Shown here one piece after another: positions 1-64,000 of a stretch of 64,000 nucleotides of DNA. The notes below the pieces were generated by a model. It saw nothing but the letters and a program-made list of their open reading frames with translations. It was not told the origin of the DNA and made no database searches. A program made the translations under genes and the position numbers. Source of the stretch: Leucoraja ocellata (Eukaryota); assembly GCA_036785375.1 (NCBI GenBank), contig JAWMAR010000071.1, positions 1,178,001-1,242,000 on the forward strand. The letters run 5' to 3'. The number at the start of each line of letters is the position of its first letter. The first letter of the stretch is position 1.

Positions 1-67
1 TTTACCCCCCAACCTTCCCTACCCTGGGACCCCATTGTACTCCCACCTAATTCCTCCCACCAGCCTG

Positions 68-1913
68 CAATAGTTTTTATAGATATGTGAAGAGAAAGAG
101 ATTAGTAAAAACAAATGTAGGTCCCTTACAGTCAGAAACAGGTGAATTGATCATTGGGAACAAGGACATGGCAGACCAATTGAATAACTACTTTGGTTCT
201 GTCTTCACTAAGGAAGACATAAATAATCTGCCGGAAATAGCAGGGGACCGGAGGTCAAGTGAGATGGAGGAACTTAGTGAAATCCAGGGTTACACAAAAA
301 AGTGGTGTTAGGTAAATTGAATGGATTAAAGGCCGATAAATTCCCAGGGCCGGATAGGCTGCATCCCAGAGTACTTAAGGAAGTAGCCCCAGAAATAGTG
401 GATGTATTTGTGATAATTTTTCAAACTCTTTAGATTCTGGAGTAGTTCCTGAGGATTGGAGGGTAGATAATGTAACCCCACTTTTTAAAAAGGGACGGAG
501 AGAGAAAACGGGGAATTACAGACCAGTTAGTCTAACATAGGTAGTGGGGAAACTGCTAGAATCAGTTATTAAAGATGGGATAGCAGCACATTTGGAAAGT
601 GGTGAAATCATTGGACAAAGTCATCATTGATTTATGAAAGGTAAATCATGTCTGACGAATGTTATAGAATTTTCCGAGGATGTAACTAGTAGAGTGGATA
701 AGGGAGAACTAGTGGATGTGGTGTATCTGGACTTCCAGAAGGCTTTCGACAAGGTCCCACATATGAGATTAGTATACAAACTTAAAGCACATGGTATTGG
801 GGGTTCAGTATTGATGTGGATAGAGAACTGGCTGGCAGACAGGAAGCAAAGAGTAGGAGTAAACGGGTCCTTTTCACAATGGCATGCAGTGACTAGTGGG
901 GTACCGCAAGGCTCAGACCCCAGCTATTTACAATATATATTAATGATTTGGACGAGGGAATTGAATGCAACATCTAAAGGTTTGCAGATGACACGAAGCT
1001 GGGGGACAGTGTTAGCTGTGAGGAGGATGCTAGGAGGCTGCAAGGTGACTTGGATAGGCTGGGTGAGTGGGCAAAAACATGGCAGATGCAGTATAATGTG
1101 GATAAATGTGAGGTTATCCACTTTGGTGGCAAAAACAGGAAAGTAGACTATTATCTGAATGGTGGCTGATTAGGAAAAGGGGAGATGCAACGAGACTTGG
1201 GTGTCATGGTACACCAGTCACTAAAAATAGGCATGCAGGTGTAGCAGGCAGTGAAGAAAGCGAATGGTATGTTAGCATTCATAGCAAAAGGTTTTGAGTA
1301 TAGGAGCAGGGAGGTTCTACTGCAGTTGTACAGGGGCTTGGTGAGACCACACCTGGAGTATTGCGTACAGGTTTAGTCTCCTAATCTGAGGAAAGACATT
1401 CTTGCCATAGAGGGAGTACAGAGAAGGTTCACCAGACTGATTCCTGGGATGTCAGGACTTTCATATGAAGAAAGACTGGATAGACTCGGCTTGTACTCGC
1501 TAGAATTTAGAAGATTGAGGGGGGATCTTATAGAAACTTACAAAATTCTTAAGGGGTTGGACAGGCTAGATGCAGGAAGATTGTTCCCGATGTTGGGGAA
1601 GTCCAGAACAAGGGGTCACAGTTTAAGGATAAGGGGGAAATCTTTTAGGACCGAGATGAGGAAAACATTTTTCACACGGAGTGGTGAATCTCTGGAAATC
1701 TCTGCCACAGAAGGTAGCTGAGGCCAGTTCATTGGCTATATTTAAGAGGGAGTTAGATGTGGCCCTTGTGGCTAAAGGGATCAGGGGGTATGGAGAGAAG
1801 GCAGGTACAGGATACCGATTTTGATGATCAGCCATGATCATATTGAATGGCGGTGCAGACTCGAAGGGCCGAATGGCCTACTCCTGCACCTATTTTCCAT
1901 GTTTCTATGTTTC
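68..1913 (+). mobile_element. CR1-clade LINE (HER1-like), 5'-truncated, ORF2 RT region disrupted
   Basis: Translations [66 protein letters not shown], with stops and frameshifts. 3' UTR stem GGTGCAG...CTGCACC and (ATGTTTCT)n tail. Confidence 0.96.
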
Positions 1914-2065
1914 CCTCTCAACCCCATTCTCCTGCCTTCTCCCCGTAACCTTTGACACACTAATCAAGAACCTGTTAAGTTCCACGTTAAAAAGACAGGG
2001 GCTCCATAGCTGCCTATGGCATATGTTTCTAAGAGTTAAGCAAAATGCAGCATTTAATTGGTATC

Positions 2066-2370
2066 TTTAGTTTAAAGACGCAGCACGGAAACAGGTCCTT
2101 CAGCCCACCGGGTCTGTGCCGACCAGCGATCCCTGAATATTAACGCTCTCCTACACACACTAGGGGCAATTTTTACATTTACTAAGCCAATTAACCTACA
2201 TACCTGTACGTCTTTGAAGTGTGGGAGGAAACCAAAGATCTCTGAAAAAACCTGCGCAGGTCACAGGAAGAACGTTTAAACGCTGTACAGACAGCACCCA
2301 TAGTCGGGATCGAACCCGGGTCTCCAGCGCTGCATTCGCTGTAAGGCAGCAACTCTACCACTGTGCCACC
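2066..2370 (-). mobile_element. tRNA-derived V-SINE (HE1-like)
   Basis: Minus strand starts GGTGGCACAGTGGTAG (A box) and has GGTTCGATCC (B box), a V-domain-like core, a CR1-like 3' end and a CTAAA tail. Confidence 0.9.
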
Positions 2371-3392
2371 GGCTTGCCTGATGAATTTTAATGAGGTCCA
2401 TGGAACACATCATCATCATTTCAACAAGCCATTGGAATTGAGTCTATGTTGTTGTGCAAGGTCAACAAGCTCCATTGCATCCTAGCAGTCTCATACTTGG
2501 ACGTTGTTATCTTGGTGTTGTGGCTTGGGAACAGCAACATGATAATACAGCTGAACAAGGTAGATGGTATAATGACGGGGAATCCTATTGATTGGAAGGA
2601 AATATTAATGGCTGAATAGCCCAAAAGCATTAACAGTATTGCTCCTGAGAGACTCTACATTAGCAAAGTCTCATTAACATCAAGAGGCTACACAACCACC
2701 AAAAGAGTAACATGATCAAACCAGCAATATCAGGAGGAACAGCAACAACAACAGGAACCAAGAGAATGAGGTTAGTCACTAATGTATCTAAGAACAAAGA
2801 AAAGCTTACTGGCAACCAGATTTGTTTTTACCATAATACCATTAAAACCATGAAATAACCCTAGTTCTCAGCAAGGATCATATATTTCTGTCGCTGCTTT
2901 AGAATTGTAGAATTGTAGAATTGCACAGTGCAGAAACGGGGCCTTTTACTCACTCCATCCATGCCTTCTTTATCTACAGTAATAAAACATTCTGTGTTGT
3001 CTCACAGGAGAGGCAGCTAACTTTAGTTGCTGACCCACCTGAGGATACCTGAGAACATACTAGGTAACCAAAGGACTGGTTAAAGAGGTAGACTTTAAAC
3101 AACATTTTAAAGAGATTTCAGGAGGGCATTTTAAAAATCTGTTTTCTCAGCTAAGAGCGCACCCATGGATTGTGGAACAATTAAAATTGATGATGTGATC
3201 TGCATTGGTGCAGAGACAATTGTCAGGGCCTCTATGAAAGTATGAACAGTGGATTGCCAAATACAACATTAATGGGCTTAAGAGACAGAGGAAAGAACCC
3301 AGTCAATCAGGACAGGAATTTGATGCAGAATCTAGTCCTGGTGTGTTTTTGCTTCCTTAGCGCCTTTTAAAATTGTACGGAAGTAAGGGTGA

Positions 3393-3860
3393 ACCCTTTG
3401 GCCCAACTTGTCCATGCTGACCAAGATACCACTGCTGCACTTGAACCACATTTGGCCTACATCCCTCTAAGCTTTTCCTAGCCAGGTGCCTGTTCAAATC
3501 TGTTTTTAAATGGTGAGATAGTTTAAATCCTCAACTATCTCCCCTGGTAGTTTATTCCAAATATTCTTTGTGAAAAAGATGCTCCTCAAGATTCTATTAC
3601 ATTTTTCTATTAATATAAAAAGACCAATATGGCAAAAGTCTTTTTGATCACACTATCTACCTATGATGCCACTTTCAGGGAACTATGCATATGCACTCCT
3701 AGATCCCTCTTTGATACAACTCTCCCCTGGGCTCTCTCTGCCATTCAATGTGGCACCATGGCACAGGGATTAGTAACCTGAGGCACACCGCTAGACACAG
3801 GCCTCAAGTTCGAAAAACAAACCTTCCACCATCATTCTCTACTTCATTCCTTGAAGCCAA
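3393..3860 (-). mobile_element. Old degenerate CR1 3' fragment
   Basis: CCCTTTGGCCCAACTTGTCCATGCTGACC...CCTCAACT matches the reverse complement of other CR1 3' ends in the window. Confidence 0.65.
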
Positions 3861-4349
3861 TTCTCTATCCAGCTGGCTATTCTTCCATTTAAAACTGGGT
3901 ATACTGGGGGGAAGCTCTTGACTATCCTTTATTTTCACGTATTGTACTCTGATGTGTTCATCAGAGACATGATATTAATACTTGTCAGGCTCCATTTATC
4001 AACAATAATACAATTAAGAATACCAACCTAATGAGGATTAACTCCAGATCTTTGGTGAATGATCCCACCCTCTAATTACCTATATCCAGTGGGGGGGGTT
4101 CTGATGGTATTTGTACCAGCACCTATAAGAAATAAAATACTAGACTTTCAACTTTTTAGAGTTTTAATTTGATTTTATAGTTTTTAGTTATTAGCTTCAA
4201 TGTTGACTGGTCACAAAATATGCATGCTGGCTCAATTTTGGCTTAGAAAAATGCATCGTCATTATTTCATAATAATTTGGGATTACTTCCATTCTCCAGA
4301 AGCTTAGCTGGTTTAATTAGGAAGCAACAAAAAACAAAATACTGGAAAT

Positions 4350-4472
4350 CAAACAAACTGCATCTGCTGGAAATCTAAAGTAATTACATGATGGAAGTAC
4401 TCAGCAGATCAGGCTGCATCGGTGGAAGGTAAAACAGAGTTGGCGTTTCAGGTTGAAGACCCTTTATCAGAA
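4350..4472 (-). mobile_element. Penelope-like terminal repeat with degenerate hammerhead core
   Basis: Minus strand reads CTGATAAAGGGTCTTCAACCTGAAACGCC followed by the family tail (GATGCAGCC...CTGAGTACTTCCA). Confidence 0.7.
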
Positions 4473-6954
4473 CAGAAATACTGGTTTAAGTTTAAGTTTA
4501 TTATTGTCAGGTGCACTAAGCTGGTAGGTCCATTTGAAGCTGCCCTTTTGCCTTAATTGAGGTATGGACCTACTCTGAATTTCAAGACCTCCACAAAAGG
4601 TTATTACTTTGAGAAGATCTCTCAGGATTTGACTATGGATGATGTTAGTTCATTTGAGTATTTGGAGTTTGTTTTGCAATTATCTACCAGCACCAAATAT
4701 ATGTAACAACACTGTCTGATAAGAACATTTGGGGTTTTTGGGTTAGAAATTTATCGCTAAAATGCCTAAACGCCATCATGGCATGGAGAAAAATTGCATT
4801 AGTGCAGCATGCACAATTTTCTGAGTAAGTTAATATCAGTAGTTAATAAGACAAACAAAAACTGTTTTAGATAAAGAAATTGTACTGCTTTTATTGACTC
4901 TTTAGTTAAAAATATTTATTTTTGCAGAGTTCTTGAACGATTAATTTATAATTAATAAATAAAGTAATGATTATTTTTTCTCCAAACTGAGTCGTTTTTT
5001 TAACTAGTCAACAGGAAAACATATATTGAGGTCAAATATTGACCCATTAAATGAAAAACTGTTTTCTAAGTATAAATTTGTGCAAAGCTAGAATGTGCTA
5101 AGATTTTGTCAAATGAAACCAGGTACCATCACAGGATGGTTATATACACTGAATAGTATTATACCCTCTTTCAATATCTCCTTTATCACTAAGGCAAGCA
5201 GGGGTTATCAATAGATACAAGACTATCAATCAATCCATGGATGTTTCAGACATGAAATGCCTGCTGATCAGAGGAATGTTAGTTGGATCAGTTTTACACT
5301 ATCAGGACACAAACAGTGATCAGAAAAATCCATTGAACCTTTTATTATTTACTTGGCCAAACTTTTCCACTGGAAAAAAAAGTACTGACAGTTCATTCAT
5401 CGTGTGCAGTTTTGGAGTAAGATGGGATTTTTTCTGGTTGTGACCCACCCCATTGATGCTGCAAGATTTCTGGTCCCCTACTGTGAGAATCCTGTTATTG
5501 CTCTGTTTTCTGTGGAAGAATTTTAGCGCCCAGCTGCAAATGTTATTTTTAAGTTTATTGGAAAAATACCAGAGGAATATTTTGTCACGAATATATCCTT
5601 TTTGAAACTCTCTGGCTGTCCACAAACATTGCTTGATGCATTTAATTTGTTTTGACATAATTAAACTCAATTACTTATATTAAACAATGGTGTCCAAGTT
5701 ATAAAGAAGAAAACAATTTGAGATAAATCCCCATCACAAATGATTGGTGCAAAATTGTACTGAATAGCATTTAATCATTGTAGCATTTTTAAACTTCAGA
5801 GCAGAAGATGAATGAATTGATATAAAGATGGTCAGAGCTTACAAAATCTAGAAAGAGGCTATCAAAATCTGTTTTTAATCACAAAGAAAAGTAATGATGA
5901 ATCTTAAGGAAACTGGTCTCTTCTTATTCTACATTATTTGTTAAGTGAACAACTTTGACCATATTTTATGGACAATATCCTTACTTTCAATTAAATACAA
6001 CACCGATGCTTTTCATTACATCAGTCAAAAAGTAATGAAAAGCAATTCCTTTCAATCAAGATTGGGATAAAAAGCAATGCGCAAAATAATCTGGTTGACT
6101 TCAATGTTATTGTCTCCCCCCAGAACTCTAAATGCTAACCAAAAACAAAATCTACAAACCAATGGCATGAACATTGAATTTTCAAACTGCAGTTAAACCA
6201 CCCACTTTCTCTCGCTTCATGTCTATCCTGCTCCTTAACTTCTGTTAACTGTCTCAGTGAGGTCCAGCTGCATCCGGGGGCACTTTCTCCACCGCCCAGC
6301 CTTCTGGGTAAGCACCACCGCCATTGCTGTCTTGTTTCTGATGTAAACTTGAGTGATTGCACAGTGTTGTGAAAATTACAACCTGTCTTGATTGCACTAG
6401 GGATTGAGTACAGAATTGTTTGTGTGAGTTTACATAAGTTGCCTATTTACAAAATTCGGGGAGTGTTTGTATATCGTTTCTTATCAATTATTATCATTAT
6501 ATTTAACCCTAATCATTAAAAAATCAGTCATAAAAGTTTTAGTAATAAAAGTTCTATTAAATTCAACAAGCACAAAATTCTCTGCAGCATTTTAATATTC
6601 TAGTATTGTGATAAATTAATGGTTTCACCAGAATCTCACTGCATCAGTTCCTCATAATGCTTTCTACGGGAGCAAAGAGCCCCTTACCGATATACCAATT
6701 AACATCCCTCTAACTCAAGCTATCGCTGCTCTGTCAGTGGGATGGTCTTTATTCCATTTGCATGGACATTAGTTCCTCTGTTACAGGCATGGAGTCAGAC
6801 ACATGTTTAAAGCAGATGTGAAGATGCCTAACTAGATACTTTTAAAGTCCCACAGTAGAAACATGTCAGAGAACTGGTGACAGGCCAAGGATTTGCCCAG
6901 ATCATTTACTTTCAACAGTCCCATGAGTCACCAAGCAAAGTTAGAACATGAAAT

Positions 6955-7160
6955 AAAAATGAAACTGCTGGAAATACTCAGCAGCTCAGGAAGCATTCTG
7001 CAGTGAGAGATAAAGGTGCAACAGTTTAAGTCAATGACTGATGAAAATTCATTGTCCTGAAATATAACTTGTTTTCTCTCTCCACAGAATACTGTCTAAT
7101 TTGAGTATATACAGCACTTTCTGTTTTTATTTGAAACTTACAATATCTGTACTTTTGTGG
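6955..7160. mobile_element. Old inverted pair of Penelope-like terminal repeats
   Basis: GCTGGAAATACTCAGCAG arm and complementary TTGAGTATATACAGCA arm flank CTGATGA...GAAA at ~7038-7062. Confidence 0.6.
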
Positions 7161-7657
7161 ATTTTCAAAGTTAGGATATGGTTTGGGTTTGTATGATCCC
7201 ACAGTGTGTTCCAGGATCCAACAATGTATCCAGACTGCTCCTCCATCTTTGACACAGACAGCGAGTTTCTATATTTGAATTCATACTTAAGATTTGCAGG
7301 AAGTTCTCTGCTGTGACGTTCCTACCAATAATCATCTCTTCATTGGTATCATTAACAGAGGCATTTCTTAAGAGAGCTTCTTAAAAGAAAAGACTACATT
7401 ATAAACATTTTAAAGTTTCGATTTTTTGAGAAAAAGATCTGTTTGTTATTTTGAACAGAAATTGCAATGCAAAACTGAGGAAGAGATACATTGTCAAGGA
7501 CACTGTCAATGAAACTTTAAACCAAGGTCTTATCTGCTCTGCTGATGACCTAACTAATATAAATTCATCAATCAAGATTATTCATGAATTCTTGCTGTGT
7601 GCAAATGGGCATCCCCACTTACTGCATTATGACAGTGATTTGCTGCTCACTGACTGA

Positions 7658-7928
7658 AGGGCCTGTCCCACTTGCCGATTTTTTTGGCGACTGCCGGCAT
7701 CATTGACTGGCATATCAGGTCACCGAAAAAGTCGTGGCTTGATGCGGCATGACGCGGCATGATGCGACGTAACGCGCGCGGCGTGATGACGTATTGACAC
7801 ACACGGTGTTTCCTCAAGTGTCCCACATTTATTTTGTCGCCGCTGGATTTTGAAATGTTCTAAATCTTTTGGCGACCCTGATTTGACGCCGGCCGTTGCC
7901 GAATAAATCGCCAAGTGGGACAGGCCCT
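7658..7928. mobile_element. PIF/Harbinger-type MITE (271 bp)
   Basis: TIRs AGGGCCTGTCCCACTTG / CAAGTGGGACAGGCCCT; 3-bp TSD TGA at 7655-7657 and 7929-7931. Confidence 0.9.
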
Positions 7929-8084
7929 TGAAGAACTCCACTGGCATCCCAAAGTCACGCAAAGCACCATTGAAATGCATATTCATCTCTTTTGTTATTT
8001 TGTTTCTCCAATCACCATAGAATTTAGCCAGATTGCATTTAAGACTTGTGAGGTGTACCAGTGTCCAAAGATCTGCTCTGCTCC

Positions 8085-8655
8085 TGACCGCCTTAACCTG
8101 CAGAGAGTGGTGAGTACAGCCCAGTTCATCACAGACTCCTTCCTCACTTCCTTTCCTCCGGTACATCATCATGGTTCATTGTACCAGGAAGACTGAGAGT
8201 ATCATTAAAGATGCCTGCCAACCTGTCCATTCCCTTTTCACTCCTCCTGGAAGAAGATTCCAGAGCTTGAAAGCCCAGACATCCAGACTTAGTCATAGAG
8301 TTATACAGTGTGGAAACAGGCCCTTTGGCCCAACTTGCCCACACCGGCGACATGTCCCAACTACACTAGCCAACTACACTTAAGAGCAGCTTCTTCCCCA
8401 CTGCTATCACTCGCAAACCAATCTCCTGGTTGCCACATACTTTTACCTCCACCTCATTAAGTTATTCCTTTATTAAACATATTTTTGCAATACTTTGGAT
8501 GGTACTACAATCTTGCACCACTGCTGCAAATTATTTGTTGTTGTTTTTATCATGACTTTGTCTATACTATTTACTCAATGTGTTTCATGTGAATACAGAA
8601 CTTTATTGCACCCTGGTGTATAAGGCAATAAACCAGTCTGAATCTAAATCTGAAT
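8085..8655 (+). mobile_element. Rex1/Babar LINE 3' fragment with a nested CR1 3' end (~8292-8370, minus)
   Basis: LQRVVSTAQFIT, IIKDACQPVHSLF..PGRRFQSLKAQTSRL, SFFPTAI; AATAAA followed by a (TCTGAA)n tail. Confidence 0.8.
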
Positions 8656-9078
8656 CTCCTAATTGGTTTCTCTTTAAAATGTGATGTTGTGACTGCTTTA
8701 CCTTTAACTGATAAACAAATTTATAAAATTAAAGTGCCTGGCAAGGTCCTGCAATTTCCATAAAACTATTATTTTCTGCTGGAAAGACTTAAATCTCCCT
8801 TGAGCAGAAGGATTATAAATGATTTTCTTAAAGCTCTGAATGTCAAACTGAATACGATGTATTGGACAATTGCCCACAGGAATATCCAGCCAGTAAGTAC
8901 TAAAGTAGATGTTTGTTTAAATTAAAATCTCGTACAAGACCTAACTTAATCCTTCCAGACAGAGGAAATATTTTATCCAAATGAGAAATGTTAGTGATGC
9001 CAGCATGTCACAGATCTGCATCTGTTGTGAAAAAATACTTGGTGTCCCAACAGTAAGACCTGGTACATTGTATTAGGG

Positions 9079-9366
9079 TCATAGAGTAATGCCGTGTGGA
9101 AATAGGCTCTTCGGCCCAACTTGCCCACACAGACCAACATATCCCATCTACACTAGTCCCACCTGCCTGCATTGGGCCAATATCCCTCTAAACTTGTCGT
9201 CGACAGGAACCTGTCCAAATGTTTCTTAAACATTGAGACACTATCTGCCTCAACTACCTCCTCTGGCAGCTCATTCCATGCACCCACCACCCTTTGTGTG
9301 AAAAGGTTACCTCTGTTTCTTATTAAATCTTTCCCCCCTCACCTTAAACCTATGACCTCTGGTTCT
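9079..9366 (-). mobile_element. CR1 3' fragment (second subfamily)
   Basis: Antisense FTQRVVGAWNELPEEVVEA and the CR1 3' UTR. Confidence 0.85.
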
Positions 9367-9579
9367 ATTATTTTGTTTTATTTGTTGAGTTCCAATTTGC
9401 GTATTTTTAGATAATCAAACCCATGCTCTTAGAGAAAGCCTTCAGGATTATTTATCTTTTTTCCACATGTCTTTGGCCTCGAGTTCCCAAAGCCTTCTTC
9501 TTGGTGATAGACTCGCAGGGATTGCATGCTTCATAAGCCAGGATTGCCATTGGAAATAAAAATAATAATTTGGGATAAA

Positions 9580-9803
9580 GTACAGTGTTGAAGTAATTTA
9601 GCAGGTCAGTCAGCATCTATGAAAGAAGTAGATAGATGACATTTCAAGTCAGGACACTTCCTCAGACTGGAGTTTGCAGACTGAGGAATGGTTTCTATCC
9701 AAAGCATCAACTATCCATTTTTTCACTAGTTGTTGCCTGCCTCACTGAGTTTCTCCAGCACATTGTGTTTTACTCAAGATTTCAGCATCTACAGTTTCTT
9801 ATG
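9580..9803. mobile_element. Old inverted pair of Penelope-like terminal repeats
   Basis: CTTCCTCAGAC / CTGAGGAA back to back, with complementary arms GCAGGTCAGTCAGCATCT and CTGAGTTTCTCCAGCA. Confidence 0.65.
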
Positions 9804-9964
9804 ACCCCAGAATCATTTTGGAGGAGAGCTGTCTTTAATTTTATCTATTTGGAGAATAGAGATTGATGTTCTGAAATAAGGGAGTGGTTATTGACTGTTC
9901 ACCACGACCATGCTGCTGGCTGCTGCTTGTTCCACTTCCAGGTATGTTGAGTTGAGTCAGAGGG

Positions 9965-10522
9965 CCTGGAGTATTGTGTGCAGTTTTGGTCCCCTAATTT
10001 GAGGAAGGACATTCTTGCTATTGAAGGAGTGCAGCGTAGGTTTACAAGGTTAATTCCCGGGATGGCGAGACTGTCATATGCTGAGAGAATGGAGCAGCTG
10101 TAGTTGTATACTCTGGAGTTTAGAAGGATGAGAGGATATCTCATTGAAACATATAAGATTGTTAAGGGCTTGGACACACTAGAGGCAGGAAACATGTTCC
10201 CGATGTTAGTGGAGTCCAGAACCAGGGGCCACAGTTTAAGAATAATGAGTAAGCCATTTAGAATGGAGACGAGGAAAGACTTTTTCTCACAGAGAGTGGT
10301 GAGTCTGTGGAATTCTCTGCCTCGGGCGGTGGAGGCAGGTTCTCTGGATGCTTTCAAGAGAGAGCTAGATAGGGCTCTTAAAAATAGTGGAGTCAGGGGA
10401 TATGGGGAGAAGGCAGGAACGGGTTACTGATTGGGGATGATCAGCCATGATCACATTGAATGGCGGTGCTGGCTCGAAGGGCCAAATGGCCTACTCCTGC
10501 ACCTATTGTCTATTGTCTATTG
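9965..10522 (+). mobile_element. CR1 LINE 3' fragment
   Basis: LEYCVQFWSP...YTLEFRRMRGYLIETYKIVKG...SQRVVSLWNSLP; (TTGTCTA)n tail. Confidence 0.93.
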
Positions 10523-10975
10523 ACAATGGTTTAAGGTGAGGGGGGAAAGATTTAATAGGAACCTGAGGGGTAACCTTTTCACACAAAGGGTGGTGGGTGT
10601 ATGGAATGAGCTGCCAGAGGAGGTAGTTGAGCGGTGGCTGCACAAGCCTGGAGCAGTTCCAGCACAAGGAAGAACAGAAAGGTTGCCAAGAGTGGTGATC
10701 AGTCGGAGATTCCATATTGAAGGCGCATATTTGTTAGGGCATGATCCGGAAATAGAATGATAGTCATTTAGACCTAATTATGTCCTTCGGCTCAATTCGT
10801 CTATGCCGACCAAGATGCCCCTTCTAAGCTAATCACATTTACCCACATTTGGTCCATAATCATCTAAATCTTTCCTATCCACGTGCCTGTCCAAGTGTCT
10901 TTTAAATGCTGTTATATTATCTGCCTCAACTACCACCTCTGGCATCTCATTCCACATACCCACCACCCCCTGCGT
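10523..10975. mobile_element. Short CR1 fragments (+ at ~10523-10632, - at ~10760-10975)
   Basis: RGERFNRNLRGNLFTQRVVGVWNELPEEVVE on +; antisense CR1 3' UTR further on. Confidence 0.75.
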
Positions 10976-11733
10976 AAAGGCTGGCATGGCAAGGCACAAG
11001 ACAAGGCAATTATTTTCTGACTTTATCTCAATTCATTCATTTTTTTGTGTGTTTTGGCATTCCACTAAAGATAAATCAACTGGGTCTGTAACAAGCAGTA
11101 ACTGAGAAAAAAACATCAGGCGATAAAAACATTTTTTTTTAAATTTTTGTTAGTAATATAACAGCATGGAAAAGAAAGGATGCTTGATTGATCTTCAATG
11201 AATTGTGAATTGGTTCTGTAATAGAAGGCACTGGAGGGAAGGAGTTTGCATAGAAGGGAATCAACATTTGCTTTGATGTGATCGTACTTGTATCCAAATG
11301 AAGCTATAATTAAGTCTTCTACCTCCAGCCCATATATTCCTAGGTATATGCAACTAAAAGGAGAAAATGAATCCTTAAAAGTAAGGGTCAGATTTCACTT
11401 CAAGATGACGTCAGAACTTGGCAACTCCTTGTGTACTGGTCCCAGAGGAGGATCTATTATTTAACCCATATATCTGACCCCACTCTTTTAAATGGATTTT
11501 GTGTTTGGCTTGATTGCATTCAAGTTTAGTATTATCTGATTTAATTGGAGAGCGCACAAACAAAATCTTTCCACTATACCTCGGTACATATGACAATAAT
11601 AAACCTAAAAATAAGAAAGAGAGAAATATTGATTTACTTGTGAGATTCCCTCAGCCTGCCAATGAAATTCCACATTTTCCTTTTCCGATCACTAGCCCTG
11701 GTGATCAGCCTCAGTTCCTTCTGACTTGTCGCT

Positions 11734-11979
11734 GTTTAGTTTAGTTTAGTTTGGAGATGCAGCGTGGAAACAGCTCCTTCAGCCCACTAAGTCCGTGCTG
11801 ACCAAAGTTTACCCGTGCACTAGTTCTATCTTACACACTACGAACAATTTACAGAGGCCAATCAAACTATAAAACTGTACGTCTTTGAAATGTTGGGGGA
11901 AACCGGAGCACCCAGAGAAAACCCACGTGTTCCCAGGAAGAACATACAAACTGTATAGCAGCTCTACCGCTGCGCCACC
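11734..11979 (-). mobile_element. V-SINE (HE1-like), internally deleted
   Basis: (TTTAG)n tail on +, V-domain core and A-box head; the B-box segment is missing. Confidence 0.85.
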
Positions 11980-14179
11980 TTAGCTATATGCATTATCCTT
12001 CATTTAAGATTTGGGACAGGAACCAATCCTATCAGTGAGTGGGAGTCCCATTTTACTACAACTTGTGTAGGGTCCCCAAGTAGGGAATTTCAAACCAATG
12101 TATTATTGGCATTGTCATGGGTTTTGCTTGCTTTGGCTTCCTTCAATCACAAAGATAAGAAGGTAAATCTATTTATGCTCTATAACCCATTCTCCGCTGA
12201 GGCAATTGTGAAGTCATTAAAATATTTTTTTTAGTTTTGGTCTGCTGAAATAGGAGAAAGTGAAATTAATCAACTGCGGCCATCGTGACGGGTTGTGATT
12301 TTTGATTGCTATTGGAATAATCAATTAATATTAAAATTATGCCATCTGCAGAAATGTGTGAGTGGGTCGGGGGTCTCTGATATACATCAAGCACATGGCA
12401 ATCAAGAGTAAGATGCGATAAAATTATTTGCTTTGTACCGAGTGATACTACAAAGCCGTGGAGATAGTGCTGAAGTTATATAATGTCTCAATGAGAATAC
12501 TGTTAACTCTGTTCACTATTCCTGTCACTAAGGAATAGAATAAAAAGCAATTGAAGGGCTACAATGTAGGATGGCCACAAGGTGTCTGGAATTGCGAGTT
12601 ATTTTGCCCACACATTCACAATCCCCCAGATGCATCTGTGCTGGATGCAGATAGCCTATATTCCTGGTCTTCCACTCATTCAGATCAAGTGGAGTGCTCC
12701 AAACATCAAATGGGGCCAGTCCAGCATGATGTAGATGCTTGGCTCTTATAATCTCTTGACCAGCTTTCATGGCCAACAAAGCTGGGAATATCTATGAAAC
12801 ATGCAAGTGATTTTAGTGGATTTTATATGGCTTTGATATTTAAAAATAATGGAAATTGAGGTAAATAACTAATAAAATCATTCAAATAATAATATCACAT
12901 AAATCTTTGGTTCCTTCTAGTCTTTCCCCAGACTCTAATTGAAAAGCTACATAAACAAGAGAAATGAAAATACACTTTAAAGACACACGGATATTCAAAT
13001 TAATTTGAAGATTGAAAATAAGACATCCCTGACAAGCCTTTTATTCAGGATCTAAGCATCTCAGAATAGCGTAGCCTGGATGCAGAACATACCTGTACAC
13101 CTCAAGTGTTTAAATACGGCTGCGAATTACAATCCTCTCTGCAATTTGCTACCCAAACATAAATATTTCAGCTTGGAACTGAAATATCTGTTCATATTCA
13201 GATATATGAATCTGTTAAGGTAGATCTAAACGTTGATTGAAGTGCAGTGTATATCATAGTGAAGTGTGTCTTGAATGAATTAATATTTTGAATGGTTGGA
13301 ACTGAAACCAATTTGATTCATAAATTTATTGTGGGCCACCAAATATCACCTAATACCCTGCAGAAGGTTGCTAATGTCAAAAGCCTGACCTAAAAGTTAC
13401 TATTACTGATTATTAAAACAATTAAAATTCAGCATTTCTCTGTGAACTACTCATATAAATATTGAATCATTAATCTTCCATAAGCATTTTCTAATGCATT
13501 TACAGAAATTTCTGTAATATTTGTGAAAGGACAGTTTTACAGGTACATGTATATCGAGCAGATTTCAATCCAGTTCATAATTTCATAAATTCATCAGACA
13601 TAGGAGCAGAATTAGGCCATTCAAATCATTGTCTCTGCTCTGCAATTTGATCATGGCGGATCTACTTTTCCCTCCCAACGCCATTCTCCTCCCCTTGCTA
13701 CCCTTTATCTTCTCAGGCTGTCCCTCAGGATTGAGGATGACTTGCTTCCACTCACCCTTACAATTACGTTAAAAGTTCCACGAAGATGGTGACTTTCATT
13801 GCTAGGTTCCCAGAAAGGTATTGTTTGGGTTTCCCCATTTAAAGATGTGCAGTGTCAGTTTCAACTATGTTAGTCTACTGCAAGATTTCACAGCTGCAGG
13901 CACTTAAACCAACAGTCAGCCCTCAAAGGAACGTATACACTTTACAAGTGGAATACTTTCAGCTACTGGGGACTGCTGGTTCATCAATAATGGACACTGT
14001 AAAGATGGATAAGATGCTACTGGTACAGCAACCTGGATAGGTGAACAGTACCTGGGGAGAAGGTGGGGAGGGGGGGAGGGGAGGGGGGAGGTGAGATAGG
14101 GTTTATTTGTGTTAATGGGCCACAGATAGTCTCTATAGTCACCAATAGCAAAGGATGCTGCAATTTCTCCATATGAAAT

Positions 14180-14290
14180 ACAAAATGCTGCAAATCTGAA
14201 ATAAGAACAGAGAATGCTGGAAATGTTCAGTAAGCCGGGCTGCATCTGTGGAAAGAGAAACAGAGTTAACGTTTCAGGTCATGGTCCCTT
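14180..14290 (-). mobile_element. Penelope-like terminal repeat, old
   Basis: ATGCTGGAAATGTTCAG...GCATCTGTGGAAAGAG...AACGTTTCAGG matches the family consensus. Confidence 0.65.
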
Positions 14291-14579
14291 TGTGGGCTCT
14301 GGAGTTGTTTACAGGGATAGCCCTGTGAGTAATAGTGCATGAGTGCCTGCACCTTGTATTAAGGTGCCTGTAATGCAGTTAAATGCTTGCGGTTTCTGTG
14401 AACTGCAGTAAAAATAGATGAAATGTAGCTCCATAAATGTGGAGTGAGGGTAATTTCCCTAATTCAGTAGAGTGTAACAAAACAGATGTGCGGCAGAAAT
14501 CAGCTGCATCAGCCTAATGTGACCATCAGGCTGGGAAAATAACACTAACCGTTTGCTTCAAAGAAAGTCAAAGGAAAGT

Positions 14580-14960
14580 TCACATTCACAAGTTATAGGA
14601 GTAGAATTAGGCCATTCGGCCCATCGAGTCTACTCCTCCAATTCAATCATGACTGACCTCTGCCTCCTAATCCCATTATTTTGCCTTCTCCCCATAACCC
14701 TTGACACCCGTTCTAATCAAGAATTTGTCTATCTTTCCTTAAAAATGTCCACTGATTTGGCCTCCACAGCCTTCTGTGGCAATGAGTTCCACAGATTAAC
14801 TACCCTCTGACTAAAGACGTTCCTCCTCACCTCCTTTCTAAAAGAGCGCCCTTTAATTCTGAGGCTATTACCTCTGGTCCTAGACTCTCCCACCAGTGGA
14901 AACATCCGTTCCACTTCCACCCTATTTATGCCTTTCATTATTCTGTAAATTTCGATGAGG
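14580..14960 (-). mobile_element. CR1 3' fragment
   Basis: MKGINRVEVERMFPLVGESRTRGNSLRIKG...SQRVVNLWNSLPQKAVEA on the minus strand. Confidence 0.9.
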
Positions 14961-15215
14961 TAATTTGGACATGCAAGGAAACATGTGTTTGTGGTGATGG
15001 AAGGATGTTAAAAGCTAATAGTTCTGCGGTTGAAAATCAAACTGGAAACAAATATTAGGCATTGCAGATGCTGTCTGGTGGATTGACACATGGAAGAATT
15101 TATTGTTCCTAAAAAAACATTGTCAGAAATTCAGGGATTAAATTTCCCATTGAAAACTAAATGGCCTAGGAATCATTGTACTGTTCCAAGTCATAGAGAT
15201 GCTGTTTTGGAGTTG

Positions 15216-15327
15216 TGAAACATCACCCATTTCTTCTCTCCAGAGATGCTACCTGTTCCGCTGAGTTACTCCAGCATTTTGTGTCTATCGTCCAGTTAAA
15301 CCAGCACCTGCAGTTCTTTCCTATGCA
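15216..15327 (+). mobile_element. Penelope-like terminal repeat fragment
   Basis: GAAACATCACCCATTTCTTCTCTCCAGAGATGCT...CTGAGTTACTCCAGCATTTTGTGTCTA. Confidence 0.75.
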
Positions 15328-16267
15328 CATTGTGCATTGGTATTCAGAAATGAAGCAGACTGCAGAATCAGTGAAGGGAAACAGTGACATTCTAGTGCAA
15401 GCCTTCATAAATAAAGAGGAGGTACTTGATCCCATAGTATGCTTAGAGCCCCACAAGATTTATCCCAGGCTGCAATGCGAAACAAAGGAAGCAATCGCTG
15501 GTGCTCTGATTAAGATTTCTAAATCTTCACTGATCAAATAACATATTAGATGACTGAATAACTAGTTGGCAAATGTGGTCCCCTTTTCAATCAGGAAAAC
15601 TCCAGGTAATTATAGATGTAGGGAAATTAATCATAGAGAGCCATGCAGTCGTTTTGCATCCATGCTAACCAAAATGCCCCATCTACACCAGTCCCACCTG
15701 CCTGTATTTGGCCCATATTCCTCTAAACCTTTCCCATCCATGCACCTGTCTAAATGTCTTTTAATAATTATTAGAAAAAATTCTGACGAACAGAATTAAT
15801 GATCAGTCGAAAACGTAAGGACTGATCGGACCAATGGAAATATCATACCATCAACGAGGGACTAGTCCTGAGCTATCATCTACCTCATTGGAGACCCTCG
15901 GACTATCTTTAATTGGACTTTATCTTGCACTCAATGTTATTCCCTTTATCCTCTACCTGTACATTGTGGATGGCATGATTGCAATCATGTATGGTCTTTC
16001 CATTGATTGGATCACACACAACAAAACGGCTTTTCACTGTACCTCAGTACACATGACAATAAACAAAACAAAACAAAAACTAAGGGGCAAATTCTGTCTG
16101 ACCAAGTTGATCGAATTCTTGGAAGAGGTAACAAGAGGGCAGTGCAGTTGATATGGCGTACATGGATTTCACTTTGATAAGGATGTGTGGATAATCCCTA
16201 TCGTTCAACTATCTTTAGCTTCATTATGGTTGTTGTGCTGCAGGTGAAAACACCTTCACCTTAAAGA

Positions 16268-16798
16268 TGTTTAAGAAGGAACTGCAGATGCTGGAAAATC
16301 GAAGGTACACAAAAATGCTGGAGAAACTCAGCGGGTGCAGCAGCATCTATGGAGCGAAGGAGATAGGCAATGTTTCGTAGGCTTGGCAATCTCTTCGCCC
16401 AACACCTACGCTCAGTTTGCAATAACCAACCTGATCTCCCGGTGGCTCAGCATTTCAACTCTCCCTCCCATTCCAAATCTGACCTTTCTGTCCTGGGCCT
16501 CCTCCATGGCCAGAATGAGGCCCAGCGTAAATTGAAGGAGCAGCACCTCATATTGTGTTTGGACAGTTTGCACCCCAGCGGTATGAACAGTGACTTCTCC
16601 AATGTCAGGTGGTCCCTGCTTTCTCCTCCCCTTCCCAGCACTCCCTCAGCCCACTGTATCCGTCTCTTCCTTTCTTCTTCCCGCTCCCCCCACCCTCACA
16701 TCAGTCTGAAGAAGGGTCTCGACCCGAAACGTCGCCTATTTACTTCACTCCATAGATGCTGCCTCACCCGCTGAGTTTCTCCAGCATTTTTGTCTACC
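16268..16798 (+). mobile_element. Penelope-like element 3' end (GIY-YIG C-terminus) with an inverted 5' copy of the terminal repeat
   Basis: RRLGNLFAQHLRSV..DLPVAQHFNSPSHS.SDLSVLGL..NEAQRKLKEQHLI..L.SLHPSGMN is the typical PLE GIY-YIG tail. 16268-16377 is an inverted copy of the 3' terminal repeat. Confidence 0.92.
16706..16733 (+). ncRNA. Minimal hammerhead ribozyme core (PLE type)
   Basis: CTGAAGA-A-GGGTC-TC-GACCC-GAAA-CGTC: conserved CUGANGA and GAAA boxes, 5-bp helix II, palindromic ACGT helix III, GUC cleavage triplet. Confidence 0.8.
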
Positions 16799-17128
16799 AG
16801 TGCTTTAATTTGATTATTATCTAATTGTAACAAAAATGCATTACCCAATGTAGAAAGTAGAATCTTTTAAGAAGGGAAAAGCTCACATCTTGTCTTAAAT
16901 AAAACAGAATGACTCCAGAGTCTGGGTCACATCTGTGGCAGATAGAGCTCCCTTTTAAAACAACACGCCTTTAGACTGTGGGATTGATGCCAGTGATAAC
17001 AGGGCAAGGCTTGAGGGAGGTCAGTTATCACTGGCAATATTTCAACAGCATTGCACTTTAGGATCCTTTTCTTCTGGATTCCATGAAAATGTAAAATTAA
17101 AAAGCAAGTTTTTGAGGCAAAATTTCAG

Positions 17129-17505
17129 TAATTCTGTTATCTAATGTGTTCATCGATTAATTCTGCCCACACAGCAATATTACTGACCACTTTAACTATG
17201 CAACTGGTATGGATGCAGAGGCTTCATCTCGACTCAGTATAGAAGTCAGATCAACCGATTGACCAAATGATGCCAGCACAATAACTTATTATCATTAGAT
17301 CATGATAACTTATTATCATGATAACTTATTATCATTAGAATCATTAGATAATTCTGTTATCTAATGTGTTCATCGATTAATTCTGCCCACACAGCAATAT
17401 TACTGACCACTTTAACTATGCAACTGGTATGGATGCAGAGGCTTCATCTCGACTCAGTATAGAAGTCAGATCAACCGATTGACCAAATGATGCCAGCACA
17501 ATAAC
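17129..17505 (+). repeat. 157-bp direct duplication (17129-17285 and 17349-17505) with a 63-bp patchwork spacer
   Basis: The two copies read identically at an offset of 220 bp. Confidence 0.93.
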
Positions 17506-18270
17506 CTGGCTCTCAACATCAGTAAAACCAAGCAACTGATTGTGGCCTTTGGTAGGGGAAGGATGAGGATCCACAGTCCTGTTCACATCAATGGGAGGAT
17601 GGTGGAGAGGGTCAGAAACTTCAAATTCCTGGGCATGCATATTTCCGAAGATCTTTCCTAGACCCAGCACACCGATGCAATTATAAAGAAGGCACATCAG
17701 CGACTCTACTTCCTGAGAAGATTACGGAGATTCGGCATGTCGAAGAGGATTCTCCAAAACTTGTACAGGTGCACGGTAGGGAGCATTCTGACTGGTTGCA
17801 TCGTGGCCTGGTTCGGCAACTTGAACGTCCAGGAGCAGAATAGACTACACAAAGTTGTGACATCAGCGGCTTTGACCTTCCCACCGTCGGAAGGGATTAA
17901 TCGTAGTCGCTGCCTAAAAAAGGCAGCCAAAATCATCAAAGATCCACACCATCCTGGCCACACACTCATTTCACCACTGCCAACAGGAAGAAGGTTCAAG
18001 AGCCTGAAAAGTGTAACGCCAAGGTTCAGGAACAGCTTCTTCCCTACAGCCATCATGCTATTAAACACAACAACAAATAAGCTCTGAGCTCTGAACTGCA
18101 AAAGACTATTATTATTGCACTAAATTTGTTATTTATTGAACTTTTTTTCTCTCTCCCCCCGTTAGGTACAATGTTTACATATTCACATTTTTTCTTGTGC
18201 TGCAGCAAGTAAGAATTTCATTGTCCCATCCGGGACATATGACAATAAAACACTCTTGACTCTTGACTCT
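17453..18270 (+). mobile_element. Rex1/Babar LINE, 5'-truncated
   Basis: CQHNNLALNISKTKQLIV, FKFLG, QRLYFLRRLRRFGMS, YRCTVGSILTGCIVAWFGN, IIKDPHHPGH..LPTGRRF..RFRNSFFPTAI; GACAATAAA and (CTTGACT)n tail. Confidence 0.92.
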
Positions 18271-19414
18271 AGGGCCACATTTTATCAGGTTTTAAACGGG
18301 CATAAGGATCAACTTAAGGGAACATCATCTTGTGCCCAGAGGCAGAGTATTCTACATTGCATTTAGTGTATTCTACAGTAGCAATATACAGCAAGAATAT
18401 GTCCAGGTTTTCTTGCTGTTATCTTGAGGTAGATTTCTTTTTTAAAAATCACTCTGTCATTATAAATTAATTCACATCAGGATCCATGGAAAATATATAG
18501 CCCAGATAAGTATAAAAACAGGTTACAATTGATTGTAAAATGGTGAATTGGTCTGGATTAATGATTGCACTGATAAACTAATGTTACAAAATATTGTAAT
18601 GAATTTCTAAAAACAGCTAAGATTGATTACTTCAGCAACTTCCTGTGTCAGATGATGTAACAGCTCGGAGGTCGGTCTGCCTGCTTCAATCTGTACTAAG
18701 TCCTTATCCCATTAGAGCATTTAAATAGTTCTAGTTACTTTGACAAGAAAACCATAGCAGTTCACATCACCTTTGACACGCAAGGACTATATCATCTTGT
18801 CAACATATAAACAAACAAATGGCAAGTTATATTTTCACAGATTCTTTAAATATCTGAAACAATTTATCACATGGTAGGTCAAGTGACAGCAGGATCCCTG
18901 GAAAATATTTTGCATGGTAACTGTTAATATATATGACACTAAATATTTACAAGTGGCATTAAGAGATGTAATCAGTCAGCTAGAGTGATTCTTTGTATGT
19001 CTTTCCAAAGTGTAACATATAGGCAGGCTTATTGGTGTAAAGAGAACAAGTTAGCTATATCAACAAGTCATACATTAAGAAACGGTGCATCCCATGCCAA
19101 CGAGAACACCTCCTGTCAGATCTTTGGATAGTGTAATTTCCTGGTGTTTGCAAGAGGCCCGTTACTCCAACCAGGATTACTCTCTAACTTGAATGTTGTA
19201 GATAATGATTTCACTTTTACTCTGGCAGTTCCTCGCTCTGTTTCTCAAATGATTGGTTTTGGATCACGATCCAGGGGCATGTGGAAGAGCAACAACAGGA
19301 GTGTAAAGCAGTGAGCAAGGATAGAAGATATGTGATACAAAGCCACGCCATGGGTATTGAAGTCCTGGAGCAACCCTATCATTTTGCCATTAGGTCATGT
19401 AGGCAATATGGGGG

Positions 19415-19545
19415 CATAAATTCATAAGTAGAATTAGGCCATTTGGCCCATTGAATCTACCTTGTCATTCAATCATGGCTGATCTATCCCTCCCTTCTAA
19501 CCCCATTCTCCTGCCTTCTCCCCATGTCCTCTGACACCCTTTGAG
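19415..19545 (-). mobile_element. CR1 3' UTR fragment
   Basis: GAATTAGGCCATTTGGCCCA...ATCATGGCTGATCT...CCTGCCTTCTCCCC. Confidence 0.8.
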
Positions 19546-19691
19546 TCGTATTGTGCTAAATTTCTGTGGGAGATTTGAACTGAAATGCAGTGTGTTCAGA
19601 GAATAGGTTGGCTTCCAGGTTTTGCCCACAACTGTTATTAATAGCTTTAATAGATAGAACATAACACGCTTTAGAGCAACCAAACAGAATA

Positions 19692-20460
19692 TTTAGGTTT
19701 AGATTTATTATTGTCACATGTACCCAAATACAGTGTAAAGATTTGTTTTGCTCGATTTGAATTGGACAGTACCCTTGCTTATGGAAGAACCATTGAGGTG
19801 CCTGAGAACAGAGGGGAATAAGCTGTTCCTGAGACTGGTGGTGCATGGTTTCCCACTTCTGTACCTTCTCCCAGACAGGAGCGGGGAAAAGTAGGAATGA
19901 CAAGGGTGAGATAAGTCTTTGATTAGGTTGGCTGCTTTTCTAGGCATTGTGGTCTAGATGGGCAATGTTGGGGAGTTTGATCTGTTGATGGACTAGACTA
20001 CATTTACAACTTCTTGCAGTCGTTAGCAGAGCTGTTCCTAAACCAAGCTGTGATGCAACTCGACAGCATCTGTAGAATTTGGTAAGAATCATTGGAGACA
20101 TGCCAAATGTTCGCAATCTCTTCAGGACATATAAGTAGTTCACAACAGATCATCAGTAACATTGCTGCCAAGTAGCATGAAGCTCTCAACCATTTCCACT
20201 TCCACACCATTAAAGCTGATTGGGGCATGTATTTCATGTTGCTTCCCAAAGTCGATAACTAGTCCCGTTGACCTGCTGACATTGAGGGAGAGATTATTGT
20301 CCTCACCCCAAGTTACTAAGTTCTCTATCCCCTTTCTATACTCCACCTTGTCATTGTTTGTGATTCACCCCACCACGGTTGTGTCATCTGCAAACCTGTA
20401 GATCTGAATTCAGTTATACAGTTGTGAGTGTATAGAGAGTGGAGCAGGGGACTGAGAACA
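19692..20460 (-). mobile_element. Rex1/Babar LINE fragment, decayed
   Basis: Minus-strand FADDTTVVG, EYRKGIENLVTWGEDNNLSLNV, IKDLSHPCHSYFSPLLSGRRYRS, LRNSLFP. Confidence 0.88.
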
Positions 20461-22331
20461 CATTCTTGCCGCATGCCAGTGATGAGAATTTATTTATCTG
20501 ATCTATTTCAATCTTAGTTACGTCACAATAATATGAACGTTTATCTGTGTTGGTTATTAAAACGTAACAGACTAATGAATTTATGTTACAAAATTCAATT
20601 GAAAAATAACCCTTTGCCACAACCTGTTGATTCCATATCCATATGATTACTTTTAATCAATATGCTCTGTTTCTCCAAGAGTTGGCTATCCACATTGCAG
20701 GATAGAAACAATGTTATTGGTCCTTACTGGGAGTCACTGAACTGGTTCGAAGTAATCGATTGTGCAAATGATTGCTATAATCAGGGAAACTGCCTAATGT
20801 ATGAATCCTTGTATACAGTATTTTAATTGACCTCCACTATTAATGCTTGTTATTCCCAAGGAGTTATTTTCCCAGCTGTCATTTTGATGTAGAATATTCT
20901 TGTTCTCTTTTGTTTTAAAGTTAAGCTTCCATGTACTTTGGAATCAAGAACTGTCTGGAATGTTAATGTGCTTCTCGTTAAAGTATTGCTCAGCTAGCTT
21001 TGGGTGGTACTACAATCTGGCTCAACACTGCTGATTTTGAGACAAAATTAGTTTTGGCCAAAATGTTCATTTATGTCAGTTCTGCTGGCCTGATCAGTGT
21101 TCAAGATTACAACAAATGGCTCATAATTCATATGTCATTCCTTTTCAATGCCTTGCTAATTACTATTCATTTGTCTTACGCATATCTGGAGCAAGTACTA
21201 ATAAAAATGTACATGTGGCAAAAAGTGAGGTTCTTGATGATGAGGATACATGAAATCCGACTCTCATAGGGTTTTTCTGAGCTCACCTGGAGACTGGATT
21301 GTTATATGTCCAGATTGAATCAGATGTTCTAGTTTATGACCAGACTGACTAGATACATAGACTGATGCTTCTCCATGCTTAATATTGGGGTGCTTTTCCA
21401 ACAAGGAAGATAATCCATCTGCTTTGCGATGGCTTCTGACCCTGGCTGTATATCTAATTCACTGTGTTTTACTGAAAAATTGGAAGTTAACTGCAGAATT
21501 GCACCCATGTGTGGACAGAATTTTGCTGTGGATAGAGAGTTAGCCCTCATGCCTCAGATTTGCCTCAAATCATCCAAACATTGATGCAGAAAAATACAGA
21601 GCTTGAACCACCCATCAATTCTGACTCCAACCTGTAAGCAAGTCATTAATGATTTGATTCCTCTTTAAAAACAACAAAAAAAAAGTTTCGAAGATGCATC
21701 AACATCAGCTGGGGTATCATGTATGTCCATTGAATTATTAGGTGTTTACCGAAAGCTGAACGTTAACTGTTGAAATATAAGTGAATAACAGAGTTTTAGC
21801 GTTGGAAATCTGTCATGAACTTTGATTCAAATCTGAAAGAAAGAAGGGATCTTCTTGAGAGCAATAGACAACATTTCAAATCTTGTATTTCTAGATAGGA
21901 TGAATGAATATTGTATTAAACAGCTATTGCTGACTCTTGAAATGTTGTTGTCAATGGAATTTATACCTACAAAGAGTAAATATCCTTGCTTTGTGTTAGC
22001 TAATAGCTTAAATAACGTGGCGTTTGGCTGCTTTATCTTTCCCTTCGTTTATGTGGAACCTTCATAAAAATTGTTAATATGAAACCATGTTTAACTCTTA
22101 AATGATTTATAGACATTTACAGAAGGTCTCTTGGCATGCCAATGGTGGTGAGGAGGTCTCCTGGTGTACCCAAACAGTGGACCTGGCTCGCCCACCGTGT
22201 AACTTGCTCGGAGAGGGAAGCCCAGTGAGCCACAACCCATCCGAGCCAATGAAAAACAGAAGTCGGAGAGGAGTATAGAGGAAGTCGACAATGGCAGCAG
22301 ATGCTGGACAAAAAGCCTGATAAGAAGATGC

Positions 22332-22517
22332 TTCATGCCTATGGGTCTTTTTTTTCACTTTTTCACTTTTTCACACACTCACTATCCTATCTCACTCTCT
22401 TTCCTTTTTTTTCTTTTTAAAGCTTAGAAAATGAAGTGGTACAAGAAATGTATTATGTTATCTTTGGCTTATATTATTGTAATGTACACTTCTTCTAATA
22501 AATAAAATTAAAAAACA
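22332..22517 (+). mobile_element. L1-type retroposed 3' end with poly(A) and 10-bp TSD
   Basis: TSD AAGAAGATGC at 22322-22331 and 22518-22527; T-rich UTR, AATAAA and A-rich tail. Confidence 0.8.
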
Positions 22518-23618
22518 AAGAAGATGCGATGGGGCGGAATCTTACCTTTCTCTCCCTCAAGGATGGCTGCAAAAGGGGAACAAGGGCTGAAGAGGGCTGT
22601 GCAAGGAGAGGGACGATGGTTCGCAGGACGACCATAATAGAGGCTTCAACTGCAATGGGCCTTTATGGTCACCTGTAGCTGGAACTATGAAATAGCGCCT
22701 CTTGCATATAGACCTAGTGTGCTGTTCTGTACATTCTGTACTAACCAGGGGATTGTGCTTATGCATGGTGGTGGTCTTGCTGATCTGTATGCAAAAAATG
22801 TATTTCACTGGTACACGTGATAATAAAGAAACCATTGAACCATTGAGAAACAGAGAGACTGGTGGAGGATTTTAGTTTAAAGGTATTATTGAGGGAGCTG
22901 TTTCAGAGGGTCAAATTATCCTCTGCTTCTATTCCTAATGCTCTGATTCAACTAGAAAAGAGATACAGAATGACTCGGACAGTTTGAAACAAAAGGGTTT
23001 GTGTAATGAAAAATAATTTGGACATATTATTGATCATTCATATTCATTGTGATTGAGTTCAGCCAGGGTCGTTTCCAGCTCTCATAAGTTGAGAGTTTAA
23101 TTCCCGAGTCAGAATAGCTGAATGAAAAATATCTAAATTCTAGTAACTCAAGTGGTTAAATAGGCTATTATAAATCTGTTACAGTACTATCCTTGGATGG
23201 AAATGAATGTGGAGCAAATCCATTTTCTCAGTCGATGCATAACTGAAAGAGACTGAATTTACCGATCATTATTCAGGATGGTGTTTTTTCGTGGAATTCT
23301 GCAGGAAAAATCAGTAGAAGTCTTGGGGGAGGGAGGAACATTATTTTTCCTGTTCCATAATTCACAGCCGAGATTTCGTGCTTGTGTTCTGCTCACTTGG
23401 TTAACACTTGTCCTGATAGGGATCTTTACATGGTCTGACCACCCACCTGCCATTAGCAAAGGAGCCACAGGAGCTGTCTGTCGTGGCATATAGTATACTG
23501 TATCCTGATACTGGACTCTGCCCCCGCACTACAATCATAGTATTCCAGTTAATATGTATAATGTTGTATGAATGGTATTCCAGTCGATATGTTCAACACT
23601 TATATAGTCAAACCTTCA

Positions 23619-23758
23619 NNNNNNNNNNNNNNNNNNNNNNNNNNNNNNNNNNNNNNNNNNNNNNNNNNNNNNNNNNNNNNNNNNNNNNNNNNNNNNNNNN
23701 NNNNNNNNNNNNNNNNNNNNNNNNNNNNNNNNNNNNNNNNNNNNNNNNNNNNNNNNNN
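23619..23758. other. Assembly gap (140 N)
   Basis: Run of N. Confidence 1.
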
Positions 23759-24576
23759 CCTCGAACCAGCTCCAAACGGAGAATGTACAGGCAGGCTGAC
23801 AATTGCTTGACCTTCCGGCCTTATTACAGTGAGTAAATCAGACTTTAAGCCATTAGCCTTCAGCCCGAGGCCTAAGCAAAACGCACTGACATGACAAAAG
23901 GTCAACCTCTGTCACACATTTCCAACAACTTGGATAATGGAATTCTGTAACTTATCTGACAAACATAGTAAAAAAAAAACCTTAAACACTTTCAGCCGAG
24001 AGACTCCTGCAACATTAATCGCTGCAGTGAAAGTGTTTTGAAATGGATGTATCATCTTGTGTTCTTATCTTGCAAGACAACATGAGTTACAAAGCCTCAC
24101 ATGGGGGCAGAAAGAAATTCCACACTGTTGCTCAACACAGTCTCCAGCTCCTCCGCTCAAAGGTGGTTCTCAAAACAAAGAACTGTAGGAAATATTCCTT
24201 CTTTTAATGAACAAATAAAACTGCAGGGAGTCCACCCAGGTTGGAAGAAAGGAAGGAAGAATCAAAATAGGTGGGAGAATTAGATTGTGTTTTAAAAGCC
24301 TTTGGATTATAACCTGAAACAATGTTAAAAGATAAAGTATTCCACAGTTTTGAGCTCCTGATAAAGATGAAAGTGAACCAATTGCAACAATAAACAAGAG
24401 TTTGGAGTGTTTTTGAAGAACCCAATTTAAATCAATGCTGTATTGGCAGTGGACTATGTAAAGAGTGGGTAGGAAACTCCGAAGAGAAGCACATTCTGTT
24501 ACTGGGTTTTTAACTTAGCCATCTCATTACAATTTTACGTCTAATGCCCAATGTGGAGTAATGTGGATTCCCATCA

Positions 24577-25356
24577 AGGGCCTGTCCCACTGCGACAACC
24601 TAATGTGCGAGTTTAGAAGAGTTTGCTCTCGACTCAAACTCGCAACGTGGTCCTAGGAGGTCCTAGGAGGTCCTATGAGGTCACTGGAACTCTCCTTCAT
24701 GCTCGAGGGAAGTTACCGCATACTCGCGGCCTCAGTTTGGTTGAGGAAAAATTTTCAGCATGCTGAAAAAATTTCCGCGAGTACAAATTGGTCGGCATGG
24801 TTCTTTTTGAACGTAGTGCAGTGGAGTGGGGTCACTATGTAGTTATAGGCAGTCAAGGACAGCCATAGGCAATCTCCTTTGCTGACCGGGCATTTTAATT
24901 GGCTCATTGGAGTTTTCAGGACCAAGGAAAACCGACCGGTAATGTTAAATTCCCACTAAACTTTATTTAAAATTGTTTGGCTTCTTAAAAATGTCTCCAC
25001 TCCTTCTCCCCCACTTCTCCCCCTTTCTCTCCCCTTTCTCTCCCCTTCTCTCCCCTTCTCTCCCCTTCTCCCCCCCCCCCCCCCCCCCCCCCCTCCGCGC
25101 TCTCTAAAGGACTTACCGTACACTTTGGCAGCCGTCTTTTACCTTCAGACAGCGCTCCCCCGCTTTCCCTGGCCCCCACCTTTGCGATGTGGTTGAGTAT
25201 GTGTGTCTGTGTGTGTCTGTGTGCGTCTGTGTTGACGTTCGATCGAGCTCACAGTTTCATCGCTGACAGTCGATCCAGCAGGAGGTTTTTCAGGCGAGTG
25301 CCCTCGAGCTTGGTCGAAGACAGTCGCTGAAAAGTCGCGTTAGTGGGACAGGCCCT
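24577..25356. mobile_element. PIF/Harbinger-type MITE (780 bp)
   Basis: TIRs AGGGCCTGTCCCACT / AGTGGGACAGGCCCT; TSD TCA at 24574-24576 and 25357-25359; internal C/T-rich tract and poly-C. Confidence 0.92.
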
Positions 25357-25579
25357 TCATTCATTCTTAACCGTAGGACCTGTGCAAATATTGGTGGCAC
25401 AGGAGACATAGCAGGTGCTGGATTCTGAATGAAGGGTCTCAACCCAAAACATTCACTGCCGGTTTCCTTCCACAGATGCTGCTTGCTTCACTGAGTTCCT
25501 CCAGCTGCTCGCCATTTATTGCCACTGTAACTATTGTTGAGGCCACTTGGAGTTGAGATATAACAAGAAGCTCATGAGG

Positions 25580-26150
25580 CCAAGCATTGTGCCTCGCTCC
25601 ACTGATGCTTCGTCAGATATGTTGTGAATCGTTGGAGAGAAAGTGTTTATTTTCTACCAAAGTGAGAAAGAGGTCAGCAGTCGATACTAAAGGTTGGAGG
25701 AGGGGCCATGTTCCTGCTTTCAGTTAGTAAGTGTTACTGACCTAAGTAGGTTGGGTAAGCGGAGTACAGATGTACACTTTAACCATGTCCTGCTGTGCAC
25801 ATCTTAATGACTGCACACACGATCTCCTCAAACTTGTACAAACACACTCCTCACATACACTTAACTTGCAGCATGCCCGTTCTTCACTGTTCATCCACTT
25901 TCGCACATCCAGCTATTTCCCTTTGCTCACACTCACCTCTTGTTTATGCAATGTCATGCAGTGCACTCCTTCACTGTTATCCTGACAAGACACATTCCAT
26001 GCACAAGATATATGCATGTCTACACACGCACTCATTTATTTCTTCTTTGCCTTCTTGCAGAAGAGAGAATGGAATGGCAGGGAGATGAAAGGAACCACTT
26101 TGTCCTTACAGCAGCTGCTTGGCGTCCTGTGTTGTTACCAATCTATGACA
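25580..26150 (+). pseudogene. Possible relic of a Harbinger Myb/SANT-like DNA-binding gene with an intron
   Basis: Degenerate VPRSTDASSDML*..EVSSR..DLSRL, GTAAGC donor-like site at 25755, C/A-rich intron-like tract, polypyrimidine acceptor TCTTCTTTGCCTTCTTGCAG ending 26060. Similarity judged by eye only. Confidence 0.3.
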
Positions 26151-26191
26151 CGATGATAAAGGGAATCACCCTGAACAAGACTGCAGAAGTT

Positions 26192-26267
26192 AAGGTACAC
26201 AAAAACGTTGGAGAAACTCAGCGGGTGCAGCAGCATCTGTGGAGCGAAGGAAATAGGCAACGTTTCG
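26192..26267 (-). mobile_element. Penelope-like terminal repeat fragment
   Basis: Near-identical to 16303-16377. Confidence 0.8.
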
Positions 26268-26927
26268 TGCAGAAGTGAAGATCTTGCACAATATGTTGCA
26301 CACACCCTGGCCCTCAGACAATGCCCCACATGTGGCTTGCATCCCTGTGGTCAAGTTCCTCCTGCACAGATACAGGTGAAACAGTTGGCAGGAGTATGGC
26401 AAGGGATCCAGAACCCAGAGCACATTGCTAAAGTACTTCTCAGCAGTCAGCACAGGCATTTGGGCTGCCTCCCTCTGCACCTCAGTGAAGCATCACATGA
26501 AAGTGCTTGGAAATGAAAAGAGTAAAGGCATAGATTTTTTTCATATAATGCTAAAAGTAGCAAGTGACTAAATTTGATTCTGATTACGGATTGACATTTG
26601 GAACTATTATTCTGCACTACTTTTACAACTCCCCATTCTTTGTTGGTTATGTGATAATAAATGGGATGATATTAATTGTCAAGTCAAGCCAAGTCATGTT
26701 TATTAGTCACATACACAGACGAGATGTGCAGTGAAATGAAAAGTGGCAATGCTCGCAGACTTTGTGCAAAAAGACAAACAAACAAACTACCAAACAGAAC
26801 TACAAACAGAATCACATATTCTGTGAATTGCTGCCATGCTCTAAGGGTGTGTGGGGTTAGGGGGAGAAGGGGGAGGATTGTCATCTGTGTTACTTGCAGA
26901 TGACTGTGAGATATGGCAAGCACCTGG

Positions 26928-27088
26928 AGTCATAGTCATAGACTTATACAGCTTGGAAACAGAACCCTTTGGCTCAACGTCCACACCGACCAACATGTCC
27001 ATCTACATTAGTCCCACCTGCCTGCATTTGGTCCATACCCCTCCAAACCTATCCCATGTATCAGTCTAAATGTTTCTAAAGCATAATG

Positions 27089-27148
<60 letters not shown>

Positions 27149-27775
27149 TATTTTATTGTCATTGCACGTCAGTGCAACGGGATTTAGTATGCAGCTCCAA
27201 CCGATGAAAAAGAAAAGTAAAATAAATAAATAAGCTATGTGTCGTGACCATCCGAGGGAGACAGTCCAGGGGGGATGGGGGGCACTCAGCAGGGCTGGGT
27301 CAGAGCCGCTATAGCTCTTGGAATAAAGCTGTTTCTGAGTCTGGAGGTTCGGGCGTAGAAGGCCTTATAACGTCTGCCGGAGGGAAGTAGTTCAAACAGT
27401 CCGTTACAGGGGTGTGAGGAGTCTTTATGGATGCTGACGGCCTTCCTGAGGCACCGTGTGTGGTAGATGCCCTCCAAGGCTGGTAGCTCAGTCCCAATGA
27501 TCCTCTGCGCTCTGTGGACGACGCGCTGACGATTGTACCATCCTCAACTACCTCCTCCAGCACTTTGTTCCATACACCCACCACCCTTTGTGTAAACAAG
27601 TTACCCCATTAGTGGACTATTAAATCTCTCCCCCTCCATCTTAAACGTATTTCATCAAGTTCTTGATTACCTTAGTTTGGGCAAGAGACACTGTGCGTTT
27701 ACACAATCTATTCCTCTCATGATTTTCTACATCTCAATAAGATCATACCTCTTTTGTGCACTTCTATAAGATCGC
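26928..27775 (-). mobile_element. CR1 3' fragment split by a nested Rex1/Babar fragment
   Basis: CR1 at ~26928-27078 and ~27531-27775 (FTQRVVGVWNKVLEEVVE). Confidence 0.8.
27084..27530 (-). mobile_element. Rex1/Babar 3' fragment with (TTA)n tail
   Basis: EGIYHTRCLRKAVSIHKDSSHPCNGLFELLPSGRRYKAFYARTSRLRNSFIPRAI; (TAA)n microsatellite at ~27084-27150. Confidence 0.88.
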
Positions 27776-27824
27776 CCGTCTGTGGGATCCCTGGAAGGAA
27801 CCAAAGTCAAAGTTTTAAGGTGTA

Positions 27825-28257
27825 CTAGACCAAGTGCAGACCCATTGGGTCTGTTCCCCCAACGCAGCCGTTCCCTACCCGTAGCCCCCACGGGAGACGT
27901 GGTCGTCCAAGTGAAGCCGTTCAGGACTCAGCAGTGCGGCTGTTTTTAAATGGCGTCTTTGAGGCGAGATGCGGGCGCCAGCAGCCGTTATGGGCGCTGG
28001 CCAGCAGGAGGCGACAAAATGAGTGAGTGGGGGGGGGGAGAAGGATTTCATTTAAAATGTGTACATAAACACGACAACATTTAATTAGGAGTGGATACTT
28101 GGAATGAAAAGTGAAATCTCTACCGAAATGGAAAAATTCTGGTCGTTTGTGGGTCTGGTGTTGGCGTAGCAACGAATCAAAGGCTGGCAGCCACAAGTCA
28201 GGCAGAAACACAGCCAGCTAGCCAGCAGCCACAGAGTTTTAATATTATATAGATAGA
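27825..28257 (-). mobile_element. Non-autonomous Helitron-like element (433 bp)
   Basis: Minus strand: A|TCTATCTATATAATATTAAAAC ... hairpin CAGACCC-AAT-GGGTCTG, then CACTTGGT-CTAG|T. Inserted between A and T with no TSD. Confidence 0.85.
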
Positions 28258-28936
28258 TAAAGAACCCTCTAAAGTGTGTAGGTGTTGTCTGTTTAGCATC
28301 ATCAAATGCTTTCACACAAACAGGCAAGGAACCAACAGAGAGGAGGGTGGACATGTCGGCAGAGTTTCCTATCATGGATTTGGCCTCCTAATTGCTCCTC
28401 TGTTCCTGTCTTGCTTCCTTGAGTACATTTTAGAAAGCCTGTGGAAACCCTTGACAACAAAGTTAACCTTCAAAGATCAAGTGTTGCTTTGCCATGAACT
28501 GCTAAATAGGACTGACAATAACCTTAATACAAGCACCAAATATTTTGATCTGCCTTGGTTCAAATAATACATGCTGGTAAAGGCTTTCATTCGGACAATG
28601 CATAAAGTTGCCAACTGTCCGTGGATTTGCAGCCAAGAAAACCTATGAAACATTTTAATTTTGCAACTATTTATAAGAAGATCAAAATTAATTGACCCAT
28701 ATCTTAGCATTTTTGAAATAAGGCAAATCTATAAAAGTTATGGATGGGCTCTAAAGTTATTATCAAAAGCAATTATCATTGACTTACAAGCATACTTCAA
28801 ATAAAGATCTTGCTCTGATCAACTACTGGAAGTCTTAAGTGGTGTCTGAGGGTTCAGTGAGACCTCTGGGTCTGCTGGGCACGGGTTGAAGTGCCTTCTG
28901 AACAAGGAGGCTTCTTAAATTAAATGTTTTGCTGCT

Positions 28937-29400
28937 GAGGAGATTTACTAGAATGTTGCCTGGGTTTCAGCACCTAAGTTACAGAGAAAGGTTGAACAAG
29001 TTAGGTCTTTATTCTTTGGAGCGCAGAAGGTTAAGGGGGGACTTGATAGAGGTCTTTAAAATGATGAGAGGGATAGACAGAGTTGACGTGGATAAGCTTT
29101 TCCCATTGAGAGTAGGGAAGATTCAAACATGATTTGGGAATTAAGGGACAGAAGTTTAGGGGTAACATGAGGGAGAACTTCTTCACTCAGAGAGTGGTAG
29201 CTGTGTGGAATGAGCTTCCAGTGGAAGTGGTGGAAGCAGATTCGATTTTATCATTTAAAAATAAATTGGATAGGTATATGGACGGGAAAGGAATGGAGGG
29301 TTATGGTCTGAGTGCAGGTAGATGGGACTAGGTGAGAGTAAGTGTTCAGCATGGACTAGACGGGCCGAGATGGCCTGTTTCCATGCTGTAATTGTTAAAT
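28937..29400 (+). mobile_element. CR1 3' fragment (distinct subfamily)
   Basis: RRFTRMLPGFQHLSYRERLNKLGLYSLERRRLRGDLIEVFKM; FFTQRVVAVWNELP. Confidence 0.92.
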
Positions 29401-29743
29401 GTTTTAAATAAAGTTATTTCTAAAACAAACAAAAAAAAATACACCAAATGGTAGCTTGGTCATGAAGGCGGAAAAAGTTTTTAAAAACTGCTACAAAATT
29501 AAAAATTCTTTTTCAATTTATTCATATAATGCTCACCTTTATTTTTCATTGCACTTTAATGGAAATGTTAGAAAATGTCATAACTGGTTTGCTATCAACT
29601 ACTAATGACCGCAGTACTGAATATTTTACATAGTTTAACTATACGTGTACTATATCCAAGCTGGATTTTGTTTGCCTAATGAATTGAGTTTAGGATTAGT
29701 TGGGAAATTTGTCTCTAGTATTTTTATGAGCAATAACATACAA

Positions 29744-30064
29744 TTTTAGTTTAGTTTAATTTAGTTTAGTTTAGTTTAGAGATGCAGCGTGGAAACAAAC
29801 CCTTCAGCCCACCGAGTCCACACCAACCAGCGATCCCCACACATTAACACTATCCTACACACACAAGGGACAATTTGCATTTTTATACCAAGCCAATTAA
29901 CCTACACACCTATACGTCTTTGGAGTGTGGGAGAAACCGAAGGAAGATCTTGGAGGAAACCCATGGTCACGGGGAGAACATACAAACTCCGTACACACAA
30001 GCACTCGCAATCACGATTGAACCCGGGTCTGGCGCTGTAAGGCAGCAACACTACCACTGTGCCC
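29744..30064 (-). mobile_element. V-SINE (HE1-like)
   Basis: A box, B box (GGTTCAATCG), V-domain core, (CTAAA)n tail. Confidence 0.9.
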
Positions 30065-30075
30065 ATGTGTCCATT

Positions 30076-31312
30076 GTAGAGTGGATAAGGGAGAACCAGT
30101 GGATGTGTTATATCCGGACTTACAGAAGGCTTTCGACAAGGTCCCACATAAGAGATTAGTATACAAACTTAAAGCACACGGTATTGGGGGTTCAGTATTG
30201 ATGTGGATAGAGAACTGGCTTGCAGACAGGAAGCAAAGAGTAGGAGTAAACTGGTCCTTTTCACAATGGCAGGCAGTGACTAGTGGGGTACCGCAAGGCT
30301 CAGTGCTGGGACCCCACCTATTTACGATATATATTAATGATTTGGACGAGGGAATTGAATGCAACATCTCCAAATTTGCAGATGACACGAAGCTGGGGGG
30401 CAGTGTTAGCTGTGTGGAGGATGCTAGGAGGCTGTAAGGTGACTTGGATAGGCTGGGTAAGTGGGCAAATGAATGGCAGATGCAGTATAATGTGGATAAA
30501 TGTGAGGTTATCCACTTTGGTGGCAAAAACAGGAAAGTAGACTATTATCTGAATGGTGGCCGATTAGGAAAGGGGGAGATGCAACGAGACCTGGGTGTCA
30601 TGGTACACCAGTCATTAAAAGTAGGCATGCAGGTGCAGCAGGCAGTGAAGAAGGCAAATGGTATGTTAGCATTCATAGCAAAAGGATTTGAGTATAGGAG
30701 CAGGGAGGTTCTACTGCAGTTGTCAGTGTCTTGGTGAGACCACACCTGGAGTATTGCGTACAGTTTTGGTCTCCTAATCTGAGGAAAGACATTCTTGCCA
30801 TAGAGGGAGTACAGAGAAGGTTCACCAGACTGATTCCTGGGATGTTAGGAATTTCATATGAAGAAAGACTGGATAGACTTGGCTTGTACTCGCTAGAATT
30901 TAGAAGATTGAGGGGGGATCTTATAGAAACTTACAAAATTCTTAAGGGGTTGGACAGGCTAGATGCAGGAAGATTGTTCCCGATGTTGGGGAAGTCCAGA
31001 ACAAGGGGTCACAGTTTAAGGATAAGGGGGAAATCTTTTAGGACCGAGATGAGAAAAACATTTTTCACACAGAGAGTGGTGAATCTCTGGAATTCTCTGC
31101 CACAGAAAGTAGTTGAGGCCAGTTCATTGGCTATATTTAAGAGGGAGTTAGATGTGGCCCTTGTGGCTAAAGGGATCAGAGGGTATGGAGAGAAGGCAGG
31201 TACAGGATACTGAGTTGGATGATCAGCCATGATCATATTGAATGGCGGTGCAGGCTCGAAGGGCTGAATGGCCTACTCCTACACCTATTTTCTATGTTTC
31301 TATGTTTCTATG
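30076..31312 (+). mobile_element. CR1 LINE (HER1-like), 5'-truncated, young subfamily
   Basis: [44 protein letters not shown], to GYGEKAGTGY; (TATGTTTC)n tail. Same subfamily as 68-1913. Confidence 0.96.
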
Positions 31313-31314
31313 CA

Positions 31315-31425
31315 TGTGTAGGAAAGAACTGCAGATGCTGGTTTAAATCGAAGATAGACTCAAAATGCTGGAGTAACTCAGCGGGACAGGCAGCATCTCC
31401 GGACTGAAGGAATGGGGTGACACAT
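31315..31425 (-). mobile_element. Penelope-like terminal repeat fragment
   Basis: GTGTAGGAAAGAACTGCAGATGCTGGTTTAAATCGAAG...GCTGGAGTAACTCAGCGGG. Confidence 0.8.
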
Positions 31426-33099
31426 GTGTTCCTTTTCAAAAAGCAGTGAAAAATAGTAATATTCGAGAGCACTATTTAAAAACAACACTGTCAGTCCCCC
31501 TCATGCCACTAGTGGAATAGTCTGGTTGAATTTCTTCAGCTGATAGTACTTGGGTGATTTGGTGTGCTGAGGAGCCCATCAAAACTTGCCCTTAAAGCAC
31601 AAGCACGCCAAATCAGAAATATTCATCCAGCTATGTAGAGTGCTGCCCCTGTCAATATTTAGATGTTACACACATGCTACATTGAACAAGAGATTCCTTG
31701 AGAAATTGGTGGATCGCACCAACTGCAGACGGAATGTTCTCTGATCAAAAGGGTGGAGAAGACACTTCAGGGTCTAACAAGAGGCTGTCAGGGAAGTTTC
31801 TGCAAGAGCATCAGTGCAACATAAAAGTGATACCCCTCCAAGGAGGCCAGCAAGGTGAATGAAGAAGTAGGTGACGTCTGCTTTGTGGAGTAGAATGTGT
31901 CACTGGCCTCCCAAAGGCAGCAGTGAGCAGCAGGCTGTGGGGTTTGCTATGAATCGGCTGCTGTGACTGCAATGATCCTGAGTGGAAAGGTAAGAGCAAT
32001 GATTATCTTGGCTCCTATCATGAGTGAAGTGCAGGCGTGTACGTACTCAATGTTTTATGTGGGATCGGACATAGATGAGTATTACCTGTGCAACTGTATC
32101 CCATGTGGAAATTGCGCCTCAAAATGGTGTAGATATGAGCATGGCTCATTATGATGCCTAAGCAGATAAAGTGCTGCATACTGGATCTCTGCTTGTCTCT
32201 TGACACTTGTGAATGTCTCTGGTTTCTGGGAGGTGCCTTTTGCAAGCCTACGTTATCCATGAATTGAAGATAAATAAAGGGCTGTCGGAAGACAGTTTTT
32301 GTTTGAATGTGAGGTTGCAAGGAAGTACAGACCTGTTCACAGAGCAACCAGTCAGCCTGGAGGATGGCTGTGCATAGATTTTGTGAGATTAGCTCTTCAC
32401 TTACACTGTTTCTGAGCTTTCAAAATTAGTAAGAACTTTTCTTTTCTGCAATTGATTTGTGACCAATATTACTAAGGTTGAAAATCATGCCAATGACAAA
32501 TTTTGGGTGTCACACCTTTGTCGTGAGTGTAAGATGGAAAAACAGTGCCAGGAAAGAAAGATCTTAAAATATGCATCCATTAGCCTTTATCTTTAAGACT
32601 CATATAAAGATGCGCAAAAGTGTATCATCTTCAGTTAATGTGATTTTCACATTGCTGTACATTTGTTGGCGTTGCACAAATATATTTCAAACTCTTTGTT
32701 TTCAAAAGTCCACCTTATTTATAATGCAACCACAACCCATATGATATAATCTAACTTGGAACGTTACAGTAAGATGATAGCCATTGATTCATTCTTTAAA
32801 GAAAATTAAATGAAGACGGGATGTCCATTTGGAGAACAGATGAAAGATGAAAATAAAATAATTGAATGCAAAAGGTAAATAATAAAATGAACCTGTATAA
32901 TACAAGAAGCTTCAATGCAGACATACTGAATTGCAACTTGAGTGATAATCTACTGGAACCCTTGTGTAAATGAACCTTTGAACCTTTTGAAACTTTAAAT
33001 ATACTTTTTAATTAAATACTTTTACAAACTTCGAAAAAGCACAAAAGTAATGTTAACCACTAATATAATTTTTCAGATAACATTTCAATTTGTGTTGGA

Positions 33100-33270
33100 C
33101 GACACAAAATGCTGGATTAAATTACATCAGCCCCTGACATCAGTCTGAAGGAGGGTCTCGACCCGAAACGTCACCCATTCCCTCTCTCCAGAGATGCTGC
33201 CTATCTCGCTGACTTACATTTTGTGTCTACTTTTGATTTAAACCAGCATCTGTGGCTCTCTCCTACACCT
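33100..33270 (+). mobile_element. Penelope-like terminal repeat with hammerhead core at 33145-33172 (A9G variant)
   Basis: CTGAAGG-A-GGGTC-TC-GACCC-GAAA-CGTC-ACC followed by the family tail. Confidence 0.8.
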
Positions 33271-34660
33271 TTCAAATTTCACTGCACCAATTGGTGTATG
33301 TGACAATAAATGTCCTGTGTCCTATGTCAATTAGTGTTAATACCTATAGAAAGTAGAATCACATTTGAGGCAGATTAAACTGATTAAATGTCAGTTTGCA
33401 TTTTTAGAAAACAGCTTAAAATGTTTTAAAAAGAGTGTGATGGATTGTTTGAGAAGCACAATTTTGCATTTAATGGATGTGAGCCATGTGCATATTTGTT
33501 TCCCCCTGTGCTTTGCTAAATTCGTTCTAATTTAAACTGAAGTTACTGGTTAAAATGTTGGAAATGAACTCTAAAGATTATGGTTGGCAGGGTAAATGCT
33601 TTTGAATGTTTTTAAAAAACTGAAAAGTATGTTTGGGTTGTTCTTTTTAGTATAAAATGTAGCAGTGTCATTTATCATCATTTACATTGAAGAGGAATTG
33701 GAGCTGAAACAATAATAGCACAGTTTTAGACCATTACTGCATCTAAGTCTGTATGTTTCAATTTGTGGATGAAATCATTTGGCTGGCCATGTATTCAAGG
33801 CAAACCATTGCTATATTATTAGGGCAGATTCAAAGTATCTTTGTTTTGAAAGGTGTGGAATTGCTAAGCACACATTAATAACAGCTTTGACTGTCATTTA
33901 TATTTCCACATCTCCTGCAAATGAGTTTTGTTACCTACTGGGTGAGTTGTGGACCAGCACTCTTATAAAATGCTAATATGAAGCTCTGGTCCCATTTCAA
34001 TGAGGCACGGGGAGGACTAAAAAATAGGCCACAGAAATATCGAACGCCCAGTTCAAAACCTTGGGACATCTAGAGGTAATTTGGAATGGGAGGGTTTAAG
34101 TGATGAAAATAACATCTTAATAAGCTGATAAGATCAATGAAAAATCATGGAAAGATGATGTAGAGATTGGACTGAAGTATTGACTTAAGACAAATAAGCC
34201 GAACTGTGAGTCCAGTTCCCCCACGTAGTCAGTCAGAGCTGTAGCCAGACCTACTTCCCAGAAGTGTAGTCCTCAGGGTCGCTGGAAGTTGACCCAAATT
34301 CCCACATCCTGTAGGAGGAGCATACTGCCATCCGCCTAGCCTCCTCACTGAAGCCTCTCCAGTCAAAGCTTCCACTCTTTGCCTCAATGACAGCACACTA
34401 CCTCAGAACACAGACACTCCCAATAGCAGGGCTGCCAACTCTCATGCATTGAGCGTGAGAATCTAGCCTTTGACCAATTCTCACTCTCTCACACTGATCA
34501 CAAATTACTCACATTCTGTCGTGAGAAATTCTGTGGTCAACGAAAATTTCAAACCTCATATCAAGTGCATGGGCCACGGGTGCTGGAGAGCCAGGGCTGA
34601 GGGAGGGATGGAAGCAGAAGCAGTGGCAGAGACAGATGTGGATGGGGAGCTGGGATGGCA

Positions 34661-34717
34661 AGTGTTTGCCGGGCTGGCGAGTGTTTGCCGGGCTGGCGAG
34701 TGTTTGCCGGGCTGGCG
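34661..34717 (+). repeat. 3 x 19-bp tandem repeat
   Basis: AGTGTTTGCCGGGCTGGCG three times. Confidence 0.95.
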
Positions 34718-34740
34718 AGTCGCTCGCTGCAGCTCCGGCC

Positions 34741-34891
34741 ATGGAGCAGCCTCAGTGCAAGAGTCCCGGGCCATCGGAGGCGTCGGAAGCACCATGAGAA
34801 TCTCTTTGCCGAATTTGCCCTGATGATCAGCATGGACCAGGCTGCGGCTTGGTGCATCCTGGAGGACAACGACTGGCTGCTGTAAGTAGGT
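34741..34891 (+). pseudogene. TDP2: TDP2-like exon 1 fragment (N-terminal UBA-like domain), frameshifted, with splice donor
   Basis: Kozak GCCATGG at 34741. HHENLFAEFALMISMDQAAAWCILEDNDWLL* aligns without gaps to the recalled human TDP2 segment KRRLLCVEFASVASCDAAVAQCFLAENDWEME. TAA (plausibly from GAA) is followed by GTAGGT. Confidence 0.65.
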
Positions 34892-34990
34892 ACCAAGCAC
34901 TCAGTAGAAACAGTGGAAGATAGTGGACTTCAAATGGGGGTGGTTGGAGAAAGCATCCTGCTTGCCTGCTAGAATTTCACTTCCTGTAAC

Positions 34991-35322
34991 TGCAGGAAAA
35001 ATGTTCCCAATGTTGGGGGCGTTCAGAACCAGGGGTCACAGTTTAAGAATAAGGGGTAGGCCATTTAGGACTGAGATGAGGACACACTTTCTTCACGCAG
35101 AGAGTTGTGAATCTGTGGAATTCTCTGCCACAGAAGGCAGTGGAGGCCAATTCACTGGATGTTTTCAAGAGAGTTACATTTAGTTCTTGGGGCTAGCGAA
35201 ATCAAGGGATATGGGGAAAAAACATGAAAGAGGTTCTGATTTTAGATGAACAGCAATGATCATATTGAATGGCTTGAAGGGCCGAATGGCCTATTCCTGC
35301 ACCTATTTTCTATGTTTCTATG
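34991..35322 (+). mobile_element. CR1 3' fragment
   Basis: AGKMFPMLGAFRTRGHSLRIRGRPFRTEMR; (TATGTTTC)n tail. Confidence 0.9.
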
Positions 35323-35344
35323 CTTGAGTATATGGCAATAAAAA

Positions 35345-35994
35345 TGTTGAGAATCTCTCTCCTGTCAATCATGCTGTGAAAGCCACGCCCCTTCTGGTGG
35401 GAGGGGGGAGGGATTATAAAACCCGGAAGTGTGGGTGTGGCTCAGTCTCTGCAAGTTGGGGGAGGGAGAGGTCACGACTCCGTCTCAACTGAACTCACTG
35501 AATATCTACTGAACTGTGAGTGTGGTGCTTATGTGGTGCTTATGTGGTGTTTAAGTGGTGTTTTTGTGGTGTTTTATGGTGGTTTCACCCTGCTTGAAAT
35601 GGTATGAAACTGCATTTGAATGTGGTGGCCTTGCACCCTGCTTGAAGTGGTAAGAAACTGCACTTGAATTTGGTGGCTTTGCACCCTGCTTGAAATGGAA
35701 TTTCAAGGAATAGCCGTGAGTCAACTGCCAGCCCACCAGCTGTGAGGGAGCTGCCAGCACATCAGGCTTGAGGGACTGAGCTGCCACCCCAAGAATCCAT
35801 TTGGCCGACAATGTCCATACTAGCCCTCTGGAAACCTGTCCCTTCGGCCCACATCACCCTTATTAGATCTCCAGAAGCCCCCCCCCCCCCCCCCACTGGC
35901 AACCAAAATTGTAATTGGTGGAGAGGTGGAATATTGTGTTGGGGACCAGCCCTCCCGTGTGAACATGGGACCCAACGGGTCCCACTTAGTCTAG
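35345..35994 (+). mobile_element. Helitron-like element 3' part (5' end not identified)
   Basis: 3' hairpin GGGACCC-AAC-GGGTCCC, then ACTTAGT-CTAG|T. Internal ~48-bp tandem repeats (CACCCTGCTTGAAATGG...) at ~35587-35700. Confidence 0.75.
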
Positions 35995-37699
35995 TATAGT
36001 ATATTGTGTGTGTATATATATTTATATACTGTCGAGCACAAATCTTTCTGATGTTCAATCAGATAGTTATTTAACCTAATGCGCCTACTAACTCTCTTGC
36101 CCATTTAAAACTTTCCCAGACTTCTGTATTTTTATTACATTTCTGATTTAGATTTCTCCAGTCTGAGCTTATTACATTTTGACAAGAAACAGGAATGGGA
36201 ACCTTTCTATAGCTGCATAACCTCTCGGGAGAATAACTTCATTAATGAGCTAGGTAATTTCTCATTTATGTTCTAATCACAACCACATCAAGGAAGAAAA
36301 CTAGCTTGCTGACATAATATGGATTAATTATTCAGAAAGTGTTCTGCTTTCCTTGTAAAAACAGTTGAAAGAGATTGCTTTTAGAACTCTGGTCCGTGTA
36401 AATTTCTACATTTATTTATAATCGGTTTTCACTTTTGGAAAAAAAAACTTTTGCTAAATGGAATGTTTTGATAAAAAATACCAGGATCTATTTCAAAAAC
36501 AAATTGGCCAACTGTTGGACATACAAAAGCCTGGGATCCAACATGAATTGGACCATGAAATAACTGAAATAACTAATCGTGTATCTCTCGAATTCAGTGA
36601 ACCAGTGCTAAACTTGTCACCTTTCCACTGATTCATGTTGCGGGAAGAATTAGCATGGTCTTTGTTTCAGACAGTTTATCATTTCCATGAAAGCACACAG
36701 GTGACAAGACATGGTGTGAGGTAATGGAATGCTATCTGATCCAGTCTGAACTGTACTATAGTGTAGCACATGGATCAAGCACAAGACAAACCGTGCACAA
36801 CAGCGGGCTGAGGACAGACCCGTGATTATTTGTATAACAATGCGGCACTACAAGTTAGAAGGCCTCTGTCACTATCCAGTTAAAATAATGATTTAAAACA
36901 AATGATAAAAATCATTCACAAACAAAAAATGTGCTTGTGCTCAGAATGTTATATTTAGACACTGTGTATTTAATAAAGAAAAGTATCCAGAGGTGAAAGG
37001 AAATTAATGAAAGTACACCAACCGTAGATTTAACACAACCTTTACTTAACACCTTGTATCATTTACTGCCCTGATGTTTGTTCAGAATTTCAATGAGTCT
37101 ATTTTTATTTTAGTACTCTGAAGGCTTTCTCAATGATGTTTAAAATAACAAATGAATGATAATCTGAACTAAATCCCAGAAAGATGGCTTTCCTTTATAT
37201 TAATTACCTCAAAATCAGAACGTATACCAAGATAAAAATATTAATCACTGAGTATATTTTTAATAAACTTTTATGAAACGGAGTTTACATTATTCAACTC
37301 GGAATGTTATTCTTCAGTCTTATAATAGACACCCAGCCATCACATAATGAACAAAACCTCAACCTAAGATTTCGCAAAGAGGAATTCACTCTCATCCCGT
37401 CTTGTTTTTGTACATTGATACAAATACATTTTGAACGTTGCAGTTAAGTAGATGAGACAGAGTGATTACGTACCTTCAGTTTGGATGTTATCCTACAAAG
37501 TTTATAACACTTCTTGAGTGCCTCTTTAACAGACTGCCACGTTACATTTAATAATAGCTGACATGACTTGGACTGGATGATTTTAAACTGTCTGTCACCC
37601 AGCACGAAGGCAGTTCCAACTGAAAGTAGGGGTGCAGCCCATTTAGTACCTTCAGATCCCCTGAAGTCTAATGTACAGATAGGGCAGTAAAGGAATAAA

Positions 37700-38525
37700 C
37701 AGATGCATGGCAGGTGAAGTTTAATGCGGAAAAATGTGAGGTTATCCACTTTGGTAGCAAAAAACAGGAAGGCAGATTACTATCTAAATGGCATCAAGTG
37801 GGAAAAGGGGAAGTACAACAGAATCTAGGGGTCCTTGTACATCAGTCTATGAAAGTAAGCATGCAGGTACAGCAGGCAGTGAAGAAAGCGAATGGCATGT
37901 TGGCCTTTATAACAAGAGAAATAGAATGTAGGAGCAAAGAGGTCCTTCTGCAGTTGTACAGAGCCCTAGTGAGACCACACCTGGAGTATTGTGTGCAGTT
38001 TTGTTCCCCTAATTTGAGGAAGGACATTCTTGCTATTGAGGGAGTGCAGCGTAGGTTTACAAGGTTAATTCCCGGGATGATGGGACTGTCATATGCGGAG
38101 AGAATGGAGCAGCTGCGCTTGTACACTCTGGAGTTTAGAAGGATGAGAGGGTATCTCATTGAAACATATAAGATTGTTAAGGGCTTGGACACGCTAGAGG
38201 CAGGAAACATGGTCCCGATGTTGGGGGAGTCCAGAACCAGGGGCCACAGTTGAAAAATAAGCCATTTAGAACGGAGACAAGGAAACACATTTTTTCATAG
38301 AGTGATGAGTCTGTGGAATTCTCTGCCACAGAGGGCGGTGGAGGCAGGTTCTCTGGATGCTTTCAAGAGAGAGCTAGATAGGACTCTTAAAAAATAGCGG
38401 AGTCAGGGGATATGGGAAAAGGCAGGAACGTGGTACTGATTGGGGATGATCAGCCATGATCACATTGAATGGCCGTGCTGGCTCGAAGGGCCAAATGGCC
38501 TACTCCTGCACCTATTGTCTATTGA
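37700..38525 (+). mobile_element. CR1 LINE 3' part
   Basis: FNAEKCEVIHFG, KKANGMLAFI, LVRPHLEYCVQF, YTLEFRRMRG. Same subfamily as 9965-10522. Confidence 0.95.
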
Positions 38526-39254
38526 CATAAAATTTTACCAACGTCGTTGAACCTAACAATGTTGCAATGGCCAAGGTATTAGAGTGGATTTGGCTATATT
38601 AAGATATGGGATAAAACACTTGCACGTGAGTAAATTTTAGGGTTTATCTACAGGGGCAACTGGATCCAGAGGGCATGTTGCATTCCACCACTAAGACATG
38701 GAGAAGTTTAAACAATGATGTTCTGGGCAGGGTAATTCGGGAAAATCCTTTAATATGAACATAATAGATACACAAATTGTGCAGTTTGAATAGCTAAAGA
38801 AGATAGCACTTAGGTTGATTGAAAAATGAAATTAATGCATTAAGATGGGATAGTGGCTAGGTGCCCAGTTGCTACAGACCTACTGGAGGAGTTATGGGTG
38901 GTAGAAAGTCTTGCTGAGGCTATGAATTGACTGAAGTTTGGGAACAGACCAAAACAATGAATGGGAAATACCTGTGCCACACATACTGCCAGTGGGCAGT
39001 GGGATGTAACTTGGCTTGAGTCCAATACAGTGTAATATCCTATTGGATCAATAGTTCCTTCCTCAACAATCCCTATCATGGACACTGAACAAACCTATCC
39101 ACCAGGCTTGGTGAGTGCCTGTGCTTTCACCGGATGACCAAGGTTTAGCTGGTGGATAAAAGCTTCATAACAAGTCCTACCCCAGTGGTAGAGGCAATAC
39201 TTATTAACTCAGCAGTCAAATTGGTTCACAACCATATCCTCAGCATCAGGTGAA

Positions 39255-40107
39255 AAACATAGAAACATAGAAGGGGGCCCTTCAATATGATCATGGCTGA
39301 TCATCCAACTCGGTATCCTGTACCTGCCTTCTCTCCATACCCCTGATCCCTTTAGCCACAAGGGCCACATCTAACTCCCTCTTAAACATAGTTAATGAAC
39401 TGGCCTCAACTACCTTCTGTGGCAGAGAATTCCACAGATTCACCACTCTCTGTGTGAAAAATGTTTTTCTCATCTCGGTCCTAAAAGATTTCCCCCTTAT
39501 CCTTAAACTGTGACCCCTTGTTCTGGACTTCCCCAACATCGGGAACAATCTTCCTGCATCTAGCCTGTCCAACCCCTTAAGAATTTTGTACGTTTCTATA
39601 AGATCCCCCCTCAATCTTCTAAATTCTAGCGAGTACAAACCGAGTCTATCCGGTCTTTCTTCATATGAAAGTCCTGACATCCCAGGAATCAGTCTGGTGA
39701 ACCTTCTCTGTACTCCCTCTATGGCAAGAATGTCTTTCCTCAGATTAGGAGACCAAAACTGTACGCAATACTCCAGGTGTGGTCTCACCAAGACCCTTTA
39801 CAACTGCAGTAGAACCTCCTTGCTCCTATACTCAAATCCTTTTGCTATGAATGCTAACATACCATTTGCTTTCTTCACTGCCTGCTGCACCTGCATGCCT
39901 ACTTTCAATGACTGGTGTACCATGACACCCAGGTCTCATTGCATCTCCCCTTTTCCTAATCGGCCACCTTCAGATAATAGTCTACTTTCCTGTTTTTGCC
40001 ATCAAAGTGGATAACCTCACATGGATCCACATTATAGTGCATCTGCCATGCATTTGCCCACTCACCCAACCTATCCGTCACCTTGCAGCCTCCTAGCATC
40101 CTCCTCA
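39255..40107 (-). mobile_element. CR1 LINE 3' part
   Basis: Minus-strand ORF VRPHLEYCVQFWSPNLRKDILAIEGVQRRFTRLIPG..., nearly identical to 30076-31312. Confidence 0.96.
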
Positions 40108-41214
40108 TCGACCTAGTCAAAGGGAAACCTATCGCAGGTATCACCCAAGGGACATCAATTCCACAATGGAGTGTAGCACACTTAGGGGGATGTTCCTGAG
40201 CAGCTGTTTGCAAATGGGCAGCATCAAACTAAATGCCTCGTCCTGTGGCCAAAGGCACAAAGGATGAATATGATCAAAGCAGATCAGAGGATATTTTGCT
40301 GGAAGTATTGCTCGATGAACCTCACTACATTTGATCAGGATGCAGAGGCCAGGGAGAGTACTGTGTTGCTGCTGCCTCCCTCTGTCCAGTTACCTGATCA
40401 AAAACATGGGGCATGAAAACCAGGACATGTCAATATTCACTGACTTGGAATAATTTGCAAAGTATTAAAAAGATGGCTGGAAGAGTTAAAATTATTCATC
40501 AAAATCACGTTGCAAATGGAGACAAATCAAACACAACATCTGTGATGGGAAAGGGGTGCTGGGAAATAGTTAAGCCCAGTGTAAAACACTGAACAGATAA
40601 TTACCACGGTACCAAGGGATAAGAATTTGAGCTGTCACAGCAGCGTGTCTGTTCTGGATGGCTGAGTGTAAGCTTAACAAGGTCAAGGGGCTCAGGCCAG
40701 AGTTAACGAAGTCTTAGGCACAAACAACCCAAGTACATGTGTACATCAAGATGATATGACTCCCAGACAGAATAAACTACCTCAAGAGTTGGCAGATCAG
40801 AGGGAATGTAATTACTGCTTGTAATGTAACAAAGGGGAACAATTGGGGAAGTGTGTAGTGCTCTGGGTGGTTGTTGATTTCATGGGGGGATGCAATGTGC
40901 CTTGAAGAAGCAGTCTCTCAGAGTACCAGAGAGATTGTCTAACCATTAGTGTAACCTAAGGACAGATTGAGGTTTGACCAAATGACCCATATTGAGTGTT
41001 GGTGCAATATACTCCATAACCACAGATATATCACTTAAATCTTATACAGAAATAGTTACCCTGCTCGTGCTTAAATGTACATCAAGGAATAATTGACTCA
41101 GAATTACAAAAGGATAGAAAGAGGCCATTTGGTCCATCACATCAATGCCAATTCCTTGTGCAATAATCCATTTAGTCATATTCACATGCACGCACCCCTC
41201 CAACCCAAATTATT

Positions 41215-41462
41215 TAGAAACATAGAAAATAGGTGCAGGAGGAGGCCATTCGGCCCTTCGAGCCAGCACCGCCATTCATTGTGATCATGGCTGATCGTCC
41301 CCAATCAATAACCCGTGCCTGCCTTCTCCCTATATCCCTTGATTCCACTAGCCCCTTGAGCTCTATCTCTCTCTTAAATCCATCCAGTGATTTGGTCTCC
41401 ACGGCCCACTGTGGCAGGGAATTCCACAAATTCACAACTCTGGGTGAAAACGTTTTTTTCTC
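41215..41462 (-). mobile_element. CR1 3' fragment
   Basis: PRVVNLWNSLPQWAVE; antisense 3' UTR and CATAGAAA tail. Confidence 0.9.
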
Positions 41463-41614
41463 ACCTATTTCTCCCAAGGACTGGTCCAATTCTCTTTTGA
41501 AAGCCCAGTCTCTTTCGATCAACCATACAGAAAACGCTCCCTTTCTGAATACTAATTGTTGCCTCATTGTAAATATCATTGCTGCTGTTTTGACAAGCAA
41601 CAACACCCACCCCC

Positions 41615-41757
41615 GCCCCCGATCAGTCTGAAGAAGGGTTTCGGCCCGAAACGTTGCCTATTTCCTTTGCTCCATAGATGCTGCTGCACCCGCTGAGTTT
41701 CTCCAGCTTTTTTGTGTAACCTTCGATTCTCCAGCATCTGCAGTTCCCTCTTAAACA
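41615..41757 (+). mobile_element. Penelope-like terminal repeat with intact hammerhead core at 41628-41655
   Basis: CTGAAGA-A-GGGTT-TC-GGCCC-GAAA-CGTT followed by the family tail ending CAGTTCCCTCTTAAACA. Confidence 0.85.
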
Positions 41758-42086
41758 ACATTCCTCAGTTGTTCTGCATAAATCCAACTGCTTTGTGTTC
41801 ATTTTGCAAAATAATATTGAGTTCAAATGTTGTGATGATGATTTTAATTAATTGGCTCGGATTTGTCCCAATACATTGGAGTACAGTGTAATCATTATTG
41901 TCTGTGCAAGATCAATGTAGTTCAAGTGCACGCAACTTAACGCTAGTTTTTTTACACTATTCCAGAATTTTCTTTTCTTTGCCACAAGTTCCATAAACCT
42001 TCCGCCAAAAGATGGTCTTGCTAATTAACATTGTTGTCTGGAAGTGAACAGAGAATAGAATTATGATATATTTAGCCTCATTTTTC

Positions 42087-42367
42087 ATCATAGAAACATA
42101 GAAAATAGGTGCAGGAGTAGGCCATTGGGCCTTCGAGCCTGCACCACCATTCAATATGATCATGGCTGATCATCCAACTCGGTATCCTGTACCTGCCTTC
42201 TCTCCATAACCCCTGATCCCTTTAGCCACAAGGGCCACATCTAACTCCCTCTTAAATATAGCCAATGAACTGGCCTCAACTACCTTCTGCGGCAGAGAAT
42301 TCCACAGATTCACCACTCTCTGTGTGAAAAATGATTATCTCATCTCGGTCCTAAAAGATTTCCCCCT
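42087..42367 (-). mobile_element. CR1 3' fragment
   Basis: Antisense HER1-like 3' end, same young subfamily. Confidence 0.92.
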
Positions 42368-42874
42368 ATGTAGTTTAGATGCAATATGATGTGAAATCAT
42401 CCAACACTTGGGAGGATCTGTTACTCTGAGGGGGTGAGGCAAACTCTTTGCTTCATCTTTGAAGTTCAGATGTAGTTCCTTTCCCACATCTACATTTTTT
42501 TTTTCTCTCGGCAACATTTCCAGTTCTCGGAACAAAAGCCTTGTGAGTCTTTGAATCTGGAGAATGTTTTCAAGCCCATAATTCTCTCAAGCCATTTAGG
42601 GTATATAAAAAGGAGCAGCAATGGCTCAGTCAATGGGAGGTTTCACATTTTATGGAGGAGCAGCAGATGGATTGATGTCAGATAGCTGCAGCACATACAT
42701 CCAGATTTACAACCCACCCCCACAGGGCAAAGAGTGCAAAGGTTGCGCCAGGATCTGTTAGAGCAGCAGTGCATTTGGAGACCACATTGATCTTGTGCAA
42801 TTGTCAGCCTCTGTGAACTTCTGAAGGGAGGCTGTGAATTGGTTGGGAAATTGAGAGGTCCAAGGTAGAGACAA

Positions 42875-43462
42875 AGTTTAGTTTATCCAAGGTCCAGTGA
42901 AAAGTTTTTTTTGGTGCATGCTAACCAGTCAATGGAAAGACTATATATGATTACAATCTAACAACCACAGTGTTCAGATGCAGGATAAAGAGAATAATAT
43001 GTGGAGCAAGATCAGTGGCGGACTGGCCAGGGTGTCAGCTCACCCGATGGCAAGTGGGCCCCTGATGAAGTGGGCCCCCTTTGTCTCCTGGCAACCAATA
43101 TTTTTAGACCCAGTCCGCCACTGTGCAAGATAAAGTTCATAAATCCGATTAAAGATATTCCGAAGATCTCCAATGAGGTAGTTGGTGATAGGATGGTTCA
43201 GTTGCCTGATAACAGCTGGGAAGAAACTGTTCCTGAATCTCGAGGTGTGCGTTTTGATACTTCTGTACCTCGTGCCTGATGGGTGAGGGAAGAAAAGGGA
43301 ATGATTGGGGTGAGACTTGTCCTTGGTTTTGCCGAGGCAGCGTGAAGTGTAAATGGAGTCAATGGAAGGAGGTTGGTCCACTAATTTACTGCAATTTCTC
43401 GCAGTCTTAAATGCTATCCCCCAAACCATGCTGTCATGCATCCCGATAAAATGCTTTTACAG
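42875..43462 (-). mobile_element. Rex1/Babar 3' fragment, decayed
   Basis: PSIDSIYTSRCLGK..HPNHSLFFPHPSGTRYRSIKTHTSRFRNSFFPAVIRQLN. Confidence 0.85.
43013..43123. mobile_element. hAT-type MITE (111 bp) nested in the Rex 3' UTR
   Basis: 14-bp TIR CAGTGGCGGACTGG / CCAGTCCGCCACTG; 8-bp TSD AGCAAGAT / TGCAAGAT (7 of 8 match). Confidence 0.88.
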
Positions 43463-43735
43463 CGAGTGGATCAAATGTTGGCAAACCAGCAGGATTCGCC
43501 GCTAGACTTGTGGGAGTGCAGTTGTTCCAAGATATGTAGTCAGCTGTGTGAAGTTCAGGGAATTCAACCTTCCCTCTGAAGTTTATTACACAAGCAAAGC
43601 CTGGTCAGGTTGGATTCCACAGGCAAAAACAGTTGATTTCTTCTGCAAAAAATCAAAAACGGTCACTCTTCATAGGCAAAGTGTAGAACACCTACTGAGA
43701 TGAGCTGAGTTTGAGAATAGGGAGGTTCTGTTGCT

Positions 43736-44043
43736 GTTAGTTTAGGTTTAGGTTTAGTTGAGCGATACAGCATGGAAACAGGCCCTTCGGTCCACTGAGT
43801 CCGCACTGACCATCAATCACCCCATAGACTAACACTATCCCACACACACTAGGACCAATTTACAATTTTACCGAAGCCAATTAACCTACAAACCTGTACG
43901 TCTTTGGAGTGTGGGAGGAAACCGGAGCTCCCAGAGAAAACCTAAGTGGTCACAGGGAGAACGTGCAAACTCCGTACAGAGAGCACCCATGGTCAGGATC
44001 AAACCTGGCTCTCGTAACTCTACTGCTGCACCACTGTGCCACC
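43736..44043 (-). mobile_element. V-SINE (HE1-like)
   Basis: Same head, core and tail as the other copies. Confidence 0.9.
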
Positions 44044-44126
44044 CACCATGCTAGAGGTGTTGGTAAAGACACACCTGGAATACCATGCACAGTTTGATCT
44101 CTTTAAAAACAGATATAATAGCATTG

Positions 44127-44562
44127 GATAGACATAAAATGTTGGGGTAACTCAGCAGGACGGGCAGCAACTCTGGAGAGAAGGAATAAGTGACGTTTCG
44201 GGTTGAGACTCTTCGTCGGGCAGAGAGTCAGTGTAGAGGGCGTCTAGAGATATGGACGGGTAAGGTATGAAAACAACAGATCGAAGCAGACGATGATAAG
44301 AAAATGTAGAATGGTTCATTGTTAGTTGAGGGGAAGGTGACAAGGAGGCATATAATCAGCAACATTAATCAGGACAGTGAAACTAGTCAGTGAACGAGGA
44401 TGGGGAGTGAATGAGAGAGAGGGAAAACAAGGGTTACTTGAAGTTGGAGAAATAAATTTTCATACCGCTGGGTGTTAAACTACCCAAGCAAAAAATGAGG
44501 TGATGTTCCTTCGATTTGCATTGGGCCTCACTCTGATAGTTACGGAGGCCTAGGGCAGAAAG
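44127..44562 (-). mobile_element. Penelope-like element 3' end
   Basis: LSALGLRNYQSEAQCKSKEHHLIFCLGSLTPSGMKIYFSNFK; decayed hammerhead CCGACGAAGAGTCTCAACCCGAAACGTC. Confidence 0.88.
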
Positions 44563-44831
44563 TCCTCCACTGTCCCCTCTCCCATTCCCATGCCGACCTT
44601 TCTGACAAAAAAAAAACGCATTGCTGAAGGAATAGCGGAAGGTTTGTGTTGTAGGCTTCCTTAGCAATGTTTCTTCATGTTCTAAAATGCTAAAGCTCAC
44701 TCTAGCCCTATTCACTGATACACTCATCAGAGAGGAAGTTTTAATGACAAAATTGTAACTTTGAAGTATTGTTTAAAACTTTGTGAACTGGATGCTACAC
44801 TAATGCTACGAGGTCAAATTGTTTAAGAAGA

Positions 44832-45345
44832 CATAGAAACATAGAAAATAGGTGCAGGAGTAGGCCATTCGGCCCTTCGAGCCTGCACCGCCATTCGATA
44901 TGATCATGGCTGATCATCCAACTCAGTATCCCATCCCTGCCTTCTCTCCATACCCCCTGATCCCTTTAGCCACAAGGGCCACATCTAACCCTCTTAAATA
45001 TAGCCAATGAGCTGGCCTCAACCACCTTATGTGGCAGAGAATTCCACAGTTTCACCACTCTCTGTGTGAAAAATGATTTTGTCATCTCAGTCCTAAAAGA
45101 CTTCCCTCTTATCCTTAAACTGTGACCCTTAGTTCTGGACTTTCCAAACATCGGGAATAATCTTCCTGCATCTAGCCTGTCCAACCCCTTAAGAATTTTA
45201 TAAGTTTCTATAAGATCCCCTCTCAATCTTCTAAATTCTAGCGAGTACAAGCCGAGTCTATCCAGTCTTTCTTCATATGAAAGTCCTGCCATCCCAGGAA
45301 TCAGTCTGATGAGCCTTCTCTGTACTCCCTCTATGGCAAGACATT
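44832..45345 (-). mobile_element. CR1 3' part
   Basis: LAIEGVQRRLIRLIPGMAGLSYEERLDRLGLYSLEFRRLRGDLIETYKI on the minus strand. Confidence 0.95.
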
Positions 45346-46149
45346 CATAACCTTTCTCCATAGCATTCCACAACCAAAGTATCAAACTAAAAATTAATGT
45401 CTACTATCCAAAATATTTTAAGGAGGTGATGTTTCTATCATATGACATTGTCAGGCTGGAATGGAAGGTTATGCTGTAATATGTCCAGCAGCATGTCAAT
45501 GTGCTGCATTGCTGATCCCAGGTACAGTGTCATGAATTGAAAGAAGACAGAGTTGCAGCAGCTTGTTTCTAACAGTGCTGTCATGTACAGGCAGAGGAAT
45601 CAGACTTCTTCCCAAGGAAAGTAGGAGGACAATTCACGCAGGTAACTGAGAACATCCGTTGCACATCCCCCAATATCCAAGTGAAGAGTACCAGTCAAGA
45701 ACAGTACTCCAAACAATCCTTTCCATTTTGGCAAGGACATGCATCAGAATTGTGTCATGAATGTGTCAGCTTTTGTAGATGAAAACGATAAACAATTTCT
45801 AATTTGAGTGTCTAAGGTGCAGGGTCTGCACTAGAGGAGCACTTCGAATAAAAATAACAAGCCATTATACTGTAGATTAACGATTATTAAGTTTCAAAGG
45901 CACTGATTTTATTTTTTGTCAATTAAATTCTTGCATTAAAAAATGCTCATTGGCTGTTAAATGGACACATGAAGATTAAGGTTGATTTTGATTTTTAAGA
46001 GTAACATTTTCAAAGGTAGCTTTTCATATCAGAAACAGTTCAATTTATTTTGCAGACCAGGGTTGCAAGGAAGAACCCAAAGAAAAGAGATTCAAAATAC
46101 TAGAGATAATCGTTTATTTACACTGACTAACAAGTTAAGTTATGAATTT

Positions 46150-46620
46150 AGAGTCATAGAGCTATACAGCATGAAAGCAGGCCCTTCATGTCATCTTGTC
46201 TATGCTGACCAAGTTTGTATTCTGGGCTAGTCCTATTTGCCTGCATTTGGTTCATGTTGCTCTAAGCCCTTCCTATCCATATACTGTATCAGTCCAAATG
46301 TCTTTTGAAAGTCGCAATTGTTCCGCTTCTATAGGTTCCTCTGGCAGCTGATTCCAGATATGGACTACTTACTGACTGAAAAAGTTGCCCCTAAAGTCTT
46401 TCTTAAATCTCCCCTTCTCAGCTTCAACTTATTGCCTCAGTTTTAGAAACCCCTACCCTGGGAAAAGAACTGAGTTTTCACTTTATCCATGCCCCTCTTG
46501 ATTTTCTATACTTTAACAAGGTCCCACCCCAGCCAAAGAAAAAAGCTCCAGCTTATCCAAAGATTTCCCTACACCTCATGCCTGCAAATCCAGGTGAATT
46601 TCTTCTGCGTCATTTCCTGC
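46150..46620 (-). mobile_element. Old CR1 3' fragment
   Basis: AGAGTCATAGAG..CAGCATGAAAGCAGGCCCTTC antisense 3' end. Confidence 0.7.
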
Positions 46621-47529
46621 TTAAAGTCATTGTGAATTTGTTCAGCTTTGCAGTGATATGATCAGCAAAGTATTAATTTTGCTTATAAATTTCAAATTTT
46701 CTGCCATCCTGACCCTATTAGATTAGCTCAAATGTCATGCATGCATTCCATCCCCTCACATAAATGACTCTTCTTCCTGTCAAATTTAGGTAATTAAATT
46801 CAGCGTAGAATGCATCTCAATGAGTCTAATAATGGAGTTGCATAATATCCTACATATTCTGATAGCAACCCACATGAAGTAATTTCTCCCTACCTCCCTC
46901 TTCATGACAATTTCCCCTGCATCTCCAGCCAGAAGAAAAAATCTATTTGGTCTTTAATTTGTCAAAACCGATCATAAATTGGAAAATTTGTTAGTTCTCC
47001 TCTCAGTTGTCACTGTTTCAACAGAAATAGCCACAGCATCTCAAATTTCCCTTCCAAACAACAGTGCTTCATCTTTCTCCCCATGTCTTTTCACTTATTT
47101 CCCCATTTCCATTTCTGTTCTTGAACTCCATTCCCAATCTTCTTCTCTTGTCACTCTTTCTCTTCCAAAGCTCCAATTCCTAGTTACCAGTTATTTCCTC
47201 AAATCTACTATCCCTGTTTTCCTTTAATATATACAGTCTGTTTTTAATTCTCTTTACCGCTCACATTCTCAGTCTCCACCCATTTCCCTGAGCTTCCATC
47301 TCTTTCTCAACGGCTCCATCCTTCAGACTCCCTCGCTCTCTGTTCCAGCTTTCATTCCAGATTGAATCCCTCTCCCTGAGCCACCATACCTCATTCCTTC
47401 CTGGCCTCCCTCCAAACCCGCTTTGTCAACCACACCTTTGCCATGAAAACCGTGGCCTCAGCCATGCTCTTCCCATTGACCACATGCAATAATTGCCCTG
47501 ATTCAGATGCTCAGCACTCCAAGGCTGCG

Positions 47530-48880
47530 TCATAGTTATGGAATCATACAGTGAGGAAACGGGCACTTCGGCTCATGCCAACCAATATGCGGTATCTACA
47601 CTAGTCCCACCTCCCTGCATTTGGCCCATTTCCTTTTAAACCTATCTTCATACGCATACATATACTCATACTCATAATTACTTTGATAACCAAGTATGTT
47701 TGGCAACATATGAGGAATTTGATTTGCCATACAGTCATACTAATAAAAAAAAACAGAACACACAAAATACATTTTAACATAAACATCCACAACAGTGACT
47801 TCTCCACATTCCTCACTGTGATGGAAGGCGAAAAAAAAGTTCAATTTCTTCCCTTCTTTGTTCTCCCGCGGTCGGGGGACTCGAGCCTTCCATTGACAGG
47901 ACGATCTTGACTCCCGTAGCCGGCGGTGAGCCCACCACGTCGGGGGGGATCAAGCTCCTGCATCGGGAGGATGTCAGTTCATCGCGCCAGATGATTGGAC
48001 CCCAAGTCAGGGCTTGTCGGACGCCATGCGGTTTTGGAGCTCCCGACTCAGTCTTTCCCGAGGCTGTGAGCCCTTGATGTTAAAAGTCTGCAGGCCGCAG
48101 ATGGAGCGTCAATCCCAGGCAAGGAATCAGCTCCGATGGTAAGTCCACGCCCCGCAGTGGGGCTCAAAATCAGTCCCGAGCAAGGCCCCCAGCTCCATGA
48201 TGTTAGGCTGCAGAATGACCGGAGATACGACCCAGAAACCAATCGCATCTCCGGCAAGGTTTGGGTTTGAAATAAAGTTTCCCCCGACCCTTTCCCCACC
48301 CCCCACATAAAACAAATCAGAGAACAATACCACAAACTTTTAAAACACACCAAAAATAACAAAAATAAAACACAAAAGGACAGACAGACTGTTGGCGAGG
48401 CTGCCATCATGGCGCCACCCAGTGGTAATATCCATGTATCTGTCAAAATGCTTCTTAAAAGCTGTGATAGTACCTGCTTCAACCACCTCCTCTGGCAGCT
48501 CGTTCAATACTTCCACCACCCTCTGTGTAAAAAAGTTACCTTTCAGTTTCCTATTAAATCGGTCCCCCACCCTTACCTTAAACCTATGTCCTCTGGTTCT
48601 CGATTGCCCATTGGTTTACCAAATCTATTCCTCTTATGATTTTGTACACCTCTATAATATCACCCCTTATCCTTCTGTGCTCCAAGGAATAAAGTCCTAG
48701 CCTGCTCAACCTTTCCCTATAGCTCAGGCCCTCAAGTCCTGGCAACATCCTCGTAAATCCTCTCTGCACCTTTTCCAGCTTGACAACATCAGTCTTATAA
48801 CATTGTGCCCAAAACTGAATACAATACTCTAAATGTAGCCTCACCAATGTCTTGTATAACTGCAGCATGACCTCCCAGTA
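47530..48880 (-). mobile_element. CR1 fragment (47530-47647 and 48431-48880) interrupted by a CpG-rich element
   Basis: WEVMLQLYKTLVRLHLEYCIQFW..., NFFTQRVVEVLNELPEEVVEAG; the CR1 3' end lies on the other side of the insert. Confidence 0.88.
47655..48422 (-). mobile_element. CpG-rich non-coding non-autonomous retroelement
   Basis: Minus strand starts GGTGGCGCCATGATGGCAGCC, then a T-rich tract, G-run, CpG-rich body, CCTTCCATCACAGTGAGGA motif and (ATGAGT)n tail. Confidence 0.7.
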
Positions 48881-49544
48881 CCAGAACCATGACTTCCCAC
48901 TTCCCTCCAGTGCTGACTTTTCAAGGTCCGACAAGCAGCAGTATTTGGTGGGTTCAGGAGGGGAGTGTCACTGGTTTAATGCAGCATCACCGTACATGTG
49001 CAAATTAACAATTACAACAAGCTTTTCACTGAATGAGAAGAACAGAGCAGGAAGAAAAAACTTTGGTTGAAATTCACATTTTCAGCTCCTGACAATCATC
49101 CATGATCAAACTGTTCATGTTGAGACCGTTGTGGGCAATTAGCGCTCCAGGGCAACCACATAATTCATCTTAAAACTGAGTTTGAGACACATGGACTTGC
49201 CTTATTTCGTCAACTAAGATTGGAGCTTTATTCTAAGCCCAATGATCCACAGTAAAATGATCCCCGCTGTAAGCTCCCGAGTATAATTTCCTCTCGAAAA
49301 GAAACTAGCAGGTCAGAGACCTGCACTCAAATTATGCTGAGAAAAACTTTAACAAAAAAAAGAAAAACTATTTCACTCACTTCAGAACCAGACGTTCTTA
49401 CTTCCATGCCCTGCTAATGAAATGGTGGGTTGAAATTTGAGTCTGCAATATTGATCAAAAATAATACTTTATAAGAAATGTCTTTAATTGCCACATAAAC
49501 AGCACTGAATGGATTAATTGTTTAACTATTTGGGATTATAGTAG

Positions 49545-50037
49545 AACCTTTTCATCAGGATAGGGGAATCTAAAATAAGAGGCCATGGTATTAAGGTATG
49601 AAGGGCAGGATTTAAAAGTGACCTGAGGGGCAACCTTTTCCACAACGTGTTTGGTGTGTACATGGAACAAGCTACTAGAGGAATTAGTAGCGATGGATGC
49701 AGCTATGTAATTTATAAGACATTTGCACAAGTACATGGACGGGAAAGGGTTGGAGGAAATGGGCCAAACACAGGCAAGTAAGACTTGGCAACTTGGTTGG
49801 ATTGGACAGGTTGAACAGAAGGGCCTGTATCTGTGCTGTTTAGATCCATGACTAGTTGAGGCAGGAACTATCCCAACACTTAAGAAACAGTTAGACAGGT
49901 ACATGGATAGGACAAGTTTGGAGGGATATGGGCCAAACGTGGGCAGGTGGGACTAGTGTAGCTGAGACATGTTGGCCGGTGTGAGCAAGTTGAGCCGAAG
50001 GGCCTGTTTCCACTCTGTATCACTCCATGACTATGAT
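49545..50037 (+). mobile_element. Two adjacent CR1 3' fragments
   Basis: Two successive GAAGGGCCTGT..C..CTGT 3' ends with CATGACT tails. Confidence 0.8.
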
Positions 50038-50909
50038 TAATATTAAGTAGATATTTTGCCTATAATTATCATACTAATGCATAAAATGTGAAATATCACT
50101 ATGTAGTTAAATATTCTGTTTGTGTCTATTGGAATCTTGATTGGCAAATATACTATTTAAATAGTGCCCATATGAAACAATGAATGACTGACCAGACAAA
50201 ATGAGATCATTGCATGATGCATTACTTGATCAAAAGTCAAGTCTAAAGATGTTGTGTTTATGTACTGGCTGCAATGCAATTGAAAGAAACCAGGCTGTTC
50301 TTTGGCTTGGGAATTGGAAACCTTCTCAATTTATGATAGAACTCAAATTAGCAAAAGGCACAAAAGTGCAAGACTGCTCTAAATACCAATCTCCTGGAGG
50401 TGATCACTCCAATTTGCAAGCAAGCCCACTGCAGCAACTCTATGCAGATGGGTGTCTAAGAAATTATTTTCAGAAATTAATAGGATAGTTAATGTTTGGC
50501 ACAAAATATATCTAGGAAACCACTGGCCAGAAAAAAAATGAATTCAAATGTTGTCAGTAAATTCCTTGCATTGCAATATGTTTAATGGATGTCTGGTTGA
50601 TGTAGCAGTAGACTTTGATACACTGAAGAAACATTTAGATGGTTCAATGGATGGAGCTTACAGACCTAAAAAAGGCTTAAAATAATTAAATGGCCTTCTG
50701 CAACATCCTGCAATGTTGCAAATGATATAAATCCATTTAGATTTATAAATGATATCAAACTAATATGTTTTTGAAATGTATTTTCTCAATATAAAACATA
50801 ACATAGTCCAAGGGTCCAAGAAATTGCATTATATTCAAATCTAAAAGGAGGATGGTAGAAGCACCAGTTAGATTGGGGCCAAGATCTTTTTGAACTGCTA
50901 TAAGAACGC

Positions 50910-51265
50910 AACGGGCTAAGCAGCATCTGTGGAGGCAAAAGGATATTCAGCACTTTCGACCAAGACCCTGTATCAGGACTGAGACCGTGGAGGGAAGATA
51001 GCCATTATAGAATTGAGAGGAGGTGTTACCAATCATAAGCCTTTTCTACCACTTTCCACAGGATGGTGTAGAAACAAGGAACTGCAGATGCTGGTTGCAC
51101 AAAATTACACAAAGTGTTGGAATAACTCAATGGGCCAGGCAGCATCTCTGGACAACATGGACATTGTGTCAGGGCATTCTTCAGACAATGACCCAAAAGG
51201 TCACCTATCCATGGTCTCCAGAGATGCTGCCTGACCCACTGAGTTACTCCAGCACTTTGTGTCCT
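50910..51265. mobile_element. Penelope-like terminal repeats (minus fragment plus inverted pair)
   Basis: GGAACTGCAGATGCTGG...TCTTCAGAC / ACCCAAAAGGTCACC...CTGAGTTACTCCAGCAC. Confidence 0.75.
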
Positions 51266-52397
51266 TACAAACGGGTATTGGTTTGAACCACAACTGCTAA
51301 CTGTACGAAACAATAGTGGCTTGGGAGGAAGCACTGTGGATGGCTTGATTGAAATCATGTATTGTCTTTCCGCTAACTGGTTAGCACGCAAGAAAAGCTT
51401 TTCACTGTACCTCGGTGCATGTGACAATTTGAACTCAAATTGAACTCCAATTCCATGAATGTTAGTATATTTGGTCCTAACCTGAGATATTACCAATTGG
51501 ACAAATGACAACCAATATTGGCTGAATGACAACATATGTAGAATTGGATTCTGAAGATCCTTAAAGAATTTTCTTAAGTGACCAGAGTGTTTTGAACTTC
51601 CTTATAAAGATCACCCACAGGTTCTATTCAATGTACCTGGGAGTCCCTGACAAGCAATCTCCAGTAGACTTATTGTCAGTCTTTGACTGCAAGGTGCCAC
51701 TGATGTAATGCAGACACACTGGCATCCTTCAGGATTATCATTATGAAGTAATCCTGCCCAACTCTGGATTTTTTGCTACAGTTAGGTGCACACGGTCCCG
51801 GCATGAGTAACTGATACAGCATTAAAGACTCGCGTATGTCTGAGCCCTGTGTTGGCAGCAATGAAAGATCAAATTTCATCAGTTTTGAAGCTCTCCTTCT
51901 GTTCAGCTGATCATCTAAGTGTGCCCGCTCATGTTGACATAGCATAAATGAAGTGGTGGCGTAGAAATATATTTTTACTTCTTTCTGTTGCCCTTTTTAA
52001 CCTGATGGTGGCAACTGCTTTTGAAGTACTTCACCCCTGTCGTCATCCTTTATGTATAACCCTGGCAGTGAGCATTGGCAGGTTATTCAACTGTGCAGTG
52101 CATCAAAACCAATCTCATCCTGTCATTACATGCCCAGAATTCAGAGCAAGAAATCCTTACTAAGGTCAGCAAACTGGTCACAAACCAGGAACTTAGAATA
52201 TGCCTCATCTCCACATCTCAGAGCCGTTCACACATCATATCATTGATATCAATGTCAGGATTGCCGTGAATATTTTAAAATACAATCAAAGAGATTATTA
52301 TATTCTTTTACCAGACCAAACTTGACACTTTCAATGCCTATTGCCCATTTACTTTGGAATAAAAGACACAAATATCTGGCAAAACACTTGATGTTGT

Positions 52398-53092
52398 GGT
52401 GTGGCGGCGCCTAACGGCAGCGGCTCGACTTCAGTCCGTCTGTCTTTTTTTAATTTTGTCTCGTTAAATGTATGTTTGATTCTAGTTTTATTATTTTTTT
52501 AGCTGTGTATATGTTGGGGGGGAAACCGTTAATCACCCGAATTTTTCCCTGTCGGGTCTCCGGTTTCATTGGGACTAACATCGTGGAGTCGGCAGCGACC
52601 TCCAACTGGAACCAACCTGAGGGCTCCAGTCGCGGAACCTGCGGACCTGCCATCGCGAAGCTGGCCGGCTTCGGAGGCTCTGGCTGCAGGCCCTGTGGAC
52701 GGGAACATCGGGAGCTCGCAGGTCCCTGGTGGGAGACCGCTTTTCGGAGCCCCCGCAATGGCAACTTCTCCCGCTGGAATCACGGGGTGAAATGGAGCGG
52801 GGCCTAACATCGTCCGGCACGGTTTAACGGCCGCGGGATCACCCATGAGGGGCTTTAACATCGGGAGCCCCAGTTCGCCTTGACATTGCAGTTGGACTGC
52901 TGGACCGCGGGAGAAGAACAAGGGAAGAGATAAGACTTTTGCCTTCCATCACAGTGAGGAGGTGTTGGAGATTCACTATGATGGATGTTTGTGTTAAGTG
53001 TTGGTCTTGGGTTTTTTTGTAATTGTTACGATTGTAGAAAATACAATTTTGTTCAAAGCAAGCTGTTTGAATGCCATTCTATTCTATTCTAT
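52398..53092 (+). mobile_element. CpG-rich non-coding non-autonomous retroelement
   Basis: GTGGCGGCGCCTAACGGCAGC head, T-rich tract, G-run, CpG body, GCCTTCCATCACAGTGAGGA motif, (ATTCT)n tail. Confidence 0.7.
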
Positions 53093-53607
53093 ATTTTCGA
53101 AAGAGTTTTTTTTCCTACTTAGAGATCACATCCAGCAATTTTTTTTTAAAACTGCATAAGAAGGAGTCCAAGTTTCTCTCTGGTTTAAAAAAAGTGTTGA
53201 AAGTTAATGGGCTATTGAGTTGAGAGCGGAGAGGCAAATGCATGACATTTCTGGCCCCTTCCTTGTTGCATCAGAAAATTTCAGTATGTGAAGATGCTTC
53301 TTCCATTTCAACTCCTCTGCATTTGACATATTGCAATTGGCAAGGTACTGGTCTCCTCTACAAATTTTGCCAAAACATAACGGCTGTAATGAACATGCTG
53401 GATGTGGCTAGCTTTCTTACTCTGTCAGGTTTTAATTTTAATGATTTAATAATAATTTCAAAAGAAATCGATCCCCTATTGAAATTTGAACCCATCAGAA
53501 AGAAAATGGAAGCCATGAAAAACTGAAGGAATTAACTGGCTGCTCACCCACCTCCTAAAAATGGGAAACATGTTGCTCTGAAATCTAAGCAACTGCTTGA
53601 GATGGGC

Positions 53608-53735
53608 TGTGTAGGAAGGAACTGCAGATGCTGGTTTATACCAAAGATAGACACAGAATGCTGGAGTAACTTAGCGGGTCAGGCAGCATCTCTGGAGAAA
53701 AGGAACAGATGGCATTTTGCTTCCTTTTCTCCTTG
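53608..53735 (-). mobile_element. Penelope-like terminal repeat fragment
   Basis: TGTGTAGGAAGGAACTGCAGATGCTGG...GCAGCATCTCTGGAGAAAAGG. Confidence 0.8.
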
Positions 53736-53993
53736 AGATGGGATTCTCAGGGGCAATATTAATGACATGGGTACTGACATAAGTTGCAGTCTACTGCTCT
53801 TCATGTGCATAGGAGAACATATCAGAATTTCTAGACTGCTCTTTGCTCCTGAAAATTAATTCCATTCATTCTTATTCAAATACAATCTACATGTAGTGAG
53901 ACCAAACCTGCAGGCAAGGCAGGGAAGAGTGACTTCATGCTCACAGGAAGGAGAGGCTTACACTGACATTGGCAGCACAGGGTTCAGATGAAG

Positions 53994-54130
53994 CACATCC
54001 CTAAAACCTGCAGGTTTGTAGGTTAATTGTCCCTGGTGTGGGAGTGGATGTGAAAGTGGGATAACATGGAACTAGTGTGAACGGGTGATTGATGGCTAGC
54101 ATGGGCTCGGTGGGTCGAATGGCCTATTTT
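53994..54130 (+). mobile_element. V-SINE 3' half
   Basis: CAGGTTTGTAGGTTAATTG...GGCTCGGTGGGTCGAATGGCCT. Confidence 0.7.
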
Positions 54131-54424
54131 GTATTTGTTATTTTACAGTCAGGATCTATTTCATGGCCTTGGTTTTTACAATACAATCAGTCCTTGTAAT
54201 CTGTGAGGAATAACAGCACAAATGCTGCAGATTTATAAAGTGCAGATGTGGGCCATCGCCAAATCTTCTCATTTTGCACCCAATTGCTCGGGTACATTGG
54301 GGAGAGAATGTCCGAGTGTTCCGGGTGTGATTGTTGACGGGTAGACAGTGCATAGTGCATATCAATCATGGTATACCATTTAACTGTCAAAAGAGCTGTG
54401 AATAGGCTCAAAGCGCAGGATTTA

Positions 54425-54702
54425 AGGGCCTGCCCTACTGTACGAGGTAATTCAAGAGCTCTCCCGAGTTTAAAAAAAAAAATCAAACTCGTGGTAAGCA
54501 CGTAGAATGTACGCAGCGGGTACGTCGGAGCTCGGGACGTCTCTTAGCGGCTCGGGACGTCTCTTAGCGGCTCGTAACGCTAACGGCATGTACTCGGGAA
54601 ATGCGGTAAGATCGTGAAGACTCGTGAAGACTTTTCAACATTTTGAAAAATGCCCTATCTCGGGGGAACTCTTGAATTAGCTCTTGCAGTGGGACAGACC
54701 CT
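54425..54702. mobile_element. PIF/Harbinger-type MITE (third interior type)
   Basis: Imperfect TIRs AGGGCCTGCCCTACTG / CAGTGGGACAGACCCT; flanks TTA / TAA; internal 20-bp duplication GCTCGGGACGTCTCTTAGCG. Confidence 0.8.
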
Positions 54703-54704
54703 TA

Positions 54705-54895
54705 ACTCAGCAGGTCAGGCAGCATCTCCGGAGAAAAGGAATAGGTGACATTTTGGGTTGAGAGCCTTCTTCAGACTTCAGTTCTGAAGAAGGGCCGAGA
54801 TCCGAAATGTCACCTATTTCCTATCTCGAGAGATGCTGCCTGGCCCACTGAGTTACTCTAGAATTTTGTGTCTATCCTCGATGTAAAACCAGCAT
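54705..54895. mobile_element. Back-to-back inverted Penelope-like repeats with hammerhead cores
   Basis: Plus core CTGAAGA-A-GGGCC-GA-GATCC-GAAA-TGTC at 54784-54811; decayed minus core at ~54747-54774. Tail interrupted by CR1 and resumes at ~55175. Confidence 0.82.
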
Positions 54896-55174
54896 AGAAA
54901 CAAAGAAAATAGGTGCAGGAGTAGGCCATTTGGCCCTTCGAGTTAGCACCGCCATTCATGGCTGATCGTCCAAAATCAGCACCCCGCTCCTGCTTTCTCC
55001 TCATATCTCTTGATTCCGTTAGCCCTCAGAGCTATATCTAACTCTCTCTTGAAAACATCTAGTGAATTGGCCTCCACTGCCTTCTGTGGCAAAGAATACC
55101 ATAGATTCACAACTCTCTGGGTGAAAAAGTTTTTCCTCATCTCAGTCCTAAATGGCCTACTCTTTATTCTTAAA
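54893..55174 (-). mobile_element. CR1 3' fragment
   Basis: LRIKSRPFRTEMRKNFFTQRVVNLWYSLPQKAVEA. Confidence 0.92.
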
Positions 55175-55811
55175 TCTGCAGTTCGTTCCTGCACAGAAGA
55201 GCAGTGGTTCATTTAAGCTATTTGATGGTCAGCATTGACAGGGTAGGCTGAAGGGCCTCTTGCCCATTTGCACTTTCCCATTTTCGGGGTGAACCGCCAG
55301 TTATTTCCTCAAGTTCTTCATAGCTTCTACTTCCTTCCAATTTTTGTCCCATATGATTCTATGACCCAATGACTCTAACACCAAGGTCCTCTTGTGTGTT
55401 CACAGTACATGCACAAAAACATGATTATCCCCTACAAAGCCTTAAAGACCATTTATTCATGTTAATATGCACATTCAAACATTTATGTACCCAAAGGGAA
55501 ATTATATTAGCCAACACAATCGTGTAAAAATGCACATATTCTTGAGGGCCACATCATCTTGATATTGTTGTACAAATCTTTCTCAGACAGTGATGGGGGC
55601 AGTAACTTCTTTTTCTTGTTGGCCAACAGCAGTTGACCTAGGAAGCAGAGCCCGGGAAAGAGGGAGGGCTGGGGCAGAGGCATGGGGTGGTGAAAATCCC
55701 ATTTACTTTTTGGCTGGCCTGGCCTTTGTTAAGGACACTCGCACAAGGAAAACATTTGTACGTATTCTAATCCTTTTGAGATGTTTCTAATCTTTATGGT
55801 ATGGCTCAAAG

Positions 55812-56000
55812 CCTCATAAGATCATGTCATAAGTGATAGGAGTAGAATCAGGCCAATCGGCCCATCAAGTCTACTCCACCATTCAATCATGGCTGATCTA
55901 TCTCTCCCTCCTAACCCCATTCTCATGCTTTCTCCCCATAACCTCTGATACCTGTACTAATCAACAATCTATCTCTCTCTGCCTTGAGTATATCCACTGA
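55812..56000 (-). mobile_element. CR1 3' UTR fragment
   Basis: GGAGTAGAATCAGGCC...CTACTCC stem; ATCATGGCTGATCT. Confidence 0.8.
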
Positions 56001-56343
56001 TTCTCTAAAAACATTCAAATTGTGGTCTGGTGAATACACAGATCCGTGGTAGCTCAGAGAGAGTAAATAAAAGTACATTCTAGATGCCTCTGTCATTTAC
56101 AGGACAATAACCTTGGTAATGGTTTTTGATATAATATGCAACAATAATGATTTATGCATGTTATCATTTAAGAGAGCTGAGATTGACTTTAATTCATTGC
56201 TTAATTAGGCTCTGTACTCTGCTCCAATGATAACAGCCTCCCCTGTCCCCAGAGGAATATCAATCTTTTCCACCACATTTATGATCTCTTGAAGTTAATA
56301 TGACCATTTAGTATCAATAAGCACTAAGCTTGAAGCAATATTG

Positions 56344-56950
56344 TCTTCTTAGGCAGTCCCTTGGGGTTTGGGTTGACTTACCTCCACTCCAGACTCATAG
56401 GTTAAGGGACAACCATTGAGACCAATGTGGGATTGGTGGATTCTGCTAGAGATGAGGTGGGAGCTGTTTGATGGAAAGTTTGTGAGGTATTGGGAAGTTT
56501 GTGAGGTGGTGCTCACCTTTTACCATTTACACGTGGCTGCTATCTTCTCTCAATGAATGGACTCGTGGGACATGAATTTCCATGTGTATGAGGAGCTATG
56601 CTTTTTCAAGAAGACTTTGAAAATCGTTATTACAAACATCTGTCTTTCTTTAACATTCCTCATTTTACTTTTGTTCCATTTTCTTAAAACATTTACAGCT
56701 CACCAAATAATTTTTCCTGTCACCTGAGAATCTCCTAGTATGATGAAGCTCGGAACAGGGTATCTGTTTGGTGTTGGACATGTTAAACACGTGGCCTGCA
56801 CACTGGAATAAAGATTTCACGGCAACATCTTGATCCAAATATTAGTAGCTGTTAGACGACATCATCATCCAAGCTGGAGATCCAAGGATATCCACATCAC
56901 TCGTGCTGTAACTGGTGCCAATGATGGCTGGACTGACCACAACGTGAATC
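56344..56950 (-). mobile_element. Old LINE 3' fragment, possibly RTE-like
   Basis: TCTTCTTAGGCAGTCCCTTGGGG..TGACTTACCTCCACTC recurs at ~13709-13753 (TCTTCTCAGGCTGTCCCTCAGGATTGAGGATGACTTGCTTCCACTC). Clade is a guess. Confidence 0.4.
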
Positions 56951-58202
56951 CACTCTGTTATATCCATCAACATGTCACATGTCACTTGCAAACGATCTGC
57001 TCATACCTGCTATCTTCCAAAACTATAATATATAATAATCCATAGGGATTCCAACATTAATCCCTGTGTATTATCATTGGTCACAGTCTTCCAATCATTA
57101 AAGCTAGTCCACATGCTCACATCTACCTATTATCTATCCAATTTTGGATTCAGTTTGCTAACTTGTGCTGGATCCCAAAGGCTTTAATCCAGTTGGGATA
57201 GTGCCGAGAAATTCATCTGTCATGGATCATGCTCCATACCAGCACCAACCTACCAGACTCTGCCTTCAGACTTGTTCCATTAAATAGTTGCTGTATTATG
57301 TAACATGCCATGGCCAGCAATAAATTTCCAGGAACACATATCCATCATATCTCGAGATTAAATTCATTCCGTGCTGACAACTGATGAATGATAATATTGG
57401 TAACAAAATCTGACTGATTTGGAGACCCGGTGGGTGAATTTGTTTCCAAATTGTACGCAATGTATGCGCATACATTTGATTTTCAAGTCACCCTGATCTT
57501 CAGAGTTTAGATGTCAGCAGGTCTGTCAGAAATACATAGGATAAGAAGATCATGCTAAAATAGAACAATGCTGAATTAATAGCTAATATGCCAATGTGGG
57601 CCGGCTAATACTATGAATTCAACTCACATGAAGCATCAAGCAAGTGCATCAAGTGACAAGGTGCTGATGTTACTTCACAAAATTGCCCTTTTTGTTTACT
57701 TGTTAGCTATTGATTGATTTCAAGTAAAATAATGTTTGGTGTTTCAAACTGCCTTCAGAATTTGTAAATTCTGTTGGTCGTTGTCTGCCAGAAGTAATAG
57801 TTCATAGTCTTCAAGGTTTCTACAATAACACTGCTCGTGGAATTAATATTCTGATGAAGAAAGAGAAGAATGAACTGGACAAAGTGTTTAGAAGATGACC
57901 TGGATAGACAGATAGACAGATGCCTTTGGTCCACCAGATCCTTGCTGACCATCAGCCACCCATCTACACTAATCTTGTACAAATTTGTTTTCACATATTG
58001 TTATCAACTCCCCCCAGATTCTACAACTCAACTACACACAAGGGATAATTTACAATGGCCAAAAGGATGTACACTCAAAATAAAGTTGCATCTGCCTAGG
58101 TTCCTCACTGCATCCACCTCAAGGGACAATGCAAATGATTCAGTAAAGACATTTGTATGAAATATGTTGCGTGCTTTAGCCACAATTCAATCACAGTTGA
58201 CT

Positions 58203-58450
58203 GTTCAAGTTCAAGTTCAAGTTCAAGTTACATTTATTGTCACATGCACCAATTGGCACAGTGAGATTTGAATTACCATACAGCCATAGAATAAAAAGAA
58301 CACAATACACGATAGAGTTTAACATGAACATCCACCACAGCGGAATCAACGTTCCCACTGTGAGGGAAGGCAATAACGTTCAGTCATCTTCCTCTTTGTT
58401 CACCCGTGGTCAGGGTCTTTGAACCCTCCGCAGTCGCCACTATGGAGGCC
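58203..58450 (-). mobile_element. 3' part of the CpG-rich retroelement family
   Basis: (TTGAAC)n tail, GTGACAATAAA and CCTTCCCTCACAGTGGGAA motif on the minus strand. Confidence 0.7.
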
Positions 58451-58454
58451 CTCT

Positions 58455-59192
58455 TGCCGGGAAACTTTTTGAATCTCTCCCTGCACTGGAGACCCGACCT
58501 TTTCTCGTCGGGTCTCAGTCGTTGTTGAGGCCGTAACGAGGAGCGGCCTCCAACAGGAAGAGACCGGGGACTCAGGTGTCGACTCACCGTTGCCGTCGCG
58601 GAGCTGGCCGAGTCCGGAGCGGTGGAGGAGCGCTGCTGCTGCTGATGCTGCTGCTGCTGCCGGAGAGTCGGAGGCTCTCTACAGGTCTGTGGACGACGGC
58701 GCCGGGAGCCCACGGCTCCCTGGGGGGAGACCGCTTTTCGGGGCTTCTGCGGCGGCGACTTCTCCCACCCGAGTTGCGGGGTCGAAGAGCTCCTGGAGCG
58801 GGGCCTGACACCACTGCCCCGCGCGGCTGGAATGGCCGCGGACTCTGCGAGCGCACACCGGGGGCTCCAACATCAAGACCCGGTGTGCGACCTCGCATCA
58901 CCCGGCGTGGCTTTAATGGCCGCGGGACAATCGCCATCGCCAGCCGGGGGCTATGACTTTGACTCTGACATCGGGGGGGGGGGGGGGGGGGGGGAGAGTG
59001 CAGTGGAGAGAGAAGTTTATTTGGCCTTCCATCACAGCTATGTGATGGATGTTTATGTTAAATGTAATTATGTTGTGTCTGGGGTCTATTTGTGTGTAAT
59101 GTATGGCTGCAGAAACGGCATTTCGTTTGGACCTCCAGGGGTCCAAATGACAATTAAATTGACTCTTGACTCTTGACTCTTGACTCTTGACT
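58455..59192 (+). mobile_element. CpG-rich non-coding retroelement copy
   Basis: Shares GGGAGACCGCTTTTCGG, GGAGCGGGGCCT and GCCTTCCATCACAG with 52398-53092; (TTGACTC)n tail. Confidence 0.72.
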
Positions 59193-59345
59193 ATGTTACG
59201 TTTGTGCAGCAGTTGTGCCGTATTAATTTTGCGACAGTTGGCAATGTCATTGAAATATAACTTTGCTGACAAGGTACACGATAGCGACATCTCTTAATGT
59301 TTTTGGTCTCTGACTCCCTTGTGCAACCATAAGAAATGATAGTAA

Positions 59346-60068
59346 AGGGCCTGTCCCACTAACAGGACTTTTCAGCGACTGTCTTCAACCTTCAGGTTCG
59401 AAGCCACTCGCCTGAAAAACCTCGAGCTGGATCGACCATCAGCGATGAAACCGCAAGCCGGATCGACCGTCTGCGCGCGCACACACACATACATCGCAAA
59501 GGCGGGGGCCAGGGAAAGCGGGGGGGGGTGCTGTCTCAAATTCACACCCATGATGAACAGGAAGGTAAAAGACGGCTGGCACAGTTACTGTATGTCCTTT
59601 ATAGAGCGCGGAGGGAGGGGGGGGGGGGGGACGAGAGAAGGGGGAGAGAACGTGTGGAGCCACTTTTAACAAGCCAGACAACTGTTAATAAAGTTTAGTG
59701 AGCATTTAACATTACCGGTCGGTTTTCCTTGGTTCTGAAAACTCCAGTGAGCCAATTAAAATGCCCGGTCAGCAAAGGAGATTGCCTATGGCTACCACGA
59801 CTGCCTAGTGACTCCACTGCACTGCACTACAAGTTTAAAAGAACTGTGCCGACCAATTTTTACTTGCGGAAGATTTTTCAACGTGCTGAAAAATTTTCCT
59901 CGACCAAACTAAGGCCGTGAGTATGCGGGAACTTCCCTCGAGCATGAAGGAGAGTTCCAGTGACCTCCTAGGACCTCCTAGGACCATGTGTCAACCATGC
60001 TGCGAGTTTGAGTCAAGAGAAAACTCTTCTAAACTCGCAAATTAGGTCTCCGCGGTGGGACAGGCCCT
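59346..60068. mobile_element. PIF/Harbinger-type MITE, inverted copy of the 24577-25356 family
   Basis: TIRs AGGGCCTGTCCCAC / GTGGGACAGGCCCT; TSD TAA at 59343-59345 and 60069-60071; interior is the reverse complement of the 24.6-kb element. Confidence 0.92.
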
Positions 60069-60092
60069 TAACCTGTATACAGCAAATTCTAT

Positions 60093-60387
60093 GTTTAGTT
60101 TAGTTCAGTTTGGGGATATGGCGTGGAAACAGGCCCACTGAGTCCATGCCGACCAGTATTCCCCGTGCACTAGCACTATTCTACACATTAGGGAATATTT
60201 TACTGAAGCCAATTAACCTACAAACCTGCAAGTCTTTGGAGTGTTGGAGGAAACCGGAGCACCGGGAAAAACCCGTGCGGACACGGGGAGAATGTGCAAA
60301 CTCCACCCAGACAGCACCCACAGTCAGAATCAAACTTTAGTCTCTGGCGCTGCAAGGCAGCAACTCCACCACTGCACCATCGTGCCG
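60093..60387 (-). mobile_element. V-SINE (HE1-like)
   Basis: Same head, V-domain core and (CTAAA)n tail. Confidence 0.9.
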
Positions 60388-62179
60388 TGACCAGAACACT
60401 AATAGACACAATCTGCCCTAGCGTTGTCCTTACTCACAAGATGCCCAGGAGAAGCCAACAGTTCTCAGCAGAGCCAGTCACCAGTTGAGCATTCCTTGTA
60501 CAAAGAAACAATAATCCAATTTCCAATTCCATGCCAGGTGCCATCTTATCTTTTGATGGTATTTAATCCTCTCTGGAGAATACTGCATTATGTACCGGGG
60601 TGCTACAGACACTGAAATCATATCGCTGAGATCCTGGTGGCACTCTCTTTTGGCTCCGTGGAAATTACTATAAAGGTGCTTTGCTGCATTAGCTGAAGCA
60701 TGGAAAAGAGGTAGAAACCAAGGAAGATGAGGAAATCCTCCAAGAGCCACCCTCTGTGTGCAGCAGTGGCTAAAATAGGACAGAAAACTCTGGATATCTA
60801 ACAATAAATATCATATAAACTGCCCACATGCATGGCACCAACCATGCAGCAGCCGGTCAGCATCCAGAGTTCAGTGCAGCAGACTCCAAATGTAAATGTT
60901 AAATAGATGGGCAGTCCTTTAATTCGCCCAGCTGCAGTGAACAGCTATAAAAGCATGCTCTGTGAGTGGACAATGTTTTTTTTTTGCGAAAGCAGGAATA
61001 TATGACTGGATTTCAGCTGCAAATACTTTGTATGAACATTGCCTGACAAACAATGCCAATCTTTGCCAAATATCCTACAGTGTCTGTGATTGGCAGGTCA
61101 AATCTCACGGATTATGCAATTTGTGCAGAATAACCATGTTTGCACAATTTATGGCTAAAAAATATTGAGATTCAAATACTCAGCACCAAATTCAGTTTCA
61201 AGCGAACATGATTGATTAAAAGTATGGCCTTTGCCTCTATTCCTGGTTTCTTCTTTTGAACTGTGAGTGATCATTGTAATGAGCATCATAATTGCCGACA
61301 ACTGATCAAAGAGGCTTTCTCGTGCATTATCTGGATTACACAATCCTTTGGTTCCATTGCATTTTGTTAAATATAGGAAGTATTTTATAGTGAAATAAAT
61401 ACCATCAGGAATATGATTCCCAAAAGCTCCATAAATTATCCATCACTCTGTAAACTGGTGACTACAAATCTCTGTAATAAATCATGACTTTGTCTCCATT
61501 TTACATGGTAGAGGTCTTAGCCAACAAAAACAGGAGCTGGGGTTTTCCTATAAATTGCATCTTTATTGCACATAGTACTCATGATAGAGCATTGGATCAT
61601 ATTTCCTGGAATATTTAAAAGCTAGCAACAGCAAAAGTGGACATATTTCAATGTCCCTCATGCTTTGAAGATTTTAATACCTTTGACCATCGGAGAAAAA
61701 AAACAAACATATCCTCATTGTTCATATGTTACAAAGCCCAAACATCTTCATGAAAAGCATTTGCATATTTATCTGATCAGACTTTTGGTTCCTAAGACTA
61801 ATGCTTGTATTTGGTTTAATAACAACATGTACTCATAAAAAAAAAGTTCTGATTACAATCAGATGAAAATGTTAATCAAGGCAAAGCAAATGTAAATTGA
61901 AACATGTTTTGGGATTCATAAATATTTTACAAGGAGGGCAACAATACATTGAATGAAACGAAATTTCACAATTAAACATTTGTTATCCATTTTCCTCTGC
62001 TTTCTTTCACCTCCTCCAGAAGGCAGTGAACCTGACAGCTTGCAGAGTGCAAGTTGTTCCCTGGCATGCGATCTGATTACCCACTTTTCACTTGTGTCCT
62101 CAACAAGGAGGATAGATTGTATTGTTCACCGCTGTATGGTAAACTCATCGTGTTAAATCAACCACCCAACTCTTTTAAT

Positions 62180-62500
62180 TTGCATAGGAACGAACTGCAG
62201 ATGCTGGTTTAAACCGAAGATCTCTGGAAAAATCTATGCATTTGGATAGGACAGGTTTGGAATGATATGGACCAAATGCTGCCAGGTGGGACTAGTGTAG
62301 CTGGGACATGTTGGTTGGTGTGGGCAGATTGGGGTGAAGGGCCTTTTTCCATGCTGTTCGCACCATGACTATGACTAAAAGGAATTGGTGATGTTTCGGG
62401 TCTGAAGAAGTGTCTCGGCACGAAACGTCACCTATTCCTTTTCTCCGGAAATGCTGCCTGACCCACTAAGTTATTCCAGCTTTTTGTGTCTATCTTCATT
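62180..62500. mobile_element. Inverted Penelope-like repeat pair with nested CR1 3' end (~62235-62376)
   Basis: Minus arm GAACTGCAGATGCTGG...GATGTTTCGGG joined directly to the plus arm starting with the hammerhead core. Confidence 0.82.
62402..62429 (+). ncRNA. Minimal hammerhead ribozyme core (PLE type)
   Basis: GGT-CTGAAGA-A-GTGTC-TC-GGCAC-GAAA-CGTC-ACC: helix I GGT/ACC and a helix II with a compensatory T-A pair. Confidence 0.8.
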
Positions 62501-63312
62501 TCATTTGCATGTGTTCAGTGGAATTGAGTAAAGTGTATAGCAGAAACCAATTCCCATTTCTGAATCTATTTCCTATTAGCAAAGTTTAAAATATATCTTA
62601 GAGTGCTATTCGATTTAAGGGCAGTCCCTTTCTCTATAAAGATCTCTATATAAATAATTTCAAACAAGGTACACTGGATTGCAAAAGGAAGAGAAACCAT
62701 GCTAAATTATACCTTCCCTAGCCTATTACGGCAGTTCTGTCAATACTCTGGCAGAAATTAGAATAGATTGAAGATCAAATCTGAGAGGTTCTGCGTTTTA
62801 AAGGTCCAGTTTCACACATGCCAATGCATTTAGCAATTGGATCTCGTGGGAATATAATCTAAATTTAAGTGCAAAACACCAGCTGATGTAGTTTTGTTCT
62901 TTAGGAAAAATTGTATTGACAATATGACAAACATCACAAAGAAATACATTGTAAATAACTATGCTGCCTGAAAGTCATATTTAACAGATAGGTATTACTC
63001 TCTCTTACACAATGCTTTTACATTTTATAAATACATCAAAATAAATCCAATTATAGCCATTTTTTTGTGCAAACATTGTGATCAAAAATAATTCTATCAG
63101 TGGACTTCCAATATTGCAATTTCAATGCTGTATATGTTGGTAAACCTATTAACACAAGCCTTACAGGAGCGAATCATTTGTGATAGCCACTGTATCAGCA
63201 CACAAAAAAGATATTTTCACAGCGATTTAAATGTGGGTACAAAATTAATGGTAGCAAAAACGCAATACATAATCACACATAATTGACCTATTAATGTATA
63301 CATGCTTGTATT

Positions 63313-63358
63313 TGATGATGATGATGATGATGATTATTATTATTATTATTATTATTAT
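63313..63358. repeat. Compound microsatellite (GAT)n(TAT)n
   Basis: Direct reading. Confidence 0.95.
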
Positions 63359-63564
63359 GTGACTGCTACTTACTAATCTAATTTCCTAATTTTAATTGTG
63401 ATAATTTGAAAAAATGAAATAATTACAATGATACTTTGTCAAATTGCAAACATTTTTTGAAGCTAAATTATTCCCAATTGTCTAAGTTCTTGAGGTGAAA
63501 ATACCATAAGGCAGTTCCATGAAGGTGACGGGGAAAGGAGAATTGTTGACCAAAGCAGATTATA

Positions 63565-63770
63565 TTCTCCACAGATGCTGCATGTCCCGCTGAGTTACTC
63601 CAGCATTTTGCGTCTATCTTCAAATGATATTTAATGTTGCTAAATGTAGTGTATTGTGAGTGGACACATCTAGTTTCAAGCATGAGTTAAAAACAAACTG
63701 CTGCAGGAATTGAGCAGGTCAAGAAAATCTGTGGAGGGAAATAGACAGACAACATTTCAGGTGGAAATCC
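63565..63770. mobile_element. Penelope-like terminal repeat fragments
   Basis: CAGATGCTGC..CGCTGAGTTACTCCAGCATTTTG on +; decayed minus copy at ~63698-63770. Confidence 0.65.
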
Positions 63771-64000
63771 TTTAAATTAGTTTCAAGCATGTACACCCCA
63801 TGCTGGATTTGGCTACGATACGAGAATATATGATATAATAGAACTTTATTTTATTGCTTATATTTGACTCCGGGAAGTTCATTCAGGTTTACATTTGCAC
63901 ATGGACCAAGAGGAAATGTGTGCAAGGGTCCCAACTATATTTGGATGGCACATTATGCTCCCTGGTCCCAATACAGTTGGATCTTGAAGCCACTTGGTAA

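What the first reader, a model, noticed from the sequence alone, without database searches (positions are those of the whole stretch)
34741..34891. Captured TDP2-like exon 1 inside a transposon
Seen: a GC-rich leader, Kozak ATG (MEQPQCKSPGPSEASE), a frameshift, then HHENLFAEFALMISMDQAAAWCILEDNDWLL, TAA and a GTAGGT donor. Established (from memory): the TDP2 N-terminal UBA-like domain reads KRRLLCVEFASVASCDAAVAQCFLAENDWEME; 13 of 32 positions are identical without gaps. Several odd residues (CAT, ATG, TGG) fit CpG decay. The retained donor and absence of later exons point to DNA-level capture rather than retroposition. Inference: Pack-type gene-fragment capture by a DNA transposon, rarely described in vertebrates, which could spread a promoter/first-exon cassette.
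Basis: partly seen in the sequence, partly recalled or inferred. Interest (0 to 1): 0.75.

Follow-up and report, generated by a model that had tools for sequence, protein, structure and literature searches.

The report
Skate transposon spreading a TDP2 exon
A broken copy of the front end of the skate DNA-repair gene TDP2, likely its first exon, sits inside a repeated element found in four related genomes; a cut-and-paste transposon likely captured it once and likely spread it to thousands of places, far more than the handful reported for such captures in animals.

Summary
Confirmed, and larger than described. Window 34608-34885 is a decayed copy of the N-terminal coding region of skate TDP2: 64% identity to Leucoraja TDP2, E 2.7e-7. 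Homology to the host protein stops exactly at a GT donor at 34886. In 4 of 4 runs laid (four organisms) the stretch is a high-copy repeat with a sharp end at 34427: 60-139 contigs with unlike flanks per run, and depth over the exon 2,600-4,700 times the flank (a rough figure only). The stop and the frameshift are not in the family majority; other copies keep an open frame that reads through the donor. All 5 element copies share an indel absent from both host proteins, so one capture preceded the spread. The left end matches fish elements, one with an 11/13 inverted far end, so a non-autonomous hAT-like carrier is likely. The right end, target-site duplication, host intron DNA and expression are untested. 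Gene capture is known (animal Pack-TIRs; bat HelibatN3/NUBPL). New: skates, and a probable TIR carrier at a copy number reported so far only for Helitrons in the papers read.

The parts
34427..34439 (+). Element end, putative 13-nt terminal inverted repeat (CAGGGCTGCCAAC)
   Evidence: Depth step and 60/90/114/139 contigs with unlike flanks at 34427 in runs X1/X2/X5/X6; same motif starts 5 of 5 elements in L001-L005, and L004 ends in an 11/13 inverted copy
34427..34513 (+). Left arm with short subterminal repeats (34441, 34453, 34488), related to element ends in other animals' DNA
   Evidence: 73-75% identity over 90-106 nt to L001 and L002; motif positions
34514..34607 (+). Unassigned: inner element sequence or captured TDP2 5' UTR
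   Evidence: High-copy, collinear in another copy P0004; host DNA not available
34608..34885 (+). Captured TDP2 N-terminal coding region (inferred exon 1), from an upstream ATG through a second ATG at 34741 to the break point
   Evidence: Matches P0005 (A. radiata TDP2) and P0003 (L. erinacea TDP2)
34652..34720 (+). 19-bp tandem, 3.6 units, an expansion of TDP2 coding sequence; unit number varies between copies
   Evidence: single unit in P0002, P0009, P0010 and host P0005; joints skipping this part
34791..34793 (+). Site of a net 11-nt deletion (frameshift), not in the family majority
   Evidence: Loose end behind 34790 in 4 of 4 runs (29-63 contigs, agreement 0.75-0.85); four-residue gap against P0002
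34796..34882 (+). First two thirds of the UBA-like domain (Pfam UBA_4 positions 2-31 of 43 in an intact copy; host covers 2-39)
34883..34885 (+). Stop codon; a Glu codon in the family majority and Glu in both host proteins
   Evidence: G at 34883 in 98-99.9% of depth in 4 of 4 runs
34886..34990 (+). GT donor and about 105 nt of inferred TDP2 intron 1
   Evidence: Host proteins go on differently from exactly this point; same read-through peptide in P0002, P0004, P0009 (scores 106-126 against 21-23 for host)
34991..35325 (+). 3' fragment of a CR1-type LINE with tail; possibly part of the amplified unit
   Evidence: 76-84% identity to other LINE 3' ends in the window; CR1 label recalled; family contigs reach 35000
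35336..35995 (+). Neighbouring element with a Helitron-like 3' end (hairpin 35966-35984, CTAG then T at 35991-35995); link to the TDP2 element untested; start coordinate approximate
   Evidence: Sequence; fold z -1.2, 25 of 200 shuffles as good, so weak

Best explanation
This is an old, broken copy of a high-copy skate repeat that carries the front end of the host TDP2 gene, likely exon 1 with the start of intron 1, inside what is likely a non-autonomous hAT-like cut-and-paste transposon. Shown: TDP2 origin; many copies with different flanks; one shared founder; decay of this copy; insertion shared by four organisms. Inferred: in a skate ancestor a small element copied the 5' end of TDP2 from genomic DNA (template switch or gap repair at a break); that founder was then moved in trans by a transposase to thousands of sites; the exon travelled as a passenger, was methylated and decayed; this copy lost its right end by a later deletion or insertion. 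The cargo encodes only part of the UBA domain, so it would not be expected to make a working ubiquitin-binding protein on its own.
For: Identity. Copy number and sharp end: (flank covered by 1 contig at depth 2.7/25/6.8/61; exon bins 2,600-4,700 times that; flank agreement 0.33-0.35 at 34427 against 0.65-0.85 for the inner loose ends shown, one row at 34424 0.56). Cargo and arm are linked in other copies: P0004 is collinear with 34521-34969 and contig pieces tile 34427-35000. One capture: 5 of 5 element sequences lack 2-4 residues after the GP motif that both host proteins have. DNA level: 3 of 3 other copies that reach the break read into the same post-donor sequence, starting with Val (a GT codon). 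Carrier: same end motif in L001-L005, 11/13 inverted far end in L004. Age: flank-plus-junction contigs in 4 of 4 runs, 8-23 differences in 320-550 nt; long inner pieces about 83-88% alike.
Against: No inverted right end with a matching 8-bp duplication in the 29.5 kb downstream. In L004 the flanks match at only 4 of 8, and 4 of 5 loci show no far end (3 of them hold only 220-414 nt downstream, L003 1,334 nt). Summed contig depth is, by the tool's own note, no copy number; the firm floor is 41-57 distinct contigs over 34883 per run. Family contigs seem to run on into the LINE piece, which fits a retroposon too. Host intron DNA not seen; the hAT label is recalled, not found in print. At 34871-34873 the window has Asp, as in the human PDB chain, where family and both skate hosts have Gln: unexplained, probably a private change.
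Confidence: 0.7

Rival explanations
1. Same capture, but the unit is a LINE-tailed retroposon: old transposon end + TDP2 exon + intron piece + CR1 3' end (34427-35325), copied through RNA by the LINE's reverse transcriptase.
For: Depth does not fall at 34973-35000 and 17-59 records per run pass the ends of the stretch, so the family may include the LINE piece; no right inverted end in the window.
Against: The 5' end is sharp with no fall in depth towards it, whereas retrocopies are usually 5'-truncated (established knowledge); the end motif belongs to elements with an inverted far end; a functional donor would tend to be spliced out of an RNA; only 10 letters of the LINE piece were in the stretch laid.
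Confidence: 0.13
2. The carrier is a Helitron whose 3' end is at 35995 and which picked up the transposon end, the TDP2 exon and the LINE piece, as bat Helitrons do.
For: Hairpin and CTAG end 1.1 kb downstream on the same strand; Helitrons preferentially capture and amplify 5' gene ends in bats and Xenopus (PMC4224331, PMC12001565, passages).
Against: Flanks change exactly at CAGGG, not at a Helitron-type TC start; the hairpin is not better than shuffles; no evidence that other copies include 35336-35995.
Confidence: 0.1
3. A one-off or segmental duplication of TDP2 exon 1 that happens to lie among repeats, or a chance likeness.
For: Only one copy in the 64-kb window; no Pfam hit for the window peptide.
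Against: Exon covered by 41-57 distinct contigs per run at thousands-fold depth, heterogeneous flanks; 4 other element-type ORFs; E 2.7e-7 to skate TDP2.
Confidence: 0.02
4. Reverse direction: the skate-specific N-terminal leader of host TDP2 came from the element, and only the UBA part is old host sequence.
For: The leader before the UBA part was compared only with two skate proteins.
Against: The UBA part matches human TDP2 and is continuous with the leader in both host and element; fish relatives of the arm carry no such leader.
Confidence: 0.05

Closest known systems
Animal Pack-TIRs (Tan et al. 2021, PMC8277862; abstract, sections 7 and 9, passages, term search of 12 supplements)
   Same: TIR-type element, mostly hAT or Tc/mariner, with host DNA captured at DNA level; Pack-hAT-N8_XT carries 291 bp of the CAPSL 5' UTR.
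   Different: Only four (1.4%) of their cases are multicopy, the example with three copies; elephant shark had 0, and 'skate' and 'TDP2' do not occur in text or supplements. Ours looks like thousands of copies, but both ends and the duplication are not demonstrated. Their screen took young cases with clear parents, so old high-copy cases may have been missed (inference).
HelibatN3 / NUBPL and other bat Helitron captures (Thomas et al. 2014, PMC4224331; passages)
   Same: Promoter, 5' UTR, first exon and part of intron 1 amplified to a thousand copies; 5' gene ends reach 4,690-5,505 copies in sum; one copy gives a cryptic splice site to a transcript.
   Different: Rolling-circle carrier; ours has a TIR-type left end and no demonstrated promoter.
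Heli1Xen1 captures in Xenopus laevis (PMC12001565; passages)
   Same: 17 of 19 captured fragments are 5' gene ends.
   Different: Helitron; up to 17 copies for the example given.
TDP2 UBA-like domain (PDB 6q00; Pfam PF14555 UBA_4)
   Same: Source of the cargo.
   Different: Cargo ends at profile position 31 of 43, lacks the rest of the domain and the whole catalytic domain; this copy is also frameshifted and stopped.

Membership tests
TDP2-derived sequence | Best match is TDP2, not another UBA-like protein | tested here: met
TDP2-derived sequence | Break point equals the host exon 1 / intron 1 junction | tested here: inconclusive
   Host and element part exactly at a phase-0 GT; host gene DNA not seen; no paper listed that gives the junction; human exon 1 ending at residue 55 is recalled only
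Pack-TIR (hAT-like) | Internal host-gene fragment captured as DNA | tested here: met
   Donor and post-donor sequence kept, no downstream exon
Pack-TIR (hAT-like) | Dispersed copies with a sharp common end and different flanks | tested here: met
   Left end
Pack-TIR (hAT-like) | Terminal inverted repeats at both ends | tested here: inconclusive
   No right end in this copy; 11/13 inverted end in a related element, 1 of 5 loci
Pack-TIR (hAT-like) | 8-bp target-site duplication | tested here: inconclusive
   None in the window; 4 of 8 in L004
Pack-TIR (hAT-like) | Autonomous hAT partner with the same ends | not testable with these tools
   No genome held for this window
Helitron capture | TC 5' start after A | tested here: not met
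   Common end starts CAGGG
Helitron capture | 3' hairpin and CTRR end belonging to the same unit | tested here: inconclusive
   Such an end at 35966-35995; linkage untested
Processed pseudogene | Joined exons, poly(A) tail | tested here: not met
   No match to later TDP2 sequence in the window (P0006-P0008 give no hit); donor kept

The most novel reading that the evidence does not exclude
A cut-and-paste transposon scattered thousands of initially intact start-codon + half-UBA + splice-donor cassettes through skate genomes; some now act as first exons that graft a TDP2 N-terminus onto other genes, or small RNAs aimed at the family also damp the host's own TDP2, a gene that repairs protein-blocked DNA breaks, so a transposon family would have altered germline DNA repair in its host.
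Probability: 0.1. Interest if true: 0.8.

Novelty: new variant of a known kind. Interest (0 to 1): 0.52.

Why it matters
If the carrier is a TIR element and the count holds, this is an animal Pack-TIR amplified two to three orders of magnitude beyond the multicopy cases in the 100-genome survey, in a lineage that survey did not cover. It gives a natural experiment: thousands of datable copies of one coding first exon with its donor, enough to measure how often such cassettes are spliced into genes and whether silencing of the family spills onto the parent gene. Practically, TDP2 exon 1 will be repeat-masked or mis-mapped in skate data. As a single copy it is a dead passenger.

Tried and rejected
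No whole genome is held, so copies could not be counted directly. Pfam on 4 window peptides: 0 families; on the read-through peptide 0. Homologue search with the UBA frame alone: 0 of 7 candidates. Atlas: best hit 0.89, a cluster with 17% UBA_4, lead only. Full HMMER scan with P0004: 1 hit (P0009), no chimeric protein seen; the library keeps one protein per 50% cluster, so this is weak. Protein-based scan of metagenome contigs: 0 of 594 candidates confirmed. L001-L005 carry the end motif but no TDP2 cargo. Rfam: 0 matches in the window. No RNA holder listed among runs; expression and splicing untested. Candidate right ends downstream (10 sites with up to 4 mismatches, best at 51863) have at most 3 of 8 flank matches and were rejected. 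Paper searches (listings only unless named) showed no report of a TDP2-bearing transposon or of gene capture in skates; Repbase/Dfam and subscription journals could not be searched, so the family may already have a library name. PMC6628236 and PMC11369425 (passages) confirm the N-terminal UBA domain but give no exon 1 boundary. Earlier findings: none near this place, by words or by sequence.

Full report
Setting. The window is repeat-rich animal DNA full of LINE reverse-transcriptase fragments. The closest proteins to the finding are from two skates, so I treat it as skate DNA (inference). No whole genome was available, so copy evidence comes from public contigs laid on 33900-35000: 4 of the 24 runs listed, four organisms. 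That output shows only its best rows (114 difference rows, 940 loose-end rows and 18,022 pieces were not shown).

Observation. The ATG at 34741, the frame change, the UBA-like peptide, the TAA at 34883 and the GTAGGT at 34886 are all there. The UBA frame's best PDB hit is human TDP2 UBA, 13 of 26 identical, E 0.015. Read with X at the break, the 47 residues find 2 proteins among 3 candidates: L. erinacea TDP2 (P0003, 64%, E 2.7e-7) and an unnamed 112-residue ORF (P0002, 69%). The part 34796-34882 is 21/29 identical to P0003, and 0 of 2000 shuffles come close. Pfam does not see the window peptide but sees UBA_4 above its cut-off in P0002.

The captured piece is bigger. A. radiata TDP2 (P0005) has 32 more N-terminal residues. 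These align with element copies (59/81 identical for P0002) and with the window from an ATG at 34608. The 19-bp tandem at 34652-34720 is a local expansion of that coding sequence; other copies have one unit.

It is a high-copy element. Left of 34427 each run has essentially one contig (depth 2.7, 25, 6.8, 61). From 34427 depth jumps, and 60, 90, 114 and 139 contigs have loose ends there whose letters agree only 0.33-0.34, i.e. different flanks; 53-79 more end at 34426 in three runs. Over the exon (34825-34898) depth is 2,579-4,722 times the flank. The tool warns that this is no copy number, so I read it as 'likely thousands'; the firm floor is 41-57 distinct contigs over 34883 per run. The left end may also be shared by sister families without the cargo. 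Arm and cargo are linked in other copies: P0004 is collinear with 34521-34969.

The damage is private, the founder was open. At 34883, 98-99.9% of depth has G, giving Glu as in both hosts. A loose end behind 34790 in all four runs shows 11 more letters in the family, which removes the frameshift (gap). Tabled majority letters turn Phe to Cys, Met to Val, Ile to Thr, Ser to Gly, Trp to Arg and Asp to Gln, matching one or both skate hosts at these places, as does Asn to Ser. Four changes sit in CpG context (34773, 34794, 34829, 34850). All 5 element sequences lack 2-4 residues that both hosts have, so one capture came before the spread. Contigs spanning flank and junction exist in 4 of 4 runs, with 8-23 differences over 320-550 nt, so this insertion predates the split of these organisms; long inner pieces are about 83-88% alike, so the family is old.

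DNA-level capture. Both hosts continue with the rest of the UBA domain right after the shared Leu-Leu-Glu; the window has GT there, and 3 of 3 other copies that reach this point (P0002, P0004, P0009) read on into the same unrelated peptide, starting with Val. No later TDP2 sequence is in the window. This is what exon 1 plus the start of intron 1 would look like, but the host gene's DNA was not seen, and no paper found gave the junction. The cargo covers UBA_4 positions 2-31 of 43 against 2-39 in the host, so it is not a whole domain.

The carrier. The end motif also starts 5 of 5 elements in metagenome contigs that look like animal host DNA; L001 and L002 match the arm to 34513 at 73-75%, and L004 is a 310-nt element that ends in an 11/13 inverted copy, though its flanks match at only 4 of 8. 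Short imperfect inverted ends with subterminal repeats fit hAT elements (recalled; no paper with this motif). In the window no right end or duplication was found. After 34990 come a LINE 3' piece (to 35325) and an element with a Helitron-like 3' end (35995). Family contigs appear to run into the first 10 letters of the LINE piece, which keeps a retroposon reading alive (0.13); a Helitron composite is less likely (0.10).

Mechanism. Shown: origin, dispersal, single founder, decay, age. Inferred: a non-autonomous hAT-like element copied the TDP2 5' end from DNA, by gap repair or replication template switching as proposed for Pack-TIRs (PMC8277862, abstract and section 9), was amplified in trans, and the exon decayed as a methylated passenger. 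Confidence 0.7 for the whole, about 0.9 for capture plus dispersal whatever the carrier. Nothing here shows expression, splicing from the donor, or promoter activity; at most about 95 bases of possible 5' UTR or promoter lie before the first ATG.

Comparison and novelty. Gene capture by DNA transposons in animals is known: 370 Pack-TIRs in 100 genomes, only four multicopy, none in elephant shark, no mention of skate or TDP2; bat HelibatN3 carries the NUBPL promoter, exon 1 and part of intron 1 at a thousand copies; Xenopus Helitrons favour 5' ends. The anatomy here is that of HelibatN3, the probable carrier that of a Pack-TIR. Ten paper searches showed no report of this family; repeat libraries could not be checked. 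Verdict: real, new variant of a known kind, interest 0.52.

Noticed in passing
window 34991-35325: LINE (CR1-type, label recalled) 3' piece directly after the intron-like part; family contigs seem to run into it, so it may be part of the amplified unit.
   Followed up: partly
window 35336-35995: Element with 11-, 48- and 26-bp tandems inside and a Helitron-like 3' end (hairpin, CTAG then T); no recognisable 5' start, as if fused to the TDP2 element by a deletion.
   Followed up: partly
L004:1936-2245; L001-L005: Small elements with the same end motif in animal-like DNA inside metagenome assemblies; L004 is a near-complete 310-nt element.
   Followed up: partly
L001 and window 34420-34426: L001 and the window share the 7 flank letters just before the element end; target preference or chance.
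   Followed up: no
window 34871-34873: Two changes give Asp, as in the human PDB chain, where the family and both skate hosts have Gln.
   Followed up: no
P0006-P0008: Three transcript-type TDP2 proteins from public contigs all lack the N-terminus; may reflect assembly breaks at the repeated exon.
   Followed up: no
window 24659-25019 and 59635-59985: Two pairs of 149-159 nt inverted matches at 91%, copies of another dispersed element.
   Followed up: no
window 58384-59176: GC-rich stretch with overlapping open frames and simple repeats, probably element-derived.
   Followed up: no
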